Translations under genes and position numbers: made by a program | Virus genome (UHGV): UHGV-0123923 | Source of the DNA: a virus | Direction: 5' to 3' (one strand) | DNA length: 40,997 bases | Notes under the pieces: generated by a model | Databases searched by the model: none | Seen by the model: only the letters and a program-made list of their open reading frames with translations | What the model was told of the DNA's origin: nothing | Part shown: positions 1-40,997 of the stretch, in pieces | Numbering within the stretch: position 1 is the first letter of the stretch | Layout of the letters: each line of letters starts with the position of its first letter

Positions 1-38
1 ACGGATTCAGCAATGGTTTTAATTAAAGAGGACTCTAT

Positions 39-1988
39 ATGTCAAGCGGATGCGGTGACGTTTTAAGCCTGGCGGATTTACAGACCGCCAAGAAACACCA
101 AATTTTTGAAGCCGAGGTTATCACTGGTAAATCCGGCGGCGTTGCTGGTGGCTCTGATATCGATTACGCGACAAATCAGGTTACTGGACAGACCCAGAAG
201 ACGTTACCCGCCGTGTTGCGCGACGCCGGCTTTTCCTCCGTGTCGTGGGACTTTTCCACGGGTGGTACATTAACAGTTAATGACCGCGACAAAGTAGTGT
301 ATGACCCTGTAAGTAAGACCTGGTACTCGTATGCGGGTACGTTGCCTGCTGTAATCCCCGCCAGTTTTAACCCAGTAGGAAACGCTAACTGGAAACCACG
401 GACCGATCCATATTTGAGGGACGATTTGTCTGGATTGGATGGTATATATAATATTGGTGCAGCAAACTACGCAGATATCCGCGCATATACAGGCCCAGCG
501 GACCGCATTAACTGCTACGGTAGAAGCTCTGTTTTTGATAATGCTTCTGGGTATTTCTTTGCGGATTCATCCGATACGACAACCCCAGACAATGACGGAA
601 CTGTGCTGGTCGATGCGTCCGGTCGTCGCTGGAAGCGCAGCTATACAGGGCCTGTCGACGCCCGCTGGTTCGGAGTTACGGCAAACGGGAGCACGGATGA
701 CACCGTTGCCGCTAACAAAGCGCTGGCAACACTACAACATGTAGTCTTCCCGGTAGGCACAATAATAATCAGTGCACCTCTTATCTTTGGTACTCAGACC
801 ATCGAAGGCGCCGGAACTTATCCAAATGGCGCCTACGGTACTATCATCCAGTGTACAGGCGACCATGCAGCATTTGAGCATGCTCCTACGGGGTATCAGC
901 CAGGAGGTATTATTCGTAACTTTTGGATTAATTATCAGGCGGGGAAACCAACTATAACCACTGGAAATGCAAAAGGTGTTAACTTCGGTACGTCCGACAC
1001 GTCTATTGATCCACTGGCTAATGGCGCGACCAAATTTATAGTAGAAAACGTCATTGTCCGTGGTGCTTATTGGGGCTTCTATGATGTAACGTCTACATAT
1101 TTAATGGAGTACAGGAACTGCTGGGCATGGGACTGCTATGTTGGGTTTAAAAAGCAGTACGGAACTACCGTAAAATACAGTTCTTGTTACGCACTGGACT
1201 GCTACGGCTCGTGGGATATGCAAGATAGTCACTGCGCCACCTTTGAGAACTGCGCCTACGACGGCACAAGCATCATCGGCAACATTAAACCTATTTACTT
1301 CAAAGGATGCCCAGGCGTCACAATTAATGGGATGCAGCATGAAGCCAGTAAAATTGACGTTTCAGGACGTGGGGATTTTGTTATTGAAAACTGCGTTGGG
1401 TTTGTGCTTAACGGCATGTCAATTCCGTCCTGGCTTAATACGTTAACTACCGGAGAAGCATATCTATTCGAGATTATAAACTCCACGGCAGACATAAAGG
1501 GAGTAGCCCTCTCTGCGGATGCCGCTAATGTGAAAAGCTCGGGTGCGAATACGTATTTATTTAACGCCAAGAGCGGAAGTATCGTCAATGTTTCGGCCAG
1601 CGGGCTACCGGCTGTGGCTGGGTCATCTTTCAATTACAGCATGTCGGCAGACAGTACCAGCAGAATCGACAGAACGCCAAGTGCGGTAATTGGCGGCTTG
1701 ACCGCCGGGGCGGTGTTCCGTAACGGCGTGTCCTCGCCTGTGTATGTGGATTACAATTCTGTTACGATTGCCGCTGGTGCGGTCGCATTGATTGGCACCG
1801 TAACCCTTCCTGGCGTGCAATATCAGGATTTCCTGATGGCTGACTCATCAACAGGGGTGAATGGTTGTACTATAGATGTTGTGCGGCCCGCAGGCGCAGC
1901 TGGGAGTGTTAATGTTTATATCAGGAACAACAATACCTCCCCTGTCACCCTCACAGGCCAGATCGCAATAAGATATCTTAGACCATAA
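39..1988 (+). CDS. tail spike / tail fibre protein, probable beta-helix (pectin-lyase-like) receptor-binding or depolymerase domain
   Basis: 649 aa ORF with AAGAGGA RBS 6 nt upstream of ATG; Gly/Asn/Thr/Val-rich repetitive middle region typical of right-handed beta-helix tailspikes; sits next to the tail genes if the window ends are joined. Confidence 0.55.
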   Translation: MSSGCGDVLSLADLQTAKKHQIFEAEVITGKSGGVAGGSDIDYATNQVTGQTQKTLPAVLRDAGFSSVSWDFSTGGTLTVNDRDKVVYDPVSKTWYSYAGTLPAVIPASFNPVGNANWKPRTDPYLRDDLSGLDGIYNIGAANYADIRAYTGPADRINCYGRSSVFDNASGYFFADSSDTTTPDNDGTVLVDASGRRWKRSYTGPVDARWFGVTANGSTDDTVAANKALATLQHVVFPVGTIIISAPLIFGTQTIEGAGTYPNGAYGTIIQCTGDHAAFEHAPTGYQPGGIIRNFWINYQAGKPTITTGNAKGVNFGTSDTSIDPLANGATKFIVENVIVRGAYWGFYDVTSTYLMEYRNCWAWDCYVGFKKQYGTTVKYSSCYALDCYGSWDMQDSHCATFENCAYDGTSIIGNIKPIYFKGCPGVTINGMQHEASKIDVSGRGDFVIENCVGFVLNGMSIPSWLNTLTTGEAYLFEIINSTADIKGVALSADAANVKSSGANTYLFNAKSGSIVNVSASGLPAVAGSSFNYSMSADSTSRIDRTPSAVIGGLTAGAVFRNGVSSPVYVDYNSVTIAAGAVALIGTVTLPGVQYQDFLMADSSTGVNGCTIDVVRPAGAAGSVNVYIRNNNTSPVTLTGQIAIRYLRP

Positions 1989-1992
1989 AACT

Positions 1993-2016
1993 AAGGCCCC
2001 AAACGGGGCCTTTTCT
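1993..2016. terminator. intrinsic terminator between converging genes
   Basis: AAGGCCCC-AAAC-GGGGCCTT hairpin followed by TTTTCTCT, between the + tail spike gene and the - helicase operon. Confidence 0.55.
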
Positions 2017-2154
2017 CTACTCTTCTGATAACTTCTCCAGTACAAACGCCAGTTGCGCATTAGCGGCGTCTCTCTGCTGCCGTAGCCGTAGAACTTCCTC
2101 CTCAAGTTCCTTGATACGTTTTTGCAATGCCGGAGTCGGGGCCATGATGTTCAT
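2017..2154 (-). CDS. small coiled-coil protein (45 aa), below the ORF-track length cutoff
   Basis: ATG overlaps helicase stop (ATGA); translation MNIMAPTPALQKRIKELEEEVLRLRQQRDAANAQLAFVLEKLSEE; heptad-like charged pattern. Confidence 0.3.
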   Translation of the reverse strand: MNIMAPTPALQKRIKELEEEVLRLRQQRDAANAQLAFVLEKLSEE

Positions 2155-3575
2155 TTCTTACCTCGTCTCTTCATGTAATTAAGCAACTCTTCCTGGACCG
2201 ATTTCTTCTCGTCAGTACGCGAGGCAACAACCTCGTCCAGCGTGTCTTTAGCAACGATGTGATAGATGAACACTGGTCGCTCGTGGCCCGCCTGCTTCTG
2301 GCGCACCGGGCCTATACGCTCGACAACCTGCAAATAGTGCTCAAGGTTCCAGCCTTGCGAAATAAACGCCAGATGATGTCCGCCGTCCTGTAAATTCAAG
2401 CCATGGCCGGCTGACGCGGGGTGCACGCATAGGATTTCGATTTCGCCACGGTTCCACGCTTCCATCTGCTTATTACCCTTGGCACCTTTGGCGAACGCCT
2501 GCGCCTGCGGGAATCGCTTAAGGATGCGCTCCAGTTCGTGCTTGAACTGATAGGCCACCAGTAACGGCGCGCCCTGTAACTCATCAACAATTGACTCCAG
2601 CGCATCCAGTTTCGTGTCGTGCACTTTCTCCCAGTCTTTGGTTGCTTCTCCGTCGTCACCCGTCACATACACGGCACCGGAAGCAATTTGCAAGCACTTT
2701 GACGTCTTTGCCGCCGCGTTAGCGGCTTCAACTTCTCCGCTCTCCAGTTCTGCGAATAACTTTTCCTCCATATCTATGTACGCCTGACGTGCTTTCTTCG
2801 GCAGGTCAATTTCAACAGGGACGATAATTGGCGCTTCGCAACCGAACCACTCAGCGGCGTCAATCGTGAGACTAATGTCCTTCATCTTCTGATGGATTTC
2901 ATTATCCGCACCAGGGCGCGCATGATACTCACGCGCCATCGCTGATTTGCCTTTCTGTACCGAGTTAAACCAGCGGTCGGTGAATGCTGTGTATGAAGAA
3001 CCGAGGCGCTCACCCGCGTCGATAAACCAGTTCTGGCCCCATAAGTCCTTGAGGCCGTTCGGCGACGGCGTACCAGTCAGGTTAATGAAACGCTTAACCT
3101 TACCGAACGCAACTTTACTTAGCGCCTTCGCCCTCTTGCTTCCACCTGAACGGCTGCGGAATGATTTCAGCTTCGTGCTTTCGTCGGCGACGATAACGGT
3201 AAAAGGCCAGTCGTCTTTGCCGTAGTAGTCAATCAGCCATTCGATAACTTCGTAGTTTGTACACACCACGTTAGCGTCTGATTCCAGCGCCGCGATGCGG
3301 CGCTTCTCTGAACCGGTTGCGTCAACGACACTCAGACAGGGAAAGTTCCATTTCTCTTGCTCTGCGGGCCACGTGCCAGACGCAACACGCAACGGGGCGA
3401 GGATTAACACGCGGTCGTCGTCATTAAGTTGCCCATTGCGGAACAGTCGGTTTAAAGCCCACAGGACACTGCCCGTCTTCCCGGCGCCCATGCTTGCCCA
3501 TATGTTGCAGCGATGGTGCCGCAACATGAACGAAGTCATGAGCTTCTGGTACTCGCGCCTTTGAAACTTACTCAT
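2151..3575 (-). CDS. SNF2/DEAD-like superfamily 2 helicase
   Basis: Walker A MGAGKTGS, DExx box VIVADEST, C-terminal helicase domain; 474 aa. Confidence 0.8.
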   Translation of the reverse strand: MSKFQRREYQKLMTSFMLRHHRCNIWASMGAGKTGSVLWALNRLFRNGQLNDDDRVLILAPLRVASGTWPAEQEKWNFPCLSVVDATGSEKRRIAALESDANVVCTNYEVIEWLIDYYGKDDWPFTVIVADESTKLKSFRSRSGGSKRAKALSKVAFGKVKRFINLTGTPSPNGLKDLWGQNWFIDAGERLGSSYTAFTDRWFNSVQKGKSAMAREYHARPGADNEIHQKMKDISLTIDAAEWFGCEAPIIVPVEIDLPKKARQAYIDMEEKLFAELESGEVEAANAAAKTSKCLQIASGAVYVTGDDGEATKDWEKVHDTKLDALESIVDELQGAPLLVAYQFKHELERILKRFPQAQAFAKGAKGNKQMEAWNRGEIEILCVHPASAGHGLNLQDGGHHLAFISQGWNLEHYLQVVERIGPVRQKQAGHERPVFIYHIVAKDTLDEVVASRTDEKKSVQEELLNYMKRRGKK

Positions 3576-3763
3576 TTCAGCACCAGAACTAACTCTTTAC
3601 GCCCGAACGCCGTAACGTTACCAGTTACATCTTCGATAACCAGTTTACCGTTCGACTCGACGAACACCGTATCAACGGCAACAGGCTGGCGTGTCTTAAC
3701 GTTGAAAATCATGTCACCCGGTACGATGTCACGTGCTGGTTTGCGGTCATATTCGTGTTTCAT
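3572..3763 (-). CDS. hypothetical protein (63 aa)
   Basis: AAGGA RBS; stop overlaps helicase start. Confidence 0.5.
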   Translation of the reverse strand: MKHEYDRKPARDIVPGDMIFNVKTRQPVAVDTVFVESNGKLVIEDVTGNVTAFGRKELVLVLK

Positions 3764-3793
3764 TTCTCAATTCCTTATATTGTTGGTGTAGGA

Positions 3794-4081
3794 CTAACTA
3801 TAATAGTTCGCTATTAGGTCGTCAACCTGTTTAAACGAACCAACGACAAAAACATTCGCACCACGTTTACGCATCCGCTCATGTTCCCGTAGCTGGTGCG
3901 GGTCTGGCTTCGTGTTCTCGTCTTTCTTAACCTCGACGAACCAGACTATGCCGCCGGGGATAATTACCAGCAGGTCGGGGGCGCCCGCTCTATTTTCGTA
4001 CGACAATTTGCGTACGAGGCCTCCCAGGGCCTCGAATCGCTCTTTTGCGTATTCCTGCACGCGCCCCTCAGGCGTACTCAT
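3794..4081 (-). CDS. VRR-NUC domain nuclease
   Basis: 95 aa; GGGAGGGG RBS; motifs PDLLVI...VEVK consistent with a PD-(D/E)XK VRR-NUC fold. Confidence 0.7.
   Translation of the reverse strand: MSTPEGRVQEYAKERFEALGGLVRKLSYENRAGAPDLLVIIPGGIVWFVEVKKDENTKPDPHQLREHERMRKRGANVFVVGSFKQVDDLIANYYS
3797..3825 (-). promoter_or_regulatory. sigma70-like promoter (TTGACG-N17-TATAGT) with operator motif, embedded in the 3' end of the VRR-NUC gene
   Basis: minus-strand -35 is the reverse complement of 3820..3825, -10 of 3797..3802; AATAG(3802..3806)-N4-CTATT(3811..3815) palindrome in the spacer. Confidence 0.45.
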
Positions 4082-4174
4082 CTATACACCCCTCCCGTTT
4101 CGTATGCGCGATACCGCAGCGAGGGCAGATTCGACAGTCTTCTTCATATAACCAGTAAATTTTCATTCCAGCAC

Positions 4175-4294
4175 CTACAGATAAATTGCGATGAACATGC
4201 TCAATATGGCAACCATCATGCCGTATTGACCCTCGTGACAGTAGACACCGGCAGCAAATCCCGCCAGTACCGCGATAATCAGTTTACTTGGCAT
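4175..4294 (-). CDS. possible small hydrophobic membrane protein (39 aa)
   Basis: ATG overlaps the DNA polymerase 3' end in another frame; MPSKLIIAVLAGFAAGVYCHEGQYGMMVAILSMFIAIYL; no clear RBS. Confidence 0.25.
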   Translation of the reverse strand: MPSKLIIAVLAGFAAGVYCHEGQYGMMVAILSMFIAIYL

Positions 4295-6464
4295 AACGCT
4301 TCATCTCCGCGCCTTCTGCTACAAGAGGGAACCCCTCGGCCCACTCTGGTAATTCGCACATCAATCGTTCCAGTTCTGCGACATTGTATTCTGGTAAATC
4401 TGGTGTCTCGCAGATAATCTCATCGTGAACATGAAGCACAATCGGGTAGCCGTTTGCTTCGACGTTCAGCAGTGCATTAGCCAACAAATCACGGCACAGC
4501 GCCTGAGTGCAGTTTTCCACCAGTTTACCAGAGTAGGTGTACTGGAAGCCCCACTGACGGGTTAACTGGTTTTCGCCCTGGTACTTGATGCGCACGTTGG
4601 TAGACACCTTCCCGTCTTCGTCTGTCTCTTTCGACACGCTTAACCCGACGCCAGGGTATGACATAACTCGACCAGACGGCAACGTCATACGCAACCACCA
4701 ACCGGCGACTTTGTTGCCGTTGTTGTCCGTTTCTACGTTGCGCGAAAACTTAACTCCCCGCGGCCCTGCGGTGAACTCTTTGCCCGGATTGCGGATAGCT
4801 GCCATAGCTGCGTCTTCAATATCCCGCCAGAAAGCTACTGTTTCCGGGTGTGACTCACGCCACATACGCTTGATAGCGTCGCAGGTACGCCACACTTTCT
4901 TATCAAGAATATAAGATGGTCGGTCATCATTTTCACCTGGACGTGGTGGTCGCTTGGCTTCCTGAATACGCGCCCACTCATATCCACGTGCGGTAGCAGC
5001 CCAGATGTGGTCGGGGAAAGTCCCGTCCATTGTTTTTGCCATATCAACAAGGTCAAGGCCGAGGTTCTTGGCGAACTGTACGAATGCGCCGACACCACCC
5101 GCGTAGCCAAGTCCAAGTTCGCATGCCTTACCAATCTGGCGTAAGTCTTTACGTTCTTTCTTAATGTAATCCGGCTCCATGCCGAACATCTTGCCTGCGG
5201 TTACGCAGTAAATATCCAGCCCGGCACGGAACGTATCAAGCGCGGTTTCTTCGCCAGCCAGCCACGCCAAACCGCGGCCTTCAACGTTCGAGTAGTCGGC
5301 GACGACAAACTTATACCCGGCTTCCGGGATAATGCAGCTGCGAACCGTAGATGCCGTTAGCTTGGCTACATCAAAACGGCGATGTGCTCGGCCCTTAAGT
5401 AATGCTGAAATACCTTTATCCAGTTCATCATCGTGATAGTACCCACGCGCCAGGTTCTGCGGCTGGAAGCCTTTACCCGCAAATCGTAACGTACGTTTAG
5501 CTCCACCATACTGGATGCAACCGCGACGGCGGTCGTCAGACGAGCGGCCTAACAGCAGCGGGTTATATTTCGTTGACGCAGTGGATGCCGCCCCGAGGCG
5601 CATTTCTATAATCGTGCGGGCGTCGTCCGGTAAATCATCGTCAGCAAGCAGGTCGTTAAGCGTAGACTTCTGCGCGTTGTGGATGCGATGCGCAGGCGCC
5701 AGTTCACGCAGAATCGGCAGGAAGTCCTTACCTGTAAGCGAGCCGCCGTATTTACGTTGGGCTTCTTCCTGTAACTGTGCCTTGTGTTTCTCCACAGCTT
5801 CAATTGCGGCTTCCGCCAGCGCAACGTCGACCTTAAACCCGCGGTCGTTAATTAACTGGTCCAGTTCCAGTACACGGTCTTCGAACTCGGAGTTACCCCA
5901 ACGCGGCAACTTATGGAACACTTCACGCATCGCGGTGATGTCGCTAACGGCGTACTTGATGAACAGCGCCCACTCATCCGGGTGCGTTTCAGCAGTGTAG
6001 CGGCGAATTTTGTAGTTCTTCGGCGTCGGTTTAGAGAAACGCTGAATAAGCGCTTTGCCTCGTTTGTCTTTCGCGTTGTCTGCAGACACGCCAAGCACTT
6101 CGCACAATGCGTCGAGTGAACCCGGCAGCGCGTGACGAAACGCCCAAATCATCGTATCAATGGTGTTGCTTACGGGAATATCAAAACCCCAGCAGTGCTT
6201 CATGATGAGTCTGTCGAACATTGAGCCGTTGTGCCACACCATCTTAATACGGCTGTTTGGTTTCACCAGACGGCGTAACGCGCGGTGCAAATCACCCGGC
6301 ATGTCGCTGCCGTTGGTGCAATCCCATACCTGCACAGGCTCGTCGTCAAAAGCATATGTGCAGATTAGAACTTCGGTGGTTGGATGTTCGGCGTAAGCGT
6401 AGGAGCCGACTTTCTTCAAATCGGCTTCTGAGAATGTTTCAAAGTCTAAGAACAGGTAACTCAT
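4284..6464 (-). CDS. family A DNA polymerase with N-terminal 3'-5' exonuclease domain
   Basis: 726 aa; exo motif FLDFETFS; polymerase motifs DYSNVEGRGLAWLAGE (A), RQIGKACELGLGYAGG (B), VLHVHDEIICE (C). Confidence 0.9.
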   Translation of the reverse strand: MSYLFLDFETFSEADLKKVGSYAYAEHPTTEVLICTYAFDDEPVQVWDCTNGSDMPGDLHRALRRLVKPNSRIKMVWHNGSMFDRLIMKHCWGFDIPVSNTIDTMIWAFRHALPGSLDALCEVLGVSADNAKDKRGKALIQRFSKPTPKNYKIRRYTAETHPDEWALFIKYAVSDITAMREVFHKLPRWGNSEFEDRVLELDQLINDRGFKVDVALAEAAIEAVEKHKAQLQEEAQRKYGGSLTGKDFLPILRELAPAHRIHNAQKSTLNDLLADDDLPDDARTIIEMRLGAASTASTKYNPLLLGRSSDDRRRGCIQYGGAKRTLRFAGKGFQPQNLARGYYHDDELDKGISALLKGRAHRRFDVAKLTASTVRSCIIPEAGYKFVVADYSNVEGRGLAWLAGEETALDTFRAGLDIYCVTAGKMFGMEPDYIKKERKDLRQIGKACELGLGYAGGVGAFVQFAKNLGLDLVDMAKTMDGTFPDHIWAATARGYEWARIQEAKRPPRPGENDDRPSYILDKKVWRTCDAIKRMWRESHPETVAFWRDIEDAAMAAIRNPGKEFTAGPRGVKFSRNVETDNNGNKVAGWWLRMTLPSGRVMSYPGVGLSVSKETDEDGKVSTNVRIKYQGENQLTRQWGFQYTYSGKLVENCTQALCRDLLANALLNVEANGYPIVLHVHDEIICETPDLPEYNVAELERLMCELPEWAEGFPLVAEGAEMKRYAK

Positions 6465-6481
6465 TATTTTTGACCCTTAGT

Positions 6482-6503
6482 AAAAAGGCCCAATGAAGGG
6501 CCT
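6482..6503 (-). terminator. intrinsic terminator/attenuator between the SSB-like gene and the DNA polymerase gene
   Basis: minus-strand GGCCC-TTCATT-GGGCC followed by TTTTTA, immediately upstream of the polymerase RBS. Confidence 0.5.
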
Positions 6504-6523
6504 TAGTTAAATTGATTCAGATA

Positions 6524-7150
6524 TTAGCGACGACGACGCTCGCGGCGCGGTGCTTCATCTTCTTCGTCGTCTTCCAGGTCATTTACGCTGGCAGCGACTT
6601 TAGAACCGCCAAACGCTTTGCCTTCGCCAATGTATTTAATCGCCAGCAGGTTAACGCCGAGGACTTTATATTTCTGACTGAACCAGATTTCAACGCTTAC
6701 GTTAGCGACGCAGCCGCTGTAAACCTGTTCACCTTCAATCTGTTCGCCGTCTACATTGAAGTCCTGTTCTACCTGAGTCTCGCCTTTTTTAGAGGTTACA
6801 ATCAGTGGCTGTTTCTGTGCCTTCGCCTTGAAGTAGAAGCCTTCCGGGAAGTCTTCAAACGGATTGTCGCGCTCGGCAATGTCTTTAATCGCACATTTAT
6901 CCATGTGCTTACCTTCGCCGTAGTTGGACTTCATCCACTTCTCAGCGGCAGCTGCGCCCAACGCTTCTTCAACCACAGCGTAAACGGTGTCGTAGAGCGC
7001 GTCGATTTGTGCGTGGTCAGACGGCAGGATGATAGTCGCGCTGTACTGGCCTTTAGTGATTGAGCCATCATCGTTTTCACGGTCTTTTTCGCGTTCGAAT
7101 ACGTTAACCCATGCAGTGTTTACTTTACGCAGATTCAGTTTAATACCCAT
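6524..7150 (-). CDS. putative ssDNA-binding protein (DUF2815-like)
   Basis: 208 aa; acidic patch DLEDDEEDEAP near the C-terminus followed by an Arg-rich tail; position between exonuclease and polymerase; family assignment from memory. Confidence 0.45.
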   Translation of the reverse strand: MGIKLNLRKVNTAWVNVFEREKDRENDDGSITKGQYSATIILPSDHAQIDALYDTVYAVVEEALGAAAAEKWMKSNYGEGKHMDKCAIKDIAERDNPFEDFPEGFYFKAKAQKQPLIVTSKKGETQVEQDFNVDGEQIEGEQVYSGCVANVSVEIWFSQKYKVLGVNLLAIKYIGEGKAFGGSKVAASVNDLEDDEEDEAPRRERRRR

Positions 7151-7203
7151 CGTGATTTCTCGCTTTTCAGTTTACTCCGGGAACTGCCCGGCCAGTGATT
7201 AGA

Positions 7204-7232
7204 ACTATAATAGCTAACTATTCGGGTGTCAA
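7204..7232 (-). promoter_or_regulatory. sigma70-like promoter (TTGACA-N17-TATAGT) with operator motif
   Basis: -35 is the reverse complement of 7227..7232, -10 of 7204..7209; AATAG(7209..7213)-CTAA-CTATT(7218..7222). Confidence 0.45.
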
Positions 7233-7236
7233 CACT

Positions 7237-8490
7237 TTATTCCAAATCTTCTTCACTAACCTGATTCCACTCAGGACGTTTGTCGTCTGCCGTTGCGACA
7301 CATGGTGCGCCTGGCTTACGGGTAATAAACGGCTCAAGCGCTGCCATCTCATCCGCCGAAAGAACTTTTGCTGCCTCCGTAGGGGTCATCAATACCTCTT
7401 TTTTGAGAATGTCGCCGTGTGACACTTCAATCGCATCGGCATCTTTCCACGCACGGTTGCCCATCTTACCTTCAACCAGCTTGTACCCAGGAACTTTCTT
7501 ACCGGAATGCAATGCGGCGGTCATCGCTTTCTCAACCTTGTCGATGTGCTGGCGTAACAGCGGCAACTTCTCATACTCAACTACGAGTTGCTCCGTCGTC
7601 AGTTCCAGCACAAAGTCGTCTTCAAGTTCTTCCGCCAGTACAGAATTAACCGTCTTTGTACGCGCGGCACACTGTTCAGAGAACCGGCACCACTGGCAAC
7701 CATCGACCGACGGTTTAAAGTCCGACGCTTTCAGGTTCTTCTTTCCACGGAAATAAGCATCAAGCGCTAACAGTGCCCGTTTCTGTGCGAACTTAGCGAA
7801 CAGTTCCAGACCTTCGACCGAGATGTCCCACTCTGACGCACCCCCCGCGTACGGCTGGAAGATGACCAGGCGCACTACTGTGATGTTATAACGTCTCTTG
7901 AGTCGGCGATAAACACCGAGAGCGTAAAGCATAAGCTGCTTGTTTTCTTTCGCTTCAACACGATGCCGTCCAGTTTTAAGGTCGCCAATAATGAGCATGT
8001 GCTCGTCGGTGTTCGCCAGTTCCTGGACAGCAACGAGGTCAGCCGTTCCGAACGTCTCGACACCTTCATACCCAGGATGCAATACCTCAGTAAGATTGAC
8101 TCGCATTTCCAGCTTGGCGTAAGTCGCTACGTCGATAATCGCTTTGCAGTAGTCGGTGTACTTGCGCACCTGCTCAATCATGTCCGCCGTAATCAGTACC
8201 GCGCCTTTCATTGGGCTGATTAGCGCCTTAATCTGGCCTTTACCTTCATCCAGCACGTAAGCGCCGACTTCACGCTCTAACGGCAGCGCAGCACCTTTGA
8301 TGTACTGGTTAAGATGCATCTCGGCTATGGTGTGCATAGCTGTGCCTAATACCGCGGCTTTACCGGACGTGTTAGGAATATCTTTTTCACAGGCCAGAGA
8401 AGCCGGGCAGGTTAGCCACTTTTTAGCGCCTGACGGTGATAGTAAGGCGTGTACATCGTTATTGCCGCCGCGCTCTTTTAGAATCATCAT
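7237..8490 (-). CDS. Cas4/RecB-like PD-(D/E)XK exonuclease with Fe-S cluster cysteines
   Basis: 417 aa; GGAGGG RBS; N-terminal Cys (LTCPASLAC), core IIGDLKTG, C-terminal C-x2-C-x5-C (CQWCRFSEQC). Confidence 0.7.
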   Translation of the reverse strand: MMILKERGGNNDVHALLSPSGAKKWLTCPASLACEKDIPNTSGKAAVLGTAMHTIAEMHLNQYIKGAALPLEREVGAYVLDEGKGQIKALISPMKGAVLITADMIEQVRKYTDYCKAIIDVATYAKLEMRVNLTEVLHPGYEGVETFGTADLVAVQELANTDEHMLIIGDLKTGRHRVEAKENKQLMLYALGVYRRLKRRYNITVVRLVIFQPYAGGASEWDISVEGLELFAKFAQKRALLALDAYFRGKKNLKASDFKPSVDGCQWCRFSEQCAARTKTVNSVLAEELEDDFVLELTTEQLVVEYEKLPLLRQHIDKVEKAMTAALHSGKKVPGYKLVEGKMGNRAWKDADAIEVSHGDILKKEVLMTPTEAAKVLSADEMAALEPFITRKPGAPCVATADDKRPEWNQVSEEDLE

Positions 8491-8744
8491 TTAGTGCCCT
8501 CCGGCAGTTCCGGTAAATACATCCAGTGAGTTATGCCCATCTCGATATACCGTTTCGTATATAGCTGATTTCCGTTCTCATCCAGCCCAGCCGTAATGTC
8601 GTCGAAATAGTCCTGTATATGTACAAAATCGATCCCACCTTCCGGGAACCCGTTATCGTCATATTTACCACCATCTACTGAGCAAACTAAAACAGAATCA
8701 TCTTTTGACTCCGGCAATGCTTCGTTTACACTAACCCAATTCAT
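8487..8744 (-). CDS. DUF551-like protein
   Basis: start moved to the ATG (MNWVSVNEALP) behind a GGGAGAA RBS; C-terminal THWMYLPELPE motif; paralog at 14096..14296. Confidence 0.5.
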   Translation of the reverse strand: MNWVSVNEALPESKDDSVLVCSVDGGKYDDNGFPEGGIDFVHIQDYFDDITAGLDENGNQLYTKRYIEMGITHWMYLPELPEGTK

Positions 8745-9013
8745 ACCCTGTTCTCCCACTGGTCAATTAAATGTCGCGTCTTATGGTCGCAATGCATAAC
8801 CCAACCATACATCGACTCGAAGACATAAAAGTCAGGTTTTGCGAAAGTCGTGCGCTTAATCTGCGACACGTGGCGGTCTATATCTTTAGGCCGTGGTACT
8901 TTGCCTAAGTACGCCATCTCTTCCATCTGGTGTGCCCCGGACGGCGCACGCAATAACCATAGCGCATCTGTGTTATCCCGCCTGTCCACGGCGCGGTAGA
9001 GTTGGTAAATCAT
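8741..9013 (-). CDS. hypothetical protein (90 aa)
   Basis: GAGGGT RBS; stop overlaps next start (ATGA). Confidence 0.5.
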   Translation of the reverse strand: MIYQLYRAVDRRDNTDALWLLRAPSGAHQMEEMAYLGKVPRPKDIDRHVSQIKRTTFAKPDFYVFESMYGWVMHCDHKTRHLIDQWENRV

Positions 9014-9056
9014 AATCCCGACCCTCGGTTAAAGCGGCCCGAAGGCCGCGGGATAG

Positions 9057-9578
9057 TTATTCTTCTTCGAAATACTTGTTCTTGATTGCTGTCAGGCGCT
9101 CCAGATACTCAGCCAGGTCTTCGTCTTTAATCGCTGCAATCTTCATCTTCTTACCGGTAAACTCTTCCAGCAGTTCGTCAGAATCGTCGCACGCAGCATC
9201 GCTTGGGCCTTCGTTAATCGCATCGTCGATAGCCTGAATCTGGTCGCGCAGAGACTGGTAATCGACTTCTTCTTTCTCTTCTTCCGGCTCTGGCGTTGGT
9301 TCCTCTACTTTGTCCTTACGCGGCTTGCGCTTCGGCTTCTCTTCTTCTGCTGGTTTAGTGTCGACGATGTCTTCACCTTCAACCGGGATTTCTTTCGCCT
9401 TCTCGACTTCTTCAAGTGCTTTAGCCAGTTCTTTTTTAACTGTCTCTACCCCAGTTACCGCGACGTCAACAGTCAATTCACCTACAGATTTGCTAGTCGG
9501 TTGTTTCACACTGTTTGCAGCAATCAGTTCGTGGGCGACTACGAAACGTTCCAGTAATACCAAGAATTTCTCTAACAT
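9057..9578 (-). CDS. highly acidic, low-complexity early protein (173 aa)
   Basis: AGAGGAGAG RBS; first gene after promoter 9609..9637; long Glu/Asp-rich stretches with a central Lys/Pro-rich patch. Confidence 0.55.
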   Translation of the reverse strand: MLEKFLVLLERFVVAHELIAANSVKQPTSKSVGELTVDVAVTGVETVKKELAKALEEVEKAKEIPVEGEDIVDTKPAEEEKPKRKPRKDKVEEPTPEPEEEKEEVDYQSLRDQIQAIDDAINEGPSDAACDDSDELLEEFTGKKMKIAAIKDEDLAEYLERLTAIKNKYFEEE

Positions 9579-9608
9579 TTGTTTCTCTCCTCTCGTTTGG
9601 TATGGGCT

Positions 9609-9637
9609 AACTATAATAGCGAACTATTCACTTGTCA
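9609..9637 (-). promoter_or_regulatory. sigma70-like promoter (TTGACA-N17-TATAGT) with operator motif
   Basis: -35 is the reverse complement of 9632..9637, -10 of 9609..9614; AATAG(9614..9618)-CGAA-CTATT(9623..9627). Confidence 0.5.
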
Positions 9638-9641
9638 ATGG

Positions 9642-9671
9642 GCTTTTCTAAAATAATTAATATGGTACTAT
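9642..9671 (+). promoter_or_regulatory. operator motif with weak promoter upstream of the Cro-like gene
   Basis: AATAT(9658..9662)-GGTA-CTATT(9667..9671); TACTAT -10 at 9665..9670; poor -35 (TTTTCT). Confidence 0.35.
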
Positions 9672-9702
9672 TCACATATCAACTGACTAAGGAGTAATTG
9701 GC

Positions 9703-9918
9703 ATGCAACCATCTGAACTAGGTATCCGTGTAGAGCAACGCCGTAAAGAACTCGGTATCTCCCAGCGCCATCTGGCTGTCCTGGCCGGTGTTTCCCAAGG
9801 CGCAATTAACCAGCTTGCACTCGGTGTAACTCAGGACGTCCGCCCGGCGACGCTGTTTAAACTGGCGGAAGTGCTTGAAGTAGACGCCAAGTGGCTGTCG
9901 TTCGGTGAAGGGGCTTAA
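9703..9918 (+). CDS. XRE-family helix-turn-helix regulator (Cro/CI-like)
   Basis: 71 aa; AAGGAG RBS; HTH signature LGISQRHLAVLAGVSQGAINQLALG. Confidence 0.8.
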   Translation: MQPSELGIRVEQRRKELGISQRHLAVLAGVSQGAINQLALGVTQDVRPATLFKLAEVLEVDAKWLSFGEGA

Positions 9919-9934
9919 CGCCCCTTTCTTTTTA
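9909..9934 (+). terminator. intrinsic terminator after the Cro-like gene
   Basis: AGGGGC-TTAA-CGCCCCT hairpin with the stop codon in the loop, followed by TTTCTTTTTATT. Confidence 0.55.
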
Positions 9935-10129
9935 TTGCACCTTTATCGGGTATCTTTTGCGAAACTTACCTAACCCGCAGTATACGCTGTAAGCCTCTGT
10001 GTAACTGTACACAACATGATACCCGCGCCCGTAAGGAACTACGTTAAGAACTTCCACTACTTCGCCTCTGTGGTTGGTGTATTTATTACCTTTAAGTTCG
10101 TCACTTACTTCTTTAAATTTACCGCTCAT
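9932..10129 (-). CDS. hypothetical protein (65 aa)
   Basis: start overlaps primase stop; no recognisable motif. Confidence 0.4.
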   Translation of the reverse strand: MSGKFKEVSDELKGNKYTNHRGEVVEVLNVVPYGRGYHVVYSYTEAYSVYCGLGKFRKRYPIKVQ

Positions 10130-12393
10130 TCCAAATCCTCCTCTGTCACTGTCAGCATCTCATTCGGTTCATATATTGTCTTCGGAATCTTGTTATCAGT
10201 TATCCGGGTGTTCAGCCTGTAACGGCCAGGGATTATCTGATTGTTTTCGTCAGTCCCCGGAACAAGATACCCAGCCTCAACCATTTTCTTAATCTTCCCG
10301 CGTTCTATGGCTTCTTTGGAGTTAAACGCCTTTGCATTGGGGTCAGACTGTGCGAGCTTATTAGCGGCGGCGACTGTGATGCCTTCGTTGCCGTTGTAGG
10401 TTCCTTCCGCCAGTTCAAACGCCGCCAGTATCGTGGCTTCTGAACTGTTGACGGCGTTCTCTATGGTTTTACGTACGTTTTCTTTACCTTCTTTCGTCAA
10501 CCCTTCTTCCCGCTCTTTCTCCTCGTCAGTCTTGAACGGCTCGAAACCCCACGGCATTAACACAAGTGCCTTATGCGGCTCCGGCAGGTCGAGGTTTACG
10601 ATTGTGCCGTATTCCTCCGTGCTACCGAGGAACTCAACCGCACGGTACTCTTTCGGCGGCGGCGCTTCACGGAACTGTACCGACTCCAGCACCATGCCAA
10701 CCGTCTTCTGTTGCGGCCCGTGCTTAAATTTCGAGTGGTATACATTTATCTGACGGTCGGTAGCTCGTTCGATTGTCAGTTCCACGTCGACGCCAGCATA
10801 CAGCGCCCCACTGCCGCGGGCTTTCTTTCCGCCCTTCGGCGTATGGTGGACAACGCCTACCGCAGCTTTAGTCGCGTCACGTACTTCTTTCAGGATGGCG
10901 ATAACCTTACCCATGCCGATTGCCGTTGATGAACTGTTCTCGTCGAACTTATCAATCGTCAGGGCTAGCGTCTGGTTGAGGGTGTCGAACGCAACCATGC
11001 CGATGGGTTCGTCACCCGCAGTTTCACGCATCAACTTAATCAGGCTTTTCAGTTTTCCGACTTCGCCCATGTCGATGACATGTACATAATCTTTACCTTC
11101 CTCGCCATATTTAGCCGCGAGCGCATCGATACGGGTGCGTGTAGCTGCGCCGCCCTCACCGTCGATATAGAAATGGTGGCAACGCTGGGTGTCAGCACCC
11201 GCAAACCGGTATCCGGCGGCGCTCAGGTACATCATCCCCAGCGTATAGAAGGATTTATACGTACCGGACTCCCCGACGATATCCCATATGCAATCCGACG
11301 GCATGTACCCTTCAACGACGAAATCAGCCTTTACCGGTTCCGGTAACTCGTCCTCCTCTGAGTCCTCGTCGTCTTCAAGGTCGTCCAGGCTGCAAGAAAC
11401 AGATTCACGTGCACCCCATCCGATGGCCTCTGCGACTTCACTGAACGGCAGCCCCGTCGCATCGCACGCATACTTCCACACCTCTTTCGGTGACATGCCT
11501 TCGGTCGCCGTAATGTCAGTGTCGTGAATCATGGTTACGTTCGGCGCCTCATATCCCTCTCGCGGGAAGCACAGCAGGAAGTCATCCGGGCGCGGCGTCG
11601 GGTCGCTGTAGTTTTCTGCGTGTTCTGGCGTAGCTGGCATCTTAAGGCCTCGTGGCGTCATGATACCGCCATACTCGAACGCCAGTGCCTCGAACGCGTC
11701 GGTAAACGCGGTGCGCAGTTCTTCCGGTATCTGGTAATCCGATGCGCTGCTAACGTCAACGGCGGGGATGCCTTCCAGTAACTCGTCCGGGTCAATCAGG
11801 TCGTTGCGGCGTGACCAGATAACGGTAGAGCCAACCGGAGGCAGGTACATCGGTTGCGAAAGAGTGAACCCGCTGCGGTCAGCACCCATGCTTTTGAAGA
11901 AGTGTTCCAGCAATCCATGGCGAACACGGATGATGTCACCACCTTCGACCGGACGGGCCAGCGGCATGACGACGCGAAAGCGCGGGGCCTCGTCGGTATG
12001 TGATGCCGTGGTATAGATACACATGCCCCGGCGGCTGCGTTTAACTAAGCGCACCGCTTCCTGATACTCTTCTGGTGTTGCGCTGTCGAAGTCCAGATAC
12101 GCCAGCGACGATTTGCTTACAGACGCGTCACAGCGATAGAAAAAGCCTTTACGCGCTTGCTTAAAGTCGCCGGTTTCCGGGTCTTTTACAGTGCTGTGCG
12201 TCGAGTCGCACGCGGCGGTGATATAACCGGGCGCGGTCTTCGGGTTAATTCCGTCACGGACAGCATCGAGTGGCTGGATTAACTCTTTCAGGTCGTCCAG
12301 TGTTGCCGTGTGTGTGGTTCTGACGTTTATATCCTTTTTCTCAGCCCGCGCGTTGCGACGCGACCACGAGTAGGATAAAATTACATCGGACAT
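10126..12393 (-). CDS. primase-polymerase (AEP-like) fused to a RecA-like ATPase (primase/helicase)
   Basis: 755 aa; GAAGGAAAT RBS; N-terminal LAYLDFD and SHTDE motifs; C-terminal Walker A GESGTYKS in a DnaB/RepA-like ATPase domain. Confidence 0.7.
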   Translation of the reverse strand: MSDVILSYSWSRRNARAEKKDINVRTTHTATLDDLKELIQPLDAVRDGINPKTAPGYITAACDSTHSTVKDPETGDFKQARKGFFYRCDASVSKSSLAYLDFDSATPEEYQEAVRLVKRSRRGMCIYTTASHTDEAPRFRVVMPLARPVEGGDIIRVRHGLLEHFFKSMGADRSGFTLSQPMYLPPVGSTVIWSRRNDLIDPDELLEGIPAVDVSSASDYQIPEELRTAFTDAFEALAFEYGGIMTPRGLKMPATPEHAENYSDPTPRPDDFLLCFPREGYEAPNVTMIHDTDITATEGMSPKEVWKYACDATGLPFSEVAEAIGWGARESVSCSLDDLEDDEDSEEDELPEPVKADFVVEGYMPSDCIWDIVGESGTYKSFYTLGMMYLSAAGYRFAGADTQRCHHFYIDGEGGAATRTRIDALAAKYGEEGKDYVHVIDMGEVGKLKSLIKLMRETAGDEPIGMVAFDTLNQTLALTIDKFDENSSSTAIGMGKVIAILKEVRDATKAAVGVVHHTPKGGKKARGSGALYAGVDVELTIERATDRQINVYHSKFKHGPQQKTVGMVLESVQFREAPPPKEYRAVEFLGSTEEYGTIVNLDLPEPHKALVLMPWGFEPFKTDEEKEREEGLTKEGKENVRKTIENAVNSSEATILAAFELAEGTYNGNEGITVAAANKLAQSDPNAKAFNSKEAIERGKIKKMVEAGYLVPGTDENNQIIPGRYRLNTRITDNKIPKTIYEPNEMLTVTEEDLE

Positions 12394-12451
12394 GTTATAT
12401 TTCCTTCAGCAAGTAATTTGGCCTCGGCGTTCACCGCGTCGGGGCTTTCTT

Positions 12452-12727
12452 TTATTCCAGGTCGCGGGAGATATTACCCTCGGGCACCAACACTTTTCCA
12501 ATACTTCTCGCTTTCTCTGTAATAGGCGTCGCTCTTGTTGCCCGATAAAACTTTCCTTTATTAAGAATCTCACCATGTCGCTCGAGCACATCTAAAGCAT
12601 GTTTGATCGGGTTTACACCGTAATTATCCAACCGGTATCTCCGAAGCCCGTCTACCGTAAAAGCGCCGTTCGCTTCGGTCAGTCTGCGTGCACACATTAA
12701 TATGTGTTTCTGGAATTTAGTTAGCAT
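12452..12727 (-). CDS. hypothetical protein (~91 aa)
   Basis: start placed at the ATG behind a TAAGGAGA RBS; the longer upstream extension in the ORF track is likely spurious. Confidence 0.4.
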   Translation of the reverse strand: MLTKFQKHILMCARRLTEANGAFTVDGLRRYRLDNYGVNPIKHALDVLERHGEILNKGKFYRATRATPITEKARSIGKVLVPEGNISRDLE

Positions 12728-12896
12728 CTTTAACGTTCTCCTTAATCCACGCCTCCACAGTAGCGCGGTCAAAGGTACCTGGCTGACGGTAGCCGTTGAT
12801 AACGCGGCAACACTCCGGGAACTTTCCTGACCGAAGCCAGCGATTAAGAGTCATAGGGGAAACCCCGATTAAGTCTGCTACTTCTTTCTGTGTCAT
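12717..12896 (-). CDS. AlpA/excisionase-like small HTH DNA-binding protein
   Basis: start placed at ATG (MTQKEVADLIGVSPMTLNRWL) behind a GAGAGGG RBS; first gene of the primase operon. Confidence 0.55.
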   Translation of the reverse strand: MTQKEVADLIGVSPMTLNRWLRSGKFPECCRVINGYRQPGTFDRATVEAWIKENVKDAN

Positions 12897-12925
12897 TTTA
12901 CGCGCCCTCTCTATCAAGTGAAACA

Positions 12926-12954
12926 ACTATAACACCTACAATAGACAAACACAA
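12926..12954 (-). promoter_or_regulatory. candidate promoter of the primase operon (TTGTGT-N17-TATAGT)
   Basis: -10 is the reverse complement of 12926..12931; AATAG(12940..12944) and CTATT(12956..12960) arms flank the -35. Confidence 0.3.
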
Positions 12955-12958
12955 CCTA

Positions 12959-12986
12959 TTGACAAAATAAAATGTAGCTGTAAAAT
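12959..12986 (+). promoter_or_regulatory. candidate rightward promoter (TTGACA-N16-TAAAAT)
   Basis: TTGACA 12959..12964, TAAAAT 12981..12986 preceded by TG; AT-rich surroundings. Confidence 0.4.
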
Positions 12987-13053
12987 CAACGTATCGAATG
13001 GCTTTAGTTAAGAATTACTTAGAAACAATATTCTTAAGTCTCGGGTACTTAAA

Positions 13054-13073
13054 GCCCCGCCATAAAGCGGGGC
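13054..13073. other. conserved GC hairpin element, copy 1 (GCCCCGC-CATAAA-GCGGGGC)
   Basis: 7 bp perfect stem; same stem and flanks recur inverted at 24547..24566. Confidence 0.5.
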
Positions 13074-13317
13074 GCTAAATAGTACTCTTGGTAACGTTAG
13101 TATCTAAGTTTCCTCAAAGTAACAGCAAGTGGCAAGAAAGCCCCCGTCTATTTAAATTTTACCCTCCTTCATAAGCCACTGATAATTAAAAGTTTCTATA
13201 GTTGCCGTAAACGTGGAAGAGAGTACTTCACTTCGCTGGGGTGGGCTAACGCCCACCCACTGCGTTGCGTACTCTTTTAAGAAACGAAAGAATCACAACG
13301 GCAACGTAACTATTCTC

Positions 13318-13346
13318 TTGCACACCCCAACATAATAGGATACTAT
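13318..13346 (+). promoter_or_regulatory. promoter (TTGCAC-N17-TACTAT) with operator motif, for the rightward small-gene block
   Basis: TTGCAC 13318..13323, TACTAT 13341..13346; AATAG(13334..13338)-GATA-CTATT(13343..13347); ~36/39 nt identical to the reverse-strand promoter at 33012..33040. Confidence 0.55.
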
Positions 13347-13380
13347 TCACTTATCGAAACGAGACAGAGGAGTGAGGGTT

Positions 13381-13572
13381 ATGTTTAAACGTGGTCAGTT
13401 GGTTAAATACTCCGACGATAAACACGGCATAATTGAATTAAAATCTGCTTTATTTCCAGGAAAGTACGTAGTTACCGTGCAAAATGTGAGAGGAGTAAAT
13501 TCACAAATATACGTAGCGGAGGAGAACTTAAAACTCATCGGCAACAATTTTAAATTTAAAGGGGCGAAGTGA
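13381..13572 (+). CDS. hypothetical protein (63 aa)
   Basis: ATG behind GAGGAGTGAGGG RBS; the ORF track's upstream GTG start is unlikely. Confidence 0.5.
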   Translation: MFKRGQLVKYSDDKHGIIELKSALFPGKYVVTVQNVRGVNSQIYVAEENLKLIGNNFKFKGAK

Positions 13573-13772
13573 TGGAAGAATTATTTGAAGAACTGAAACA
13601 TCATGATTTCGAGGAAATATATTTCGTAGCTGAACGCTACGAGGTGCATTTATCGGACGGGATTACAATTATTACGATGGATAGCCAGCAAATGCTAAAT
13701 AGCTTACAGGCAATCAAAACGGCATCGAATCGTGATGCTTGTGCCGACGACTCTGAGGGAGGTTGCCGTTAA
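13569..13772 (+). CDS. hypothetical acidic protein (67 aa)
   Basis: ATGA start/stop overlap with the upstream gene. Confidence 0.5.
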   Translation: MMEELFEELKHHDFEEIYFVAERYEVHLSDGITIITMDSQQMLNSLQAIKTASNRDACADDSEGGCR

Positions 13773-13951
13773 TGCGAATCCGTATAACTGACCGCAGGCT
13801 TGTCCGTATAACTGACCGCAGGCTTATAGATTTCGGTATCTCGGTAGGTGATGTTTTTCCGGCGTTCAGCATCAACCATTATGGTTTTATGATTGAGTAC
13901 AAAGGGTCGTTATTGTTCGTGTATCGGGATGAATGTGAGGTTCTGGTATGA
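13772..13951 (+). CDS. hypothetical protein containing an 8-residue tandem peptide repeat
   Basis: ATG behind GAGGGAGG RBS; 24 bp tandem duplication encodes RITDRRLV-RITDRRLI. Confidence 0.45.
   Translation: MRIRITDRRLVRITDRRLIDFGISVGDVFPAFSINHYGFMIEYKGSLLFVYRDECEVLV
13780..13827. repeat. 24 bp tandem direct repeat, 2 copies, 23/24 identical
   Basis: CCGTATAACTGACCGCAGGCTTGT then CCGTATAACTGACCGCAGGCTTAT, read directly. Confidence 0.85.
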
Positions 13952-14103
13952 GAGAAGCATTTGAACGGTGGGCTGTGGTCGAGGGTCTGCCGGTTAACAA
14001 GGGTTCAAAGAAAGAGTACCTGAACGTTAAGACGCGTCTCGCGTGGCGGGCGTGGAAAGCTGGTGTGCAATCCTTGATTGAAAGAGGTGTGAGGTATGGG
14101 TGA
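13948..14103 (+). CDS. hypothetical small protein (51 aa), below the ORF-track cutoff
   Basis: ATGA overlap with the upstream stop; stop overlaps the next gene start. Confidence 0.3.
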   Translation: MREAFERWAVVEGLPVNKGSKKEYLNVKTRLAWRAWKAGVQSLIERGVRYG

Positions 14104-14296
14104 GTGGATTAAGTGTAGCGAGATGCTGCCGGGTAATGGGTATACGGATAAAGAGTTCCTGGTGTATGAAACGTTAAATAACGCAGTTCAGCACGATTAT
14201 TACATAGTTCCTGATGACGGGAGAAAGCCTTTCTGGAATCACTACGATAAGTACGTGACGCACTGGATGCCGTTACCCGAGCCGCCAGAAGTGTGA
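14096..14296 (+). CDS. DUF551-like protein
   Basis: MGEWIKCSEMLP N-terminus and THWMPLPEPPEV C-terminus; paralog of 8487..8744. Confidence 0.5.
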   Translation: MGEWIKCSEMLPGNGYTDKEFLVYETLNNAVQHDYYIVPDDGRKPFWNHYDKYVTHWMPLPEPPEV

Positions 14297-14430
14297 TGTT
14301 CAATAGTTTGGGATTTTACTGAGTGACTTACGCTGCTACACAGCAGCGTACAACTTTAACTTAGTGTCGTCAAAAGGCGACACTTTCATCAAACGCAACA
14401 ATCGAAGCGACTATTGCAGGAGATGCAACA

Positions 14431-14604
14431 ATGATTACTAAAGAACAGGCTGAACGACTAATCACGTTAATCGACACGATGGTTGATGCGAAAACCGATT
14501 TAGCAACGGCAACAGAGGAATCCGCTACCTGGTCGCTTGAAGAAAGAGAGGCAGAAGCGGAAAGGGAGTTACTGGCGTTCATCGACTCTATAACACACCA
14601 ATAA
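14431..14604 (+). CDS. hypothetical small acidic protein (57 aa)
   Basis: ATG behind GGAG; the antisense ORF 14370..14582 in the track is probably its shadow. Confidence 0.3.
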   Translation: MITKEQAERLITLIDTMVDAKTDLATATEESATWSLEEREAEAERELLAFIDSITHQ

Positions 14605-14611
14605 AATTTAC

Positions 14612-14640
14612 TTGCACACTGGGATAGAATAGGCTACTAT
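14612..14640 (+). promoter_or_regulatory. promoter (TTGCAC-N17-TACTAT) with operator motif
   Basis: TTGCAC 14612..14617, TACTAT 14635..14640; AATAG(14628..14632)-GCTA-CTATT(14637..14641). Confidence 0.55.
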
Positions 14641-14670
14641 TCATTTACACGAGCGAGAGGAGAGACAGAG

Positions 14671-14808
14671 ATGGGCTGGTATGGTAGCTGGACTTTAGGC
14701 GAACTGGTAGACGCTTACGAAATAATTAGTAGCACTTCGGTGTGTGACGGCGACACTAAATCGCTGCTAGTCGGGGTGGATGCGAAAAGGGGTGAAGCTG
14801 ATGAGTAA
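14671..14808 (+). CDS. hypothetical small protein (45 aa)
   Basis: strong GAGAGGAGAGA RBS; stop overlaps the next ATG. Confidence 0.3.
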   Translation: MGWYGSWTLGELVDAYEIISSTSVCDGDTKSLLVGVDAKRGEADE

Positions 14809-15346
14809 CAAAAACGAAATATTCGAGTACCTGATCGACCAGCTACGGCAGCAGGTAAATAACAGCCGGAGCGAAGACCCGGCGCATGAGGTGCAGTCAC
14901 TTAAGAATCAGTTACGTGATGCGTCGGCGAAGATTAAGGAGTTGCGGGAAGACAACATTAAGAAATCTGAGCACATATCGCACCTGACAGGGCAAGTTAA
15001 GGAGTTGCATCTGGCATTGGTCGAGGCTACTGGTGACGTGGAGGCATACAAACTTATCCGCAAAGGTGCGTACGGTTCGGAGCAATCTGGTTGCCGAAAA
15101 GAAGATACGCAGGAATGTGACCACAATTGGATTATCGCTCCCGGATTGTTTATTGCCGAAGGCCACAAGGACAACGTGCCCGGTAGCCGGTTTTGCTGCG
15201 AATGCGGCAAGCGTGAGTGGGACGGACTTGAGTATGGGGCAACAGCCTGTACACAGGAGTGCAAACACAGTTTCTATTATGTAATAACAGATGGCTCCGC
15301 GCCGTTCGGTACGAAAGTATGTAAAACGTGCGGGGAATACTTCTGA
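14801..15346 (+). CDS. coiled-coil protein with C-terminal Cys-rich (zinc-binding-like) domain
   Basis: start chosen at the ATG coupled to the upstream stop; C-terminal CDHNW...CCECGK...CTQECKH...CKTCGEYF. Confidence 0.45.
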   Translation: MSNKNEIFEYLIDQLRQQVNNSRSEDPAHEVQSLKNQLRDASAKIKELREDNIKKSEHISHLTGQVKELHLALVEATGDVEAYKLIRKGAYGSEQSGCRKEDTQECDHNWIIAPGLFIAEGHKDNVPGSRFCCECGKREWDGLEYGATACTQECKHSFYYVITDGSAPFGTKVCKTCGEYF

Positions 15347-15549
15347 TGACCAGCATCTTATTTATCTGGGTACTGTCGGCGGGCCAGATGCAACTAGCGG
15401 CATCGGAAACGTTTTATTCGACGGAGGCGTGCCAGTCCGCGGCACGCGCCGCAGAGAACGCACACTTCCTGTTTCAGGGCGACAAGCCCAACGATTCAGA
15501 GGTACGCGCTATCTGCTCACCTAAGCGACTTGGCAATCAGGAGAAGTGA
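15346..15549 (+). CDS. small protein with hydrophobic N-terminus (possible membrane or exported protein)
   Basis: ATG overlaps the upstream stop; MTSILFIWVLSAGQMQLAAS; start uncertain. Confidence 0.4.
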   Translation: MTSILFIWVLSAGQMQLAASETFYSTEACQSAARAAENAHFLFQGDKPNDSEVRAICSPKRLGNQEK

Positions 15550-15731
15550 TTATGGTACAGAGATATTTATTACAAGGCGGTTTTGTCGCCCCGTATGATG
15601 AAGGACACTGGGTATTATATAACGATTATGTAAAACTCGAAGCTGAGTTACAGAAATACAAAGACCAGTTCCCGGATTACGTAGAGTGCGCGAACTGCGG
15701 GTCAATTACACATGTGGAAGGGGTGGAGTGA
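15546..15731 (+). CDS. hypothetical protein, paralog A (MVQRY family)
   Basis: shares MVQRY..G.WVLY.DY..LE..L pattern with the next gene. Confidence 0.45.
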   Translation: MIMVQRYLLQGGFVAPYDEGHWVLYNDYVKLEAELQKYKDQFPDYVECANCGSITHVEGVE

Positions 15732-15910
15732 TGGTGCAGAGATACGAAAACTACCACGGCGATATGTTTCAGGGCGCGGAAGGGCGCTGGGTCCTATACG
15801 AAGACTACGCGGAGCTTGAACGTAAACTGCGTGAGCTTGCTAAGCAGGTAGTAAACAGTCCGTGCGACTGGAAGACGGATGAATTGGCGCGCGAGATTCT
15901 GGACCTATGA
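15731..15910 (+). CDS. hypothetical protein, paralog B (MVQRY family)
   Basis: start moved to internal ATG (MVQRYENYHGDMF) overlapping the upstream stop. Confidence 0.45.
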   Translation: MVQRYENYHGDMFQGAEGRWVLYEDYAELERKLRELAKQVVNSPCDWKTDELAREILDL

Positions 15911-16200
15911 GCCTGGCAACTGACATCCTGAAACGAAGCGGCCTTGCGCCGCTGTCACCGAGAGCTAAAACACAGATATACAAGCGCCGCCGTAACGCGC
16001 TGTACCCTGAGATTCAGGCCCGACGCAAAGCTATCCGCGCCTGTGGCTTCCAGAACGGGAAGGCCGTGAATCTCGGTGAGTTCAAAACACAGGAACGTGC
16101 AGCTATAGCTAATCGGTTATTTAATTACTGGAAATCGCTTGGATACGATGATATTCCGACGAAACCACAGAGACGACAATACATCTGGAGACATAAATAA
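15907..16200 (+). CDS. hypothetical basic protein (97 aa)
   Basis: ATGA overlap with upstream gene; Arg/Lys-rich. Confidence 0.5.
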   Translation: MSLATDILKRSGLAPLSPRAKTQIYKRRRNALYPEIQARRKAIRACGFQNGKAVNLGEFKTQERAAIANRLFNYWKSLGYDDIPTKPQRRQYIWRHK

Positions 16201-16275
16201 ACCGTTATTAAGATAATTCCTAACCGTGCTATCCTCCAGTTACTGCATACTTAATACGCACCTGGAGGATTCATC

Positions 16276-16584
16276 TTGGATAAATTTACTGAAACAGTGA
16301 CGGGGTGGCTTCTCGCTGCCGCACTAGCCGGAGGGGTTATCGGACTACGACAACATAAGTCCGTTATTTCCGGCCCTATCGACGGCTTCTGCTTCATTGC
16401 AACTGGCTTCACTTGCGCCGTATTTGGTGCGCCTCTCGCGGCTCAATGGTTCGGTATTACCGGTGAGCGCGAGATAGCTGGCCTCGGATTCATCATCGCC
16501 ATTCTCTGGATGCCTATCTATTCCCGTCTCTCTGGTATCGTCGCCGGAGAATACATCTCACGTCGAGGAGGCCCGGATGAATGA
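16276..16584 (+). CDS. holin-like membrane protein (about three predicted TM segments)
   Basis: TTG start behind GGAGGA; hydrophobic segments; two genes upstream of the endolysin. Confidence 0.45.
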   Translation: MDKFTETVTGWLLAAALAGGVIGLRQHKSVISGPIDGFCFIATGFTCAVFGAPLAAQWFGITGEREIAGLGFIIAILWMPIYSRLSGIVAGEYISRRGGPDE

Positions 16585-16849
16585 ATTATTCTGGTTCGGC
16601 GGTATGCTGGCAATTGGGGGCACATCGCTGTTTAATGTATATCATCCCAGCGTGGACGACGGGCTATTTGGCCGGGTGCTCTATATCCTGACTGCTATAG
16701 TCTGCGCCGCCGGATGTATCCACCTGTTACAGGGCAGCATGTCACCGACGCTGCCTGAGACATTAATCACATTAGTCGCGCTGCGTCAGATTCGTCAGGC
16801 GTGGTTGTCATACGGAGGATATAAGCGTGTCTCGAAATATTTCAGATAA
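16577..16849 (+). CDS. small membrane protein (two TM; holin/antiholin partner candidate)
   Basis: overlaps neighbours; hydrophobic segments LFWFGGMLAIGGTSLF and VLYILTAIVCAAGCIHLL. Confidence 0.4.
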   Translation: MNELFWFGGMLAIGGTSLFNVYHPSVDDGLFGRVLYILTAIVCAAGCIHLLQGSMSPTLPETLITLVALRQIRQAWLSYGGYKRVSKYFR

Positions 16850-17312
16850 TGGATTGCATTTTACCGCTGCATTTGAGGGATTCCGCGGAACTGCGTATCG
16901 TGCTACGCCGAACGAGAAGTACCTGACTATTGGCTACGGGCACTACGGACCGGACGTAACCCCGGGTAAGACCATCACCCCGGGGCAAGGCCTCCTGTTA
17001 CTGAATCGCGATATGTCTAAAGCCGTAGCTGCGGTTGATGCCGCGGCGCACCATTCGCTTACACAGGCACAGTTCGATGCGGTATGTGACCTGGTGTATA
17101 ACGCAGGTGCTGGCGTGATTGCGTCTACTACGGGCACAGGCAAGGCACTGCGTTCTGGTGATACTGCAACACTGCGGGCTAAGCTGGCGCTGTTCATCAA
17201 CCAGAACGGCAAAACACTACTTGGCCTGCGTCGCCGTACCGCCGGGCGTCTGGCGCTGTTCGAAGGTAAGCCGTGGCAAGAGGCTGAGGCTATTGGGAGG
17301 GCTGTTAAATGA
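16827..17312 (+). CDS. endolysin, glycoside hydrolase family 24 lysozyme
   Basis: GTG start behind GGAGGA; motif TAAFEGFRGTAYRATPNEKYLTIGYGHYG typical of T4/lambda-R type lysozymes. Confidence 0.8.
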   Translation: MSRNISDNGLHFTAAFEGFRGTAYRATPNEKYLTIGYGHYGPDVTPGKTITPGQGLLLLNRDMSKAVAAVDAAAHHSLTQAQFDAVCDLVYNAGAGVIASTTGTGKALRSGDTATLRAKLALFINQNGKTLLGLRRRTAGRLALFEGKPWQEAEAIGRAVK

Positions 17313-17525
17313 TGGGCGAATACGAAGGCGTTTAGTATTCTGGTTAGGCCAAGTTTTTCGTATTTGCCAATGGAGGCCGTTATGGCACTGCAAGAGTTCA
17401 CCAACCCAGTTAAATCTCGTGACGATATTGACGAGCAGGTCGGTTACGGCGAAGGTTGACACCTAAGACTAATCCGACGATACTTAAATCACCTCCTGTT
17501 CCATCCCTCTGCTCTCCAGTTTTAT

Positions 17526-17556
17526 CCCGGCCCTGACCCAGCCGGGATTTTTTTTA
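17526..17556 (+). terminator. intrinsic terminator after the lysis genes
   Basis: CCCGGC-CCTGACCCA-GCCGGG followed by ATTTTTTTTATC. Confidence 0.65.
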
Positions 17557-17577
17557 TCTATCTTCCGCAATGACTAG

Positions 17578-17606
17578 TTGACTATTACTCTCACACCAAT
17601 TATATT
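17578..17606 (+). promoter_or_regulatory. promoter (TTGACT-N17-TATATT)
   Basis: TTGACT 17578..17583, TATATT 17601..17606; ACTATT half-site overlaps the -35. Confidence 0.5.
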
Positions 17607-17639
17607 TACTCCATCGACAACGAGAACGGAGTAGAGAAA

Positions 17640-17780
17640 ATGAAAATCACAGACATCGAAGCATTCAAAGACGCACAACTGATGGCACGCATCGCCGTTA
17701 GTAACCTGAGCAACAGCATTCCAGCGGACGCGTTCTGGTTCGCTGCGATGCAGACACTTAAAGCAGCTTACGCAGGAGAG
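17640..17780 (+). CDS. hypothetical small protein (46 aa)
   Basis: GGAG RBS; ATGA coupling to the next gene. Confidence 0.3.
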
Positions 17781-17944
17781 AAGAAATGAGCGAGTCAGAA
17801 GGAAATATCACGACACCATCCGCCGGGAAGAAAGTCAACCGCACCCCGTTCCCGACACGAGAGGAACTGATGAAACGTAACAGTTTCCCTGGGCCGGACA
17901 AGAACAAGTATCTTAATCGCATGTGGGGAGAGCGTAAAGAATGA
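17777..17944 (+). CDS. hypothetical small protein (55 aa)
   Basis: ATGA overlaps at both ends. Confidence 0.3.
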   Translation, partial: REEMSESEGNITTPSAGKKVNRTPFPTREELMKRNSFPGPDKNKYLNRMWGERKE

Positions 17945-18186
17945 CTGACCGCGAATATGAAAAGATGATGGTAGAGGCTGTTAACGGCGGCGTAGACATC
18001 GGACACGTGATGCACGTCCTGAATACTAAAATCGCGGTAGCTGAGCAAATGGTTGAGTCGCTTTATGAGACGCGCCGTGAACTGATTAACCGCTTCAACC
18101 TGAACAAGTGCGAACATGAGTTCGACTACAATCCGAAGGATATGTGTGGGCAGTGTATTAAATGCGGGGTACAGCGTCATGCCTAA
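17941..18186 (+). CDS. small protein with C-terminal zinc-ribbon-like motif
   Basis: CEHEF...CGQCIKCG. Confidence 0.45.
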   Translation: MTDREYEKMMVEAVNGGVDIGHVMHVLNTKIAVAEQMVESLYETRRELINRFNLNKCEHEFDYNPKDMCGQCIKCGVQRHA

Positions 18187-18427
18187 AATCACAATCGCAT
18201 CGCTCGAGCGCCGTATTCTGGTGCTTGAGTCGGAGAAACAGACGTTAGGCGGGCAACTGTCGATTAACGGTGAGTACCAGTTAGCCGCATTTAAGGTTCT
18301 TCTCATGTTGTTGAGAGGAGAAGAGGAAAAGATGAACGCCTGCGAGCATGATTACCGCCTGCATTTAGTTGATGGGGAGCATCGAGTCACATGCTTAAAA
18401 TGCGGTAAAGCGTATGAAAGCGCCTGA
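18179..18427 (+). CDS. small protein with C-terminal zinc-ribbon-like motif
   Basis: start moved to ATG (MPKITIAS) overlapping the upstream stop; CEHDY...CLKCGK. Confidence 0.45.
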   Translation: MPKITIASLERRILVLESEKQTLGGQLSINGEYQLAAFKVLLMLLRGEEEKMNACEHDYRLHLVDGEHRVTCLKCGKAYESA

Positions 18428-18596
18428 ACCCGTAGTTATCGATGGCGTCCTGTGGAAACCATACTCGGTTAACCACATCGACGCCGACGGGAAGAAGTTT
18501 AGTTTCTACATTTTTGCAATTAGCCGTGAGCACGCCGCCTGTGTGGTCGATGATATACGAGAAACGGCGTGGCTTGGCGATGAGATAGTGGGGTAA
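18414..18596 (+). CDS. hypothetical protein (60 aa)
   Basis: overlapping start; no motif. Confidence 0.45.
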   Translation: MKAPEPVVIDGVLWKPYSVNHIDADGKKFSFYIFAISREHAACVVDDIRETAWLGDEIVG

Positions 18597-18598
18597 GT

Positions 18599-18769
18599 AT
18601 GTTCAGTGACATTAACGCGGCAATCGAAGAAGCAATCTGGCGTCGCTACAACGGCGAGCAACAACGGCACTTCTGCCTGGTGCAGCGCGGTAACGTGATT
18701 GCCGTGGTACAGGACCGCGATAGTAAATATCCGAATGCGATGTGGACAACGAGGAATTTCTTAGGATGA
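18599..18769 (+). CDS. hypothetical small protein (56 aa)
   Basis: ATG 3 nt after the previous stop; stop overlaps the next ATG. Confidence 0.3.
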   Translation: MFSDINAAIEEAIWRRYNGEQQRHFCLVQRGNVIAVVQDRDSKYPNAMWTTRNFLG

Positions 18770-19002
18770 TTACCAGCATTCCGAACCTGATTAAAGAATT
18801 CGGCACGATGGCGGAGACATGCCGACAAACCGGCATCAACGAGATGACGATTGCCAAGTACAGCAAAGACGTTAACTGCGAGCGCCATGTAATTTATAAC
18901 AACCGTCTGATGACGCACGTTAAGACAAGCCCGGTGTTATTCACGCGCCGGGGTATCACTAAAACGGAGCAACGTATTGCTAAAGAGGAGAGTGGGGGAT
19001 GA
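18766..19002 (+). CDS. hypothetical protein, possible HTH
   Basis: start moved to the internal ATG; segment ETCRQTGINEMTIAKYSK resembles an HTH. Confidence 0.4.
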   Translation: MITSIPNLIKEFGTMAETCRQTGINEMTIAKYSKDVNCERHVIYNNRLMTHVKTSPVLFTRRGITKTEQRIAKEESGG

Positions 19003-19157
19003 TTAGTATTCTGGAGTTCATCGACAACCAAGTTTGGTACGAGCCAGAGTTAAATAAGTATTCAGTTAATGGGAAAATATTTCGGCGCAAAGGCCAGGCA
19101 GAGCGTTACGCAGCTAAACTATACCGTCAGCTTGTCAAGGATGGTTTCTTCAAATGA
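18999..19157 (+). CDS. hypothetical small protein (52 aa)
   Basis: ATGA overlap; below the ORF-track cutoff. Confidence 0.3.
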   Translation: MISILEFIDNQVWYEPELNKYSVNGKIFRRKGQAERYAAKLYRQLVKDGFFK

Positions 19158-19259
19158 GACTACTAATCATCCCTAACGCCCGGGCCATTCCCGTAGCTAA
19201 CGACCATTACGGCGGCGACGGTAAAAGAGCACCACGCCACGGCCTATACAACTGATACA

Positions 19260-19284
19260 AGCCCTCTACCGAGGGCTTTTCTGT
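19260..19284 (+). terminator. intrinsic terminator before the packaging genes
   Basis: GCCCTC-TACC-GAGGGC followed by TTTTCTGT. Confidence 0.6.
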
Positions 19285-19376
19285 ACATCCTGCCCAATCA
19301 CCCTATATAATCCCTTTAGACGCGTAGGGCGCGTCTGGTGCGCTCTGATGGTCAGACGCATATGCAAGGGGATTAT

Positions 19377-19922
19377 ATGAAGCTGAAACTCAAGCAGCCA
19401 TCGCCAGAGGTGGTGCAAGCTGCACATGAAGAAGCTGTTAGTGCAAACCGCCGACGTAAACGACCGCGTGGGAAACAGAGCCTTTATCAATCGTCCCGTA
19501 ATTCCGCCGCGTTGTGGGACCCGGACTATTGCGACGCGTTAATCGAGTTCTTCGACCGTACGTCGTGGGAACTTGTGCCTACGTCCAAGGGTGACGAACG
19601 TCCGCTGATTCAGGATAAACCGCCGTCACTGGCCCGCTTCGCCTCACACATCGGCGTAACTATCCCGATTATTAAGCTGTGGCTGCGTGAGATTCCCGCA
19701 TTTGCAGAAGCCTATGAAACAGCACAGGCGCTGGAAGAGGCATATTTCACTGAGACAGGGGCCGCGGGCATCTCTGCTACGTTCGCCGCAGCTAAACTGG
19801 GCCTCGGTAAAGAGAAACCAGTCGAATCCACCGAAGAAACGGCACCGACTGAGATTATTTTTAGTGTTGCAGAGCCTGTAGGTAAAATTGTAACAACGAA
19901 TATGGGTGAGGTAGAGGAATGA
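19377..19922 (+). CDS. terminase small subunit candidate
   Basis: ATG behind AAGGGGA; immediately upstream of and overlapping (ATGA) the large terminase; basic N-terminus. Confidence 0.5.
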   Translation: MKLKLKQPSPEVVQAAHEEAVSANRRRKRPRGKQSLYQSSRNSAALWDPDYCDALIEFFDRTSWELVPTSKGDERPLIQDKPPSLARFASHIGVTIPIIKLWLREIPAFAEAYETAQALEEAYFTETGAAGISATFAAAKLGLGKEKPVESTEETAPTEIIFSVAEPVGKIVTTNMGEVEE

Positions 19923-21169
19923 GTATTCAGCTATCCGCACCGCAGGCACTGTTCCTGAATTGCGGTAACAAATACAAAGCCTATGTCGGCGGCTTCGGCA
20001 GCGGAAAGACATTTGTTGGCTGCCTTGACCTGCTTACGTTTATGCTCAAGCATCCAGGTACGCGCCTGGGTTACTTCGGCCCGACATACCCGGCTATCCG
20101 TGACATCTTCTACCCAACATTTGAGGAAGCCGCTAACCTGCTCGGCCTCGATGTGCTGGTTAAATCTGGCGACAAAGAAGTCGTGGTTACTCGCGGTAAG
20201 ACGGTGCTCGGTACAGTTATCTGCCGTTCTATGGATAACCCAGGCTCGATAGTCGGCTTCAAAATCGCTGCTGCGGTCGTGGATGAGCTTGATGTATTGA
20301 GCCGTGAGAAAGCTGAGCTGGCGTGGAACAAAATAGTCGCCCGTATGCGTCTGGTTATCCCCGGCGTAACTAACCACATCTCTGTCACCACGACACCGGA
20401 AGGGTTCAAGTTCGTCTACGCCAAGTTCAAAGAGAACCCGACGCCGAGTTACTCGATGGTGCAGGCTTCTACACACGAGAACGCGCGATTCCTGCCGCCT
20501 GACTACATTAGCTCACTGACCGAGACTTACCCCGCGCAACTGATTAACGCGTACCTGAACGGTGAGTTCGTTAACCTGACATCCGGCAGCGTGTATTATG
20601 CGTATGACCGTCGCAAGCACCGCAGCAAAGAGACAATTCAACCGGGCGATACACTGTACATCGGGCAGGACTTCAACGTTACGAAGAACGCCAGCGCCGT
20701 GTATGTGCAACGTAAAGACGGCTGGCACGCGGTGGCAGAACTGAAAGGTCTGTTTGATACGCCGGACACCGTGCGTGTAATTACTGAGAAGTGGAAGTCG
20801 CAGGGCCACCGCATAGTCGTTTACCCGGACGCCAGCGGCAAGAACCGCAAGACCAACTCGGCGTCAATCTCAGATATTGCGTTACTCCAGCAGGCCGGTT
20901 TCGATGTTCGCGCTAAATCCGCCAACCCTCCGGTTAAAGACCGTGTTTTAGCCGTGAATACCGCACTGGAAAAAGGTAAGCTGTGGGTTAATGACCACTT
21001 ATGCCCCGAGATAGCGAAGACGCTGGAGCAGCAGGCATACGATGATAACGGAGAGCCAGCTAAAGACGGCATCATTGACCATATGGCGGATGCTCTCGGC
21101 TATCCTGTAGTTTACGAGATGCCGGTGGTTAAACCAGTAATCAACATCCCGGTGACTTTCGCACTTTAA
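19919..21169 (+). CDS. terminase large subunit
   Basis: 416 aa; Walker A GGFGSGKT, Walker B VVDELD; GAGGTAGAGG RBS. Confidence 0.85.
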   Translation: MSIQLSAPQALFLNCGNKYKAYVGGFGSGKTFVGCLDLLTFMLKHPGTRLGYFGPTYPAIRDIFYPTFEEAANLLGLDVLVKSGDKEVVVTRGKTVLGTVICRSMDNPGSIVGFKIAAAVVDELDVLSREKAELAWNKIVARMRLVIPGVTNHISVTTTPEGFKFVYAKFKENPTPSYSMVQASTHENARFLPPDYISSLTETYPAQLINAYLNGEFVNLTSGSVYYAYDRRKHRSKETIQPGDTLYIGQDFNVTKNASAVYVQRKDGWHAVAELKGLFDTPDTVRVITEKWKSQGHRIVVYPDASGKNRKTNSASISDIALLQQAGFDVRAKSANPPVKDRVLAVNTALEKGKLWVNDHLCPEIAKTLEQQAYDDNGEPAKDGIIDHMADALGYPVVYEMPVVKPVINIPVTFAL

Positions 21170-21180
21170 GAGGACAACAA

Positions 21181-22674
21181 ATGGTTTCCGCAAACATTAA
21201 CGCAGGGCAAGGGCAGAACGTTAAAACCCGCCACCGCCAGTACGAAGAGTATTTCCCTAAGTGGCAGAAGGTGCGACATGCGCTTTCTGGCGACCTGACA
21301 TCGTATCTACGTGACGTCAGTAAGAACGAGCCGGACCCGGTTTACGGTCGCCAGCGTCAGGCTGAATACGAAGCGGGGGCAATTTGCTACAACTTCACCA
21401 AGCGAACGCTTTCAGGCATGGTCGGCAGCGTAATGCGCAAAGACCCCGAGATGATTATTCCGTCTCAGATGGAATACCTGACCACTAACTGTGACGGGTC
21501 GGGCGTTGGCCTGTGGCAGCACGCACAGGATACTCTGTATGAGATTGATGCTGTTGGTCGCGGTGGGTTGCTGGTTGACGCCCCCGCGGTAGAAGTAGCT
21601 ACCATGGCAGAGCAAAACGAGGGTTTACTAAACCCAACAATCGCTTTCTACACCGCAGAGAATATCATCAACTGGCGTCTCCAGCGCGTCGGGTCTGTTA
21701 ATCGTGTGGTTATGGTTGTATTGCGTGAGGAATACGAGTACACCGATGGCGCGGATGAGTTCAGCCCCAACTACGGCGAGCAATACCGAGTCCTTGATAT
21801 TTTCGAAGGCCAGTATCGCCAGCGTCTGTACCGCTTTAACCAGAAAGGTGCACTGACGGAAGGTGGCTATATCGAAATATTCCCGAAACTCGGTAATATT
21901 CCGGTCGGGGTGATTCCGTTCACGTTCATCGGCGCGGGAAATAACGACTCAACCCCTGACGATGCACCTTTGCTGCCGTTGGCTGAACTTAATATCGGGC
22001 ACTTCCGCAACAGCGCGGACAATGAGGAGTCCAGCTTCGTCGTAGGCCAGCCTACTCTGTTCATCGCCCCCGGTGAGAACATGAGCATGGGACAATGGAA
22101 AGAAGCCAACCCTCACGGAGTGCGTATGGGGTCACGTTCTGGCCATAACATCGGTTACGGCGGCAATGCGTTTCTGGTCCAGGCCAGTGAGAACAACCTA
22201 GCCAAGCAGAACATGTTGGATAAAGAGAACCAGGCAATCCAGATTGGTGCACAGCTTATTACCCCGACGCAGCAAATCACCGCGGAATCGGCACGCCTGC
22301 AACGCGGCGCTGATACGTCCGTTATGGCAACAATCGCACGTAACGTAAGCATGGCGTATACCGATGCGTTGCGCTGGGTCGCGGGTATGCTTGGGATTAG
22401 CGACAGCACTGAAATTGAGTTCAAACTGAACATGGAGTTCTTCCTGCAACCAATGACCGCTCAGGACCGCGCGCAGTGGATGGCGGATATTAACGCGGGC
22501 CTGTTACCGGCTACCGCTTACTATGCTGCGTTGCGTAAGGCGGGGGTAACTGACTGGACAGACGAGGACATTCAGAACGCTATCGAGGATGCGCCTCTGC
22601 CATTAGGTGCTGTTGCTCAGGTGGCTGGGGAGATTCCGCAGTCGGCGCAGCAAAAAGACCCCACCCAGCAGTAA
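21181..22674 (+). CDS. portal protein
   Basis: 497 aa directly after the terminase; AAGAGGA RBS; size and position. Confidence 0.75.
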   Translation: MVSANINAGQGQNVKTRHRQYEEYFPKWQKVRHALSGDLTSYLRDVSKNEPDPVYGRQRQAEYEAGAICYNFTKRTLSGMVGSVMRKDPEMIIPSQMEYLTTNCDGSGVGLWQHAQDTLYEIDAVGRGGLLVDAPAVEVATMAEQNEGLLNPTIAFYTAENIINWRLQRVGSVNRVVMVVLREEYEYTDGADEFSPNYGEQYRVLDIFEGQYRQRLYRFNQKGALTEGGYIEIFPKLGNIPVGVIPFTFIGAGNNDSTPDDAPLLPLAELNIGHFRNSADNEESSFVVGQPTLFIAPGENMSMGQWKEANPHGVRMGSRSGHNIGYGGNAFLVQASENNLAKQNMLDKENQAIQIGAQLITPTQQITAESARLQRGADTSVMATIARNVSMAYTDALRWVAGMLGISDSTEIEFKLNMEFFLQPMTAQDRAQWMADINAGLLPATAYYAALRKAGVTDWTDEDIQNAIEDAPLPLGAVAQVAGEIPQSAQQKDPTQQ

Positions 22675-22684
22675 GTTCACATAT

Positions 22685-22705
22685 AGCCCCGAAAGGGGCT
22701 TTCTT
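22685..22705 (+). terminator. hairpin/weak terminator after the portal gene
   Basis: AGCCCC-GAAA-GGGGCT followed by TTCTT. Confidence 0.45.
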
Positions 22706-22710
22706 ATAGT

Positions 22711-23787
22711 ATGCTATTAACTTTAGCGCCACAGGGTTTATCTATGAGCTTACTTACATCACTAATCAGCCACCAGATATGGCTGCAACGCACCGCATCC
22801 GGTGAGGTGAAAGACCTCGCGCCGTTCATTAAGGAGATGCGGGACGAAATCAAACGGCAGGTGCTGCTATTCAGCGACGACGGTCGCAGCACTGCGCGAC
22901 TGAATAAACTGTTACGTGACCTTGAAGAAGCACTGACAGGACTTACTGGTGACTGGCAAACAAAGCTGGCAGAAGACCTCAAGGAACTGGCGGTGTATGA
23001 AGCTGAGTGGAACGTAAAGACCCTGTCCGCCAACGTAGATGCGGAATTTGTTACGCCCACCGCCGAACAGGTGTGGGCCGCTGCTGAGTTTCAGCCATTA
23101 TCATTGAGTGGCAAGCCAGTTGATTTCACTAAACTGATGTCAGGTTGGGGTGAAACGGAAGTAGCACGTCTTGTAACCGGCGTTAAGATGGGCTTTGTAC
23201 AAGGTCAAACAACACGGCAGATTGTTAAGAATGTAGTAGGCGCCGGTGGGCTGGCTGACATCTCTGAGCGTAACGCCGCTACCGTCATCCGCACCGCGCT
23301 GTCTCACGTGTCCAACGAAGCCCGTAACGAGACGTACCGCCAGAACGACGACATCATCGAGAAGTACGAGTGGGTGTCAACGCTTGACAGCCGCACCAGT
23401 ACGATTTGCAGGGTCAGAGACGGGATGACGTGGGAAATTGGTAAGGGGCCGATGCCCCCTGCCCATCCGAACTGCCGGTCGTGCACGGCTCCGGTAATCA
23501 GTTCCGAGTTCGACTTCCTTGATAAAGGCGCAAAACGCGCGGCTAAAGGCGCGGAAGGTGGCACTCAGGTAAGCGTAGACACCACTTACTACGAGTTCCT
23601 TAAACAACAACCGGCGTGGTTTCAGGACCAGGCGCTCGGCCCGGTGCGAGGTAAGATTTTCCGTAACAGCGGTATATCGCCGGAAGAGTTTCGCGTAATA
23701 TCTGTAGATGGTTTCGGGAATCCGCTCACGCTTAAGCAGATGGCGGAACTCGATAAACGTGTTGCTGATTATCTGAAAGGGGAATAA
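22711..23787 (+). CDS. head morphogenesis / minor head protein (Mu F-like, SPP1 gp7-like)
   Basis: 358 aa downstream of the portal; no RBS at the annotated ATG, so start is uncertain. Confidence 0.55.
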   Translation: MLLTLAPQGLSMSLLTSLISHQIWLQRTASGEVKDLAPFIKEMRDEIKRQVLLFSDDGRSTARLNKLLRDLEEALTGLTGDWQTKLAEDLKELAVYEAEWNVKTLSANVDAEFVTPTAEQVWAAAEFQPLSLSGKPVDFTKLMSGWGETEVARLVTGVKMGFVQGQTTRQIVKNVVGAGGLADISERNAATVIRTALSHVSNEARNETYRQNDDIIEKYEWVSTLDSRTSTICRVRDGMTWEIGKGPMPPAHPNCRSCTAPVISSEFDFLDKGAKRAAKGAEGGTQVSVDTTYYEFLKQQPAWFQDQALGPVRGKIFRNSGISPEEFRVISVDGFGNPLTLKQMAELDKRVADYLKGE

Positions 23788-24248
23788 TGATGGGCTTTTT
23801 CAAAGTAACTGACGTACCGTCTCGTCGCGTAGTCCAGTACGCCCGCGTGTCTGGCTCTGGCGAGAACGTGGTGTTTATTGAAGACGAAAGTGTACTCGGA
23901 ACACCAGTGGACGATATGCCGTTTGCGGACAAGACCGGTATTGCGCTGCCAGCGGCAGGTATGCTTTATGAGATTCAGTACCTGGCGGATGCTGGTGATG
24001 TGTATTTCTCCGTACAACCGCAGGACGCTGAACTGGCAGACGGCAGCGCAAATATCGCTGTCGAAGTTAAGGCGGGCAAAGCACCATATGCGCTGACCTG
24101 GTACAAAGACGGGAAGGAAGTGGTAAACGCCCCGGAAGAGGCTCTGTCTCTGACGGTTAACGCAGTTGGTGAATACTTCGTTAAAGTCACTGATGCCGAC
24201 GGTATAGAGGCCGTAAGTAAAGCAGCGAAGGTTACTAAGCCAGAATAA
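23787..24248 (+). CDS. virion-associated protein with probable C-terminal Ig-like domain
   Basis: 153 aa; AAAGGGGAA RBS; motifs YALTWYKDGKEV...GEYFVKVTDADG resemble bacterial Ig-like domains. Confidence 0.4.
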   Translation: MMGFFKVTDVPSRRVVQYARVSGSGENVVFIEDESVLGTPVDDMPFADKTGIALPAAGMLYEIQYLADAGDVYFSVQPQDAELADGSANIAVEVKAGKAPYALTWYKDGKEVVNAPEEALSLTVNAVGEYFVKVTDADGIEAVSKAAKVTKPE

Positions 24249-24253
24249 ACTGA

Positions 24254-24275
24254 AGCCCCGAAAGGGGCTTTTTAG
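24254..24275 (+). terminator. intrinsic terminator
   Basis: AGCCCC-GAAA-GGGGCT followed by TTTTTAG. Confidence 0.7.
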
Positions 24276-24323
24276 TGCCTGTGATTATTCCAGTTATTCC
24301 ACTCAATTGTAAATGTTGGAATA

Positions 24324-24366
24324 AACTATTCGAATAGTTGACTTTTCACCAAAAATGTGCTAAGCT
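24324..24366 (+). promoter_or_regulatory. promoter (TTGACT-N17-TAAGCT) preceded by a perfect 16 bp palindrome AACTATTCGAATAGTT
   Basis: palindrome 24324..24339 overlaps the -35 (24338..24343); -10 at 24361..24366 preceded by TG. Confidence 0.45.
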
Positions 24367-24546
24367 CCACCTGAGCTTGTGAAGTATGAACAAGCGACCG
24401 CGGCGCGGGCAGGTAACGGAGCGGGACGTAAGTCCTGAGTGTAGTTACGCTGACGCGTTCGGAAGGGCCATACTCTATTGCTTGTGTAAAAAGTAACTTG
24501 TTTACTGAGATTACGCCGTTTCTATGTTTAAATGATAAGGACTAGC

Positions 24547-24566
24547 GCCCCGCTTTAAGGCGGGGC
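24547..24566. other. conserved GC hairpin element, copy 2 (GCCCCGC-TTTAAG-GCGGGGC), terminator-like on the + strand
   Basis: same stem and flanks as 13054..13073 in inverted orientation; followed by TTTACTT; 24 nt upstream of the Rz start. Confidence 0.5.
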
Positions 24567-24590
24567 TTTACTTATCGAGAAAGGGGAAAC

Positions 24591-24977
24591 ATGAATCTTA
24601 AAGCAACTGTCGTAGCGGGAGCATGTTTCATCATCCTGGCTTACGCACACGGCATCTACCAGTATCGCAGCGGCTGGAACGGAGGCCGGGCGAATCTCGT
24701 TTCGCAGCAACAGCAGAAAGCACAGGCTGAGTTAGCTAAGAAAACACAACGGCAGCAGCAGGATGAATCGAAGGCCGCCGCCGCTGATAACGAAGGCAAG
24801 ACGAAATCAGAGGTAATCACCCGTGAAGTCGTTAAGTACATTAAAACGCCTGGCCGCAGCGTGTGCACTTTTGACCCTGAGCGCGTGCAGCTCAAGTCCC
24901 GCGCCGTCGCAAACGCCAATTCCATCCCCGGATACGACGATGATGCAGCCGCCGTGCAAACTGGCACTGCCAAGTAA
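24591..24977 (+). CDS. i-spanin (Rz-like)
   Basis: AAAGGGGAAAC RBS; N-terminal TM segment followed by a Gln/Lys/Ala-rich helical region; overlapped by a lipoprotein gene in another frame. Confidence 0.6.
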   Translation: MNLKATVVAGACFIILAYAHGIYQYRSGWNGGRANLVSQQQQKAQAELAKKTQRQQQDESKAAAADNEGKTKSEVITREVVKYIKTPGRSVCTFDPERVQLKSRAVANANSIPGYDDDAAAVQTGTAK

Positions 24978-25086
24978 CGACGCGGACGAGGATTTAGCTA
25001 TTGACGTCCAGAACGCAGAATGTGTACGGCAACTGAGACTTAAAGTGTTCATGTTGCAGGATTACGTGAGGAATATTCTGGAATAG
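24823..25086 (+). CDS. o-spanin (Rz1-like outer-membrane lipoprotein)
   Basis: GTG start inside Rz in a different frame; lipobox LSAC after a signal-like segment, then a Pro-rich region; extends beyond the Rz stop. Confidence 0.6.
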   Translation: MKSLSTLKRLAAACALLTLSACSSSPAPSQTPIPSPDTTMMQPPCKLALPSNDADEDLAIDVQNAECVRQLRLKVFMLQDYVRNILE

Positions 25087-25165
25087 TTGCCTTGTATGTT
25101 GGAATAATTTATTCTTGACATGTAAATCCGGGTGGCCCGGATTCCAACGTCCAGGGGACATACTG

Positions 25166-25792
25166 ATGAGCGAAGAAGTGAAAGACGAAACTATCGAACA
25201 ACAAGAGACTAAGACCACGTTTACCAAAGAAGAAGTTGACGCGCTGGTATCCGGTCTTAAAGCTAACAACGAGAAGCTCTTGTCTGAAAAGAAAGCTGCT
25301 GCCGCTGCTGCGAAAGAAGCCGCAGATGCGAAGCTGAAAGCCGAACAGGAACGCGCAAAACAGAACGGCGAACTTGAGGCATTCGAGAAAACGTTGCGCA
25401 GTCAGTATGAGCCAGTACTCGCCGAGAAAGACGGTAAGATTAGCAAAATGGCTGAGCGTATCCTCGGCGCAGAACGTAAATCAGTTATCAGCCAGTTGTC
25501 TGGCATGTTGATTGATGAGAGCGCAGCGGATATTATCGCTATGATGGTCAAGACCGAATTTGACGGCGATGACGTTGTGACCAAGTTCACAGGTGCAGAT
25601 GGTAATGTCATCACCACCGACGCAGAGCAATTTAAAAAGTATCTGCGTGAGCACAAAGCATTTTCGCATCTGATTAAAGCAGATGCAGCAACCGGCGGCG
25701 GGGCTTCCGGTAACAAAAATTCTACTGGCGGGGCCGGTGGTGCGGACGTAATCCAGCAAAAACTTAACGCCAAATACGGCAAACGAGGATAA
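25166..25792 (+). CDS. scaffolding protein
   Basis: start moved to ATG (MSEEVKDET) behind AGGGGA; helical, charged, Ala/Lys/Glu-rich; immediately upstream of the major capsid gene. Confidence 0.6.
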   Translation: MSEEVKDETIEQQETKTTFTKEEVDALVSGLKANNEKLLSEKKAAAAAAKEAADAKLKAEQERAKQNGELEAFEKTLRSQYEPVLAEKDGKISKMAERILGAERKSVISQLSGMLIDESAADIIAMMVKTEFDGDDVVTKFTGADGNVITTDAEQFKKYLREHKAFSHLIKADAATGGGASGNKNSTGGAGGADVIQQKLNAKYGKRG

Positions 25793-25798
25793 CAGAAT

Positions 25799-26767
25799 AT
25801 GTCTCTGTCAGATATGAAGGTTTATAACGACGATATCGTCGGTACCACTATCGAACTGCTTGGCCAGAAAACTGACCAGTTTAACGCAGCCTCCGGTGGC
25901 GCAATTGTACTGTCTACCGCTTCATGGCGCGGTGACTTCTCCCGTGAGTCTTTCTTTAACCAGATTGCCTCCGCTAAACGCCGCGTTGACCGTTACGCCG
26001 CTATCGCGTCTCAGGCAGCTACCGCGCTGACTCAGGGCGAGCGTGTAGGCGTTAAAGTCGCTGGCGGCTTCGGACCGGTACTGTTCGAGCCTGCGCAAAT
26101 GACCTGGCTGAACGAAGACCCGGCGAGCGCGATTCGTGCTATCTCCGAAGGGTTCTCTGACGCACTGTTAGCTGACCAGCTTAACACCGCTGTTGGTGCC
26201 GCCGTTGCCGCGGTATCAGGTCAGGCTGCACTGGTTAACGATGTATCCGCGACCGCTGGCTTGTCCCTGAACGTGCTGAACAACAGCCACGCTAAATTCG
26301 GCGACCAGTCTCAGTTGTTGGTCACTGACATCATGACCGGCGCGGCATACCACACTCTGGTGGACAAAGCGCTGACCAACGCAAACCAGTTGTTCGTTGC
26401 TGGCAACGTTATGGTTGTCGATGTTCTCGGCAAGCGTTACGTAATTTCCGACATCCCTGCGCTGTACGAAGCTGGCACCCCGAACAAGACTAAGGTTCTG
26501 TCCGTAGTTGCGAACGGCATCATCGTTGATAATGCTTCTGATATTATCAGCAACATTGACACCAGCAACGGTAACACCCGCATCCAGACCACCTGGCAGG
26601 CGGACTACAGCTTCGGCCTGAAACTGAAAGGCTACAGCTGGGACGTTACCAACGGCGGTAAATCTCCGCTGGACGCAGAACTGTTCACCGCGACTAACTG
26701 GGACAAAGCTGTTGCCGAGAACAAGCACACCCTCGGTACTCTGGCAATCGCCGACGCAGACCTGTAA
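25799..26767 (+). CDS. major capsid protein
   Basis: 322 aa after the scaffold; GAGGATAA RBS; strong terminator immediately downstream. Confidence 0.75.
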   Translation: MSLSDMKVYNDDIVGTTIELLGQKTDQFNAASGGAIVLSTASWRGDFSRESFFNQIASAKRRVDRYAAIASQAATALTQGERVGVKVAGGFGPVLFEPAQMTWLNEDPASAIRAISEGFSDALLADQLNTAVGAAVAAVSGQAALVNDVSATAGLSLNVLNNSHAKFGDQSQLLVTDIMTGAAYHTLVDKALTNANQLFVAGNVMVVDVLGKRYVISDIPALYEAGTPNKTKVLSVVANGIIVDNASDIISNIDTSNGNTRIQTTWQADYSFGLKLKGYSWDVTNGGKSPLDAELFTATNWDKAVAENKHTLGTLAIADADL

Positions 26768-26789
26768 CACGGTTAGTAGTAAAAACAAA

Positions 26790-26810
26790 GGGGCTTCGGC
26801 CCCTTTTTAC
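26790..26810 (+). terminator. intrinsic terminator after the major capsid gene
   Basis: GGGGC-TTCG-GCCCC followed by TTTTTAC. Confidence 0.7.
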
Positions 26811-26824
26811 TAGGAGAAATTAAA

Positions 26825-26992
26825 GTGGAAATTAAATACGTACCAATGCCAATTACCATCGAGCAGAAGCGCGAGTATAACCGTCAGGGGTTCCGTGTGG
26901 TAGATGCTCGTTTCGCACCAGAAGGCACCGTGGTAGAATCGGCTAAAGAAGAGACACCACGCCGCCAGCGCCGGGCGAAATCAGAGGAATAA
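26825..26992 (+). CDS. hypothetical small protein (55 aa), GTG start
   Basis: TAGGAGA RBS 7 nt before GTG; translation VEIKYVPMPITIEQKREYNRQGFRVVDARFAPEGTVVESAKEETPRRQRRAKSEE. Confidence 0.35.
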   Translation: MEIKYVPMPITIEQKREYNRQGFRVVDARFAPEGTVVESAKEETPRRQRRAKSEE

Positions 26993-26995
26993 TTT

Positions 26996-27508
26996 ATGCC
27001 GCTAATCGTGGAAGATGGGTCGATAGTACCTGATGCCGACAGTTACGTTAGTCTGGCCGACGCCCGCGCGTTAGCGGCTAATTACGGTCTTGTGTTGCCG
27101 GCAGACGATACCGCCGCAGAGGTGGCCCTGCGCAACGGTGCTACTTATGTTGGGCTTGCAGAACCTCAGATGTGCGGGCGTCGCGTATCCGCTGAACAGT
27201 CTCTGGCGTACCCACGTACAGGAACAACACTAAACGGCTTCACCGTAGCGGATAATGTTATCCCGTCGCAGATAATCCGGGCACAAGTAATCGCTGCTGT
27301 TACGTATGGTGCGGGTACTGATGTTCGGGCTAACTCAGATGGGCGTTCCGTGCAGACTGAGCGTGTTGAGGGTGCTGTGACAGTGACATACTTCAACAAC
27401 GGCAACAGTGGCGCCACAACCGCTATTACCGCTGCGGACGACGCATTACGCCCGTTACTGTGTGGTGGTCTTAACAATGGCTTCTCGTTTAACGTGTACC
27501 GGGGTTAA
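26996..27508 (+). CDS. head-tail connector/adaptor protein candidate
   Basis: GAGGAATAA RBS; position after the capsid gene; N-terminal MPLIVEDGSIVPDADSYVSLADA resembles gp6-like connector proteins (from memory). Confidence 0.45.
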   Translation: MPLIVEDGSIVPDADSYVSLADARALAANYGLVLPADDTAAEVALRNGATYVGLAEPQMCGRRVSAEQSLAYPRTGTTLNGFTVADNVIPSQIIRAQVIAAVTYGAGTDVRANSDGRSVQTERVEGAVTVTYFNNGNSGATTAITAADDALRPLLCGGLNNGFSFNVYRG

Positions 27509-27510
27509 AA

Positions 27511-28125
27511 ATGGCAAAGACCAAAACAGAGATGTTTGCCCTTATCGGCGCTAACCTTCCCGATAACACCACCGGGCTTATCACACCCGAGAAGTTACGC
27601 GAAGTAATGACGCAGATGGCAGATTCGCCTATCTATGCCACTCCCGGGGTGAAAGAGGTTGAAGTTCTCCGTGCCGCGTCCACTGTAATACTAGCACCAT
27701 CCGCAGTGGACACAGCATTGCAAATAACTTTCGGTGCTGCCCAGGGAGGCGCGTCTAACCCGGTAATGATTAATGCCGCAGGGCTTGTTACATTCAACAC
27801 CGCGGGTAACTACGCCGTTCGCATCAAGTTACAGGCGGGGCGTACTGGCGCTAGTGGGACATCAATCCTGCTATCACGTATTTTAGTAAACGGTGCTCAG
27901 TACGGCTCTCCCGCAGCAACTAAGCTGGTAAGCGCGGACGTGACCATCCCGATTGAATCTCGCGTCGTTATTAACACAACCGCAGGCCAGACGTTTGCCG
28001 TTCAGATTATGCGGGATAGTGCCGGGACCAACTTCGGCGGCGTATATCCGCAAGTTGCTACCGTAACCGCATGGGGTACAGCACCATCCGCATTACTGGT
28101 TATTTCGAGACTGGAGGCCGCTTGA
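27511..28125 (+). CDS. virion structural protein, function unknown
   Basis: position in the head-tail joining block. Confidence 0.4.
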   Translation: MAKTKTEMFALIGANLPDNTTGLITPEKLREVMTQMADSPIYATPGVKEVEVLRAASTVILAPSAVDTALQITFGAAQGGASNPVMINAAGLVTFNTAGNYAVRIKLQAGRTGASGTSILLSRILVNGAQYGSPAATKLVSADVTIPIESRVVINTTAGQTFAVQIMRDSAGTNFGGVYPQVATVTAWGTAPSALLVISRLEAA

Positions 28126-28219
28126 TGAATAAGTTCACATGTGGTGTAGTTTTTGGTTTTCTTACCGCGGTAGTCTTGCACAGTTACGGTGTTCTTTTGA
28201 CGCTGCAAGAGGTGCTAAA

Positions 28220-28579
28220 ATGAGCACCGCTTTCAGTAAACGTATGCAAGGCGTGGGTACGCGCCTGCTAACCAAATTCGGTAGCACGGTATCTCTGATT
28301 CGCGCTGGTTCAAAAGTATGGGATGAAGTTCTCGGTGAGTACGTCTGGTCTGCGGATGAAGTGTTGCCGTTGAAGGCCGTTCCGGTTCCGGTAAACGCGG
28401 GACTGGTAAACGGTACGACGATTCAGGCTGGCGACATGATTGTTAAAGCCGATTACAGCGTCGTTCCGAAGATGGAAGACAAGGTGCAATTCGGCGGCGA
28501 GCAATGGTCCATCGTAGCTATTGAGAAGAAGATGGTTAACGATGACGTCGTGGCATACTTTATTCAGGTGAGAAAATGA
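28220..28579 (+). CDS. head-tail joining protein candidate
   Basis: start moved to ATG (MSTAFSKRMQ) behind GAGGTG; position. Confidence 0.4.
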   Translation: MSTAFSKRMQGVGTRLLTKFGSTVSLIRAGSKVWDEVLGEYVWSADEVLPLKAVPVPVNAGLVNGTTIQAGDMIVKADYSVVPKMEDKVQFGGEQWSIVAIEKKMVNDDVVAYFIQVRK

Positions 28580-28971
28580 GTTTCGCGCTCGATGTCTCTA
28601 AGTTCGTGGAAAAGGCGAAGAAGAACCCTGAGAAGGTGATGCGTCAGGTGTCTATCAAGCTGTTTTCCGCTATTATAAAGGCGAGTCCGGTAGACACGGG
28701 CCGCTTTCGTATGAACTGGATGGCATCTGGCGGTACTCCTGCTTCCGGGATTACGGACGCTACGGATAAATCAGGAAGCACAGCAACCGGAAACGCTACG
28801 AGTTTCGTGCTGAAAGCCGCTGACTGGCATGAGTTCACGCTGACAAATAATCTGCCGTATGCGCAACGGCTGGAGTATGGTTGGTCGCAACAGGCGCCAG
28901 CCGGGGTTGTCAGGACTAATGTGTCTCGCTTCCAGCAACTCATTAACGAAGAAGCCAACAAGGTGAAATGA
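28576..28971 (+). CDS. HK97 gp10-like tail component candidate
   Basis: motif SPVDTGRFRMNW; ATGA overlap with the upstream gene. Confidence 0.45.
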   Translation: MSFALDVSKFVEKAKKNPEKVMRQVSIKLFSAIIKASPVDTGRFRMNWMASGGTPASGITDATDKSGSTATGNATSFVLKAADWHEFTLTNNLPYAQRLEYGWSQQAPAGVVRTNVSRFQQLINEEANKVK

Positions 28972-29384
28972 TGGGCTACTTTGAGGACTTAACAAAAGCG
29001 TTCGATGTTCCGCTGGTAGCCTTCGGAACCGCCAACGGCATCAAGGTCGCGCTTGAAAACATCGACGCGCCGACGTCAACCGATACGCCATATCTGGCAA
29101 GTTACATGTTACTGGCGGATACCGAGCAAGCAGATTTGTTCTTCACGGAACAACGCGCGGGTGTTTATCAGGTCGACATTAACTACGCATCGGTGAAAGG
29201 TAGCGCGCCAATCAATAAAATGGCAGACTTACTTAACACGGCATTCAAAGCAGGTAAGTCATTTTCTCGTAACGACATCTGCGCCGAGGTTCAATCGGTT
29301 AGCCTGGGGCCGCTGATTGTAGAAAACGGATGGGCCAAACGACCATTGTCAATTAACTTTATCGCATTCACCAAGAGGCTGTGA
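28968..29384 (+). CDS. tail completion/terminator protein candidate
   Basis: position immediately upstream of the major tail gene; overlapping starts. Confidence 0.4.
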   Translation: MMGYFEDLTKAFDVPLVAFGTANGIKVALENIDAPTSTDTPYLASYMLLADTEQADLFFTEQRAGVYQVDINYASVKGSAPINKMADLLNTAFKAGKSFSRNDICAEVQSVSLGPLIVENGWAKRPLSINFIAFTKRL

Positions 29385-30553
29385 ATATGGCTACAACTCC
29401 TTTTAAGGGCGCGAATACTGCGCAATTCTATGTGGCAGAAACTACCCCTGGCGTAACACCGACTAACCCGGTCTGGTCGCCATTGCGTAACACAGGTGGC
29501 GTTCCTGCCATTACCCGCGACACGCTGACCTCCAACGAACTGGACGGCAGCCGTGAAACTACGTCAATACGCACCGGTAACAAGCAGGTTAGCGGAGAAT
29601 ACGCTATTGAGCTTAGCTCGAAAAGCCAGGACGACTGGCTGGCGGGAGCTTTAGGCTCTACATGGCAATCCGGTAGTTCTCTGACCGGGCTATCAATTAC
29701 CGTCGCGCCCGCAGGCAAGACCTTTACCCGTGCCGAAGGTAGCTTTATTTCTGACGGCGTTGAAGTGGGCGACCTGATTGCGTTTACCGACTTAACCGGT
29801 GACAACGCAAAACCGTTTATCGTAACTGCAGTAGAGGCGCTGGTAGTGACCGGGGCGGGTATCCAGCATACCCTGACCACAGAGACAGTAACTACCGCCG
29901 CTAAGACAGGGGATAAACTGGAAACGGGAAGCCAGTGCAAGACGTTCTCTATTCTCACCTGGTACAAAGGCCAGTGCGGCGGGACTGACGCGTACACACT
30001 AACCAAAGGCGTGGAAGTTTCTGGTTTTACCATCGAACAGGCTGTTAACGCTATGGTAACTGGCAGCTTCCCGTTCATCGGTCGCAGTCAGGAGATTCTC
30101 ACCACGCAGCCGTCTGGTTCTGATTTCTCCTCTGTTACGTTTGGTGACGAGCCATTCTCCTCGGTCGATGTTTCTGTGTTCGACGGTTCTACGCCGTTGC
30201 GTTGCGACAGCCTGACCATCACCAACGACAACAGCGCGTCCGCACAGTTCGAACTCGGCAACACTAACGTAGCGTTTGTGGAGCGTAGCCGAGCAGCTAA
30301 CACCTTCTCCATCTCCGGTAAGCTGTACGACATGGCGATGATTCAGAAGTTTATCAACGAGCAGCAGGTGGAGATTAACTCTATTCTGGCTGGGGTAAAC
30401 GGGGCTATGTCTTTCAGTTTGAAACGTGCAGAACTTACAGCGGTTACGCCTGAGATTGGCGGGCCTGAGTCAATCACTCAGTCCATTGAAGGCCAGGCTA
30501 CTGGCAACCAGTACCAGTCATCTATTGTTATTCAGCGTATCACCTACGCTTAA
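29381..30553 (+). CDS. major tail protein
   Basis: 390 aa, Thr/Gly/Ser-rich; last gene before the tail chaperone block; strong terminator downstream. Confidence 0.5.
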   Translation: MNMATTPFKGANTAQFYVAETTPGVTPTNPVWSPLRNTGGVPAITRDTLTSNELDGSRETTSIRTGNKQVSGEYAIELSSKSQDDWLAGALGSTWQSGSSLTGLSITVAPAGKTFTRAEGSFISDGVEVGDLIAFTDLTGDNAKPFIVTAVEALVVTGAGIQHTLTTETVTTAAKTGDKLETGSQCKTFSILTWYKGQCGGTDAYTLTKGVEVSGFTIEQAVNAMVTGSFPFIGRSQEILTTQPSGSDFSSVTFGDEPFSSVDVSVFDGSTPLRCDSLTITNDNSASAQFELGNTNVAFVERSRAANTFSISGKLYDMAMIQKFINEQQVEINSILAGVNGAMSFSLKRAELTAVTPEIGGPESITQSIEGQATGNQYQSSIVIQRITYA

Positions 30554-30558
30554 AACTA

Positions 30559-30581
30559 AGGCCCCGAAAGGGGCCTTTTTC
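30559..30581. terminator. bidirectional intrinsic terminator
   Basis: AGGCCCC-GAAA-GGGGCCT flanked by A-run upstream and TTTTT downstream, between converging + and - genes. Confidence 0.65.
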
Positions 30582-31136
30582 TTACAAACCTAATTTTAAA
30601 GCAATGTCTACAACGTTCGATTTAACGTCACCCGGTATGATGTATGTGTCGTAATCTTTTACACCGCTAACATCATACAGATACTCCCTGCTATCGCCGA
30701 TGAACGTATAGCCGTCTCGGTGCAAGCGAACGATTCTTACATCATGACCTGCGGCGACGATAGGGGCTACTTCGCTGGCGAACCCGCCATCCGACACTAC
30801 AAAAACGTCATCGCCGTCGGGCAAGTTTTCAGCAAGATACTTACCGAAATAATCGCTGCCGAGAACCGGTTTAATGAATTGCTCAGATATAGCAATCATG
30901 AACTGACGCCGCGACAAGCCATTAAGGAAGCCTTCTGGCTTTTCTTTCCGCGCCCGGTCGTCGTAGCCGTCGAGAAACTCGTGGTAAGCATCCGGGCCTA
31001 ACGCCGCCAGAGCGATATTGAACATTGGATTCTTGAAACTGGTAGTTCCTTTCGCAAAGCCCATTTCTACCAGCGCCATAGCAAGTGTGTCTTTCCCACA
31101 ACCCGCCGGGCCATTAAGAATAATTACCTTAGCCAT
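30582..31136 (-). CDS. P-loop kinase, dNMP-kinase-like (GKDT Walker A)
   Basis: 184 aa; ILNGPAGCGKDT resembles the T4 gp1-type dNMP kinase P-loop (from memory); start overlaps the upstream stop (TAATG). Confidence 0.55.
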   Translation of the reverse strand: MAKVIILNGPAGCGKDTLAMALVEMGFAKGTTSFKNPMFNIALAALGPDAYHEFLDGYDDRARKEKPEGFLNGLSRRQFMIAISEQFIKPVLGSDYFGKYLAENLPDGDDVFVVSDGGFASEVAPIVAAGHDVRIVRLHRDGYTFIGDSREYLYDVSGVKDYDTYIIPGDVKSNVVDIALKLGL

Positions 31137-31624
31137 TATTTATCGCTCCCGTGTGATTTTAAGTGTGTAGAGTTCCCGTTACAGTCGTATTCAGTAACCG
31201 CGTGGGTGGTTATACCGAGTCCGCGGAAATGCTTTATTACCGCTGGAGAGTCGTCGAATGCGCACAAGATTCTCTCCAGCCCAATAGCACGCAACACCTC
31301 TTCTTTAATTACGATGTCTTTTCTGATGTCGTGTTTGCTGCGCATTAACAGAACGTCGAACTTGACATTGTTTTTACGTAACCACTCACGAGTTTCTTCC
31401 TCGGCGTCGTCGCTTCGCCCGGTAAGGATGATTATGGTAATCCCGGTATGCCACAGCGTGTTGCACAAGTGAATGTTGTCATATATCGGCGCATCATCTT
31501 TGCACGCCATGTTAAAAGGCTTCCACGCCCATGTTTCGTTGTAGTTATCTTTCGGCAGCAGGTGTAAACGATGTGTACCATCCGCCAATGTTCCATCTAA
31601 ATCGAAAATCACAATATCTTTCAT
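31136..31624 (-). CDS. HAD-family phosphatase, polynucleotide-kinase 3'-phosphatase-like
   Basis: 162 aa; catalytic FDLDGTL, then TGR and DIRKDIVIKEE...AFDD motifs in the order I recall for the T4 Pnk phosphatase domain. Confidence 0.55.
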   Translation of the reverse strand: MKDIVIFDLDGTLADGTHRLHLLPKDNYNETWAWKPFNMACKDDAPIYDNIHLCNTLWHTGITIIILTGRSDDAEEETREWLRKNNVKFDVLLMRSKHDIRKDIVIKEEVLRAIGLERILCAFDDSPAVIKHFRGLGITTHAVTEYDCNGNSTHLKSHGSDK

Positions 31625-32751
31625 CCCAGCATCTCCGGTGAAATAGTTAAACGTGCGACCTCGCCATATTCGGCGCTATAAGTAATTACATTTGCACTAC
31701 GGCCTGACATCCATCCGCCGCGAGAGGCATATGCATCTTTAGCCGCTAGGGTGCGGTGTTGCTCAACAATCATGTTACGGCTTTCTACAATCTTCTGATG
31801 GTGCAGGTGGCCTACGTGAGCGTAACTGTAAACGCTCTCGCCGAACGCTTTACGGAACTTGGCAATCATAACCGGTTCGATAGCGTCGAATCGCGCCTTA
31901 TGCCCGTGGTGAAAGAACAACGTAGTTTTGCCGTGTTGGACCATCTTGTAAACATCCGGCGACGTATCGACGAACACACGAGGCTCATTGTCGTACAGCG
32001 TACTGAACATCTCAGCTAACCAAATCATTCCGCTTTCGTCATGGTTCCCTTGCACAATAAGCAAGCGAACATTTTTATGCTTAACCAGCGCCATATCAAT
32101 AACACGGCGGACCATACGAATCATGTAGCGTACAAGTTTCTGATAGCGCGTGTCGGCGTCAAGAACATGACCGCTTGCGGGTGTAACTGCATCCAGACTA
32201 TCGAAGTGAGCGAGGTCGCCCAGCAGATTAATAACTCCTGTTCCTGCATCCGGAGCTTTCTGGAACGCAGCATCGAACCACCGAGAGAACAGGTCTTCTG
32301 CAATCTTCATATCCCAGTCGTCGCCGCTCTCGTCGGCCCAGGCCAGCATACCGAGATGGAAATCAGATACCGTGTAAAGATTGAGTAGCTTGTCGTCACG
32401 TTTGTCCCGTGCAGGTTTAACAGGTGCAACTGGCGTAATCTCTGACTTCATGCCTTCGATTACGGCTTTCATCAACTCGACCTGACGTTCTGCATCGGTG
32501 TCGGTCTTAACCCATTGCAGTTTAGTGTTGCCAAACTCATCAACCAGTGACGACGTTCCTTTAATCTTGTAGCCATCCGGCACAAGGTGACTAACGTCAC
32601 GCCCGTGACCTACGCCTTTCTTTGCCAATTTCGCTTTACGGATACGAATTACGCGGTCTGAGATGCCGTATTTACGGGCGATGTCTACATTCTTCATCCC
32701 GGCGTTCAATTCTTCCTGTAACTGTTCGTCGGTTATTTTCTTCTGGGCCAT
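31621..32751 (-). CDS. calcineurin-like metallophosphoesterase with N-terminal HTH domain
   Basis: start moved to ATG (MAQKKITDEQ) behind GAGGAAG; metallophosphatase motifs DFH, GDLAH, GNHDE, HHGH, GHLHH; HTH-like N-terminus KNVDIARKYGISDRVIRIRKAKL. Confidence 0.6.
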   Translation of the reverse strand: MAQKKITDEQLQEELNAGMKNVDIARKYGISDRVIRIRKAKLAKKGVGHGRDVSHLVPDGYKIKGTSSLVDEFGNTKLQWVKTDTDAERQVELMKAVIEGMKSEITPVAPVKPARDKRDDKLLNLYTVSDFHLGMLAWADESGDDWDMKIAEDLFSRWFDAAFQKAPDAGTGVINLLGDLAHFDSLDAVTPASGHVLDADTRYQKLVRYMIRMVRRVIDMALVKHKNVRLLIVQGNHDESGMIWLAEMFSTLYDNEPRVFVDTSPDVYKMVQHGKTTLFFHHGHKARFDAIEPVMIAKFRKAFGESVYSYAHVGHLHHQKIVESRNMIVEQHRTLAAKDAYASRGGWMSGRSANVITYSAEYGEVARLTISPEMLG

Positions 32752-32789
32752 GCTTACTTCCTCGTGTTTAGGATTTGTCTTATAGTAGC

Positions 32790-32981
32790 CTACTTCTCTT
32801 TCACGTTCGAGTTGCAAGCCCAGATTAAAATAAATACCCACGGCAGCAGAACCCAACCAAGAAACAGATTAGCCATGAATATTGCCAACTTCGCTTTATG
32901 GTTACGGAAGTACGCAACCAGGAAAGGCGCGAAATAAGCGAGCAGCGCAAACAGAATTAAAGAAACCGGTAAACTGGACAT
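32790..32981 (-). CDS. small two-TM membrane protein resembling superinfection immunity (T4 Imm-like) proteins
   Basis: start at second ATG behind AAGGGG; PFLVAYFRNHKAKLAIFMANLFLGWVLLPWVFILIWA matches the pattern I recall for the Imm_superinfect family. Confidence 0.45.
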   Translation of the reverse strand: MSSLPVSLILFALLAYFAPFLVAYFRNHKAKLAIFMANLFLGWVLLPWVFILIWACNSNVKEK

Positions 32982-33011
32982 TTTAAACCCCTTCATTGTT
33001 GGTGTAAGTGA

Positions 33012-33040
33012 ATAGTACCCTATTATATTGGGGTGCGCAA
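33012..33040 (-). promoter_or_regulatory. promoter (TTGCGC-N17-TACTAT) with operator motif, driving the reverse-strand accessory cassette
   Basis: -35 is the reverse complement of 33035..33040, -10 of 33012..33017; AATAG(33011..33015)-TACC-CTATT(33020..33024); near-identical to promoter 13318..13346. Confidence 0.5.
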
Positions 33041-33148
33041 GTAATGTGATAGAATAATTTTGCGCCTAGTGTCGCACACGAAAAGCGGGTGGTTCCCGTC
33101 TGGCGCATTTATCGTTAACCTGTAACCTCTTAACCAAAGGATTAAAGA

Positions 33149-33565
33149 ATGAAACTTTCTGATTTCTATTTCGAAGAGAAAGCGCTGGTAGGCAAGAAGA
33201 TGCCGATTCTGCTACCAAACGGTGAAGACTCCGGTGAGTGGCTTAATGTGGTAAGCCCTGACGCGGATGTCGCCGTTAAAGCAGGGCGTGCTTTCATTAT
33301 CGCGTACCGCCGCGGGCTGGCGCGTTTTGAAGAACTGGAAAAAGCTGCCAAAGAATCCGGCGACTATACTGAATATAACCTGGCGGTTAACGAACTGGCG
33401 GAAGACCTCAACCGACAACTCGCGGCAGAAGTCGTAAACGGCTGGAGCTTTGATGAGCCTTTCTCTAAGGAAGCGTTTAACAAATTGCTTGACCAGTTCA
33501 AAGCATTAGGTACACAGGTAGCTGCGTTCCATAACGCCGAGCGCAAAGCATTACAGGAAAAGTAG
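33149..33565 (+). CDS. tail assembly chaperone (lambda gpG-like)
   Basis: 138 aa acidic protein immediately upstream of the tape measure; AAAGGA RBS. Confidence 0.6.
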   Translation: MKLSDFYFEEKALVGKKMPILLPNGEDSGEWLNVVSPDADVAVKAGRAFIIAYRRGLARFEELEKAAKESGDYTEYNLAVNELAEDLNRQLAAEVVNGWSFDEPFSKEAFNKLLDQFKALGTQVAAFHNAERKALQEK

Positions 33566-33930
33566 ACGCGCTGTACAGGTTCGCCACCTACGAGTTCGTT
33601 GATAAGCATAAAATCAGAGAGTTTGATTCTATAGCTGACGGACACGAACAGGCGCTTATCGCGATGGGTGTAATCGATAAGAAAAAACGTGCAGCGCGAC
33701 GGGGTGGGCCAGAATGCCCGCCCCTTTTTATATCCACCTTTGAGACGTACTGCGACATTAAGTTTACGCGACACGTGCGCGAGGACGCTGTAGTATTGTT
33801 TGCAAGAGAATCCGTTACGTGGCAAGACCTGAAAGCCTATCTCGATGTTACGCAAAAACAGCTTAGCTTGTTCGAGATAGACATTATCATGGGCTTAGAA
33901 GCAATCTTTGAAGGTAGAAATCATGGCTGA
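33535..33930 (+). CDS. -1 frame extension of the tail assembly chaperone (gpT-like, expressed by frameshift)
   Basis: -1 frame is open from 33535 to a TGA at 33928..33930, overlapping the chaperone 3' end and the tape measure start; candidate slip site CAGGAAAAG at 33554..33562. Confidence 0.4.
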   Translation, partial: RRAQSITGKVDALYRFATYEFVDKHKIREFDSIADGHEQALIAMGVIDKKKRAARRGGPECPPLFISTFETYCDIKFTRHVREDAVVLFARESVTWQDLKAYLDVTQKQLSLFEIDIIMGLEAIFEGRNHG

Positions 33931-36196
33931 TACCGCTAGCTTGATCGTACGAGTATCATCGACCGGCGTCGATAAAACCACATCACAACTGAACGGGCTT
34001 ACCAAAGCCGCGGGGGCCGCCGCCGCTGCCGTTGTCAGTCTGGAAACTGCCAAACAGGTGTTCAGTGCGCTGGTGGACTCCCAGCGCAACTTCGATAAGC
34101 TGAACTCCGGCCTCATCACAATGACCGGGAGCGCCGAGAACGCTGCTAAGGCATTCAGCGTCCTGCAACAGTTCGCAAAAGAAACTCCGTATGGCCTCAA
34201 TCAGGCGGTAGAGGGGTTTACCAAGCTCGTGGCGCTAGGTCTTAACCCCAGCAAAGAGGCGTTAATATCCTACGGCAACACCGCCGCAGCTATGGGCAAA
34301 GACCTTAACCAAATGATTGAGGCAGTTGCCGACGCCAGTACATTTGAATTTGAGCGCTTAAAAGAGTTCGGTATCAAGTCTTCCCAACAGGCGGATACAG
34401 TTTCGTTTACGTTCCGTGGCGTAACGACCACGGTTAAAAAGAACTCCGAAGAGATTCAGAAATACCTGCTAAATATCGGTAACACTGATTTCGCCGGAGC
34501 GATGGAGACGCGCTCGAAGACCTTAGATGGTCAGTTATCTAGCCTGGCGGACTCCTTCGATGGTCTTGTTCTTGCGGTAGCGCAATCCGGTTTTGGCGAC
34601 GCGGTAGGCGAACAAGCGGCAACAGCGGAAGATGCTATCACCGCACTCACCGACGCCATCGCGTCCAATGAGATCTCCGCCACGCTCCAGGATTGGGTGA
34701 CACTGTTCAATGAGTCGTTCAAGTTTATTTCTGATGCCCTGAATGACCTGGCATTCGATACCGAGGACAAATCCGTTGATATGTCCGACTCGCTGGGGGA
34801 TATACCGGATGCCATCCGTGAGTGGTTGCCGGATATCCAGCAGACATTCCACGAGGTTATTGCGTGGTTCCAGCGCATTGACGACTACGCGGTAGCGTTA
34901 GGCCAGACCCTTGCTGATGTGTTTGACCCGAGCAAAACGGCAGCGCTCACATTTAAAAACCTGACCGCAGAGGCTGACGCCGCATACGCCGCCAGCATAA
35001 AACGTGCAGAGGCCGAATCCCAGGCCATTACCGACAGGTCTAAGCAGCGTAAGAAAGAAATTGAGGAACAGCGCAAGCAGTACGACGAGCGTAAGAAGCA
35101 AGAAATTGACTTAGCCAGCCTTGTTAATAAAAAGGGCGGAACTGGTGGGGTGGGGACAACCGACGATAAAGCAGCAAAAGCCTCCGCCAAGAAAGCAGAG
35201 CAATTGCGGAATCAGGCGCAAGATTACCTCGACACTTTGGCCCGTCAGAACAACGACGAGTTAAAGGCTATCGACGCGCAGGAACAGCAGAAACTGGCTA
35301 AGGCAAAAGAGTTCTACAGCCAGGGCGCGTTGTCCCTGAAAGAATATGAACAAGCTAAAACAGCTATCGTCCTCGAAGCCGGGCAAAAACGACAAGATGA
35401 ACTGGATAAACGCCGGAAAGAAGCCCAGGAAAAGCAGCAGAAAGGTGACGACTTCATGGCTCAGATTATGGGTCAGAACGCTACTGAGCTTGAGCTTCTC
35501 GACATCCAGGAACAGCAGAAACTGGCGGTAGCGGATAAGTACCGCGAGCAGGGTTTGATTAGCGAGAAGCAGTATCAGGCCGCTCTTAACGCCATCAACG
35601 AGCAATACGCAACCAAACGTGCCGATGCAACGGCAACGGCCTTTGGTAACATGGCCTCAAACATCGGGTCTGCGTTGGGTGAGGCTTCTGGCGCGTACAA
35701 GGCATTCGCTATCGTACAGGCCACTATCGCCACGTACACCGCAGCTATTGAGGCGTACAAGTCAACGGCAGCTATCCCTGTAGTTGGCCCGTTCCTGGCC
35801 CCTGTAGCCGCTGCCGCTGCCGTTGGTGCAGGTATGGCGCAGGTTTCCGCTATCCGGTCCGCGCGTGAACAGGGCGGACAGTTATCCGCAGGGCAGGCTT
35901 CCACCATCGCAGAACGCGGTAAACCAGAAGTTATTATGCCGGCTGGCGCATCTCGTGTTCGCACAGCACAGCAGATGAAAGAAATTATGGGGCAAAACGG
36001 GTCTTCTTCCGGCCCGTCTAATGTTACTATCGTAAACAACACGAGTTCTCAAATCGGCAACGTATCCACTGAGCAAGATGATGAAGGCCGTTTGCGAATC
36101 ATCATCGAGGAGCAGGTGGCTGCCTCTTTGCAGAACAGCAACAGCAAGATTAGCAAGGCCCGCAAAGCCACAAGAAATGCGCCGGGGTTTAAATAA
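33923..36196 (+). CDS. tail tape measure protein
   Basis: ~757 aa, helical and Ala/Gln/Glu/Lys-rich with Gly/Ala-rich hydrophobic segment; start at ATG behind GAAGGT (track start at 33908 is TTG). Confidence 0.85.
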   Translation: MADTASLIVRVSSTGVDKTTSQLNGLTKAAGAAAAAVVSLETAKQVFSALVDSQRNFDKLNSGLITMTGSAENAAKAFSVLQQFAKETPYGLNQAVEGFTKLVALGLNPSKEALISYGNTAAAMGKDLNQMIEAVADASTFEFERLKEFGIKSSQQADTVSFTFRGVTTTVKKNSEEIQKYLLNIGNTDFAGAMETRSKTLDGQLSSLADSFDGLVLAVAQSGFGDAVGEQAATAEDAITALTDAIASNEISATLQDWVTLFNESFKFISDALNDLAFDTEDKSVDMSDSLGDIPDAIREWLPDIQQTFHEVIAWFQRIDDYAVALGQTLADVFDPSKTAALTFKNLTAEADAAYAASIKRAEAESQAITDRSKQRKKEIEEQRKQYDERKKQEIDLASLVNKKGGTGGVGTTDDKAAKASAKKAEQLRNQAQDYLDTLARQNNDELKAIDAQEQQKLAKAKEFYSQGALSLKEYEQAKTAIVLEAGQKRQDELDKRRKEAQEKQQKGDDFMAQIMGQNATELELLDIQEQQKLAVADKYREQGLISEKQYQAALNAINEQYATKRADATATAFGNMASNIGSALGEASGAYKAFAIVQATIATYTAAIEAYKSTAAIPVVGPFLAPVAAAAAVGAGMAQVSAIRSAREQGGQLSAGQASTIAERGKPEVIMPAGASRVRTAQQMKEIMGQNGSSSGPSNVTIVNNTSSQIGNVSTEQDDEGRLRIIIEEQVAASLQNSNSKISKARKATRNAPGFK

Positions 36197-37596
36197 TGAG
36201 CGACTTATATTTCCCACGTAGCCTTAAGCCAATTGTATCGAAAGGCTACTCAATGACCAGACGTAACAACGTCTGGAGTGTAGATTTAGCCGGTGGCGGG
36301 GTGCGTCAGGGCCGTGACACGTATTACGACGTGTTCCCTGTTAGCGTAACCCTGATTACATCCGCAATGGGGCGACAGGCGTTTCTGTCGTTCCTCGAAA
36401 AAGTAGACGGCGGTGCGTCAAGTTTCTGGATGGCGCACGACTTCGGCATGGGCATCGAAGATTATCAGGTAACCATTACGTCCACTATCGCCGAGTCCAC
36501 CGAAGACGGGATTAACTGGACAATCACCTTCACGGCAACCGCCGAGAAATCGCCGTTCCAGGACCTTGAGAACCAGTGCCTGATTAACAATCTGCCAGAT
36601 TTGTACGGCTGTTACGGGGATTGTCTGGGTAGTTTCCTGAAAATATACGCGAACTATGAGACGACATTCCCTCGCATCTGGAGCGACGAAGGTCCTGCCG
36701 GATATCCGCCGATTAACATGCTGGCATCTACGCTTGATAGCCGCATTGTTTATGAGGGACCACAGGTTTATTACATCAACCGCAATGGTAATCTTGTACA
36801 GTCCGCCGCCAATGAATGGCCTCTTACGTTTATTGACGGGGTTGCCGCCGGGCGCGTGCCACCAGAGGTATCAGTAACTAACAGATTCCTATATTCAAGC
36901 AATTTCTCTTCGTCAAACTGGAACAAAGGTTTGGTTAGTGTATCAGTATCTGAAACAGGTGTTTTAACAGCCGCGGGCACGTACGACGTAACTGCTACCG
37001 CCACAAGCGGTAACCACCTAATAAACCAGACTGTAGATGTTAGCGTCGGTGTTGGCGACAAGGTGACTTTTAGTTTCTTCGCAAAAGCAAACGGATACAA
37101 TTTCATACGGATGTACGTGCGAGAACTTCCTACAGCATTAGGCTCAGCAGTTGTAGATTTGCGGGATGGTAGCATTTATTCCGGCCCAGGCGGTACAGAT
37201 GTAACCGACGTAGGCGGAGGGTGGTTCCGAATATCGGAGACGGTCAACGCGACAGAAGATAAAACAATGAGCATACGGATGGACGCATGGATATATTCAG
37301 ACGGAGTTACCGGGACATTTACGGGGGATGGCGTTTCAGGGATTAAATTATCCGCGGCTACTGTAGAGGTAAACCAAAATACAACATCACCAATAATTAC
37401 GGCGGCGTCTCCTGTAACACGCCCCGCGGCATCGGCAAAAGTAGTAATGAACGGCGCAACAAGCATCGGCATTACCTACTCCGACGGCTCTGTGGTAGAC
37501 GTTCAGGCTGTTGACGGTTACGCCACCATCCCACAGGCGGATTCTGCGTGGGGTAGTAAATACGTCACCCGTATTGATTTTAATGTGGACGGTTAA
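36196..37596 (+). CDS. distal tail protein candidate with large C-terminal extension
   Basis: 466 aa directly after the tape measure (ATGA overlap); Thr/Ser/Gly/Val-rich C-terminal region suggests beta-sandwich or carbohydrate-binding modules. Confidence 0.45.
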   Translation: MSDLYFPRSLKPIVSKGYSMTRRNNVWSVDLAGGGVRQGRDTYYDVFPVSVTLITSAMGRQAFLSFLEKVDGGASSFWMAHDFGMGIEDYQVTITSTIAESTEDGINWTITFTATAEKSPFQDLENQCLINNLPDLYGCYGDCLGSFLKIYANYETTFPRIWSDEGPAGYPPINMLASTLDSRIVYEGPQVYYINRNGNLVQSAANEWPLTFIDGVAAGRVPPEVSVTNRFLYSSNFSSSNWNKGLVSVSVSETGVLTAAGTYDVTATATSGNHLINQTVDVSVGVGDKVTFSFFAKANGYNFIRMYVRELPTALGSAVVDLRDGSIYSGPGGTDVTDVGGGWFRISETVNATEDKTMSIRMDAWIYSDGVTGTFTGDGVSGIKLSAATVEVNQNTTSPIITAASPVTRPAASAKVVMNGATSIGITYSDGSVVDVQAVDGYATIPQADSAWGSKYVTRIDFNVDG

Positions 37597-37599
37597 TTT

Positions 37600-38115
37600 A
37601 TGAGTCAGGAATCAGTAGAAGCTGCCTATCGCCGTAAGTTGGCATCAAATCCAGACGGCGAGATGGACTACGTAACGTTGCAAATCAGCCACCCGTTGCT
37701 GTCGAAGACGTACTATCTTGTGCGCGGGCTGCAGGAACTTACGGCGACACTGGAAACCGGCGAAACTATCACATTCGAACCCACCCCGATGGAAGCGTCG
37801 GGGGCCGCTAACAACAGTGATATGGACCAGACTACCACGTTTACTCTACCGGATATTCTCAATCAACTGGATGATGAGATGGATAAAATCCCGATGAGTA
37901 ACACCGAGTTGCCGAAATTCGTCTTCCGCCGTTATGTCAGTACCGACCTGTCTTATCCGGCGGACGGCCCGGTCGTGTACGAGTTACAGGCTATCAACCA
38001 GGAGAAAGGCGAGTTCTCCGCAGATGTCGGTACACCTATGCTGAACCAACGGAGCACTGGTATACTGATGACACCTAAAGAGATACCGTTATTGCGCGGC
38101 CTGTTGACCACATGA
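37600..38115 (+). CDS. minor tail protein
   Basis: 171 aa; position between distal tail and NlpC/P60-like genes. Confidence 0.45.
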   Translation: MSQESVEAAYRRKLASNPDGEMDYVTLQISHPLLSKTYYLVRGLQELTATLETGETITFEPTPMEASGAANNSDMDQTTTFTLPDILNQLDDEMDKIPMSNTELPKFVFRRYVSTDLSYPADGPVVYELQAINQEKGEFSADVGTPMLNQRSTGILMTPKEIPLLRGLLTT

Positions 38116-38477
38116 ATATTAACGACTACACGGGAATACCTTACGACTTTCGCAAACGTAATTGCTGGCACCATGTGCGCATTGTCCGCGCGGATGCCGG
38201 GTTAGAAACCCCGGCGTTCGACGTTACAAGCCCAACGGCAATTAACGACGCGTTTGACGAAGGCCACCGCAACACGAAGGGGCTTACGAAAATTGATAAG
38301 CCTGAAAACTTCTGTGCGGTGCTTATGGGGTATCGCCGTGGCGGTCGTATTGTGTGGCACGCGGGAGTTTACTTCGACGGGATGGTTAGCCATTGCGAAC
38401 TTGCTTCACGTCAGGTACGGCTGGACAGGCTGGCGGACCTCAGAGACACGTACACGGAGATTGAATTTTGGCGATAA
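38112..38477 (+). CDS. tail assembly protein with NlpC/P60-like Cys-His peptidase motif (lambda gpK-like)
   Basis: 121 aa; NCWHHV (Cys) and WHAGVYF (His). Confidence 0.55.
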   Translation: MNINDYTGIPYDFRKRNCWHHVRIVRADAGLETPAFDVTSPTAINDAFDEGHRNTKGLTKIDKPENFCAVLMGYRRGGRIVWHAGVYFDGMVSHCELASRQVRLDRLADLRDTYTEIEFWR

Positions 38478-38533
38478 TTCTGCACTACACGCGAAACGCT
38501 GATGGCGCTTTCGGCCGTACAAAACACGTCGGG

Positions 38534-40997
38534 ATGCCGATGGAGTTTGTCGTTAGTCGTATCCCTGACGGCGTGCCGGTGCGCGTCTACCTCGGTGAGA
38601 TTGGCGATGATACAGACGTAACGGACGACTTCGACGCGCTTAAAGATGAAGACGCTGTGTACCACATTATTGAGGGTGCGGGTAGCGGGGCGCTCGGTGC
38701 GGTTAGTAAGGTGTTTGGTTTTATCCTTAAGCCAATCGCCAAGTTGTTTGGCCTGAACACGGCCGCCAACGCCAACTACACGGCGACTAACAACCAGACA
38801 ACATCACCAAATAACAGCCTCACAGACCGCTCAAACAAACCACGCCCTTACGAGCGCTCCTATGACATCTGCGGGACTGTGCAGACAATCCCTAATGACC
38901 TGATGCAGACGTATAAGGCGTTCAACTCCACTGGTGCTTTGCTGGAGTATTCGTACTATGACGCAGGGCGCGGACATCTGCATATTGAGGCTGATGGCGT
39001 CACAGAGGGCGACACCCTGATAAGCGACATCACAGGTTCATCTGTTGCCGTATACGCGCCGTATACGTCACCGAACAACACCACATCGCCGCAACTACAA
39101 ATCGGCGACGTCATCGACCAGAAACTCTATGTGACGTACTCTAACGACGACGTTGACGGTATTGTACTGAAAGCGCCAAACGACATTGGAGCTAACCCAA
39201 GCGCCGACGGCACAGCTAAACGTATTTCAAACACCGGCTACATTTATGACCCGTCAGGGGACTCTGCTTTTTCTGAGTTTCTTAGCGTCGGGGATGTCGC
39301 GGTTCTGAGCAACTTCGACGTTGCTGATGTGACTAACCTGAATGGTTCGTTTGAGGTTTTATACGTTGACGACTTCGAAGTGAGATTAGCCGTAAACGGC
39401 GCGTCTAACTGGGCAGCGTTGACCAGCGGGCAAACGTACGCCCTAACAGAGCGTTCAGATACGTTTATCGGCCCGAGCAACACCTATGACGTATCTCTTA
39501 CGGACTGGTATTACATGGTGCGCGGAGAGGTTGACCGGGTACTTGCTAACGTTGCCGGGCAGAACGGCCTCTACAAATACGACGGAGGCTATAACCGCAC
39601 CAGTGTAACGGTGGAACTCCAGTACCAGATGATTGATTCTCAGCGTAACCCGTTGAGCGATATTTACACGGTACAGGCCACAATTACAGGCAACAATACG
39701 GATTACGTCGGTACGTCTATCTACGGGCAATTGCCGACCGCGTCCCGTTTCCGCGCCCGTATGCGTCGTGTAACTAATTTCGATAAAGACTACGACGGTA
39801 CGGTAAGCGACGAGATAACATTCATTAACCTGTATGGGCAGTCTCTGGACACCACTCCACACTACGGCAACAGAACTACCGTACATTGCGCCCGTAAACA
39901 GACGCCGCGTGCCGCCAGCATAGACAACCCGGAACTGCGCATGATTGCAACCGAGATGTGTTACAAATACCTCGGCAATGGGGTATTCGATACAGTAATG
40001 ACACCGAACACGCAAGCCGTACAATCTCTAATTCGACTGGCGCGCGACCCCGCAGTAGGCAATCTGGAACTGACAACGGCAAACATGGACAAGTTACTTG
40101 CTGTGCAGGAAGAAATTGAGTCCTATTTCGGAAGTGAATTAGCAGGGCAATTCTGCTACACGTTCGACGACTATGACACAACCATGCAGGACATCGTCCA
40201 GACCATAGCGGAAGCCGTTTTCTGTACTGCGTACCGTAAAGGTGCGGATATTATGCTGCGATTCGACCGTCCTGTCGCGGGGCCTGAAATGGTGTTCACC
40301 CACCGCAGCAAAACTACCGGTACAGAGAAATGGACCCGCACGTTCAACGATTCGACAACCTACGATAGCCTGTCGTTCTCATACATCGACCCGGATACTA
40401 ACGTACAGGAAACGATTTACATCCCGGAAGAACTGGGTGCAAATACGGAGGAATACGAATCAAAGGGCGTGCGTAACTACCAACAGGCATATTGGCTGGC
40501 GTGGCGTCGCTATCAGCGCAATGCGTTAAGTAAAGTTGTTGTAGAGTTCGAAGCTACGGAAGAAGGTGCGCTCGCTACGCCCGGTGGGGTAATCAGCGTA
40601 GTTAAAGGTTCACGTATCGCGCCACAGGACGGCTATGTTGTTGCCGTTAACGGGCTTACACTTACGCTATCCCAGCCTGTTACGTTTACTCCTGGCGACG
40701 ACCACTCCATCATTCTTAAGAAGCGCGATGGCTCAGTGCAGAGTATCTCTGTCATCAAAGGAAGACACGACCGCGAAGTGATTATGCTCTCCGCGCCGGA
40801 GGAGGCAATCTACACGGGGAATAGCGCACTAAAAACTGAGTTTTCATTCGGCAACGAAGCAAGGCATAATGCCCAGAAGATAGTTGTTTCTTCAATCGAC
40901 CCTGGCGACGACCGCACGGTCAAGATTACTGGCTACAACTATGACGACGGATTCTATAAATACGACGGCGTCGCGCCATACGGCAGCGGTTTCTCCG
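38534..40997 (+). CDS. tail tip / host specificity protein (lambda gpI/gpJ-like), 3' partial at window end
   Basis: I traced one frame codon by codon from ATG 38534 to the last base with no stop (at least 821 codons); absent from the ORF track, presumably because it lacks an in-window stop; start codon uncertain (TTG 38468 also possible). Confidence 0.6.
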   Translation, partial: MPMEFVVSRIPDGVPVRVYLGEIGDDTDVTDDFDALKDEDAVYHIIEGAGSGALGAVSKVFGFILKPIAKLFGLNTAANANYTATNNQTTSPNNSLTDRSNKPRPYERSYDICGTVQTIPNDLMQTYKAFNSTGALLEYSYYDAGRGHLHIEADGVTEGDTLISDITGSSVAVYAPYTSPNNTTSPQLQIGDVIDQKLYVTYSNDDVDGIVLKAPNDIGANPSADGTAKRISNTGYIYDPSGDSAFSEFLSVGDVAVLSNFDVADVTNLNGSFEVLYVDDFEVRLAVNGASNWAALTSGQTYALTERSDTFIGPSNTYDVSLTDWYYMVRGEVDRVLANVAGQNGLYKYDGGYNRTSVTVELQYQMIDSQRNPLSDIYTVQATITGNNTDYVGTSIYGQLPTASRFRARMRRVTNFDKDYDGTVSDEITFINLYGQSLDTTPHYGNRTTVHCARKQTPRAASIDNPELRMIATEMCYKYLGNGVFDTVMTPNTQAVQSLIRLARDPAVGNLELTTANMDKLLAVQEEIESYFGSELAGQFCYTFDDYDTTMQDIVQTIAEAVFCTAYRKGADIMLRFDRPVAGPEMVFTHRSKTTGTEKWTRTFNDSTTYDSLSFSYIDPDTNVQETIYIPEELGANTEEYESKGVRNYQQAYWLAWRRYQRNALSKVVVEFEATEEGALATPGGVISVVKGSRIAPQDGYVVAVNGLTLTLSQPVTFTPGDDHSIILKKRDGSVQSISVIKGRHDREVIMLSAPEEAIYTGNSALKTEFSFGNEARHNAQKIVVSSIDPGDDRTVKITGYNYDDGFYKYDGVAPYGSGFS

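Follow-up and report, generated by a model that had tools for sequence, protein, structure and literature searches.

The nin region of phages lambda and P22 (ninA to ninH, ninX, ninY and ninZ) is a chain of small, mostly overlapping genes that are individually non-essential. It lies inside the pR transcript, flanked by replication genes on one side and the late antiterminator on the other, and in P22 ninH and ninZ are neighbours. In the early-left 'ea' region of P22, HK97 and ES18 a DUF2737 gene follows abc2 within the pL operon. Phages of the Drexlerviridae (T1-like) carry a small-gene array that is dense and overlapping, and which adjoins replication genes. The NinH protein of lambda, the only NinH for which this is known, is a DNA-bending homodimer, deletion of which leads to small plaques (PMC7166090).

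The DNA analysed here (the window) is a stretch of 40,997 nt, virus genome UHGV-0123923. It is the Kagunavirus (Guernseyvirinae) genome of a K1G-like Escherichia coli phage, with 99% identity to phage fTaEco01. Nine open reading frames on the + strand (P1 to P9), each encoding 33–82 amino acids, span positions 17640–19255. The cassette is flanked by the endolysin gene on one side and that of the small terminase on the other, in agreement with the location between lysis and packaging modules given in an earlier note on this DNA. The spacer at 17313–17455 is a variable segment following the endolysin gene.

Like the nin region, the cassette is a chain of small, mostly overlapping genes, and it encodes a homologue of NinH (P7) and, in P3, an N-domain that resembles NinZ, the genes of which are neighbours in P22. 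Unlike the nin region it has its own promoter and terminators, with neither a Q or gene-23 antiterminator nor replication genes upstream; the annotation of fTaEco01 contains no integrase and no antiterminator. Searches with Pfam, and tblastn of the nine products, revealed no homologue of NinB, NinG or other nin proteins in the cassette. The idea of a whole nin region transplanted into this position was rejected because tblastn against P22, HK446 and ES18 matched only P2 to orf56 and, weakly, P3 to NinZ. While the DUF2737 gene of the early-left regions is placed after abc2, its counterpart P2 here follows P1 and precedes the NinZ-like gene. The Drexlerviridae array resembles the cassette in its density and overlaps and holds a homologue of P9, but the cassette lies between lysis and packaging genes rather than beside replication genes. 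Homologues of P6 are found in the G7C group of phages (genomes of ∼72 kb). The cassette is ordinary, with a gene content already annotated in relatives, and is not a new kind of system.

Organization and transcription of the cassette

All the transcription signals described here are on the + strand. Upstream of the cassette an intrinsic terminator (17524..17556) closes the lysis cassette. Its 8-bp G+C stem carries a loop of 9 nt and is followed by a run of eight U nucleotides; the calculated RNA folding energy is −13.8 kcal/mol (z = −2.96). The stem is kept in 11 phages, with a compensatory change from C/G to T/A in Jerseyvirus Psm147. The terminator was missed by the scanner because its loop is longer than 8 nt. 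It is followed by a sigma-70-type promoter (17578..17606; TTGACT-17-TATATT) that matches the consensus at 10 of 12 positions. This promoter, already proposed in the earlier note, was found again by a promoter scan. Its TTGAC and TATATT elements do not vary among 11 genomes of Kagunavirus and Jerseyvirus, in contrast to the spacer between them. A GGAG ribosome-binding site is located 8 nt 5′ of the ATG of P1. At the other end of the cassette a second intrinsic terminator (19259..19285) closes the operon (folding energy −13.4 to −14.3 kcal/mol, z = −3.67). Its 8-bp stem (AAGCCCTC/GAGGGCTT) encloses a loop of 4 nt and precedes a U-rich tail. This stem is kept in 10 phages, with a compensatory T–A to G–C change in Jerseyvirus, and the loop varies in pse-D34. 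These predicted elements support the assignment of the nine ORFs to one transcription unit with its own promoter and flanking terminators.

The junctions within the cassette are tight. Five are 4-nt ATGA overlaps, one is an 8-nt overlap, one a 14-nt overlap and one a 2-nt gap (TAAGTATG). The ATGA linkage described previously thus holds for five junctions, while the TGATG type that was also described is present at none of them. The boundary between the first two genes is corrected here: P1 ends at 17789 and P2 starts at 17786, not at 17780 and 17777 respectively. The junctions are compatible with translational coupling of the genes. In the fTaEco01 annotation outside the cassette, genes of the same strand meet just as tightly at 34 of 55 junctions, and 38 of 70 coding sequences encode 100 amino acids or fewer, so that such a block is not unusual for the genome.

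An RNA-seq study of Kagunavirus K1B4 reports transcription of the NinH-like gene during infection (PMC12645636). In the rather coarse classification of that study the gene shares the 'middle' class with structural and lysis genes, and is not in the early class (PMC12645636). Per-gene data for the cassette were sought in the supplements of that study, and none were found (PMC12645636).

Coding evidence and conservation

Compared with 12 relatives, substitutions in the ORFs lie mostly at third codon positions. The pooled pN/pS ratio is between 0.08 and 0.40 for eight of them (P1 0.11, P2 0.40, P3 0.11, P4 0.25, P5 0.08, P6 0.08, P7 0.11 and P9 0.27); P8 was left out of the selection test because the differences among relatives are too few. 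These eight ORFs are protein coding, and under purifying selection. The existence of a chain of same-strand micro-genes, as had been noticed from the DNA, is therefore real. Profile searches of each product, as proposed in the earlier note, matched all nine to PHROG families (E = 1e-14 to 1e-47), every one of which is annotated as of unknown function. In fTaEco01 all nine genes are annotated as coding sequences (TE1_064 to TE1_072) for hypothetical proteins.

It might be argued that these are chance open frames within a spacer that is non-coding or that encodes an RNA, since several fall under the usual gene-calling cut-offs and the older records of K1G, K1H and K1ind annotate just two to four of the nine genes. 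This is highly improbable. The third-position bias and low pN/pS refute it for eight of the ORFs, the PHROG matches extend to all nine, and a 16-residue core of P9 is identical in two phage families. An Rfam scan of the region gave only weak matches, to the hairpin of the terminator at 17524..17556, and no other family. Moreover, stop codons interrupt an antisense ORF of 182 amino acids in eight of the 12 relatives; this ORF was considered as a gene and ruled out as spurious on that basis.

The corresponding cassette of fTaEco01 agrees in position, promoter and terminators, and seven of its nine proteins are 97–100% identical to those of the window. In phage G AB-2017 (G_28 to G_34) seven proteins are 99–100% identical, with P6 at 95% and P9 at 97%. 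Corresponding genes are located between those of lysozyme and terminase in Jerseyvirus Psm147. Among the 12 relatives, drawn from two genera, a core of five is conserved, comprising P1, P2, the N-domain of P3, P7 and P9. The variable slots are P4, P5, P6 and P8, together with extra insertions and the swappable tails of P3 and P4. Other members of the Guernseyvirinae have up to 12 genes in the cassette, with insertions before P1 and after P1, P5, P6 and P9. The window differs from most relatives in the presence of P8, and from fTaEco01 in the zinc-knuckle tail of P3. More distant homologues of P5, P6, P8 and P9 are found in unrelated virulent phages.

The proteins of the cassette

P1 (17640–17789, 49 aa) is predicted to be soluble. 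It belongs to phrog_2180 (E = 1.9e-26), is present in 12 of 12 relatives (TE1_064 in fTaEco01) and has homologues in 664 phage records by tblastn. P2 (17786–17944, 52 aa) is a basic protein that matches the Pfam family PF10930 (DUF2737) with 38.4 bits (E = 1.1e-9), passing the cut-off of 25. Searching with tblastn against P22 orf56, ES18 gp44 and HK446 gp28 gave E values of 2e-9 to 7e-9, the alignment with P22 orf56 (E = 7e-9) having 58% identity across 31 residues. As judged from these similarities, P2 is a homologue of P22 orf56, HK97 gp38 and ES18 gp44. A literature search on DUF2737 and NinZ returned nothing useful.

P3 (17941–18186, 81 aa, phrog_1402) consists of a NinZ-like helical N-domain (residues 1–56) and an optional tail with cysteine and histidine ligands (C57-x-H59 and C69-x2-C72-x2-C75). 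The N-domain is present in 12 of 12 relatives, in which it is followed by one of several tail types or by no tail at all; the ligands are conserved in every homologue that has the tail. Comparison with P22 NinZ using hhalign gave a probability of 94% (E = 1.3e-7) over just 29 columns around RRELINRFNLNK / ERELVNRIGLNK. A plain tblastn match to NinZ is weak (E = 0.03), and NinZ has no Pfam model. From these alignments the N-domain of P3 appears to resemble P22 NinZ.

P4 (18179–18427, 82 aa) is predicted to form a helical hairpin (residues 6–53) followed by a zinc-knuckle-like beta-hairpin tail (C55-x-H57...C72-x2-C75). The AF2 model has an overall pLDDT of 82, which is >95 over the helices and only 52–72 in the tail, where strands are placed at 59–64 and 67–72. 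In 36 homologues there is no variation at C72, K74, C75 or G76, and conservation of C55 and H57 is at least 90%. Alternative tails of P4 are found in other Kagunavirus phages. Searches of the PDB, by sequence and by Foldseek of the model, gave no significant match, with weak similarities to C2H2 fingers and coiled coils.

The tails of P3 and P4 had been noted as suggestive of zinc ribbons. The conserved cysteine and histidine ligands in a predicted beta-hairpin are in keeping with this, but the ligands are not two CxxC pairs, each tail having one CxxC knuckle and a CxH; a classical zinc ribbon was thus rejected. Conservation and the low-pLDDT AF2 model point to four metal ligands with a beta-hairpin between the ligand pairs, described here as a predicted CxH...CxxC zinc-knuckle-like module, which is one of the tail types of P3 and P4. 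The tails have no match to Pfam zinc-finger families at E ≤ 1. The C4 zinc finger of TraR/DksA was considered because a coiled coil is there combined with a C-terminal cysteine cluster; it was discarded, with no Pfam match at E ≤ 1 and no CxxC-x17-CxxC in P3 or P4. The P3 of fTaEco01 has no zinc tail, though the genomes are 99% identical, so this tail is dispensable. Since tails are swapped between phages, parts of both P3 and P4 are dispensable.

P5 (18414–18596, 60 aa, phrog_10509) is acidic. An exhaustive HMMER search led to 55 clusters, nearly all of small uncharacterized proteins; two long matches were set aside as low-complexity or repeat artefacts. Its distant homologues are located in large Pectobacterium and Cronobacter phages and in phage Fraca, and there is no match in the PDB or Pfam. 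P6 (18599–18769, 56 aa, phrog_5407) has homologues with 44–51% identity at 2–4 kb from a genome end in phage G7C and its close matches (∼72 kb), with no match in the PDB.

P7 (18766–19002, 78 aa) is a basic protein with a divergent NinH-like helix-turn-helix. It matches the Pfam NinH family PF06322 with 22.0 bits (E = 1.6e-4), which is under the gathering cut-off of 29.8; a precomputed match to PF06322 exists for 11 of 26 homologue clusters of 67–97% identity. Comparison of the P7 family with P22 NinH using hhalign gave a probability of 96.4% (E = 1.3e-9) with 31% identity over 52 columns, and in a MAFFT alignment P7 is 32% identical to NinH of P22 and 28% to that of lambda. A structural match in BFVD is to a 'NinH family protein' (E = 4.9e-4), while Foldseek of the model against the PDB gave only weak generic helix-turn-helix matches (E > 0.4). 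The AF2 model (pLDDT 79) has helices at 5–12, 15–22 and 26–31, a beta-hairpin with strands at 42–44 and 47–49, and C-terminal helices. On sequence grounds homology of P7 to NinH of P22 and lambda is demonstrable, if divergent.

The nearly invariant H41 and the invariant H51 of P7 align with H45 and H55 of lambda NinH, and T28 and K31 are kept as the equivalents of T32 and K35. The positions of lambda N18, R30 and R34 are occupied by threonine, an invariant glutamate (E26) and alanine respectively, and the equivalent of R56 is also missing. P7 does not carry the Fis-type DNA-contact set (lambda N18, R30, T32, R34 and K35). In the lambda NinH study (PMC7166090), substitution of N18, R30 or R56 by alanine weakened or abolished DNA binding, with KD raised >1000-fold by R30A, and R34 was also chosen for mutation. 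Given that the equivalents of N18, R30, R34 and R56 are missing, DNA binding by P7 is not assured.

P8 (18999–19157, 52 aa, phrog_22059, E = 7e-42) is a basic protein occupying a variable slot. Only 4 of 12 relatives carry it, with 98–100% protein identity, and its distant homologues (36–48% identity) are in unrelated, mostly large (120–170 kb) enterobacterial phages. P9 (19154–19255) is a basic micro-protein of 33 aa (PHROG E = 3.3e-14) whose core, VANDHYGGDGKRAPRH, is invariant. Two phages of the Drexlerviridae, tiwna and Samwise, share the 16-residue core unchanged, with nucleotide differences mainly at third codon positions. The Drexlerviridae homologue lies inside the small-gene array, upstream of the genes of a DNA methyltransferase and a helicase.

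Possible functions of the cassette

On balance, the nine genes rather probably constitute a conserved accessory small-gene cassette, located between endolysin and small terminase in every Guernseyvirinae genome examined. Host RNA polymerase would transcribe it as a single mRNA of ∼1.65 kb with no requirement for a phage activator, and ribosomes would move from cistron to cistron where stop and start codons overlap. The products would not be parts of the virion, but small DNA-binding and protein-binding modulators. P7 may be a dimeric helix-turn-helix DNA-binding protein with a specificity unlike that of Fis and lambda NinH, while P3 and P4 may be helical adaptors, part of them with a zinc knuckle. 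Together the proteins would tune DNA transactions of the phage or host so as to increase yield, each being singly dispensable. By analogy, an accessory, early-type role is favoured by the location of the lambdoid homologues in non-essential regions and of the P9 homologue in the T1-like array. The 'middle' class of the NinH-like gene in K1B4 argues against an early-type role, and conservation of five genes in two genera with a fixed position beside terminase could indicate a core function.

Small size and a place in arrays of this sort are shared by many known anti-defence genes, and, as the earlier note suggested, the cassette could instead be an arsenal for counter-defence or host takeover, in which each micro-protein inhibits a specific immune system or host factor and an arms race lies behind the variable slots and swappable tails. 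We regard this as rather unlikely. Gene content and the P3 and P4 tails do differ between phages of >90% identity, the products are small and acidic or basic, and some genes are common to unrelated phage families (P9 in the Drexlerviridae array, and P6 near the genome end in the G7C group). In addition, homologues of P2 adjoin abc2, which encodes an anti-RecBCD protein, in the early-left operons of P22 and HK97-type phages. However, five of the nine are shared by both genera at pN/pS near 0.1–0.4, unlike an arsenal of fast turnover. High sensitivity to restriction-modification systems, and variable sensitivity to Old, have been reported for Kagunavirus phages, which argues against a broad anti-restriction function. 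Nor was similarity found to characterized inhibitors, defence proteins or solved structures, a weak negative that rests on general libraries and PADLOC: Pfam, NCBIfam and PDB sequence searches with all or most of the products returned only DUF2737 and the sub-threshold NinH match, and PADLOC gave no matches for the cassette products. Neither Kagunavirus nor Drexlerviridae is mentioned in the text of the HIDEN-SEQ paper.

A still less probable reading is that the cassette regulates the adjacent late/packaging operon, one or more of the core proteins acting on the promoter and leader at 19282–19378 or aiding the small terminase at the initiation of packaging. P7 would be the obvious candidate, with its predicted helix-turn-helix fold and the reported peak of the NinH-like gene alongside structural and lysis genes. 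Synteny with the small terminase is invariant in all the Guernseyvirinae genomes examined, and in the next promoter downstream the −35 hexamer (TGTACA) is poor, with a conserved hairpin or palindrome lying beyond that promoter. Against this, the substitutions in that hairpin are compatible with G–U pairing, suggesting an RNA structure and not a protein operator, and homologues of P2, P3, P7 and P9 in lambdoid or T1-like phages are not beside a terminase gene. It is more doubtful again that P3 and P4 form an undescribed class of modular adaptor and that P9 is a conserved inhibitor peptide. On this joint reading the helical N-domain would dock a constant partner, while swappable C-terminal 'warheads' (zinc knuckle, acidic tails and others) would retarget it to host factors or defence proteins, and P9 would inhibit one host target in both Guernseyvirinae and Drexlerviridae.

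The practical gain is modest but genuine. All nine micro-ORFs merit annotation, where older records of K1 phages carry two to four, and three of them are tied to the lambdoid NinH, NinZ and orf56 families. This is a clean promoter-to-terminator cassette in a group of 41-kb phages that is already in engineering use; if dispensable, it would be a candidate site for the insertion of payloads. It also provides a tractable set of 'dark-matter' small genes for screens of essentiality and anti-defence activity.

Two pairs of paralogues noted elsewhere in the window are borne out. Both of the DUF551-like proteins (8487..8744 and 14096..14296) score above the Pfam cut-off, and the MVQRY-type proteins (15546..15731 and 15731..15910) are tandem paralogues with 46% identity.

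Organization and setting of the cassette

The cassette consists of nine consecutive + strand ORFs, taken from reading of the sequence and the ORF list, all of which begin with ATG. Starting at the 5′ end these are P1 (17640-17789, 49 aa), P2 (17786-17944, 52 aa), P3 (17941-18186, 81 aa), P4 (18179-18427, 82 aa), P5 (18414-18596, 60 aa), P6 (18599-18769, 56 aa), P7 (18766-19002, 78 aa), P8 (18999-19157, 52 aa) and P9 (19154-19255, 33 aa). Five of the junctions are ATGA overlaps, and the remainder comprise overlaps of 8 and 14 nt and a gap of 2 nt. An earlier note made from the sequence alone had also described TGATG junctions, none of which is found here; it misplaced the end of P1 and the start of P2 by 9 nt, its remaining coordinates being right.

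A GGAG sequence is located 8 nt ahead of the P1 ATG. Further upstream on the + strand is the sigma-70-type promoter-like site that the earlier note had correctly recognized (17578-17606, TTGACT-17-TATATT), preceded by a terminator (17524-17556, +) in which U8 follows a G+C stem of 8 bp (-13.8 kcal/mol, z = -2.96). After P9 comes a second terminator (19259-19285, +), an 8-bp stem with a U-rich tail (z = -3.67). Alignment of 10-11 phages from both genera (Kagunavirus and Jerseyvirus) reveals invariant -35 and -10 hexamers with a variable spacer, and both terminator stems are preserved through compensatory changes in Jerseyvirus Psm147. Where relatives have extra genes, there is insertion at the start of P1, behind the same promoter. 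The hairpins and the conservation of promoter and stems therefore delimit a unit of terminator, promoter, nine genes and terminator. From the geometry, P1-P9 are probably expressed as a single mRNA with translational coupling.

A promoter-like site with a weak -35 (19282-19311, TGTACA-18-TATAAT) lies ahead of the small terminase gene, directly followed by a conserved hairpin (19318-19336, AGACGCG-TAGGG-CGCGTCT) with a fold z-score of only -0.8. The substitutions in Psm147 (AGACGCT...GGTGTCT) fit G-U pairing, suggesting an RNA leader hairpin and not a DNA operator. A third copy of AGACGC occurs ~20 nt downstream of the hairpin (region 19282-19378).

All of the 214 phage records matched by megablast of 17400-19400 belong to Guernseyvirinae siphoviruses that infect Escherichia or Salmonella. 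Two members of the genus Kagunavirus match best, Escherichia phage vB_EcoS_fTaEco01 with 99.3% identity and phage G AB-2017 with 97.6%. The window shares the layout of fTaEco01: holin and endolysin genes come first, then the small genes, and then those for small terminase, large terminase and structural proteins. The fTaEco01 genome has no annotated integrase. In its annotation 38 of 70 CDS are ≤100 aa, and of the 55 same-strand junctions that lie elsewhere than in the cassette, 34 overlap or leave a gap of ≤3 nt (4-nt overlaps, 16/55). The density of the cassette is not very unusual for this genome. Another block of small genes, which includes one of two DUF551 proteins and the MVQRY pair, is situated upstream of the lysis genes. 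Both DUF551 assignments proposed earlier (8487-8744, -; 14096-14296, +) score above the Pfam threshold of 22 bits (35.3 and 46.6 bits), and the two MVQRY proteins (15546-15910, +) are indeed paralogues in tandem that share 46% identity in an alignment of 39 residues. The segment directly after the endolysin stop (17313-17455) is poorly conserved, with a full-length match in only ~3 records and divergence in most relatives; a convincing ORF was not seen there.

Conservation and coding evidence

The proposed position between lysis and packaging modules holds: a slot between the endolysin and small terminase genes is present in every Guernseyvirinae genome examined, with 7 to 12 genes. Orthologues of P1-P9 were located in 12 related genomes, and substitutions counted per codon position. 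P1, P2, the N-domain of P3, P7 and P9 are found in all 12, a Jerseyvirus among them, and P5 and P6 in 11, being missing from Psm147. Psm147 also lacks P4, of which pse-D34 and JSSK01 retain just the N-terminal 44 residues; P8 is sporadic, and extra genes have been inserted at several points. From this pattern the cassette is therefore described as a conserved core with variable slots. One gene absent from the window (L012:2195-2425, in one of the 12 relatives) is named 'RNA-binding protein' in GenBank, a name that is unsupported.

Pooled substitutions at codon positions 1/2/3 are 19/4/91 for P5, 20/11/108 for P6 and 25/20/158 for P7. Values of pN/pS, likewise pooled, are 0.11 (P1), 0.40 (P2), 0.11 (P3), 0.25 (P4), 0.08 (P5), 0.08 (P6), 0.11 (P7) and 0.27 (P9). 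P8, almost invariant and found in only 4/12 relatives, is outside the reach of this test; it matches phrog_22059 (E = 7e-42), and unrelated phages have homologues that are 36-48% identical to it. The 16-residue core of P9, VANDHYGGDGKRAPRH, is identical in the Drexlerviridae phages tiwna and Samwise, the nucleotide differences being mainly at third codon positions. A 182-aa antisense ORF across P2-P4 (17758-18306, -) has stop codons in 8/12 relatives and is considered an artefact of coding-strand composition. A search of Rfam gave no match but the terminator hairpin. Because of the third-position bias, low pN/pS, PHROG and distant homologues, broken antisense ORF and Rfam result, the nine micro-ORFs are regarded as genuine protein-coding genes.

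Protein families and domain structure

Each of P1-P9 matches a PHROG family labelled 'unknown function' (E = 1e-14 to 1e-47), and all nine are hypothetical proteins in fTaEco01. P2 is above the Pfam cut-off for DUF2737, and aligns with P22 orf56, ES18 gp44 and HK446 gp28, which in their lambdoid genomes are located just after abc2 in the early-left operon. No informative family, structure or defence-system match was obtained for P1, P5, P6, P8 or P9. More distant homologues of P5, P6, P8 and P9 occur here and there in unrelated virulent phages of enterobacteria. Those of P5 are from phage Fraca and from large phages of Pectobacterium and Cronobacter, and those of P6 from G7C and its close matches, in whose ~72-kb genomes they are 2-4 kb away from one end; P8 has its homologues in mostly large (120-170 kb) phages, and P9 in T1-like Drexlerviridae, inside a small-gene array upstream of DNA methyltransferase and helicase genes (L017:2501-2599; L018:2501-2599). 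The P9 homologue is unannotated in some Drexlerviridae records. Two GenBank names in one relative are unsupported, namely 'host nuclease inhibitor' for a P5 homologue (L004:1783-1965; the record note cites no homology hit) and 'head protein' for a P1 homologue (L004:1081-1230; the note cites only a phage name).

P7 has a sub-threshold match to Pfam NinH, and profile comparison of its family with P22 NinH (96.4%, E = 1.3e-9) indicates that the two are clearly homologous. The AF2 model (pLDDT 79) shows an HTH of three helices and, after it, a β-hairpin; in BFVD it significantly matches a 'NinH family protein', but in the PDB its matches are weak and to generic HTH proteins only. Lambda NinH mimics Fis, bending DNA as a homodimer, and alanine at N18, R30, T32, K35, H45, H55 or R56 weakens or abolishes its DNA binding (PMC7166090). 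The P7 family retains the equivalents of T32, K35, H45 and H55, with N18 replaced by Thr, R30 by invariant Glu, R34 by Ala and R56 by Val. Because of these changes, P7 is considered a divergent relative of NinH and, by the residue test, not a Fis mimic.

The N-terminal 56 residues of P3 are conserved in all 12 relatives, and hhalign shows a resemblance to P22 NinZ (94%, E = 1.3e-7) that spans 29 columns. The AF2 model of P4 has a helical hairpin, predicted with confidence, and a β-hairpin of lower confidence. Among 36 homologues of P4, its ligand set C55-x-H57...C72-x2-C75 varies little or not at all, and P3 shares the motif in its tail (C57-x-H59...C69-x2-C72-x2-C75). The zinc ribbons proposed for both proteins are not of the classical two-CxxC kind and match no Pfam zinc-finger family; zinc knuckles are plausible. 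In other Kagunavirus phages the same N-domains carry a short acidic tail, a longer unrelated tail or none, and P3 of the 99% identical fTaEco01 is 61 aa and lacks the zinc tail. P3 and P4 (17941-18427) are modular across Kagunavirus phages, with a conserved helical N-domain and one of several alternative C-terminal tails, and a phage can therefore be viable without the putative zinc modules. In P3 the boundary with the tail is immediately behind the invariant motif RRELINRFNLNK.

Possible role of the cassette

Public annotation and PHROGs already cover the genes, the gene order and the protein families. Added here are the coding evidence for all nine genes, the unit defined from promoter to terminator, the links to NinZ, NinH and orf56, the residue-by-residue divergence of P7 from NinH and Fis, and the architecture of P3 and P4 with their exchangeable tails. 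The cassette itself is an ordinary set of phage accessory genes, and its recognizable members seem to be homologues of individually non-essential lambdoid genes.

We lean slightly towards an autonomous operon of small DNA- and protein-binding modulators that improve yield. It would be transcribed by host RNA polymerase, and its products would be small non-structural proteins, with P7 binding DNA and P3 and P4 (helical, with optional zinc knuckles) binding other proteins. These may modulate phage or host DNA transactions and so raise yield, compare the small plaques caused by deletion of lambda ninH (PMC7166090). A narrower version, in which the products serve anti-defence or host takeover as the earlier note had proposed, accords with the variability of the slots, the exchange of tails and the occurrence of the same genes in different phage families. 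We nevertheless think it rather unlikely: the core is strongly conserved, Pfam, NCBIfam, PADLOC and PDB searches gave no similarity of the products to known inhibitors, and Kagunavirus phages are reported to be highly sensitive to restriction-modification systems and variably so to Old.

Control of the adjacent late and packaging operon by the cassette seems more doubtful still. Synteny with the terminase gene is invariant, the next promoter has its weak -35 and conserved hairpin, and coarse RNA-seq puts the NinH-like gene among 'middle' genes (PMC12645636), but the lambdoid and T1-like homologues of P2, P3, P7 and P9 are unlinked to terminase genes.

Follow-up and report, generated by a model that had tools for sequence, protein, structure and literature searches.

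A perfect palindrome at the -35 of a Kagunavirus promoter, the predicted structured RNA that follows it and a family of operator-like inverted repeats

The genome and the palindrome locus

The window (the whole stretch analysed, 40,997 nucleotides, UHGV virus genome UHGV-0123923) is approximately a complete Kagunavirus genome, that of a K1H/K1G-like Escherichia coli siphophage of the Guernseyvirinae. Its gene order matches that of phage K1H and over the region studied it shares 99.6% identity with OZ035752. The Guernseyvirinae include the K1-capsule coliphages and the Jersey-type Salmonella phages; they are often isolated and find use in therapy and biocontrol. A search of the literature for their transcriptional programme returned only one gene-level RNA-seq study together with motif and promoter predictions, and for transcription or non-coding RNA in these phages that study and a PHIRE note only. 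In the RNA-seq study an HTH gene is the sole early gene with an annotated function. Time-course RNA-seq is publicly available for phage vB_Eco_K1B4 (PMC12645636).

The palindrome lies in a 342-bp spacer that extends from the end of a gene for a Hoc-like head-decoration protein (24248) to the ATG of the i-spanin gene (24591). The features of this spacer and the related elements elsewhere in the window are listed in Table 1. The hairpin 3' of the Hoc-like gene parts the promoter region from late transcription arriving upstream. The relatives used for comparison fall into some three to four phylogenetic lineages and, because they cluster in this way, the counts of variants given below are not counts of independent events.

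Table 1. Features of the palindrome locus and related elements of the window
Feature	Position	Strand	Comment
Candidate binder of the inverted repeats, 71-aa HTH_3 protein	9703..9918	+	Nearest solved relative is phage 434 Cro
HTH_17 (AlpA/excisionase-like) protein, 59 aa	12720..12896	-	Second candidate DNA-binding protein
TAATAG-GATA-CTATTC	13333..13348		Overlaps -10 of TTGCAC-N17-TACTAT
GACTAG-TTGA-CTATTA	17572..17587		Embeds -35 of TTGACT-N17-TATATT
Weak NinH-like ORF	18742-19002		Further DNA-binding candidate
Other members of the repeat family	3801, 7208, 9614, 9658, 14627, 22704, 33010		From the genome-wide motif count
Terminator-like hairpin	24253..24270		3' of the Hoc-like gene
Two direct TTATTCC repeats, 9 bp apart	24285..24300	+	Identical in Jerseyvirus
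TTTACA, -35-like	24308..24313	-	Invariant; part of predicted promoter TTTACA-N18-AATAAT
GAATA-AAC-TATTC inverted repeat	24319..24331		Within the 19-nt motif ATGTTGGAATAA-N-YTATTC
Perfect 16-bp palindrome AACTATTCGAATAGTT, arms AACTATTC and GAATAGTT	24324..24339		Two family half-sites, everted, zero spacing
GAATAG-TTGA-CTTTTC	24332..24347		One mismatch; palindrome right arm plus CTTTTC; embeds -35
-35 hexamer TTGACT	24338..24343	+	Kept in 21 distinct promoter variants
Extended -10, TGcTAAGCT	24357..24366	+	TG at -15/-14 and TA(A/C)GCT invariant
Predicted non-coding RNA, ~200 nt	24373..24572	+	Both ends inferred
RNA hairpin P1	24375-24395	+	Structure model
RNA rod P2-P3-P4	24398-24462	+	P4 is a GNRA hairpin at 24423-24436
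Terminator-like hairpin GCCCCGC-TTTAAG-GCGGGGC, then TTTACTTAT	24547..24566	+	25 nt before the i-spanin ATG
Scaffold-gene promoter	25081..25115	+	GAATAG abuts -35; 17-nt spacer contains TGGAATAAT
Hairpin AATCCGGG-TGG-CCCGGATT	25125..25143	+	Scaffold-gene leader, just past TTGACA (25115-25120)

The promoter and its first product

The initial annotation described a promoter, TTGACT-N17-TAAGCT, preceding the spanin genes. The promoter is present as described and comparison of 21 distinct variants indicates that it is a genuine sigma-70 promoter of the extended -10 type, since the hexamers, the TG and the spacer length are fixed and the spacer sequence varies. The spacer is always 17 nt and takes 18 different sequences. 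The -35 is TTGACT, with TAGACT, TCGACT or TAGATT in a few variants; the -10 hexamer occupies 24361-24366 and the TG 24357-24358. Hexamers and length that hold whilst the spacer varies are what comparison classically shows for a sigma-70 promoter, and the attributes of the extended -10 type are all in place (-35, TG, T-12, A-11 and T-7, fixed spacer length). A consensus scan misses this promoter because TAAGCT matches at just 3/6 positions. By inspection, the region from -59 to -38 is a poor match to the UP element consensus.

The immediate product of the promoter is predicted to be a structured non-coding RNA with a terminator of its own and not, as its description in terms of the spanin genes implied, spanin mRNA. 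The 'late promoter' is therefore foremost the promoter of a ~200-nt RNA. To judge from the arrangement of the locus, the spanin, scaffold and capsid genes would be reached from it only by read-through of that terminator. The terminator hairpin has a modest U-tract and its stem covaries with that of the Jerseyvirus version, where the U-tract is weaker.

From 24286 to 24590 the sequence is 95-99% identical across 179 phage records. These include Salmonella phages with a spanin protein just 66-76% identical, and the spacer is thus more conserved than the flanking genes. The RNA is modelled as hairpin P1, the rod P2-P3-P4, an A/U-rich region and then the terminator hairpin. The diverged Jerseyvirus version and a version in the relative L029, 84% identical, differ by compensatory changes. 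P4, for example, is GGGAC-GUAA-GUCC in the window, GUGC-GUAA-GCAC in L029 and GGGCGU-CACA-ACGCCC in Jerseyvirus, and one pair of the long helix occurs as C-G, U-A and A-U. A covariance model (R1), built from 13 sequences with a hand-drawn structure comprising P1 and the rod, retrieves 28 copies. Of the cells in the model alignment 97.4% are paired; sliding the partners by 1-3 columns lowers this to 32-43%. Such an alignment is biased towards its own structure, though the margin over the slid controls is large. Changes on both sides, of the compensatory kind, occur in 16 of the 28 pairs.

A description of this RNA family was found in neither Rfam nor the literature searched. Against Rfam 15 the window gives no match at gathering level or by E-value threshold, with the best sub-threshold scores 13-15 bits compared to thresholds of 35-50. 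No counterpart of the RNA region was found in 5,426 E. coli genomes, and with ARAGORN neither the window nor seven related loci yield a tRNA. Some records annotate a 36-38-aa ORF in the spacer. We reject it, as L029 and Jerseyvirus have lost its start codon and the substitutions preserve base pairing by compensation. What has been called as 'hypothetical protein' ORFs here is probably the RNA gene.

In many relatives a second copy of the promoter and the RNA 5' domain occurs in the early region, beside the gene for the AlpA-like HTH protein (L053, L066, L078, L090, L094 and L099), whilst a search with the covariance model finds only the spanin-locus copy in the window. The homology of the early copy starts exactly at the -35 (ATTGACTTTTAC...). 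The sequence upstream of it is unrelated and carries neither the palindrome nor the GGAATA motif, so that the core promoter is kept without the palindrome.

Conservation and symmetry of the palindrome

A perfect 16-bp palindrome, formed from ACTATTC half-sites in everted arrangement and placed upstream of the -35 with an overlap onto it, had been reported at this position, and the sequence bears this out in each respect. The centre, at 24331.5, corresponds to -41.5 if transcription is assumed to start at G24373, 7 nt past the -10. Perfect palindromes with 8-bp arms number one in the window against 0.6 expected per shuffled genome, and 45% of the shuffles contain at least one. In a genome of this size a generic perfect palindrome of 16 bp is not surprising. 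The word from which it is built is over-represented: ACTATTC is present in 10 copies against 3.7 expected, all ten intergenic or at an intergenic edge. We calculate a probability of 9 x 4^-7, or about 5e-4, for any of the remaining nine or so copies to stand directly before its own reverse complement.

Amongst 37 distinct Kagunavirus-type variants the block 24308-24343 shows 0-0.4 minor alleles per column, level with the -35, the -10 and the RNA, with an exception at columns 24314-24317 (1.5). The corresponding values are 2.9 for the promoter spacer and 5.6 for positions 24301-24307. Such conservation indicates that the element is real and constrained in the Kagunavirus-type lineage.

The symmetry is a different matter. 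The aligned Jerseyvirus sequence, ACTTTATTCAAAAAGTAG, retains 3/8 pairs and that of L029, AACTATTCTAATGGTT, retains 6/8. In closer relatives the variants are AGCTATTC... (K1H), ...GAATAGTC (L014), ...GAATATTT (L023) and ACTATTTG... (L024). Every one of these is one-sided and no compensatory change in the arms was observed among the close-relative variants, so that selection on the symmetry is not detectable. The block is nonetheless conserved as a whole in this lineage. The palindrome has the appearance of a common operator half-site of the phage that was doubled in this one lineage, rather than that of an activator site, and as a regulatory palindrome it is ordinary among the known kinds.

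The flanking sequence contains further repeats. The window has exactly two copies of GAATA-N3-TATTC (24319 and 25102) where 0.02 would be expected, and both are kept in Jerseyvirus. The two regions (24319-24331 and 25096-25114) have the 19-nt motif ATGTTGGAATAA-N-YTATTC in common. At the scaffold promoter GAATA-N3-TATTC forms the spacer and the -10; upstream of the RNA promoter no such role is assigned to it. Of the two TTATTCC repeats the second is better conserved, and the first reads TGgAATAAT on the minus strand, where it resembles an extended -10.

A family of inverted repeats on promoters

The word ACTATTC recurs as an arm of a 16-bp inverted repeat, (G/T)AATAG-N4-CTATT(C/A). Sites with at most one mismatch number 10 in the window against 0.17 expected. 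Six of them are perfect, and the site at 9658 would be a seventh if the left arm were permitted to end in T. Nine of the ten lie on recognisable promoters, the exception being 22704, and three architectures are seen. In type A (9658, 13333, 14627 and 33010) the repeat supplies the -10, TACTAT, of TTGCAC-N17-TACTAT promoters. In type B (3801, 7208 and 9614) it occupies the spacer and -10 of opposite-strand TTGAC(A/G)-N17-TATAGT promoters, and in type C, represented by 17572 in the window and by 40032 in the Jerseyvirus AG11, it embeds the -35, TTGACT. AG11 also has five perfect TAATAG-N4-CTATTA sites. That ACTATTC might be no more than the -10 of TTGCAC-N17 promoters is true at four sites only; its occurrence in the spacer at 3801, 7208 and 9614 and on the -35 at 17572 and 24332 identifies the repeat as an element in its own right. 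Because its position relative to the promoters varies it is better understood as an operator than as a promoter element.

The half-site of the palindrome had been equated with that of early operators. A promoter-associated inverted-repeat family does exist, but it is not specifically early, since its members are found alike on promoters of replication genes, the HTH gene, early genes and the operon leading into the terminase genes. A 7-copy PHIRE motif reported for the Kagunavirus fBC-Eco01, tgAATAGTa-ccTATTat-T, was assigned to a phage RNA polymerase (PMC9825357). It belongs to the same inverted-repeat family as that of the window. The annotations of K1H and AG11 contain no RNA polymerase gene, and here the sites are variably placed within sigma-70-type promoters, as would be expected of an operator more than of a promoter. 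The fBC-Eco01 'phage RNA polymerase promoters' are probably operators.

The palindrome departs from the geometry of this family, which has inverted arms at 4-bp spacing, in that its arms are everted and unspaced. The overlapping sequence at 24332-24347 has the family geometry with one mismatch and also overlaps the core promoter. Its architecture is that of type C and its nearest likeness is the site at 17572. The sites at 17572, 24332 and 25081 each have a GAATAG or GACTAG directly against the -35. A single 16-bp operator does not account for the conservation of the whole of 24308-24343, the left arm included.

The last of these positions is at the promoter of the scaffold gene. Here the -35 is TTGCCT (25087-25092) and the -10 is TATTCT (25110-25115), with N17 between them. 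GAATAG-TTGC-CTTGTA, both hexamers and their spacing are invariant in 8 distinct variants including Jerseyvirus. The initial annotation had noted a related palindrome, GAATAATTTATTC (25102-25114), abutting a TTGACA (25115-25120). The sequence is exactly as given, but TTGACA is not a conserved -35: it has no -10 at 16-18 nt and is replaced by TTGTTA or TTGTTG in Jerseyvirus. The palindrome itself lies within the spacer and -10 of TTGCCT-N17-TATTCT.

Candidate regulators

The most likely binder of the family repeats is the 434-Cro-like product of 9703-9918. This small, single-domain HTH protein matches PF01381 with E = 2e-11, and the best match in the PDB is 434 Cro (E = 4e-7, full length). It is conserved in Jerseyvirus, with 54% identity to the AG11 homologue, and the promoter of its own gene carries a family site at 9658-9673. 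Weak PDB matches are to C.AhdI, C.BclI and Csp231I (E = 0.09-0.7). Our search of the literature found no report of this protein binding the repeats. A Pfam scan of 29 small ORFs revealed no Q-like gene. The earlier suggestion that the same or a related regulator serves early and late promoters gains something here, in that a small candidate HTH regulator exists, although the class II activation attached to that suggestion is unsupported.

A putative operator at the RNA promoter

The explanation that we favour overall, with a probability of about 0.45, is that a Cro-like regulator acts on the family repeats and would repress or tune the RNA promoter at the one-mismatch site on its -35. The palindrome would be the upstream edge of a sigma-70 extended -10 promoter, TTGACT-N17-TGcTAAGCT, with the ~200-nt RNA as presumed first product, and the working unit at the locus would most likely be GAATAG-TTGA-CTTTTC and not the palindrome. 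The dimeric regulator of the other family sites, perhaps the 9703-9918 protein as the best candidate, would bind there. Since binding at 24332-24347 would occlude the -35, the predicted consequence is repression or tuning of the RNA promoter, not activation, and the one mismatch suggests that repression may be weaker and later. The left arm of the palindrome would be an extra, orphan half-site restricted to the Kagunavirus-type lineage. Given the GAATAG arm, a one-mismatch match has a chance of about 1% by our arithmetic; the match may be partly fortuitous because CTTTTC also occurs in the paralogous early promoters, which lack GAATAG. Also against the operator model, the Jerseyvirus promoter has a two-mismatch site only, in a register shifted by 3 bp, and the conservation of the block 24308-24343 extends further than one operator accounts for.

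A repressor-type operator nevertheless appears more likely than the class II activator site that had been proposed, in which a dimeric phage regulator sitting on the palindrome at -41.5 activates this promoter and the same protein represses the early promoters to create a temporal switch. That proposal we now regard as decidedly unlikely. If transcription starts at 24373, as assumed, the centre would fall at about -41.5, over the upstream edge of the -35, as at class II promoters of CRP and FNR. The half-site is that of the inverted-repeat family, the block is under purifying selection in the Kagunavirus-type phages, and the candidate protein is 434-like; activation from about -42 is established for the repressors of 434 and lambda. 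The candidate's best PDB match is, however, Cro, a single-domain repressor, and the locus departs from the CRP and FNR pattern in the arrangement of the half-sites, in the quality of the promoter and in conservation. The everted, unspaced arms contrast with the inverted arms at 4-bp spacing in 10/10 family sites, and because these arrangements differ one symmetric dimer cannot use both alike. An activator is expected to compensate for a poor -35, yet TTGACT matches the consensus at 5/6 positions, is nearly invariant and is accompanied by the invariant TG of an extended -10, so that no activator is needed. Nor does the site accompany the promoter. Jerseyvirus, L029 and the early paralogous promoters, the last with unrelated upstream sequence, keep the core promoter without the palindrome, and the variants of close relatives are one-sided and never compensatory. 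The second example put forward, at 25115, fails.

A functionless origin for the palindrome, as a recombination junction of ACTATTC promoter cassettes in opposite orientation that is retained through overlap with the -35 and with constrained sequence, is doubtful. Cassettes of the family are found in both orientations, the region gains and loses a two-gene insert with an insertion/deletion boundary at about 24286, and the duplicated promoter-plus-RNA module has its boundary exactly at the -35. Jerseyvirus lacks the palindrome and, as noted, a shuffled genome is expected to have 0.6 generic palindromes of this size. Against such an origin, 16/16 positions, including those outside the -35, are conserved like the hexamers in the 37 variants, and neighbouring columns vary freely. 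We consider it unlikely that the palindrome and the GGAATA/TTATTCC repeats are the shared control region of back-to-back divergent promoters. On that model a minus-strand promoter drives the two-gene insert of relatives and a factor represses one promoter and helps the other, in the manner of phi29 p4 or the controller proteins of restriction-modification systems. A promoter-like TTTACA-N18-TGgAATAAT does occur on the minus strand (24313-24284), phages of the K1H and fBC-Eco01 types have two minus-strand genes directly to the left, and both genera retain TGTAAA and the repeats. The insert genes, though, have a cassette promoter of their own, and the AATAAT partner of the TTTACA is not conserved in the relatives that carry the insert. 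Downstream on the minus strand the window holds nothing but the terminator hairpin, and no factor has been identified. A site for a host transcription factor is very improbable. As a palindrome upstream of a host-type promoter the element could suit such a factor, but it shows no evident match to the consensus sites of CRP, FNR, ArgR, Fur, Cra or TrpR, the half-site is a phage-specific repeated word, and the RNA region, used as query, is without counterpart in the 5,426 E. coli genomes.

Comparison with known systems

The proposed repressor-type operator most resembles the Cro systems of phages 434 and lambda: a small single-domain HTH_3 protein and many 16-bp inverted repeats placed on core promoter elements, those of its own promoter included. 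The operators of 434 are ACAA-N6-TTGT, and the sequence here is unrelated to them. The window phage is virulent with no cI partner, its sites are spread over most recognised promoters rather than grouped in OR/OL clusters, and the binder is putative. As with the C proteins and phi29 p4, a single small protein bound at several places about the -35 of divergent or tandem promoters might act as a timing switch; unlike those systems the locus has no tandem OL/OR pair of the family geometry, and C proteins are only marginally similar.

For the RNA, the closest parallels are the lambda PR'-6S RNA-tR' region, where Q acts, and HK022 put. In common with these, a constitutive-looking promoter is followed by a ~200-nt RNA, a terminator and then the lysis and structural genes, and the 5' domain of the RNA, like that of put, consists of two adjacent stem-loops. 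Unlike in lambda and HK022, the RNA here also occurs as a second, early-region copy in relatives. No requirement for structure is known for the lambda 6S RNA. With filters off, covariance model R1 scores at most 4.7 bits in HK022 27600-30100, the stretch that we take to hold the putL and putR sites.

Read jointly, the promoter, operator half-sites, structured RNA and terminator might constitute a late-gene switch of the Guernseyvirinae, a speculative and, in our estimate, unlikely reading. The ~90-nt two-hairpin 5' domain of the RNA would either act on RNA polymerase in cis, as put does, or sequester a factor in trans, and the Cro-like protein would time the RNA promoter through GAATAG half-sites, those of the palindrome included. 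If this were true, the RNA would let transcription pass the terminator and reach the spanin, scaffold and capsid genes.

Independently of that reading, the analysis provides a testable regulatory map comprising a subfamily-wide operator family, a Cro-like candidate regulator and a conserved RNA. The operator map and the RNA family are by-products of more interest than the palindrome itself. The RNA, which often occurs twice in a genome and exceeds the neighbouring proteins in conservation, is positioned directly ahead of the spanin and capsid genes. Corrections to annotation also follow; the spacer ORFs and the fBC-Eco01 polymerase promoters are probably an RNA gene and operators, respectively.

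Minor features

Several candidate elements were considered and set aside. A minus-strand promoter TAGCAC-N17-AACTAT that would use the palindrome as its -10 has a -35 that varies freely in relatives (TAGCAT, TATCAT). The mini-ORF ATGTTGGAATAA, common to both sites of the 19-nt motif, is not conserved in Jerseyvirus. One-mismatch copies of the repeat, GGAATA-N3-TATTC, at 26986 and 28552 fall within coding sequence or by ribosome-binding sites and are likely chance matches. In phage wast a 'tRNA-Ser' has been annotated on the opposite strand, over the end of the Hoc-like gene; ARAGORN, as noted, finds no tRNA in the window or the seven related loci. In the leader of the scaffold gene the hairpin covaries, its arms being ACACCGGG and CCCGGTGT in Jerseyvirus.

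A predicted RNA at the spanin locus

The interval between the TTGACT-N17-TAAGCT promoter and the spanin gene is predicted to encode a structured non-coding RNA of approximately 200 nt (Table). Across the Kagunavirus and Jerseyvirus genomes compared, conservation of this segment exceeds that of the proteins encoded on either side, and the segment displays strong covariation. It has no counterpart in Rfam. In some GenBank records the same segment is entered as a hypothetical protein of 36–38 amino acids.

Many relatives carry a paralogous second copy, with the same promoter and the 5′ domain of the RNA, in the early region adjoining the AlpA-like HTH gene; the homology begins precisely at the −35 element. 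This copy is absent from the window, where its place is occupied by a different segment of about 210 bp (12959–13170) with a good promoter of its own and hairpins. At 13050–13077 (28 nt) that segment repeats the terminator of the spanin-locus RNA in inverted orientation and with 96% identity. Another small RNA may be encoded there.

To the left of window position 24286, K1H- and fBC-Eco01-type relatives have an insertion of two small minus-strand genes, placed between the terminator of the Hoc-like gene and the TTATTCC repeats and served by its own promoter of the inverted-repeat family. The window and the Jerseyvirus phages are without it.

Inverted repeats and promoters

The 16-bp repeat (G/T)AATAG-N4-CTATT(C/A) occurs throughout the subfamily and on most promoters recognized in the window, in three different placements relative to the −35 and −10 elements. 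It is the same motif as the PHIRE 'phage promoter' already reported for fBC-Eco01.

The scaffold/capsid promoter is probably TTGCCT-N17-TATTCT, in the region 25081–25143. The extended −10 TGGAATAAT overlaps it, a covarying 5′ hairpin (25125–25143) lies downstream, and the o-spanin stop codon falls inside GAATAG at 25081–25086.

Coordinates of features in the window and in loci of related phages (L numbers; L101, Jerseyvirus AG11; L100, Salmonella phage wast)
Feature	Locus	Position	Strand
Predicted RNA	window	24373-24572	+
Second promoter-RNA copy	L053	1230-1347	
Second promoter-RNA copy	L066	11805-11922	-
Second promoter-RNA copy	L078	1604-1721	
Second promoter-RNA copy	L090	12237-12354	-
Second promoter-RNA copy	L094	11331-11447	
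Second promoter-RNA copy	L099	6737-6853	
Promoter, replacement segment	window	TTGACA 12959-12964, N16, TAAAAT 12981-12986	
Two-gene insert	L051	188-674	
Two-gene insert	L001	2050-2250	
Family sites (16 bp each)	window	3801, 7208, 9614, 9658, 13333, 14627, 17572, 22704, 24332, 33010	
Family sites	L101	14511, 25612, 29822, 36011, 37218, 40032	
Annotated 'tRNA-Ser', over Hoc-like gene end and terminator	L100	535-612 (NC_073174 10477-10554)	-

Other genes and annotations

The minus-strand family promoter at 33010 has as its first downstream gene a 68-residue ORF (32790–32996, minus strand) with a match to PF14373, the superinfection immunity family (E = 9e-13). An 86-residue ORF (18742–19002, plus strand), in the operon of the promoter at 17572 and just ahead of the terminase genes, has a NinH match that scores 21.8 bits, below the cut-off of 29.8, and is possibly a third DNA-binding protein. 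The 'tRNA-Ser' annotation carried by Salmonella phage wast and two further records is probably mistaken, since ARAGORN scans of homologous loci other than L100 yielded no tRNA.

Follow-up and report, generated by a model that had tools for sequence, protein, structure and literature searches.

The window, meaning the whole stretch of 40,997 nucleotides that was analyzed (UHGV virus genome UHGV-0123923), is an essentially complete Kagunavirus genome (Guernseyvirinae, K1G-like siphophage), and over positions 23700-25300 it shares 99.8% identity with phages fTaEco03 and fKuEco01. Going from the Hoc-like gene to the spanin gene Rz, we found a promoter, a 111-nt RNA core, an AU-rich spacer, a three-tier stem-loop, and the Rz ribosome-binding site, in that order (Table 1). 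The Rz start given in the first-pass annotation of this DNA was confirmed, and both Rz and Rz1 matched spanin PHROGs. The slot between the Hoc terminator and position 24286 is variable in relatives, where it holds either an endonuclease VII gene or small opposite-strand ORFs. In phage templet, a 'tRNA-Ser' is annotated over the Hoc terminator, on the other strand.

Table 1 Features of the window from the Hoc-like gene to Rz1.
Feature	Position	Strand	Details
Hoc-like head decoration gene	23787..24248		phrog_3945; upstream neighbour of the leader
Strong hairpin terminator closing the Hoc-like gene	24253-24270		
Operator-like palindrome GGAATAAACTATTC	24318..24331	+	Just 5′ of the -35
Sigma-70-type promoter	24338..24366	+	-35 TTGACT, 17-nt spacer, extended -10 TGcTAAGCT
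Conserved RNA core	24370..24480	+	111 nt; covariance-model match
P1 hairpin GCUUGU-GAAGUAUGA-ACAAGC	24375..24395	+	6 bp; 1-2 nt from the predicted 5′ end
P2 long interrupted stem	24398..24462	+	Compensatory changes in all three helices
Single-stranded tail AAGGGCCAUACUCUAUUG	24463..24480	+	Conserved
AU-rich spacer	24481..24533	+	Predicted hairpin ~24484-24516; block CUGAGAUUACGCCGU at 24505-24519
P4 three-tier stem-loop	24534..24576	+	Upper tier called by terminator scan
Rz ribosome-binding site AAAGGGG and ATG (24591)	24580..24593	+	4 nt past P4
Rz (spanin)	24591..24977		phrog_2536, E 1e-56; downstream neighbour of the leader
Rz1 (spanin)	24823..25086		Matches to phrog_5672 and phrog_1267

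Conservation and distribution of the element

Identity over the 305 nt of 24286-24590 is 95-99% in 179 phage records; over the surrounding 1.6 kb, mostly coding, it is 80-95% in most of these records. Among 30 distinct relatives, diversity (pi) was 0.016-0.047 over 24300-24599 compared with ~0.10-0.15 in the Hoc-like and Rz genes, which places this interval three to six times below its flanking genes. One example is Salmonella phage SETP13, whose leader is 96.7% identical to that of the window while its Rz protein is only 66% identical.

A 17-mer taken from the element and scanned in IMG/VR retrieved ~50 loci and exposed paralogous copies, which share the promoter and a ~111-nt core and differ in the central hairpin. 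The covariance model R1 recognized 57 copies in 64 loci; in the window it scored 137.3 bits (E 3e-38) on the core, the sole copy there, to which a second model, R2, gave 135.2 bits. Before Rz, a copy is present in ~450 sequenced Guernseyvirinae. The form found in the window (type A) stands at this position in 181 records, and a divergent form (type J, scored by R1 at 35-40 bits) in 269 records, mostly Salmonella Jerseyviruses. The more distant SenTO17 retains the palindrome, has a promoter that is weak and a leader that has diverged, and lacks a hairpin before Rz; the element was not found in Klebsiella phages 37P2 and 2 LV-2017.

Many Kagunaviruses possess a second copy (types B, C, and D) between a divergent helix-turn-helix gene and the early rightward genes. 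Behind this early copy come its own strong hairpin and, ahead of the first early gene, a separate promoter that belongs to a different class (TTGCAC-N17-TACTAT); the copy therefore looks like an independent transcription unit. The same promoter class also occurs in the window at 13318, 14612, and 33040 (minus strand). No early copy was found in the window or in phiSD1 by covariance-model search with R1 and R2. In the early slot of the window (12927-13172) stands an unrelated module, present in only nine records, whose promoter is TTGACA-16-TAAAAT; at 13173 it joins the 3′ module that type C also has.

No element was found outside the Guernseyvirinae phage group in IMG/VR, GTDB, E. coli genomes, metagenomes, or plasmids. 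The complete genomes of E. coli had none, GTDB yielded only one misbinned phage contig, the single matching plasmid record is probably a phage genome, and a loose pattern run on IMG/VR gave only chance matches beyond Kagunavirus. The metagenomes contributed 34 Kagunavirus-like contigs with the element.

Promoter and structure of the RNA core

The promoter proposed by the first-pass annotation is well supported by its sequence, by its conservation among paralogues, and by the record of phage fBC-Eco01, in which a PHIRE 'host promoter' is annotated at the exact homologous position. Its parts are TTGACT at 24338-43, TG at 24358-59, and TAAGCT at 24361-66. As TAAGCT shares three of six positions with TATAAT, a simple consensus scan missed the site; our call is based on the near-consensus -35, the extended -10 TG, and their strict conservation before every copy of the element. 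The arrangement of -35, spacer, and TGn-10 is kept in all copies of types A, B, C, and D and, in a weaker form, in type J. Given the -10 at 24361-66, transcription most likely starts at ~24373, a position predicted from that of the promoter.

The palindrome just upstream recurs immediately before the -35 of the scaffold-gene promoter (25101-25114), and its motif has eight matches with at most one mismatch, where 0.48 would be expected. It is kept in type J as GGAATACTTTATTC and in SenTO17 as GGAATAAATTATTCC. We infer that it is probably the binding site of a phage regulator, with GGAATAnnnTATTC as the operator sequence putatively targeted by this DNA-binding protein.

The first hairpin of the transcript is P1. 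Of the 29 distinct copies, 24 had it in their minimum-energy fold, and its pairing was 100% in A2 and A3. Type J carries a different 6-bp hairpin at this place (UACGCU-UUC-AGCGUA), so the presence of P1 matters and its sequence does not. The first-pass annotation had instead placed an initial hairpin at ~24362..24378. The inverted repeat that it named, AAGCTC (24362-67) and GAGCTT (24373-78), is real in the DNA but cannot form an RNA hairpin, because its 5′ arm is the -10 hexamer and lies upstream of the start at ~24373. The same annotation described the whole interval as GC-rich; this is true of the 5′ half (~55-58%, like the flanking genes) and not of the 3′ half, with 42-43% G+C.

P2 is built from the segments CCG/CGG, GGCGCG/CGCGUU, CAG/CUG, and GUAAC/GUUAC and an apical GGAC-GUAA-GUCC. 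Sequence is conserved in its internal loop (GGAG//AGUGUA) and its base (ACCGCGG ... UUCGG), and the intervening helices covary. The tail reads as a Shine-Dalgarno-like GGAAGGG, 10 nt, and UUG; together with the adjoining base of P2, it accounts for many of the columns that never vary among types A, B, C, D, and J. In SenTO17, the tail has the diverged form GGAAGGGUCGAGGUCUGUUA.

The two-hairpin shape was predicted independently in 24 of 29 copies folded singly. With the Jerseyvirus form included, 94.2% of the cells were paired, compared with 27-44% in controls slid by one to three columns. Double, compensatory changes occurred in 16 of 29 pairs, and none of 500 shuffles reached the observed covariation, values that come from an alignment fitted to the model and from ~8-10 lineages rather than 28 independent samples. 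Several of the pairs are conserved G-U, which would read C-A on the other strand, so the functional molecule is the + strand RNA. Folding energy alone was unremarkable and not significant (z of -1.9 and -1.7), and the case for structure is carried by the comparative evidence, not by energy. The core is a real structured non-coding RNA on the + strand.

Two further pairings were considered. A pseudoknot between the P1 loop and the tail (AGUAUG/CAUACU) was rejected, being absent from types B, C, D, and J, and a closing helix CCU/AGG proposed by RNAalifold is unlikely because CCU lies upstream of the predicted start. Inspection of the conserved loops by eye gave no convincing match to boxA, nut-like, K-turn, or loop-E motifs.

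The core belongs to no family that we could find in the catalog. The covariance-model search recommended in the first-pass annotation was run with Rfam 15 and matched no family to the core: over the whole window there were no matches at the gathering score, over 24200-24650 at E values up to 10 there were only chance matches to the hairpin, and at loci carrying types J (L188), B (L064), and C (L006) nothing was matched at the element. The absence of a tRNA, noted in the first reading, was borne out by ARAGORN, which predicted no tRNA or tmRNA gene in the window or at five related loci.

Spacer and terminator-like stem-loop

Within the region, diversity is lowest in the spacer (pi 0.016-0.020), whose GCCGU block, with YURAG before it, is found again in types A, J, B, and C. 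The conserved terminator-like hairpin copy reported at 24547..24566 was recovered by a terminator scan; it is actually the top of the longer stem-loop P4. The lower tier of P4 pairs GAUAAG with CUUAUC, the middle tier UAG with UUA, and the upper tier GCCCCGCU with GGCGGGGC, the last forming the terminator-like hairpin of eight pairs, seven of them G-C, with the tail TTTACTTATC. Type J keeps all three tiers with other letters (UAUACG/CGUAUA, UUAA/UUAG, and GCCCGGC/GCCGGGC). Natural variants include GCCCUGC/GCAGGGC and GCCCGAC/GUCGGGC, and one locus (L019) has a perfect 18-bp version.

At 24547-24566 there is thus a G+C-rich hairpin, kept by compensatory changes and followed by a U tract, as in an intrinsic terminator. 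This U tract is interrupted, and it is weaker in type J (UUAGCGUAU). The middle and lower tiers pair it with the upstream A-rich strand, so that in the finished fold of P4 the tail UUUACUUAU is largely paired. The U tail after the hairpin is also short compared with the long U tail of an Hfq-type small RNA. A second copy of the hairpin, with one mismatch, lies at 13051-13073 on the - strand, where none would be expected by chance. A riboswitch-type alternative pairing with the terminator was rejected because the terminator arms change compensatorily without a matching change in the core.

No promoter is evident in the sequence between P4 and Rz. As Rz lacks a promoter of its own, some transcription must read through to it, which makes the RNA a leader at the least.

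Proposed role of the leader and comparison with known systems

The element represents a family, so far uncatalogued, of structured non-coding RNAs that lie close to promoters in Guernseyvirinae phages. Its conserved promoter and hairpin, the compensatory changes, and the lack of a conserved ORF support the first-pass proposal of a structured 5′ leader or a separately terminated small RNA, two forms between which sequence analysis cannot decide.

Our preferred reading, which we hold tentatively, is that of a cis-acting leader governing read-through of its own and of later terminators. Host sigma-70 RNA polymerase would start at ~24373, and the first 90 nt would fold into the 5′-terminal P1 and the long, specifically shaped P2, followed by the conserved tail. 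The transcript would then reach the stem-loop at 24534-24576, the upper part of which, with its tail, may act as a moderate intrinsic terminator. Transcripts stopping at P4 would yield an RNA of ~197 nt, and a fraction of all transcripts probably does end there. Those reading through would be the only evident mRNA for Rz and Rz1. The 5′ domain would act in cis, either on the polymerase that is transcribing it or on a factor which that polymerase recruits, such that complexes from the promoter at 24338 would become termination-resistant at 24566. The same complexes would also resist the strong terminator after the capsid gene (26787-26811), en route to the head and tail genes. Transcripts from the scaffold promoter (25115), which share the upstream palindrome and lack the element, would instead stop after the capsid gene, and in this model scaffold and capsid protein would therefore be over-produced. 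The ratio of these two proteins to the downstream products would be set by the two classes of transcripts. P1 may additionally shield the 5′ end from decay.

Several observations favor such a cis-acting leader. The structure is backed by covariation on the + strand, and the element is always fused to a conserved promoter, which places it at the extreme 5′ end of the transcript. Its paralogous copies head two transcription units, as do putL and putR of phage HK022, and a strong hairpin lies 60-110 nt downstream in every type except the SenTO17 form, in which the missing hairpin implies that the core needs no discrete 3′ end. The dependence of Rz on read-through, the low pi of 24300-24599, and a SETP13 leader far better kept than Rz point the same way. 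So does the layout of the co-directional late cluster, which is punctuated by intrinsic terminators at 22685, 24253, 24547, and 26787. The strongest of these (26787-26811) stands right after the capsid gene, and no promoter is evident before the next gene, at 26826. A search for an antiterminator protein is also in favor: no such PHROG was found among 19 proteins taken from the window, and none is annotated in the fully annotated relatives SCS44 and phiSD1.

Other observations count against a cis-acting leader. It has no similarity to put, and its conservation reaches well past the two hairpins. The early copy looks like an independent unit before another promoter, and it is dispensable, being absent from the window and phiSD1 and replaced here by an unrelated 5′ module. 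Moreover, some further rationale would be needed for a constitutive antiterminator that stands directly in front of its own terminator.

The strongest rival, which we consider possible and somewhat less probable than the cis-acting leader, is a discrete, abundant, trans-acting small RNA of ~197 nt with its own promoter and a 3′ end at 24566-24575. Its 5′ domain would serve as a protein decoy or sponge, and Rz would be expressed by leakage through the terminator. This would fit the unit of promoter, RNA, and hairpin found in all Kagunavirus and Jerseyvirus types, the self-contained early-region unit with another promoter behind it, the swapping of 5′ and 3′ modules between phages, and the dispensability of the early copy. 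It would also fit the strong constraint over the whole 200 nt rather than over the hairpins alone, as well as the conserved internal-loop and junction sequences flanked by covarying helices, which typify protein-binding RNAs. However, better U tracts than those of types A and J would be expected in a dedicated terminator, no hairpin is present in the SenTO17 form, Rz depends on read-through, and the RNA has no Rfam relative. Antisense duplexes with 267 phage translation start regions were no better than those of shuffled sequence. A leader acting on the stability or processing of the message, which we regard as unlikely, would leave the polymerase unaffected: P1 would block 5′-end-dependent decay, P2 and P4 would be sites for RNase III or another nuclease, and the half-life and translation of the spanin message would be set in this way. 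The place of P1, which in the A and J lineages alike begins 1-2 nt from the predicted 5′ end with its sequence free to change, agrees with this, as do the lengths of P2 (~22 bp) and P4 (~17 bp, and 18 perfect pairs in L019), which suffice for double-strand-specific nucleases, and the end of P4 only 4 nt before the Rz ribosome-binding site. A generic stabilizer would nevertheless leave unexplained the near-invariant junction, internal loop, and tail, and the second copy before unrelated early genes that have their own promoter.

Constraint at the level of DNA, with an incidental RNA fold, appears improbable. The region could then be a recombination junction between mosaic modules, a site for a replication or regulatory protein, or the product of recent horizontal spread, and the 95-99% identity of the leader across phages whose flanking genes are 66-90% identical, the variable insertion slot immediately upstream, and the operator-like palindrome would all be accommodated. 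Against it stand the compensatory changes, which keep G-C, A-U, and G-U pairs, many pairs being G-U, which would be C-A mismatches on the other strand and have no meaning in duplex DNA, and the retention of the structure in type J and in paralogues sharing only ~80% sequence identity. Least probable is a small protein, encoded either by a 36-aa ORF (24386..24496) or by a mini-ORF from UUG 24478. The first-pass annotation had seen no plausible ORF before Rz; a 36-codon ORF does exist, and it is annotated as a 'hypothetical protein' in fTaEco03, Sciku, fBC-Eco01, AG11, and Shelanagig, but it is not conserved. Its frame is cut by 1-nt indels to 9 codons (L003, L009, and L030) or 17 codons (L013) in copies of the element that are otherwise intact, from which we conclude that it is not a gene. 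In the paralogous copies it reads as unrelated peptides, no PHROG family was found for it, and there is no clear ribosome-binding site before its ATG at 24386. The check for a missed protein gene therefore revealed none in this frame. The conserved UUG, preceded at 10 nt by the Shine-Dalgarno-like GGAAGGG, is no better as a start: the mini-ORFs that follow it span 1-10 codons with no conserved peptide, and SenTO17 lacks the UUG.

Within the cis-acting reading, a more specific proposal is that the core acts as put does, modifying the polymerase without the help of a protein, but forms a second class of such antiterminator RNA with no structural relation to the first, and that it sorts transcripts in the virulent Guernseyvirinae. 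We put this forward as a speculative possibility, less probable than read-through control by the leader as such. If it is true, the terminator-resistant transcripts bearing the element would reach the spanin and distal head and tail genes, those started at the scaffold and early promoters, being terminator-sensitive, would end early, and the core would stand in for the N or Q proteins that lambdoid phages use. Only one other family of antiterminator RNAs independent of protein would then be known, and the core would offer synthetic biology a compact part. A small RNA that binds protein, if that is what the element encodes, would point to a host factor that these phages must control.

Kagunavirus and Jerseyvirus are among the most often isolated phages of E. 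coli and Salmonella, and many have been proposed for therapy or biocontrol. To our knowledge, they time their genes without a polymerase, a sigma factor, or a known antiterminator of their own. An RNA backed by covariation, better conserved than the adjacent structural genes and present in ~450 genomes, offers a testable handle on this timing. It is often mis-annotated as a 'hypothetical protein'; these spurious CDS annotations should go, and the family deserves an Rfam entry. In the literature on transcription and small RNAs of Kagunavirus, Jerseyvirus, and Guernseyvirinae, we found no description of it. The family is new, as no type has a match in Rfam 15 and as it is unrelated in sequence and shape to put and to the lambda leader. 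Phage leader RNAs close to the promoter and with a terminator further on are, as a general kind, already known from HK022 put and from PR′-6S-tR′ of lambda.

The put RNAs of HK022 make RNA polymerase terminator-resistant through its beta-prime zinc-binding domain. putL and putR are ~70 nt long, form two stem-loops, lie just after the early promoters, and act without phage proteins (PMC9378689). As with put, the element belongs to an enterobacterial phage, its RNA stands just 3′ of a sigma-70 promoter (in every copy, P1 begins 1-2 nt past the predicted start), and it forms two stem-loops side by side. In both systems, two copies related in sequence each stand at the head of a transcription unit, with terminators further on, and no dedicated antiterminator protein is known. 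The differences are equally clear. The two stem-loops total 88 nt (24375-24462) compared with ~70 nt in put, and they are unequal (21 and 65 nt), the core of 90-111 nt having one short and one very long stem. Unlike put, it also has a conserved single-stranded tail and downstream blocks, and an early copy that is dispensable and followed by another promoter. The putL sequence showed no similarity, and R1 had no match in positions 20,000-40,751 of HK022 at E values up to 0.1. The resemblance is one of layout, without homology, and the activity of the element is a prediction by analogy.

In lambda, the late promoter PR′ gives a 194-nt '6S' transcript that ends at tR′ before S-R-Rz, and read-through depends on Q. 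The layout here is similar, with a sigma-70 promoter, a leader of ~195-200 nt, a terminator immediately before lysis genes (here Rz and Rz1), and then head genes: ~197 nt separate the predicted start at 24373 from the hairpin tail at ~24570, and Rz begins at 24591. As in lambda, there is a -10-like GAGCTT (24373-78) in the initial transcribed region, with an exact -10 repeat in type J. However, the lambda leader needs no conserved RNA fold and requires Q and a Q-binding site between -35 and -10, whereas the palindrome here is upstream of the -35 and no Q-like protein was found among 19 proteins taken from the window or in the annotations of SCS44 and phiSD1.

The CI RNA of P4 and the c4 RNAs of P1 and P7 act by antisense pairing with repeated targets in the same leader and carry tRNA-like processing signals. 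Like them, the RNA described here would come from an untranslated operon leader with a constitutive-looking promoter and premature termination within the leader; unlike them, the leader of the window has no such repeats, Rfam match, or tRNA-like fold. Finally, the element recalls the orphan phage motifs of Rfam such as the int-alpA RNA (RF02996), which are short structured intergenic RNAs at the heads of operons with unknown function, although int-alpA itself is unrelated in sequence and fold. A sub-threshold int-alpA match was seen elsewhere in the window, at 33059-33123.

Regulatory signals in and around the leader

The two neighbouring late promoters that carry the palindrome GGAATAnnnTATTC stand one before the spanin gene Rz and one before the scaffold gene (see table), and the palindrome is also retained in Jerseyvirus and in the more distant relative SenTO17. 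A phage regulator probably uses it as its operator. Between the conserved leader and the terminator of the Hoc-like head decoration gene, relatives have a variable insertion slot (window 24249-24285, compared with loci L002, L003, L004 and L007), which is occupied by an endonuclease VII gene or by two small ORFs on the opposite strand; in the window, the slot is empty.

The leader itself, a structured RNA fused to the promoter before Rz, contains a −10-like hexamer near its start, and in the Jerseyvirus form (type J), the corresponding hexamer repeats the −10 exactly (TACGCT). Further downstream, the mini-ORFs that follow a conserved UUG with an SD-like motif are 1–10 codons long. Judged from sequence, these signals could reflect sigma-dependent pausing or leader translation.

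Coordinates of the regulatory and repeat features (window positions unless a locus is named)
Feature	Position	Strand	Remark
Unrelated module, ~190 nt	within 12927-13290		replaces the second RNA copy found in the early-region slot of relatives
Near-consensus promoter TTGACA-16-TAAAAT	12959-12986		precedes the ~190-nt module
Promoter class TTGCAC-N17-TACTAT	13318-13346; 14612-14640; 33012-33040	+; +; -	recurs ahead of early genes
Palindrome GGAATAnnnTATTC	24318-24331; 25101-25114		directly 5' of the -35 of two neighbouring late promoters
-10-like hexamer GAGCTT	24373-24378	+	in the initial transcribed region
SD-like GGAAGGG, 10 nt, conserved UUG	24463-24480	+	
Strong terminator AAAGGGGCUUCGGCCCCUUUUUAC	within 26787-26826	+	directly 3' of the major capsid gene
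(CTCA)n microsatellite	L064 37790-37830		also in L014, L016, L049 and others

Database annotations over and near the RNA

In several GenBank records, the RNA core (24386-24496 and homologous sites) is overlaid by a CDS labelled "hypothetical protein", namely TE3_005, CPT_Sciku_007, fBCEco01_09, AG11_07 and CPT_Shelanagig_007, and in SenTO17, a single 111-aa ORF covers the palindrome, the promoter and the leader. All of these coding calls are probably spurious. A "tRNA-Ser", distinct from the RNA element, is annotated on the minus strand of phage templet (L193 572-649), where it overlaps the final part of the Hoc-like gene together with the terminator, and likewise in wast and ER22. This is probably a false call, as ARAGORN found no tRNA in five related loci. 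The leader was also found, at 98% identity, in two places of plasmid record CP088689.1 (44,086 bp, from an E. coli blood isolate), which is probably a Kagunavirus genome deposited as a plasmid.

The early-region slot

The module occupying the early slot of the window joins, at 13173, a shared 3' module whose last element is a compound hairpin (13219-13276), with UUUUAAG after it. The region 12994-13290 folds well (z −2.9), and the early-slot module is known from nine records only (the K1G, K1H and K1ind group). In relatives, the promoter of the second, TTGCAC class follows the early RNA copy and precedes the first early gene.

In type B early copies, one of the second-copy forms of relatives, the core and the 3' hairpin are separated by a (CTCA)n microsatellite whose length varies, and the complementary (GTGA)n is present in some type C copies. 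A tandem repeat of ~22 nt (13776-13822) lies within the early ORF 13763..13951 and codes for RITDRRLV twice.

Capsid-gene terminator and int-alpA match

No promoter is evident after the capsid-gene terminator and before the next gene, which starts at 26826, so that transcription of the distal head and tail genes depends on read-through.

Immediately 5' of the tail assembly chaperone gene, positions 33059-33123 (+) match the int-alpA RNA (Rfam RF02996) below threshold: the score is 31.8 bits (E 1e-4), and the gathering score is 35.8. The homologous site of phage SCS44 (L064 14168-14232) exceeds this gathering score with 36.6 bits.

Follow-up and report, generated by a model that had tools for sequence, protein, structure and literature searches.

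Spanins accumulate harmlessly and act only once the endolysin has removed the cell wall, and it is the holin that sets the timing of lysis. In phage lambda, the late leader comprises the promoter pR', the 194-nt 6S RNA, and tR', which stands before S, R, and Rz and then the head genes. The closest described relatives of the spanins considered here form the 'Jersey' family of overlapped spanins, in which the spanin census (Kongari 2018, PMC6139136) lists K1H and, among further members, Jersey, SETP3, K1G, K1ind1-3, HK578, and EP23. Both spanin genes are annotated in the RefSeq record of K1H, and spanins are annotated at the corresponding place in Oekolampad, Shemara, phiEap-2, and AH01. That the lysis genes can be split has already been stated in the fBC-Eco01 paper and in the Golestan paper. 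Our literature search found no experiments on outer-membrane disruption by 'Jersey' family spanins. The locus described here lies in a viral genome of 40,997 nt (UHGV-0123923; this whole stretch of DNA is referred to as the window), and the source phage is a K1H-like Kagunavirus. An earlier sequence-only reading of the window had pointed to a spanin pair placed inside the head module; the observation is confirmed, and its interpretation is partly supported.

Results

The spanin pair

The pair is a genuine overlapped Rz/Rz1 two-component spanin that has already been catalogued, and it is encoded as follows.

24591..24977, + strand: Rz, the i-spanin ('Jersey' family), ATG start, 128 aa
24823..25086, + strand: Rz1, the o-spanin precursor, GTG start, 87 aa, +1 frame

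Rz is 100% identical to the K1H product, an Rz-like spanin in the RefSeq annotation, so that the comparison with a curated spanin set, which had been proposed as a check, leads directly to K1H, listed as 'Jersey, overlapped' in the census (PMC6139136). The i-spanin with a transmembrane segment and a helical region that had been read from the letters was borne out, with a match to phrog_2536 at 1e-56, a sole hydrophobic segment at residues 3-23 (Kyte-Doolittle 1.94, as judged on the hydropathy scale), and a high helix propensity at residues 39-70 (as judged on a propensity scale). Its periplasmic domain is rich in Gln, Ala, Lys, and Glu, Cys92 is invariant among 10 diverse sequences, and a ribosome-binding site, GGGG, lies at 24583-24586. 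Searches of Pfam (E <= 0.01) and NCBIfam returned no family for Rz.

The GTG codon of Rz1 has GAGG 9 nt upstream, and some relatives carry ATG instead of GTG at the same start position. In several GenBank records, the o-spanin is annotated in a truncated form of 48 aa without the lipobox. The signal peptide of Rz1 consists of the n-region MKSLSTLKR, a hydrophobic core, and the lipobox LSAC with Cys22, and the +2 residue is Ser and not Asp, the criterion for outer-membrane sorting. The mature protein of 66 aa has 28% Pro within its first 25 residues and contains Cys45 and Cys67, both kept in the relatives' sequences compared. Its C terminus is strongly conserved, reading VRNILE here, with V/I and L/M varying among relatives. 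Rz1 matches phrog_5672 at 7e-30 and phrog_1267 at 6e-20, both described as 'Rz-like spanin'; no Pfam family was found (E <= 0.01), and the sole NCBIfam match, LppU, is far below its cut-off. The lipobox, the Pro-rich region, and the +1 frame of the o-spanin thus stand as they had been proposed, but the term 'embedded' does not, because Rz1 overlaps Rz by 155 nt and extends 109 nt beyond the Rz stop, which makes the architecture 'overlapped'.

Related loci were collected, 48 in total, and a second, protein-guided scan of viral contigs with the Rz alignment returned essentially the same 48. All of them (48/48) have the lipobox and the signal peptide, the former as LSAC, LASC, LSGC, LNGC, or ITGC. 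Among 45 distinct related sequences, variability in the part encoding only Rz is highest at Rz codon position 3 (0.66 bits), in the part encoding only Rz1 it is highest at Rz1 codon position 3 (0.64 bits), and in the overlap it is raised at both third codon positions. Both frames are under purifying selection, and this frame-specific constraint on codon positions shows that Rz1 is not a chance ORF.

Genomic context of the lysis genes

The other lysis genes of the window are the following.

16276..16584, + strand: holin 1 (phrog_2359 at 3.5e-29; K1H annotation concurs)
16577..16849, + strand: holin 2 (phrog_2508 at 5e-33; K1H annotation concurs)
16827..17312, + strand: endolysin, lysozyme-type (Pfam Phage_lysozyme at 3.4e-27; K1H annotation concurs)

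Neither holin has a family in Pfam or NCBIfam. The placement of the holins and the endolysin at 16276..17312, about 7 kb from the spanins, was correct, the PHROG and Pfam matches agreeing with it and the distance from the end of the endolysin gene to the start of Rz being 7279 nt (~7.3 kb), with the holins and the endolysin upstream of the pair. The spanin genes were also rightly placed between a head/Ig-like gene and the scaffold gene; their neighbors are a Hoc-like decoration gene (23787..24248) upstream and the scaffold gene (ATG at 25166) downstream. The order HeadMorph, Hoc, Rz, Rz1, Scaffold is found in all 46 of the related loci that extend upstream far enough for gene order to be read, and a relative of Rz is present in 663 phage records. 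In several relatives, an opposite-strand gene lies immediately upstream of the pair (phiSD1, GRNsp27, fBC-Eco01, Shemara, and AH01) or after Rz1 (Shemara, SE1, AH01, and Oekolampad). Spanins within the head module are the rule in Guernseyvirinae and are seen also in Dhillonvirus, and the layout is ordinary. The split lysis cassette had been called unusual; this does not hold for an arrangement that is already annotated and published. In Kagunavirus, Jerseyvirus, Cornellvirus, and Dhillonvirus, a large phage group in therapeutic use, the lysis genes normally lie partly at the early-late junction and partly in the head module.

Terminator, promoter, and repeat arrays

Around the spanin genes, the following elements were recognized.

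24253..24273, + strand: intrinsic terminator after the Hoc-like gene, with an AAGCCCC/GGGGCTT stem, a GAAA loop, and a T run
24283..24337, no strand assigned: left array of GGAATAA / TTATTCC half-sites, with the palindromes GAATAAACTATTC (24319-24331) and TATTCGAATA
24338..24366, + strand: promoter-like site, extended -10 sigma-70 type, with TTGACT, a 17-nt spacer, and TG-c-TAAGCT
25070..25114, no strand assigned: right array of GGAATA / TATTC half-sites, with GGAATATTCTGGAATAG over the last Rz1 codons, then GGAATAATTTATTC
25115..25165, + strand: pre-scaffold segment, with TTGACA without a recognizable -10, a hairpin, and the scaffold ribosome-binding site

The sequence-only reading had bracketed the pair by a terminator (24254..24275) and a promoter of its own (24338..24366). 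Both sites are present, but the promoter-like one does not stand directly before the genes, since a structured leader of ~200 nt and a terminator-like hairpin lie between. The terminator after the Hoc-like gene, with its stem at 24253-24259/24264-24270, is listed on the minus strand by the terminator scan; it is palindromic and could therefore act on both strands, and the fBC-Eco01 record annotates a terminator on both strands at the equivalent place. Its terminator discriminant is d = 23.6. In the promoter-like site, the -35 element matches at 5/6 positions and the -10 element TAAGCT at 3/6, with T-12, A-11, and T-7 kept; because of this low -10 match, the site falls below the threshold of the consensus scan and is not listed by it. 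Transcription is predicted to start near 24373. TTGACT is present in all aligned Kaguna-type loci except two (L014 and L023) and TGnTAAGCT in all of them, with a variable spacer, and the Jersey-type loci have TAGACT..TGtTACGCT at this position. A 'host promoter' is annotated at the matching site in the fBC-Eco01 record. The opposite-strand genes found directly upstream in several relatives, and in some also downstream, mean that the spanin genes require their own promoter there.

The left array is presumed to be an operator for a DNA-binding protein. The motif TGGAATAA occurs six times in the window against 1.1 expected, four of the six being in the left array or at 25100, and the window has just two copies of GAATA-N3-TATTC, for which 0.06 would be expected. 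The left array is conserved in both main clades, with a variant form in TS33, GRNsp27, and phiEap-2. The right array, which in part repeats the left one (24313-24344), is kept in every clade, TS33 and GRNsp27 among them. The hairpin of the pre-scaffold segment (25125-25144, AAUCCGGG-UGGC-CCCGGAUU) is conserved as well, and changes on both sides keep its pairing in Jersey-type loci (CACCGGG..CCCGGUG) and in TS33.

The leader and its terminal hairpin

The ~200 nt that separate the promoter (24338..24366) from the start codon of Rz are non-coding and had no place in the sequence-only reading. They apparently specify a structured RNA without previous description, with the following parts.

24373..24477, + strand: leader core of four helices, P1-P4, ending in the invariant single-stranded GGAAGGGCC
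24375-79/24391-95, + strand: P1, leader core helix
24398-400 and 24402-07/24454-62, + strand: P2, leader core helix
24410-17/24444-48 and 24450-52, + strand: P3, leader core helix
24422-27/24432-37, + strand: P4, leader core helix with the loop GUAA
24478..24546, + strand: leader 3' half, with the conserved blocks UAUUGCUU, AGAUUACGCCGU, and AUGUUUA and a small hairpin GUAAC..GUUUAC (single-sequence fold)
24534..24576, + strand: long hairpin 5' of the Rz ribosome-binding site, with an inner stem at 24547-24566 and an outer helix GAUAAG/CUUAUC

In 19 Kaguna-type sequences, 97.2% of the cells of the leader core are paired, and four pairs show compensatory changes. In an alignment of 28 sequences that was fitted to the model, paired cells amount to 96.8%, as against 26-38% in slid controls, and compensatory changes are found in 13/28 pairs. 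The covariation in these alignments comes from few independent lineages. Jersey-type leaders folded independently gave the same architecture, and the conserved G-U pairs are consistent with a + strand RNA. The leader has a mean identity of ~98% against 88-92% for the adjoining genes (97.7% among 36 loci for its 3' half) and is, for example, still 97-99% identical in a locus where nucleotide identity of the Rz gene has fallen to 73%. It is present at >=95% identity in 179/187 phage records, occurs once per record (counting matches to >=80% of the query), and was never found away from Rz. No match was obtained in 5,426 complete E. coli genomes, so that at sequence level the leader is neither a host mimic nor prophage-borne.

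A search of the whole window against Rfam 15 gave nothing at gathering thresholds, and the best matches of a permissive search of 24250-24620, at E = 0.9-10, were not plausible. With ARAGORN, neither a tRNA nor a tmRNA was detected. Other Guernseyvirinae have different, equally hairpin-rich leaders 5' of Rz. A covariance model of the Kaguna-type leader (R1) did not detect the leaders of TS33, GRNsp27, and Oekolampad even with filters off, and the homology of all leader types is therefore argued only from position and a short shared motif. A loose DNA pattern of the leader run over viral contigs gave mostly chance matches, and none of the contigs it returned from outside Guernseyvirinae scored with this model. 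A small protein ORF at 24386..24496 was rejected, its ATG being absent in the Jersey clade and several loci having 1-nt indels, and so was a pairing of the leader with the Rz ribosome-binding site (anti-Shine-Dalgarno, sought by eye), the candidate segment not being conserved in the Jersey clade. We found no published RNA element in these genera in the literature, and the K1B4 transcriptome paper makes no mention of spanins or intergenic transcripts. Several GenBank records call a spurious small protein within the leader.

The inner stem of the terminal hairpin (24547-24566) has eight pairs, seven of them G-C, at -15.8 kcal/mol and is followed by the weak tail UUUACUUAU. It is listed by the terminator scan and has d = 14.0, against 23.6 for the terminator of the Hoc-like gene and 19.8 for that of the capsid gene, and a terminator is annotated at this hairpin in the fBC-Eco01 record. 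The outer helix becomes UAUACG/CGUAUA in Jersey-type loci. The U tract is not conserved, the tail being UUAGCGUAU in Jersey-type loci (d -3 to -17) and UGUUACGAG in the Cornell type (d -39), and only in this lineage does the hairpin resemble a terminator, one of moderate strength. On the minus strand, at 13050-13077, the hairpin (28 nt) occurs a second time. The second place of the leader was considered as a second RNA gene and rejected, because in the window it consists only of this 28-nt hairpin copy; the extra places of the leader in other genomes are most likely the repeated hairpin too.

Discussion

Our analyses lead with high confidence to the reading of the locus as a whole, namely a two-component spanin of the overlapped 'Jersey' family in a K1H-like Kagunavirus that is expressed via a structured leader. 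In the proposed mechanism, the extended -10 promoter (24338-24366) would start a transcript near 24373, whose first ~200 nt would form the four-helix leader, ending in the long hairpin, which stands ~15 nt 5' of the ribosome-binding site of Rz; start, 3' end, and read-through of this transcript are all deduced from the sequence. The terminal hairpin probably stops a part of the transcripts, a partial stop being expected because the U tract is weak in this lineage, and the remainder would continue into Rz/Rz1 and perhaps into the scaffold and capsid genes. By reference to lambda Rz/Rz1, the inner membrane would anchor Rz and the outer membrane the lipoylated Rz1, with the periplasmic ends of the two proteins joined, and once the holins and the endolysin have destroyed the cell wall, the complex would fuse or disrupt the outer membrane. 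As spanins act only after the loss of the cell wall, the position and the transcription of their genes do not set the timing of lysis. Because the last hairpin has no U tract in other lineages, the conserved property is a structured 5' untranslated region and not termination. Dhillonvirus expresses homologous spanins from a locus that has no leader, which indicates that spanins as such can function without one. Our working guess is that the leader sets the level or the stability of the spanin message. We tentatively propose, as a possibility that falls somewhat short of an even chance, that it represents a new cis-regulatory RNA family of the Guernseyvirinae spanin unit, with at least four exchangeable types, setting the spanin message and possibly the downstream late message. 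Attenuation at the terminal hairpin, processing or stabilization, and binding of a phage or host factor may all be candidate mechanisms. The leader could offer a way into the dosing or regulation of late and lysis functions by these phages.

Among the alternatives, the one that survives best, although we consider it unlikely, is that the unit from promoter to hairpin (~24373..24572) constitutes an independent small RNA gene, which would have its own terminator and a role unrelated to lysis, the spanins being made only from minority read-through or from upstream late transcripts. The unit does begin with a promoter and a 5' hairpin, contains single-stranded blocks that are conserved, and has a GC-rich hairpin that scores positively as a terminator, yet in Jersey- and Cornell-type loci this last hairpin lacks the U tract (d = -3 to -39) while the element as a whole keeps its place and its distance to the start of Rz. 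The recurrence of the same hairpin at 13050-13077 and a conservation far better than that of the adjacent Rz, suggesting separate constraints, would suit such a gene; on the other hand, the element was never found away from Rz and is absent from E. coli genomes, and in genomes with opposite-strand genes upstream, spanin message has no evident source other than this promoter.

The sequence-only reading had concluded that split spanins with their own promoter serve expression at a different time. This conclusion does not follow, given that the holin sets the timing and that the T4 lysis genes are also split, and we regard it as improbable. A separate conserved promoter and operator-like repeats make separate regulation possible, but established lysis models need no timing of the spanins' own, lysozyme and head genes belong to one temporal class in the only transcriptome of a relative (K1B4; weak evidence), and the pair of Dhillonvirus, which overlaps the end of the minor capsid gene, does without a promoter of its own.

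It is still less probable that the leader would be a cis-acting antitermination device resembling the lambda late leader or the HK022 put RNA, which would carry polymerase past the hairpin at 24547 and the terminators beyond it, and on into the scaffold, capsid, and tail genes. No antiterminator (Q-like) is named among the 50 annotated K1H products, and nothing of this RNA type was found in Rfam, although the order of promoter, structured RNA of ~200 nt, terminator, lysis gene, and head genes would be as expected for it. Within the late region, the portal and capsid genes are each followed by a real-looking terminator (22685-22700 and 26790-26803), so that read-through is needed somewhere; however, in Shemara, SE1, AH01, and Oekolampad the opposite-strand gene after Rz1 means that the unit cannot feed the head genes. 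That the ORFs are not spanins at all, the +1 ORF having arisen by chance and the first ORF encoding a membrane-anchored head-assembly factor, is scarcely credible, as it has in its favor only the position among head genes, the lack of a Pfam or NCBIfam family for Rz, and the one NCBIfam match of Rz1 far below cut-off, against purifying selection in the +1 frame, a signal peptide and lipobox kept through sequence change in 48 loci, matches to PHROG spanin families, and the presence of the family in the curated census (PMC6139136).

Together, these data place the preferred reading, a 'Jersey' family spanin pair expressed via a structured leader, among known systems as follows. The lambda late leader and the HK022 put RNA are alike in having a promoter, a short structured transcript, and a terminator before lysis and head genes; they differ in that no sequence or Rfam similarity was found and in that the terminator property is not conserved across the subfamily. 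Like lambda Rz/Rz1, the present pair combines a type II protein of the inner membrane with a lipoprotein of the outer membrane that the same DNA encodes in the +1 frame, and in both systems the mature o-spanin is rich in Pro and periplasmic cysteines are present. Lambda Rz1, however, is an entirely embedded gene, and both lambda genes stand behind S and R in a single cassette, whereas in the present genome Rz1 extends 109 nt past the end of Rz and 7.3 kb separate the pair from the holin and endolysin genes. According to the census (PMC6139136), the T4 spanins pseT.3/pseT.2 likewise do not adjoin the holin (t) or the endolysin (e), which makes a split lysis gene set an accepted arrangement. The T4 genes are, however, 'separated' and not overlapped, belong to another family, and do not lie within a head module. 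In Dhillonvirus (Oekolampad bas18_0005/0006), the i-spanin is distantly homologous, with 41-57% identity over part of the protein, and the pair likewise stands among the head genes, immediately behind the minor capsid (Mu F-like) gene; there, however, no intergenic leader exists, the i-spanin gene beginning before the minor capsid gene has ended, and an opposite-strand gene follows. With the 'Jersey' family the proteins are the same, the overlapped architecture, the lipobox, and the periplasmic cysteines agreeing with no protein difference, and no discussion of the genomic position or of a leader was found in the available parts of the census (PMC6139136). For the spanins themselves, little changes and the existing annotation is confirmed; the part of the locus worth following up in comparison with these systems is the leader, which keeps ~98% identity while its neighbors drift to 73-90%.

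The spanin pair and its position in the genome

The sequence-only reading was right to identify an overlapped Rz/Rz1 pair here; the pair is genuine, had been described before, and has the layout that is normal for these phages. Both open reading frames are present as described, with PHROG spanin matches, a lipobox and constraint in both frames, and the window Rz is identical to a product encoded on a 41,632-bp K1H contig. A 2.2-kb query around the pair matches Kagunavirus genomes end to end (LF7074P1, 99.6%; K1H, ~97%), and the gene order is that of RefSeq K1H, i.e. terminase, portal, head morphogenesis (Mu F-like), Hoc-like decoration, two "Rz-like spanin" genes, scaffold, and major head protein. 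In their spanin census, Kongari et al. (PMC6139136) class a "Jersey" family, whose 27 phages include K1G, K1H, and K1ind1-3, as "overlapped" for both i- and o-spanin.

Genes of the spanin region and the remaining lysis genes
16276..17312, two holins (phrog_2359, phrog_2508) and a Phage_lysozyme endolysin, by profile matches
22711..23787, head morphogenesis gene
23787..24248, Hoc-like decoration gene
24591..24977, + strand, Rz i-spanin, 128 aa (phrog_2536 "Rz-like spanin", 1e-56)
24823..25086, + strand, Rz1 o-spanin, 87 aa (phrog_5672, 7e-30; phrog_1267, 6e-20)
25166 (ATG) to 25792, scaffold gene
25799..26767, major capsid gene

Rz has a single hydrophobic stretch (residues 3-23) and, after it, a Q/A/K/E-rich region of high helix propensity; it also carries Cys92. 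Rz1 starts at a GTG with GAGG nine bases upstream (ATG in some relatives) and has a basic n-region, the lipobox LSAC with Cys22 and Ser at +2, and a mature part with 28% proline over its first 25 residues and two more cysteines. The architecture is overlapped rather than embedded, because 155 nt are common to both frames and Rz1 runs 109 nt past the Rz stop. Selection was assessed on 48 related loci, of which 45 distinct sequences were aligned. Variability per Rz codon position was 0.32/0.25/0.66 bits in the Rz-only part and, in the same numbering, 0.64/0.21/0.09 bits in the Rz1-only part, so that the peak there falls on the Rz1 third position, and in the overlap the third positions of both frames were raised. 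The signal peptide and lipobox are kept in all 48 loci despite changed letters (LSAC, LASC, LSGC, LNGC, ITGC), and this persistence, together with the frame-specific constraint, rules out Rz1 as a chance open reading frame. The subfamily is not uniform in spanin architecture: Rz has 118-119 aa and the genes overlap by 8-14 nt only in Cornell-type phages (L225, 819-1410) and the recombinant locus L038 (3001-3589), as against 155 nt in the window. Several GenBank records call a truncated 48-aa o-spanin (L002, 3312-3458; L223, 1473-1619; L226, 1170-1316) that begins at an internal Met, without signal peptide and lipobox, and phrog_5672 (47 positions) seems to have been built on such calls.

The holins and endolysin lie 7279 nt upstream of Rz, which confirms the separation that the sequence-only reading had reported, but its description of this layout as unusual is contradicted by the relatives. 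The order Hoc-like, Rz, Rz1, scaffold was found in 46/46 loci extending far enough upstream, and the head morphogenesis gene precedes Hoc in all 45 reaching that far. In a protein search, Rz relatives occurred in 663 phage records, mostly of Salmonella and Escherichia phages, with others from Klebsiella, Serratia, Hafnia, Pantoea, and Dhillonvirus. The Golestan paper lists holins as ORF66/67, endolysin as ORF68, and spanins as ORF7/8, and i- and o-spanins have been called at the equivalent place in Shemara (Cornellvirus; Center for Phage Technology) and Oekolampad (Dhillonvirus; BASEL). Because the i-spanin start of Oekolampad overlaps the end of a minor capsid gene, the head-module position appears to be older than the divergence of these groups. 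The same census (PMC6139136) also describes spanins unlinked to holin and endolysin in T4, the textbook example.

For the scaffold, ATG 25166, the start annotated in phiSD1, is probably the correct one; RefSeq K1H uses TTG 25115 instead, which falls within the non-coding element 25115-25168. The scaffold start is also the site of a mosaic joint, the match to the window ending at ~25166 in most Kagunaviruses. Between window 25166-26767 and L014 3579-5329, for example, the scaffolds are 67% identical and the K1ind1-type capsid is 27% identical over 196 aa.

Promoter and structured leader

Non-coding features around the spanin genes
24283-24337 and 25070-25114, GGAATAA/TTATTCC half-site arrays
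24338..24366, + strand, promoter-like site (TTGACT, 17-nt spacer, TG-c-TAAGCT)
24547..24566, + strand, terminal hairpin of the leader, 8 pairs (7 G-C), followed by UUUACUUAU; terminator-like in the scan

The terminator placed ahead of the pair, after the Hoc-like gene, is convincing (stem AAGCCCC/GGGGCTT, loop GAAA, five T). The promoter agrees with the -10 consensus at only 3/6 positions and was for this reason not listed by the consensus scan; in fBC-Eco01, the GenBank record places a host promoter at its exact equivalent. TGnTAAGCT is present in every aligned Kaguna-type locus and TTGACT in all but L014 and L023, whereas spacer positions vary. The equivalent place holds TAGACT..TGtTACGCT in the Jersey clade, TGaTAACCT in GRNsp27, phiEap-2, and TS33, and a TATAAT in Shemara-type phages. 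Opposite-strand genes lie directly upstream in phiSD1, fBC-Eco01, GRNsp27, Shemara, and AH01, and another follows Rz1 in Shemara, SE1, AH01, and Oekolampad, so the spanins of these relatives must have their own promoter. The proposal of an independent spanin promoter thus stands, although the rarity and separate timing attached to it do not. The interval 24249-24282, which separates the Hoc-like terminator from the half-site array, is a hot spot for insertions (L005, L010, L033, L002, L223); the Hoc-Rz gap spans 317-1117 nt among relatives with an identified Hoc stop, and the inserts, sometimes with small opposite-strand ORFs, are always upstream of TTATTCCAGTTATTCC.

The promoter does not adjoin Rz, and the ~200 nt between them, overlooked by the sequence-only reading, behave like a functional RNA as judged from conservation and pairing. 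Across 36 loci of the window's type, mean identity was 98.2% for the leader core (24373..24477) and 97.7% for the 3' half, with 88.0% for the Hoc-like gene and 92.2% for Rz. In the related locus L049, the leader is 97-99% identical versus 73% for the Rz gene (nucleotides), and 179 of the 187 phage records holding the leader keep it at ≥95% identity. Some GenBank records annotate 24367-24579 as "hypothetical protein". An ORF at 24386..24496 (36 codons) was rejected as coding, its ATG being absent in the Jersey clade and single-base indels occurring in L005, L014, L022, and L027.

The leader folds into four helices, P1, P2 (bulged C), P3, and P4 (GUAA cap). In 19 Kaguna-type leaders, 97.2% of cells are paired and four pairs are changed on both sides. 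A covariance-model alignment of 28 leaders from both clades gave 96.8% paired cells versus 26-38% with partners slid, and 13/28 pairs with compensatory change; this alignment is biased towards the model. As a check independent of that fit, seven Jersey-type leaders folded alone gave the same P1-P4 layout with other letters in P1, P3, and P4. Conserved G-U pairs change to G-C, which fits a + strand RNA. No Rfam family matched the leader, no tRNA or tmRNA was found, and the searchable literature yielded no description of it. This conserved structured RNA is the only part of the region that might repay experiments.

The fBC-Eco01 record annotates a terminator at the equivalent of 24535..24577 and more after the Hoc-like gene. 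By the d'Aubenton-Carafa discriminant d, the terminal hairpin (14.0) ranks below the terminators that follow the Hoc-like gene (23.6) and the capsid gene (19.8). An outer helix (GAUAAG/CUUAUC; UAUACG/CGUAUA in the Jersey clade) lengthens the hairpin. Jersey-type and Cornell-type terminal hairpins have no U tract and a negative d, so that what is conserved is not termination but a long hairpin ~15-25 nt upstream of the Rz start. The 28-nt terminal hairpin recurs once, nearly identical, at 13050..13077 on the minus strand (TAGCGCCCCGCTTTATGGCGGGGCTTTA).

Distant relatives have other leaders of similar length, dense in small hairpins, in which a common 3' domain recombines with differing 5' domains. 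Compensatory changes were seen by eye (GUGCC-UCCG-GGCAC versus UUGCC-UACG-GGCAA), and all leader types share (U/A)AGCG(A/U) after a tetraloop hairpin. R1, the covariance model of the Kaguna-type leader, detected none of the distant leaders, and common descent of all types is therefore something that we infer.

Flanking motifs

The palindrome GAATA-N3-TATTC has two sites only in 41 kb (24319 and 25102), each just before a TTGAC and together flanking the promoter-leader-Rz-Rz1 block. GGAATA/TATTCC half-sites surround both, and some of these fall within the final codons of Rz1; in part, the two arrays repeat each other directly, with the order swapped. The right-hand array is conserved in all clades, as is a hairpin at 25125-25144 before the scaffold ribosome-binding site, with pairing kept via two-sided changes. 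The related palindrome AATAGT-N4-CTATT, which equals the published PHIRE "phage promoter" consensus of fBC-Eco01, has seven sites (3802, 7209, 9615, 9659, 13334, 14628, 33011) where 0.33 are expected, plus a variant at 24320; at least two (7209, 9615) lie in the spacer of TTGACA..TATAGT-type promoters, and three continue as TATTATATTGGGGTGYGCAAG. We read these motifs as putative operators of a phage regulator; the arrays may be either operators or scars or boundaries of module insertion. Terminator-like hairpins also occur inside the late region (22685-22700, after portal; 26790-26808, after major capsid), so read-through or antitermination is needed somewhere in the morphogenesis operon.

Expression and function of the unit

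The unit is most likely expressed from the conserved promoter, with transcription proceeding through the structured leader, and in this lineage transcripts would probably be stopped in part at the terminal hairpin. The leader could instead act in antitermination, in the manner of the lambda 6S leader or HK022 put RNA; opposite-strand genes after Rz1 in several relatives argue against this, and no antiterminator is annotated among the K1H products. A free-standing small RNA is a further possibility, disfavoured by the non-conserved U tract and by the element never being found away from Rz. One transcriptome of a relative, which is weak evidence, places lysozyme, Mu F-like protein, and capsid in the same class. 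Spanins wait passively for holins and endolysin to remove the cell wall, so that gene position and transcription do not set the time of lysis, and the separate timing proposed for the promoter-driven pair is unsupported. By analogy, the two window proteins most likely form a standard spanin working as lambda Rz/Rz1 does, with an inner-membrane Rz and a lipoylated outer-membrane Rz1 joined across the periplasm.

Follow-up and report, generated by a model that had tools for sequence, protein, structure and literature searches.

A four-gene reverse-strand cassette in a Kagunavirus tail module, tentatively read as a DNA-breakdown and precursor-salvage operon

The tail module of a Kagunavirus carries four genes on the reverse strand, which encode an Imm-like small membrane protein, a metallophosphoesterase with an N-terminal HTH (HTH-MPE), a Pnk-type HAD phosphatase and a P-loop kinase. 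The cassette is already known, and the one in the window (the whole stretch of DNA analysed, 40,997 nt, UHGV-0123923) is a near-copy of deposited, annotated ones. Its gene structure, the families of its products, their intact catalytic residues, a motif of co-regulation and the recurrent linkage of the genes are evident. The cassette is tentatively read as an operon for DNA breakdown and precursor salvage, a reading held at somewhat less than an even chance; it is most likely not a new repair or anti-defence system. The interpretation offered by the first-pass annotation, which centred on nucleic-acid end healing, is partly supported.

Gene layout and expression signals

The window is Kagunavirus sequence, with 93% identity to phage EM1. 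The four minus-strand open reading frames of the first-pass annotation are all present (Table 1), and they are flanked by the genes for the major tail protein and the tail chaperone, with a promoter element and a terminator hairpin of their own. The MPE gene starts at an ATG behind GAGGAAG (376 aa), the mechanical open reading frame extending to a TTG at 32856, and the Imm-like gene at an ATG behind AAGGGG (63 aa). The MPE, HAD and kinase genes are translationally coupled, as had been claimed: MPE and HAD overlap by ATGA, HAD and kinase by TAATG.

Table 1. Features of the cassette, in positions of the window
Feature	Positions	Strand	Remarks
P-loop kinase, 184 aa	30582..31136	-	Walker A GPAGCGKDT; gp1-like (d)NMP kinase family (predicted)
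Stand-alone HAD (DxDxT) phosphatase, Pnk-type, 162 aa	31136..31624	-	Pfam HAD_PNKP, PHROG 415
HTH-metallophosphoesterase (MPE), 376 aa	31621..32751	-	PHROG 704; HTH and binuclear MPE domain
Imm-like small membrane protein, 63 aa, two transmembrane segments	32790..32981	-	Pfam Imm_superinfect, PHROG 1039
Cassette promoter element, TTGCGC-17-TACTAT	33005..33041	-	near-copy of 13317-13353
GC-rich hairpin terminator	30558..30577		between the ends of the major tail gene and the cassette

The hairpin is common to the plus-strand major tail gene, which ends at 30553, and the minus-strand cassette, which ends at 30582. Its 8 bp stem folds on both strands (z-scores -3.5 and -2.5), which agrees with the bidirectional terminator first proposed; however, the plus strand has a strong U-tract (UUUUUCUU) and the minus strand a weaker one (AGUUUUAA), and the terminator scan called the hairpin on the plus strand only. 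Bidirectional termination is plausible, in an asymmetric form. Near-identical copies of the hairpin are found at 1986-2014 and 24245-24273.

The cassette was also said to have its own promoter, near-identical to an early/middle promoter elsewhere, and this is borne out by 92% identity over 37 nt, in inverted orientation, between the promoter element and its counterpart in the divergent early region. Inside the element, at 33011-33024, is the palindrome AATAG-N4-CTATT. Six copies are present in the window against 0.04 expected, all of them intergenic and in the replication and early regions; the other copies precede helicase, polymerase/SSB, exonuclease, primase-helicase and early genes. The palindrome arms upstream of the cassette are kept in all Guernseyvirinae loci examined. 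By sequence, the cassette promoter belongs to the same family as the replication-gene promoters. Binding of the HTH-MPE to the palindrome was considered and is unsupported, as the palindrome is limited to Guernseyvirinae and is missing at the Drexlerviridae and podovirus loci with this MPE.

Distribution in related phages

The cassette is kept over at least 80% of its length in 51 phage records, and such conservation indicates that it is not a chance feature. About 50 deposited genomes already have it annotated, and the K1G record (2010) notes a likeness to Era103 and T1. Has the arrangement been described? This question, raised by the first-pass annotation, is answered by K1G, EM1 and about 50 other genomes and, for the MPE-HAD-kinase triad of Drexlerviridae, by PMC13164509. 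The triad recurs in Webervirus and in Era103/ECBP5-like podoviruses, and in 68 of 80 viral contigs the HAD gene is found no more than 5 kb upstream of the kinase gene.

Comparative genomics had been suggested as a check. Relatives do carry the cassette at the same site, but conservation is not uniform. The Imm-like gene was undetected in 4 of 14 Kagunavirus contigs. The MPE is the core: it occupies the same site in Jerseyvirus and in the Kagunavirus Bas70, both of which lack HAD and kinase, an optional pair. Its neighbours at the site are HAD and kinase, a 76-aa open reading frame with Ant, or an HNH gene; the 76-aa frame (Jersey, Bas70) was considered as a HAD/kinase remnant and rejected, no similarity having been found. 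In Drexlerviridae the MPE belongs to the gene core (508 of 522 genomes), and the authors read the PNK and dNMP-kinase genes downstream of it as boosting nucleotide supply (PMC13164509).

The Imm-like protein, the phosphatase and the kinase

The Imm-like protein with two transmembrane segments was correctly recognized at first pass. It matches Pfam Imm_superinfect (PF14373; 48.3 bits against a cut-off of 27.9, E 9.3e-13) and PHROG 1039, and its hydropathy profile shows two hydrophobic stretches, each about 20 aa long (two 19-mers with Kyte-Doolittle values above 2).

The HAD protein matches Pfam HAD_PNKP (71.9 bits against a cut-off of 27.6, E 7.9e-20) and PHROG 415 (4.5e-65), and its best PDB sequence matches are Pnkp1 (4XRP) and T4 Pnk. 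Its D8-L-D10-G-T12 aligns with D165-V-D167-G-T169 of T4; D8, D10, R19, T68 and R70 align with T4 D165, D167, R176, S211 and R213, and D103, K107, D124 and D125 with T4 D254, K258, D277 and D278. In five sequences R19, R70, D103, K107 and D125 are invariant, and position 68 alternates between Ser and Thr. Arg176, Arg213 and Asp254 are essential in the T4 Pnkp phosphatase. In T4 Pnkp, Asp165 is the nucleophile and Asp167 the general acid, Ser211, Lys258 and Asp278 are phosphate/Mg2+ ligands, and 3'-dTMP is also dephosphorylated (PMC3592404). With all T4 Pnkp phosphatase catalytic residues retained, the earlier assignment stands: judged from its sequence the protein is a Pnk-type phosphatase, and that activity is predicted for it.

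The kinase matches PHROG 139 at 5.4e-44, and T4 gp1 matches the same profile region at 1.8e-65. The top Foldseek match in PDB of its AlphaFold model (pLDDT 91.9) is 1DEK, the T4 dNMP kinase (E 1.6e-4, TM 0.61), with a small margin over other NMP-kinase folds; the Pnk structure 1LTQ is not in the 50 best fold matches. Walker A reads GKDT in the kinase and in T4 gp1, whereas it reads GKST in Pnk. There is no match to phrog_505 or phrog_2071, the PHROGs that hold Pnk kinase, and by hhalign the P-loop alone (residues 1-25) aligns with Pnk. Pfam DNMK (PF21448), which scores T4 gp1 at 357.9 bits, gives no hit to the kinase at E <=0.1. Two further searches were non-discriminating: sequence and profile searches against PDB returned P-loop hits only, neither gp1 nor Pnk, and hhalign of the kinase profile with the single T4 gp1 and PseT sequences aligned the P-loop only for both. 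By PHROG, best fold match and Walker A motif, though not by Pfam, the kinase groups with the T4 gp1 dNMP kinase and not with Pnk kinase; it is a predicted (d)NMP kinase.

Could these two enzymes constitute a split end-healing system? The HAD would remove 3'-phosphates or 2',3'-cyclic phosphates, the kinase would phosphorylate 5'-OH DNA or RNA ends, and a host or phage ligase would reseal them; the broken ends could come from host nucleases or from the phage's own MPE. Consistent with this, the HAD is genuinely of the Pnk phosphatase type, coupled to and almost always linked with the kinase, an ATP-dependent DNA ligase gene directly follows the triad in Era103- and ECBP5-like phages, and in a Campylobacter phage the MPE gene follows a DNA ligase. 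MPE, kinase and ligase are also the component set of bacterial Pnkp (PMC3675462). However, the kinase resembles gp1 and shares only the P-loop with Pnk, MPE plus HAD would be redundant for healing, and neither the window nor K1G has a DNA or RNA ligase (a tblastn search with three phage ligases gave no match in the window, and the annotation of the complete K1G genome lists no ligase). The podovirus class II genes are, moreover, all adjacent anyway; in T7, the proven nucleotide kinase 1.7 is placed close to ligase 1.3. End healing by the cassette is rather unlikely, although it is still a serious rival to the favoured reading. The HAD member of the enzyme set proposed at first pass is as described, but the gp1-like kinase, the lack of a ligase and the absence of any match to PADLOC defence models weaken the reading, and the alternative role then mentioned, phosphorylation of dNMPs, fits better. 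The ApeA sensitivity of Guernseyvirinae was entertained as an argument against tRNA repair and dropped, as the BASEL Kagunavirus checked (Bas70) is without HAD and kinase.

The HTH-metallophosphoesterase

The MPE consists of a three-helix HTH (about residues 8-44), a beta-hairpin and helix (61-102) and a binuclear MPE domain (119-376). The N-terminal HTH noted at first pass is upheld by the AlphaFold model (pLDDT 89.6; helices 8-16, 21-28 and 32-44) and by family members that match the HTH models Sigma70_r4_2, HTH_23 and GerE. The protein matches PHROG 704 at 3.4e-168, and the family comprises 4645 clusters at 50% identity and is present in about 2000 deposited phage genomes, among them the T1-like phages, where it is a core gene; 'DNA repair exonuclease' is the PHROG's name only.

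All the metallophosphoesterase motifs claimed for the protein are there, five in number and including GDxxH and GNHD, as in the Mre11/SbcD/T4 gp47 nucleases. The metal-ligand residues D130, H132, D179, N236, H237, H282, H315 and H317 are invariant in 46 diverse homologues, each just 33-50% identical to the window protein, and since they persist at such low identity, MPE catalysis is under selection. In the same homologues H182 (GDxxH) is at least 90% conserved and H237 (GNHD) is conserved. In the P. putida MPE, His81 and His113 are essential for DNA cleavage and not for generic phosphodiesterase activity, and the products have mixed 3'-PO4 and 3'-OH ends (PMC7826289). As the equivalents of these two histidines, H182 and H237 argue for a DNA-cleaving role, and the presence of the HTH points to DNA as the probable substrate.

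The fold matches in PDB are generic (Rv0805, Mre11, PolD DP1) and include cyclic-nucleotide phosphodiesterases; the MPE profile gave nothing significant against PDB, the P. putida MPE (6NVP) having an E of 0.49. The MPE is not an SbcD/gp47 orthologue: T4 gp47 is in phrog_100, which is unmatched, the hhalign probability to gp47 is 10%, and no SbcC-like (Rad50-type) partner gene was found in the window or K1G. It is also distinct from phrog_221, to which Bxb1 gp47 belongs (hhalign probability 5-9%). T5 A1, a possible MPE-type host DNase, was rejected as a comparator, with a local GNHD-like match only (19% probability) and no Pfam hit.

Might the MPE chiefly be a DNA-binding factor for replication, recombination or regulation, with HAD, kinase and Imm as independent morons that share its transcript? 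Bxb1 gp47 is a recombination directionality factor and is also needed for replication. The sigma-70 region 4/LuxR-type HTH would suit such a role, as would an MPE that forms the core of the site while its neighbours vary and that occurs without partners in Dhillonvirus and in Vibrio, Rhodobacter and Ruegeria phages. However, a factor of this kind does not readily explain catalytic residues that are invariant across the 46 sequences, or an MPE-kinase linkage that persists even with the MPE family swapped. In autographivirus-like contigs, the slot from endonuclease VII to kinase-ligase holds either a PHROG 704 MPE and HAD (5 loci) or a phrog_221 MPE (9 loci). A mainly DNA-binding role with independent neighbours is decidedly unlikely.

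A possible role in DNA breakdown and precursor salvage

In the favoured reading, breakdown and salvage, the cassette would be a middle-class (DNA-metabolism) operon under the promoter family of the replication genes. Its HTH-MPE core would be a DNA phosphodiesterase (nuclease) that depends on Mn2+ and is anchored to DNA by the HTH; early in infection it would cut or degrade DNA, in host chromosome breakdown and/or the processing of replication intermediates. The optional HAD and kinase pair would condition the breakdown products: the Pnk-type HAD would take 3'-phosphates, which binuclear MPE nucleases can leave, off oligonucleotide ends or 3'-nucleotides, and the gp1-like kinase would turn 5'-dNMPs into dNDPs that feed phage DNA synthesis. 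Imm-type superinfection exclusion may come from the first gene. The nuclease activity, its substrates and the salvage role are what we infer.

The alternation of window-type and phrog_221 MPEs in one slot suggests, by analogy, a nuclease role. Cluster A mycobacteriophage A10ZJ24 gp48, with which Bxb1 gp47 has been aligned, is expressed early and breaks down the host's genomic DNA both in vivo and in vitro (PMC12287305). The equivalent slot and the replication-type promoter make the window MPE analogous to these phrog_221 host-DNA-degrading MPEs, not a member of their group. T1 and TLS also break down host DNA, by genes that are unidentified (PMC11447400).

Several observations weigh against salvage. 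The closest characterised relatives of the HAD act in RNA and DNA end repair, the kinase fails Pfam DNMK and has a small fold margin, the MPE lies outside the SbcD/gp47 and phrog_221 groups and has generic fold matches, and the kinase-ligase adjacency in podovirus-like contigs is also compatible with end sealing. A 3'-phosphatase would be superfluous beside a nuclease that leaves only 5'-dNMPs, and on free nucleotides a phosphatase beside a kinase could be a futile pair.

Could the cassette also counter host defences? In one version the MPE would, like the P. putida MPE, be an 'ambidextrous' nuclease that cuts the host chromosome into fragments with 3'-phosphate and 5'-OH ends, which HAD and kinase would recycle while removing the dNMP or dinucleotide alarms to which defences like PUA-Cal-HAD and ApeA respond, thus joining salvage to immune evasion in at least three phage families; this has a slim chance. 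The chance is slighter still for counter-defence proper, whereby the immunity-triggering cyclic nucleotides, deoxydinucleotides or modified dNMPs would be cleaved by MPE and HAD, and the kinase would clear dNMP alarm molecules by phosphorylation. The fold match to Rv0805, a cyclic-nucleotide phosphodiesterase, is in keeping with this, as are a bacterial pair of calcineurin-like enzyme and HAD that acts on free dNTPs and dNDPs (preprint 10.64898/2026.01.15.699771) and the known defence triggers m6-dAMP and pdNG dinucleotides, products of host-DNA breakdown. However, the HTH indicates DNA and not small molecules, the MPE gene belongs to the persistent core and not to the accessory genes, and no resemblance was found to anti-CBASS, anti-Pycsar or similar families. 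PADLOC models, a library of defence and not of anti-defence genes, matched no component of the cassette.

Should the MPE be the host-chromosome nuclease of T1-like and Jersey-like phages, a decades-old gap, that of the T1 genes, would be filled, and a link would be made to the recently discovered defences that respond to DNA breakdown products.

Comparison with known systems

Like T4 Imm, the first protein is small, scores above threshold for PF14373 and has two transmembrane segments; it differs in being shorter (63 aa) and in being encoded by a siphovirus, with an injection machinery unlike that of T-even phages. The HAD shares the DxDxT fold and all catalytic residues of the phosphatase domain of T4 PseT. 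However, it is a stand-alone protein of 162 aa, not fused to a 5'-kinase, whereas PseT has 160 extra N-terminal residues; the window kinase is separate, of another family and encoded downstream, whereas the T4 kinase domain is N-terminal to the phosphatase, and the window has no RNA ligase partner. With T4 gp1 the kinase shares PHROG 139, GKDT and the best fold match, 1DEK, although it is 57 aa shorter, has only 18% identity when aligned by structure and does not reach the Pfam DNMK cut-off.

The MPE and the P. putida MPE (6NVO) are both binuclear, with the GDxxH and GNHD histidines, at a sequence similarity that is not significant; the window MPE has an additional N-terminal HTH and beta-hairpin module, absent from the P. 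putida and phrog_221 MPEs. It shares the MPE motifs with Mre11/SbcD/gp47 but is outside phrog_100 and has no SbcC-type partner. Bacterial Pnkp RNA repair combines a kinase, an MPE phosphatase and a ligase, and optionally Hen1, whereas here the ligase is absent and is adjacent only in the podovirus versions.

The triads of Sweeny (gp62-64), phiEa100 (gp26/28/29) and ECBP5 (gp28-30) have the same order and coupling at 42-57% protein identity. In Drexlerviridae the triad is located before the lysis genes, and in podoviruses among the replication genes and followed by DNA ligase, in both cases with no Imm gene. The closest systems are K1G (ORF18-21), EM1, Golestan and others, which have the same four genes in the same order at the same site, with 88-93% nucleotide identity; from K1G or EM1 the window cassette shows no material difference.

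The cassette and its setting

Nucleotide comparison matches the region 30400-33200 to 341 phage records, of which only 51 span 80% or more of the query. Escherichia phage EM1 is the best match (93% identity, 100% coverage), followed by K1G, K1ind1-3, RP180 and further Kagunavirus members, and the window is therefore assigned to Kagunavirus (Guernseyvirinae). PHROG searches show the left arm to be a minus-strand replication module with helicase, resolvase, DNA polymerase, gp2.5-like SSB, exonuclease and helicase-primase genes. Residues 445-538 of the polymerase match the endonuclease family phrog_93 (2.2e-13), as does a small resolvase-like ORF; the internal stretch is possibly a domain that was inserted or is shared. 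In the early region a 23-nt sequence (TCCGTATAACTGACCGCAGGCTT) is repeated directly and exactly, with one base between the two copies; it could serve as an iteron or binding site. Ahead of the tape measure gene, the tail assembly chaperone occupies two frames, which the K1G annotation joins as one frameshift product; the second frame contains a strong hairpin with a T-run.

The four minus-strand ORFs, encoding an Imm-like protein, an HTH-metallophosphoesterase (MPE), a HAD phosphatase and a P-loop kinase, are present as the first-pass annotation described. The starts chosen for the 63-aa Imm-like protein and the 376-aa MPE match those annotated in EM1 and K1G, each behind a Shine-Dalgarno sequence, and the proposed translational coupling is borne out by an ATGA overlap between MPE and HAD and a TAATG overlap between HAD and kinase. 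The arrangement is not new and has been annotated before; the K1G record remarks on the likeness of ORF18-20 to Era103 and T1 genes.

The cassette promoter had been called a near-copy of one elsewhere in the genome, and the 37-nt element upstream of the cassette is indeed 92% identical, in inverted orientation, to an element of the divergent early region. Its core is the palindrome AATAG-N4-CTATT, of which the window has six copies where 0.04 would be expected. Each copy lies within promoter-like sequence belonging to a replication, early or cassette transcription unit, three of them within minus-strand TTGACA-N17-TATAGT promoters. Upstream of the cassette the arms, not the spacer, are kept in EM1, 14 Kagunavirus contigs, Jersey and SE129_1NRH, and the 4-nt spacer varies across Guernseyvirinae; the palindrome was not found at Drexlerviridae or podovirus loci. 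Judged by sequence, it looks like an operator or promoter-specific element for a putative regulator. On these grounds the cassette falls, as first inferred, in the replication-gene promoter class.

The terminator described as bidirectional does fold into a hairpin on both strands, but is asymmetric, with the better U-tract on the plus strand. Near-identical GC-rich hairpins (AAGGCCCCGAAAGGGGCCTTTT) lie at gene-block boundaries and are probably a reused terminator module.

Features of the window and of related loci
Feature	Position	Remark
Tailspike gene	39-1988	
DNA polymerase ORF	4284-6464	minus strand
Resolvase-like ORF	3794-4081	phrog_93
Ligase-like match	11811-12008	minus strand, inside helicase-primase gene
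Direct repeat, 23 nt	13779-13801, 13803-13825	early region
37-nt promoter element	33005-33041	upstream of cassette
37-nt element, near-copy	13317-13353	divergent early region
AATAG-N4-CTATT	3802-3815, 7209-7222, 9615-9628, 13334-13347, 14628-14641, 33011-33024	all intergenic
GC-rich hairpins	1986-2014, 24245-24273, 30551-30579; also 22685-22702	
Tail chaperone frames	33149-33565, 33664-33930	
Hairpin with T-run	33701-33724	second chaperone frame
76-aa ORF, Bas70	3128-3358	contig L098
76-aa ORF, Jersey	5128-5358	contig L009
phrog_221 MPE	about 3735-4931	contig L060

The three enzymes

By sequence, the HAD protein is a genuine, free-standing Pnk-type phosphatase, as first proposed. It matches Pfam HAD_PNKP (71.9 bits) and PHROG 415 (4.5e-65), its nearest relatives of solved structure are Pnkp1 and T4 Pnk, and it keeps all catalytic positions of T4 PseT (D165, D167, R176, S211, which is Thr here, R213, D254, K258, D277 and D278), whose roles in the T4 Pnkp phosphatase have been described (PMC3592404). 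Unlike T4 PseT, it stands alone.

In the kinase, sequence searches detect the P-loop only, and the protein falls below the Pfam DNMK model. It matches PHROG 139 (5.4e-44), the same region as T4 gp1 (1.8e-65), whereas T4-like PseT is placed in phrog_505, 415 and 2071. The best PDB match of its AlphaFold model (pLDDT 91.9) is 1DEK, the T4 dNMP kinase (TM 0.61), with adenylate kinases and phosphomevalonate kinase next in rank; the best 50 fold matches do not include T4 Pnk. The Walker A motif is GKDT, as in gp1, where Pnk has GKST. The shared PHROG region, the fold match and the Walker A motif group the kinase with T4 gp1, and it is best described, from sequence and model, as a putative distinct subfamily of gp1-like nucleotide kinases.

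Do these enzymes heal nucleic-acid ends, as the first-pass annotation preferred? The authentic Pnk-type phosphatase speaks for this, as does the ligase gene that adjoins the three enzyme genes in podoviruses, but the kinase is gp1-like, and neither a tblastn search of the window with three phage ligases nor the K1G annotation turned up a ligase; end-healing is a live but rather unlikely rival. A weak tblastn match links part of the helicase-primase gene with the phiEa100 DNA ligase, near the N-terminus of the latter (33% over 66 aa, E 3.6e-4); it is probably spurious, or else reflects a nucleotide-binding motif common to both.

The MPE belongs to PHROG 704 (3.4e-168), labelled 'DNA repair exonuclease', a family of 4645 clusters at 50% identity and 2054 phage records. 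In a set of 46 sequences that share 33-50% identity with the window protein, the residues D130, H132, D179, N236, H237, H282 and H317 never vary, and H182 and H315 hardly do. The model (pLDDT 89.6) shows an HTH of three helices, then a beta-hairpin with a helix, then the MPE core; family members match the Sigma70_r4_2, HTH_23, Fis-type and GerE models. The fold matches in the PDB are of a generic kind (Rv0805, T. maritima Mre11, PolD DP1, YfcE, GpdQ), and those in BFVD are uncharacterised phage proteins. Profile comparison with T4 gp47 rules out an SbcD/gp47 orthologue. The motif II His (GDLAH; family consensus GDFLH) and motif III His (GNHD) are the counterparts of His81 and His113 in the P. 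putida MPE. That enzyme requires both to cleave DNA, though it can hydrolyse bis-pNPP without them; on ssDNA it cuts in either orientation and leaves 3'-PO4 as well as 3'-OH ends (PMC7826289). The cassette MPE itself shows no significant direct sequence match to 6NVP (E 0.49), and no biochemical test of the family was found in the literature searched. A non-catalytic or regulatory MPE among unrelated passenger genes is a doubtful reading, and clearance of nucleotide signals by the cassette is improbable; both are less likely than end-healing or a role in DNA metabolism.

Distribution and possible function

At the same site, Jersey has a 109-aa ORF, MPE, a 76-aa ORF and Ant; SE129_1NRH has Imm, MPE, an HNH gene, a small ORF and Ant; and Kagunavirus Bas70 has MPE and the 76-aa ORF only. 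Since all three carry the MPE without HAD and kinase, the MPE is the constant core and the other two an optional pair. In Bas70 and Jersey the 76-aa ORF (phrog_2452) is translationally coupled to the MPE; no similarity to HAD or kinase was found. The MPE occurs on its own in Dhillonvirus and in Vibrio, Rhodobacter and Ruegeria phages, and adjoins DNA ligase in a Campylobacter phage. All three enzyme genes sit before the lysis genes in Webervirus Sweeny, are flanked by the endonuclease VII and DNA ligase genes in phiEa100 and ECBP5, and recur in many IMG/VR contigs. The architectures of 80 kinase-bearing contigs, with genes scored within 5 kb, were HAD and kinase (35), MPE, HAD and kinase (18), the same three with Imm (10) or with ligase (5), kinase and ligase (8), and kinase alone (4).

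A different HTH-MPE lies directly upstream of the kinase in all eight contigs with kinase and ligase and in one of the four with kinase alone (L064, which ends just past the kinase). These autographivirus-like IMG/VR contigs are L058, L060, L062-L065, L067, L068 and L072; the protein is phrog_221 in L060 and was found by tblastn in the other eight. It takes the slot of the phrog_704 MPE and HAD, directly upstream of the gp1-like kinase and DNA ligase, a non-orthologous displacement.

The cassette is real and was correctly described, but its first interpretation is supported only in part. A middle-class DNA-metabolism operon fits the evidence best, a tentative choice with somewhat less than an even chance of being right. 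In such an operon a DNA-tethered MPE would act as a nuclease, the HAD 3'-phosphatase would clean the 3'-phosphorylated products, and the dNMP kinase would supply precursors for replication. The 'DNA repair exonuclease' is persistent in 508 of 522 Drexlerviridae, and PNK and dNMP kinase genes often come after it; in its authors' reading these two raise the supply of nucleotides (PMC13164509). T1 and TLS break down host DNA and reuse its nucleotides, by genes not yet known (PMC11447400). Bxb1 gp47, which a PHROG search places in phrog_221, has been aligned with A10ZJ24 gp48, an early-expressed protein with phosphodiesterase and DNase activity in vitro that degrades host genomic DNA in vivo (PMC12287305). 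Because the phrog_221 MPE displaces the phrog_704 MPE in the same slot, the cassette MPE may, by analogy, do a job similar to that of gp48, and this swap of families is the strongest indirect argument for it.

What the first reader, a model, noticed from the sequence alone, without database searches (positions are those of the whole stretch)
33535..33565. Probable programmed -1 frameshift in the tail assembly chaperone
The -1 frame relative to the chaperone gene is open from 33535 through 33930. This overlaps the last 31 nt of the chaperone ORF and ends 8 nt into the tape measure gene, the conserved G/GT arrangement of long-tailed phages. The only candidate slip site in the overlap is CAG GAA AAG (33554..33562), which is not a canonical X XXY YYZ heptamer, so the exact site and mechanism are uncertain.
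Basis: partly seen in the sequence, partly recalled or inferred. Interest (0 to 1): 0.4.

Follow-up and report, generated by a model that had tools for sequence, protein, structure and literature searches.

The report
Tail chaperone -1 frameshift, already annotated
This is the usual tail-chaperone frameshift of long-tailed phages, in which a few ribosomes slip back one base at the chaperone gene's last two codons to make a longer fusion protein; it is real but already annotated in the near-identical E. coli phage K1G.

Summary
The window is a K1G-like Kagunavirus (Guernseyvirinae). The chaperone ORF "G" is 33149..33565. The -1 frame is open 33535..33930 and ends 8 nt into the tape measure gene.

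The -1 ORF is real coding sequence. It matches Pfam Phage_TAC_18 and a PHROG built from fused chaperones. Codon periodicity starts right after the G stop, with no start codon for 33 codons.

Comparison of 84 unique related loci fixes the slip site at the last two sense codons, G_GAA_AAG (33556..33562).
- All 84 end NNA AAG followed directly by TAG or TAA.
- The penultimate codon varies (GAA, GCA, GTA, TCA, AAA, GGA) but always ends in A.
- Two loci leave only 7 nt of open -1 frame before the stop.

The predicted product is a 260-aa GT fusion with junction ...LQEK|VDALY.... This junction is already deposited for K1G (YP_009168804.1).

No conserved downstream RNA structure or upstream Shine-Dalgarno-like element was found. 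The adjacent stop codon is therefore the best candidate stimulator, which is an inference.

Verdict: supported, ordinary and already known. Nothing has been shown experimentally. In passing I found a covarying terminator-like hairpin inside the T coding region.

The parts
33149..33565 (+). Gene G: tail assembly chaperone, 138 aa, the product of normal translation, ending ...ALQEK-TAG
   Evidence: ORF list. Pfam Phage_TAC_4 at 27 bits against a cut-off of 21.1; phrog_15027 positions 1-138. 97% nt identity to K1G ORF22A.
33556..33562 (+). Slip site G_GAA_AAG, with core tetramer A_AAG at 33559..33562. tRNA-Lys re-pairs from AAG (33560-62) to AAA (33559-61).
   Evidence: 84 of 84 unique related loci end NNA AAG. 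The third base of the penultimate codon is A in 84/84 (20% background), and the last codon is AAG in 84/84 (Lys elsewhere in G is 68% AAA). Loci L053 and L055 leave only C_GCA_AAG open in the -1 frame. Relatives carry canonical G_GGA_AAG or A_AAA_AAG at the same place.
33563..33565 (+). G stop codon TAG directly 3' of the slip site; candidate stimulator ('shifty stop'). Its TA also supplies bases 2-3 of the first new-frame codon, GTA.
   Evidence: A stop directly follows AAG in 84/84 loci: TAG 58, TAA 26, TGA 0. A stimulating role is inferred and not tested.
33568..33573 (+). GCG CTG (T-frame codons Ala-Leu): conserved 3' context of unknown role
   Evidence: GCG in 20/20 and CTG in 19/20 divergent representatives, although other Ala codons nearby vary freely.
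33562..33930 (+). T segment read in the -1 frame after the slip (GTA GAC GCG CTG ... TGA), 122 codons. The GT fusion is join(33149..33562,33562..33930), 260 aa.
   Evidence: Translation. Pfam Phage_TAC_18 E=1.2e-18; phrog_15027 positions 134-259. Codon-position entropy 0.73/0.63/1.40 in the first 32 codons. The exact K1G fusion sequence is in public databases.
33923..36196 (+). Tape measure protein gene, overlapping the end of T by 8 nt
   Evidence: phrog_1538 E=7e-195; Pfam TMP_3 E=1e-9, 38.9 bits, just below its 41-bit cut-off. K1G annotation.
33701..33724 (+). Terminator-like hairpin plus T tract inside the T coding region (side observation; too far downstream to be a classical frameshift stimulator)
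   Evidence: Terminator scan. Fold about -22 kcal/mol. Covariation in the outer stem pairs.

Best explanation
Most ribosomes translating gene G (33149..33565) stop at TAG and release the 138-aa chaperone. A minority slip back one base on the last two sense codons, G_GAA_AAG (33556..33562). The single tRNA-Lys(UUU) of enterobacteria, which pairs better with AAA than with AAG, re-pairs from AAG (33560-62) to AAA (33559-61). The next codon read is then GTA (33562-64), and translation continues in the -1 frame to TGA at 33928-30. The product is a 260-aa GT fusion with junction ...ALQEK|VDALYRF.... By analogy with lambda, G and the G part of GT coat the tape measure protein, and the T part recruits the tail tube protein. 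The frameshift rate would then set a fixed G:GT ratio. The site is a hexamer-type motif (NNA_AAG), not a strict X_XXY_YYZ heptamer, and I found no conserved RNA structure to stimulate it. The most likely helper is the stop codon directly 3' of AAG. While peptidyl-tRNA-Lys sits in the P site and the A site waits for a release factor, the tRNA has time to slip. What is shown here: the ORF anatomy, that T is coding, the position of the slip site, and identity with deposited fusion proteins. What is inferred: that slippage happens at all, its rate, the role of the stop codon, and the protein functions.
For: Anatomy. Both halves are chaperone families, and a PHROG built from fused proteins covers both. 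Protein conservation runs straight through the junction: K138, V139, A141 and L142 are invariant across sequences 45-55% identical. T-frame codon periodicity begins immediately after the G stop. There is no ATG/GTG/TTG in the window for 33 codons after the junction. Site: 84/84 unique loci end NNA AAG TAR, with the penultimate codon varying among six codons that all end in A. In L053 and L055 the -1 frame is open for only 7 nt before the stop. Relatives have canonical G_GGA_AAG or A_AAA_AAG at the same place. The predicted K1G fusion is exactly YP_009168804.1/ADA82267.1, and the AH01 fusion is exactly QZA71161.1; joined CDS are annotated in K1G, fTaEco01 and AH01. Literature: A_AAG is by far the most shift-prone tetramer in E. 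coli, at 5.6% with a pseudoknot and about 0.15% without one (PMC4066793). NNA_AAG hexamers are used at B. subtilis cdd and IS1222, and G_GA is an accepted imperfect X_XX (PMC5009743). No stimulatory structure: alifold energy about 0, mean z about 0; window fold z=-0.3; no Rfam match. More distant G homologues have slip motifs at the homologous spot: T_TTT_TTC, C_CGA_AAG, G_GTA_AAG.
Against: No experimental evidence for the fusion exists for any member of this phage subfamily, as far as the searched literature shows. Many GenBank records annotate two separate ORFs, and one genome announcement states there is 'no canonical slippery sequence' (PMC6776780). Without a stimulator, A_AAG shifts only about 0.15% in reporter assays, so a useful rate depends on the untested stop-codon effect or on an unseen stimulator. 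The stop may sit next to the slip site simply to avoid dual coding, not to stimulate slipping; distant relatives with NNA_AAG sites do not have an adjacent stop. An ATG at 33664 is present in 15 of 20 representatives and could give a separate short T product in addition.
Confidence: 0.8

Rival explanations
1. Same -1 slip and same product, but the stop codon plays no part. tRNA-Lys slips while in the A site or during translocation on the hexamer GAA_AAG, as at IS1222 or cdd CGA_AAG. The stop follows immediately only because this avoids dual coding of G and T.
For: Hexamer NNA_AAG shifting is documented without adjacent stops (PMC5009743). The penultimate codons seen here include GCA, GTA and TCA; from my own knowledge these are read by extended-wobble tRNAs, the class the review says favours shifting. 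Distant relatives such as Tlacuache (C_CGA_AAG) and PH669 have no adjacent stop.
Against: Hexamers and tetramers need a stimulator to rise above about 0.15%, and none is conserved here. Stop adjacency is invariant in 84/84 loci across about 45% protein identity, with TAG/TAA exchange and no TGA. That looks like selection on the stop itself.
Confidence: 0.3
2. There is no frameshift. T is translated on its own, from ATG 33664 (88 aa) or from a non-standard start just after the G stop (CTG 33571), as many GenBank records annotate.
For: Gene callers and many records list a separate ORF. ATG 33664 is present in 15 of 20 representatives, some with a GAGG about 11 nt upstream. The Pfam Phage_TAC_18 match starts near this Met.
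Against: The 33 codons between the G stop and ATG 33664 are the best conserved part of the T frame and show clear codon periodicity. They include the invariant F159, D160, I162, G165 and H166. The window has no ATG/GTG/TTG there and only a weak AGG upstream of the ATG. Five of 20 representatives lack that ATG; three of them have no start with a plausible SD before codon 47, and the other two have one only at codon 7 or 31. The codon at 33571 is CTG in 19 of 20 and TTG in 1. Independent initiation does not explain the invariant NNA AAG TAR.
Confidence: 0.08
3. The frame change is made by RNA polymerase slippage on the A run, not by the ribosome.
For: There is a short A run (AAAA at 33558-33561).
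Against: Four A's here, and only three in the GCA AAG, GTA AAG and TCA AAG relatives. From general knowledge, this is far shorter than the runs known to give transcriptional slippage. Conservation follows codon phase and the AAG/stop arrangement, not run length.
Confidence: 0.02

Closest known systems
Escherichia phage K1G ORF22A/ORF22B (NC_027993 / GU196277; YP_009168805.1 and YP_009168804.1), plus the same joined CDS in fTaEco01 and Pantoea phage AH01
   Same: Same genus and 97% nt identity across the locus. Same G length, same slip region and same fusion junction QEK|VDAL. The window's predicted GT differs from the K1G protein by one residue.
   Different: Nothing of substance. The deposited annotation gives no mechanism, and many sister genomes annotate two separate ORFs instead.
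Phage lambda G/GT programmed -1 frameshift, and the conserved tail-chaperone frameshift of long-tailed phages (Levin 1993 and Xu, Hendrix and Duda 2004, as cited in PMC5009743)
   Same: Two overlapping ORFs just upstream of the tape measure gene. The second is in the -1 frame with no start of its own. The slip uses tRNA-Lys on ...A_AAG, and a minority fusion product is expected.
   Different: Lambda uses the perfect heptamer G_GGA_AAG. Here it is G_GAA_AAG or NNA_AAG at the very last sense codons, with the stop directly adjacent. The tail tube gene is separated from G by four opposite-strand genes. Pfam places G in Phage_TAC_4 and T in Phage_TAC_18; I did not compare them with lambda gpG directly.
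Hexamer/tetramer -1 frameshift sites on A_AAG: B. subtilis cdd (A_CGA_AAG), IS1222 (G_CGA_AAG), IS3 (A_AAG plus pseudoknot)
   Same: Single-tRNA slippage of tRNA-Lys from AAG to AAA with a non-repairing 5' codon ending in A (PMC5009743; PMC4066793).
   Different: The IS elements rely on a downstream pseudoknot or other structure. No conserved structure is found here. Here the stop codon is directly adjacent.
Burkholderia phage KL1 gp18/gp19 (PMC3483164)
   Same: Predicted tail-chaperone -1 frameshift whose slip site lies immediately upstream of the stop codon of the short product, with similar sizes of 142 and 264 aa.
   Different: KL1 has a canonical GGGAAAC heptamer and a TGA stop, and another gene lies between GT and the tape measure gene.
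'Shifty stop' recoding (Weiss et al. 1987; prfB +1 frameshift)
   Same: A slowly decoded stop codon in the A site gives the P-site tRNA time to re-pair in another frame (cited in PMC5009743 and PMC6815119).
   Different: prfB shifts +1 and uses an upstream Shine-Dalgarno-like element. Here the direction is -1, no such element is conserved, and the stop's role is only inferred.

Membership tests
G/GT-type tail assembly chaperone frameshift of long-tailed phages (Xu, Hendrix and Duda 2004) | Two overlapping ORFs immediately upstream of the tape measure gene, the second in the -1 frame | tested here: met
   G 33149..33565; -1 ORF 33535..33930; tape measure ATG at 33923.
G/GT-type tail assembly chaperone frameshift of long-tailed phages (Xu, Hendrix and Duda 2004) | The pair lies downstream of the major tail (tube) gene | tested here: inconclusive
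   The tube gene (Pfam Phage_tube_2) is at 29381..30553, but four minus-strand genes (30582..32996) lie between it and G. The order is kept but adjacency is not. K1G has the same layout.
G/GT-type tail assembly chaperone frameshift of long-tailed phages (Xu, Hendrix and Duda 2004) | The downstream ORF lacks its own start and ribosome binding site, yet is conserved as protein from the overlap onward | tested here: met
   No ATG/GTG/TTG for 33 codons after the junction in the window. These are the best conserved T codons, with 3-nt periodicity.
G/GT-type tail assembly chaperone frameshift of long-tailed phages (Xu, Hendrix and Duda 2004) | A conserved slippery sequence lies in the overlap | tested here: met
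   NNA_AAG in 84/84 unique loci, and canonical G_GGA_AAG or A_AAA_AAG in some. The window's own motif, G_GAA_AAG, is not a perfect X_XXY_YYZ.
G/GT-type tail assembly chaperone frameshift of long-tailed phages (Xu, Hendrix and Duda 2004) | G and GT are both produced, in a fixed ratio, and both are needed for tail assembly | not testable with these tools
   No experimental data found for this subfamily.
Pfam tail assembly chaperone families (Phage_TAC_4 for G; Phage_TAC_18 for T) | Score above the curated gathering threshold | tested here: met
   G: 27 bits against 21.1. T: 67.5 bits against 27.
Stop-codon-stimulated ('shifty stop') P-site slippage | A stop codon directly 3' of the shift codon, conserved across relatives | tested here: met
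   84/84 loci: TAG 58, TAA 26.
Stop-codon-stimulated ('shifty stop') P-site slippage | Shift efficiency depends on the stop codon and on release factor activity | not testable with these tools
   Needs reporter assays with stop-to-sense mutants and RF1 titration.
Structure-stimulated -1 frameshift (dnaX or IS3/IS911 type) | A conserved stem-loop or pseudoknot 5-9 nt downstream, or a Shine-Dalgarno-like element about 10 nt upstream | tested here: not met
   Alifold consensus energy about 0 for all windows from -60 to +160. Mean z of downstream folds 0.04 to 0.36. Window fold z=-0.3. No Rfam frameshift element. By eye, no shared GGAGG-like motif upstream in the sequences.

The most novel reading that the evidence does not exclude
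Across the whole subfamily the GT fusion may be made by structure-independent, stop-codon-dependent P-site slippage of tRNA-Lys on NNA_AAG_UAR. This would be tuned by a frozen 3' context (GCGCUG) and by avoidance of UGA. The covarying terminator-like hairpin inside T (33701..33724) may add a second, transcriptional layer that sets the G : GT : tape measure ratio.
Probability: 0.3. Interest if true: 0.4.

Novelty: already known. Interest (0 to 1): 0.2.

Why it matters
For annotation, it settles an inconsistency. Many Guernseyvirinae genomes list T as a separate 'hypothetical protein', sometimes from a CTG or internal ATG start, and one genome paper says no slippery sequence exists. The comparison here supports a single joined CDS, join(33149..33562,33562..33930), for the whole subfamily. 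For recoding biology, it offers a natural, well-sampled case of a minimal A_AAG site whose only conserved neighbour is a stop codon. A simple reporter assay could test it. It does not open a new kind of mechanism.

Tried and rejected
Downstream stimulatory RNA structure: RNAalifold on 20 representatives (<85% identical) over six windows from -60 to +160 gave only a 3-bp consensus with energy about 0. Shuffled-sequence z-scores of the 40- and 60-nt downstream folds averaged 0.04 and 0.36. The window's own 78 nt gave z=-0.3. Rejected.

Known RNA families: a permissive Rfam scan of 33300..33900 returned only chance-level hits with E>2.

Upstream Shine-Dalgarno-like stimulator: the AGGA inside CAGGAAAAG is too close to the slip codon and is absent from the GCA, GTA and TCA variants. 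No shared motif lies 8-14 nt upstream (read by eye).

A phage-encoded tRNA that might alter Lys decoding: no tRNA genes in the window.

Solved structures: no meaningful PDB sequence match for GT.

Literature: the Anany 2015 'Jerseyvirinae' paper (PMID 25663216), cited in the Snoke GenBank note, and Licznar 2003 (PMC212731) are not held. I therefore used the Atkins 2016 review's summary of Licznar.

One apparent exception among 85 loci (L028, phage SS3e) came from my motif anchor landing on a different ORF in an old, frame-disrupted sequence. I excluded it.

Not run, because the question was settled without them: structure prediction, the search for homologous proteins, and the metagenome scan.

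Full report
**What the window is**

The region 33000..34400 is 97.4% identical to Escherichia phage K1G (Kagunavirus, Guernseyvirinae). It matches 117 phage records at 80% identity or more. In K1G the homologous genes are annotated as ORF22A (tail assembly chaperone), ORF22B (a two-piece joined CDS, also a tail assembly chaperone) and ORF23 (tape measure protein).

**Check of the observation**

- The chaperone ORF (G) runs 33149..33565 and encodes 138 aa ending ...ALQEK, with TAG at 33563-65.
- The -1 frame has TAA at 33532-34 and is then open from 33535 to TGA at 33928-30. The overlap with G is 31 nt.
- The tape measure ATG is at 33923, so the -1 ORF ends 8 nt into that gene.
- Within the overlap, the only shift-prone motif is CAG GAA AAG (33554..33562). 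It is not a perfect X_XXY_YYZ heptamer.

**Is the -1 ORF real coding sequence?**

Yes.
- Its translation matches Pfam Phage_TAC_18 (E=1.2e-18, 67.5 bits against a cut-off of 27).
- It also matches positions 134-259 of phrog_15027, a 259-position profile of fused tail assembly chaperones. G matches positions 1-138 of the same profile (E=6.5e-71 each). G itself passes Pfam Phage_TAC_4.
- I aligned predicted fusions from nine phages that are 45-55% identical to the window. Conservation runs straight through the junction: K138, V139, A141 and L142 are invariant, as are F159, D160, I162, G165 and H166 further on.
- In 20 representatives (<85% nt identity), the first 32 T-frame codons after the junction have codon-position entropies of 0.73/0.63/1.40. 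This is clear coding periodicity and the best conserved stretch of the locus.
- The T frame has no stop in that stretch in 20/20 representatives. The other two frames average 1.2 and 2.6 stops.

**Is T translated on its own?**

Probably not.
- In the window, the first ATG/GTG/TTG in the T frame is ATG 33664, at codon 34 after the junction. Only a weak AGG lies upstream of it.
- That ATG is missing in 5 of 20 representatives. Three of these (L009, L088, L008) have no start with a plausible SD before codon 47; L008 has only a weak GTG at codon 7, and L086 has an ATG at codon 31.
- Starting there would drop the best conserved residues.
- Some records annotate T from the codon at 33571. That codon is CTG in 19 of 20 representatives and TTG in one.

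**Where is the slip site?**

I collected 80 loci from IMG/VR and 11 GenBank loci, which gave 84 unique G-T sequences after removing one artefact. All 84 end NNA AAG followed directly by a stop.
- The penultimate codon is GAA, GCA, GTA, TCA, AAA or GGA. Its third base is A in 84/84, against 20% A at third positions elsewhere in G.
- The last codon is AAG in 84/84. Lys codons elsewhere in G are 68% AAA.
- The stop is TAG in 58 loci, TAA in 26 and TGA in none.
- The open part of the -1 frame before the stop is as short as 19 nt in many loci. In L053 and L055 it is only 7 nt (C_GCA_AAG), so any -1 shift there must occur on the last two codons.
- One Kagunavirus-like locus has the lambda-type G_GGA_AAG at this position, and L080 has the dnaX-type A_AAA_AAG.

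The window's site is therefore G_GAA_AAG (33556..33562), with core A_AAG at 33559..33562.

**Product**

After AAG is read, tRNA-Lys re-pairs to AAA (33559-61), and the next codon is GTA (33562-64). The fusion is join(33149..33562,33562..33930), 260 aa, with junction ...ALQEK|VDALYRF....

The same construct built from the K1G sequence is exactly ADA82267.1/YP_009168804.1, and is also deposited for fKuEco01. The one built from Pantoea phage AH01 is exactly QZA71161.1. An alternative junction (QGKV) is not in the databases.

The event and its product are therefore already in public annotation. Other records list two separate ORFs, and the Shashou genome note says there is 'no canonical slippery sequence' (PMC6776780).

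**Mechanism**

A_AAG is by far the most shift-prone tetramer in E. coli. It gives 5.6% with the IS3 pseudoknot but only about 0.15% without a stimulator (PMC4066793). Hexamer sites of the form NNA_AAG are known at B. subtilis cdd and IS1222, and G_GA is an accepted imperfect X_XX. E. coli has a single tRNA-Lys for both AAA and AAG (PMC5009743).

I looked for stimulators and found none.
- Consensus folding of 20 representatives over windows from -60 to +160 gave essentially nothing.
- Downstream folds are no more stable than shuffled sequence.
- There is no Rfam match.
- No shared Shine-Dalgarno-like element lies upstream.

The only conserved neighbours are the stop codon directly 3' of the site and the next-but-one codons GCG CTG, whose synonymous sites are frozen (20/20 and 19/20).

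My best inference is a 'shifty stop'. With peptidyl-tRNA-Lys in the P site and UAG or UAA in the A site, slow termination gives time for the -1 re-pairing, after which GUA is decoded. This step is inferred, not shown. The main rival is an ordinary hexamer slip, with the stop placed there only to avoid dual coding.

**Wider context**

Distant G homologues (27-32% identity) from other phage groups keep a -1 T ORF with a homologous N-terminal motif (..L..[YW]...EF[KV]L). Each has a slip motif a few codons upstream of it:
- T_TTT_TTC in Pseudomonas phage AAT-1 and Vibrio phage vB_VhaS-tm;
- C_CGA_AAG in Serratia phage Tlacuache;
- G_GTA_AAG and G_CAA_AAG in Vibrio phage PH669.

In none of these does the stop follow the slip site directly, so stop adjacency is a trait of the Guernseyvirinae. 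Burkholderia phage KL1 is a published precedent for a slip site (GGGAAAC) immediately before the stop of the short product (PMC3483164).

**Side observation**

Inside the T coding region, 136 nt past the slip site, lies a strong hairpin: GGGGTGGGC-CAGAAT-GCCCGCCCC, followed by TTTTTATAT (33701..33724).
- Its core is encoded by the conserved G-P-x-C-P motif.
- The outer stem pairs covary among relatives: 78% of cells are paired against 68±1.8% in shuffles; the covariation score is 0.26 against 0.13; 0 of 500 shuffles reach it; and slid controls are lower.
- Jerseyviruses lack the outer stem and the T tract.
- It looks like a partial intrinsic terminator, and it is too far downstream to be a classical frameshift stimulator. 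I did not pursue it.

**Verdict**

The site is now pinned to G_GAA_AAG-TAG. The feature is the ordinary tail-chaperone frameshift and is already annotated in the nearest relative, so novelty is 'already known' and interest is low. The only mildly unusual aspects are the minimal, structure-free site next to an invariant UAG/UAA stop, and the embedded hairpin.

Noticed in passing
window 33701..33724 (+), tail to about 33733: Terminator-like hairpin (9 bp, 8 of them G-C) followed by TTTTTATAT, inside the T coding region. The outer stem pairs covary across relatives (0 of 500 shuffles reach the observed covariation). Jerseyviruses lack the outer stem and the T tract. It may be an internal attenuator or a transcript 3' end that favours G-only mRNA.
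   Followed up: partly
window 33568..33573: The T-frame codons GCG CTG just after the junction are frozen at synonymous sites (20/20 and 19/20 divergent representatives), while a nearby Ala codon uses all four synonyms. No pairing partner or motif was found.
   Followed up: partly
window 33563..33565 and homologous positions in L001-L091: The stop after A_AAG is TAG (58) or TAA (26) and never TGA (0 of 84 unique loci), although TGA would still encode Val (GTG) in the new frame and is one transition away from TAA.
   Followed up: no
window 30582..32996 (-) and 32997..33148: Four opposite-strand genes separate the tail tube gene (29381..30553) from G. K1G annotates them as ATP-binding protein, polynucleotide kinase, DNA repair exonuclease and superinfection immunity. 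G therefore heads its own rightward unit after a 150-nt gap. The simple scan found only leftward sigma-70-like promoters in that gap.
   Followed up: no
window 36196..37596 (+): The gene after the tape measure gene encodes 466 aa here, but the K1G gene at the same position is only 501 nt (about 166 aa). The N-terminus matches phrog_384, and residues 128-464 match phrog_11600 (unknown function). This suggests a large C-terminal addition to a distal tail protein.
   Followed up: no
L092-L095 (Pseudomonas AAT-1, Serratia Tlacuache, Vibrio vB_VhaS-tm, Vibrio PH669): Distant G homologues also have an unannotated -1 T ORF with slip motifs T_TTT_TTC, C_CGA_AAG or G_GTA_AAG. In AAT-1 and Tlacuache the annotated 'G' ORF seems to run on in the zero frame through low-complexity sequence, and GT is not annotated.
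   Followed up: partly
L002, L004, L005, L007, L010 (GenBank records): Annotation of T is inconsistent. Several records start T 6 nt after the G stop, at a codon that is CTG in most genomes. Others start at the internal ATG (88 aa) or at other downstream starts.
   Followed up: partly
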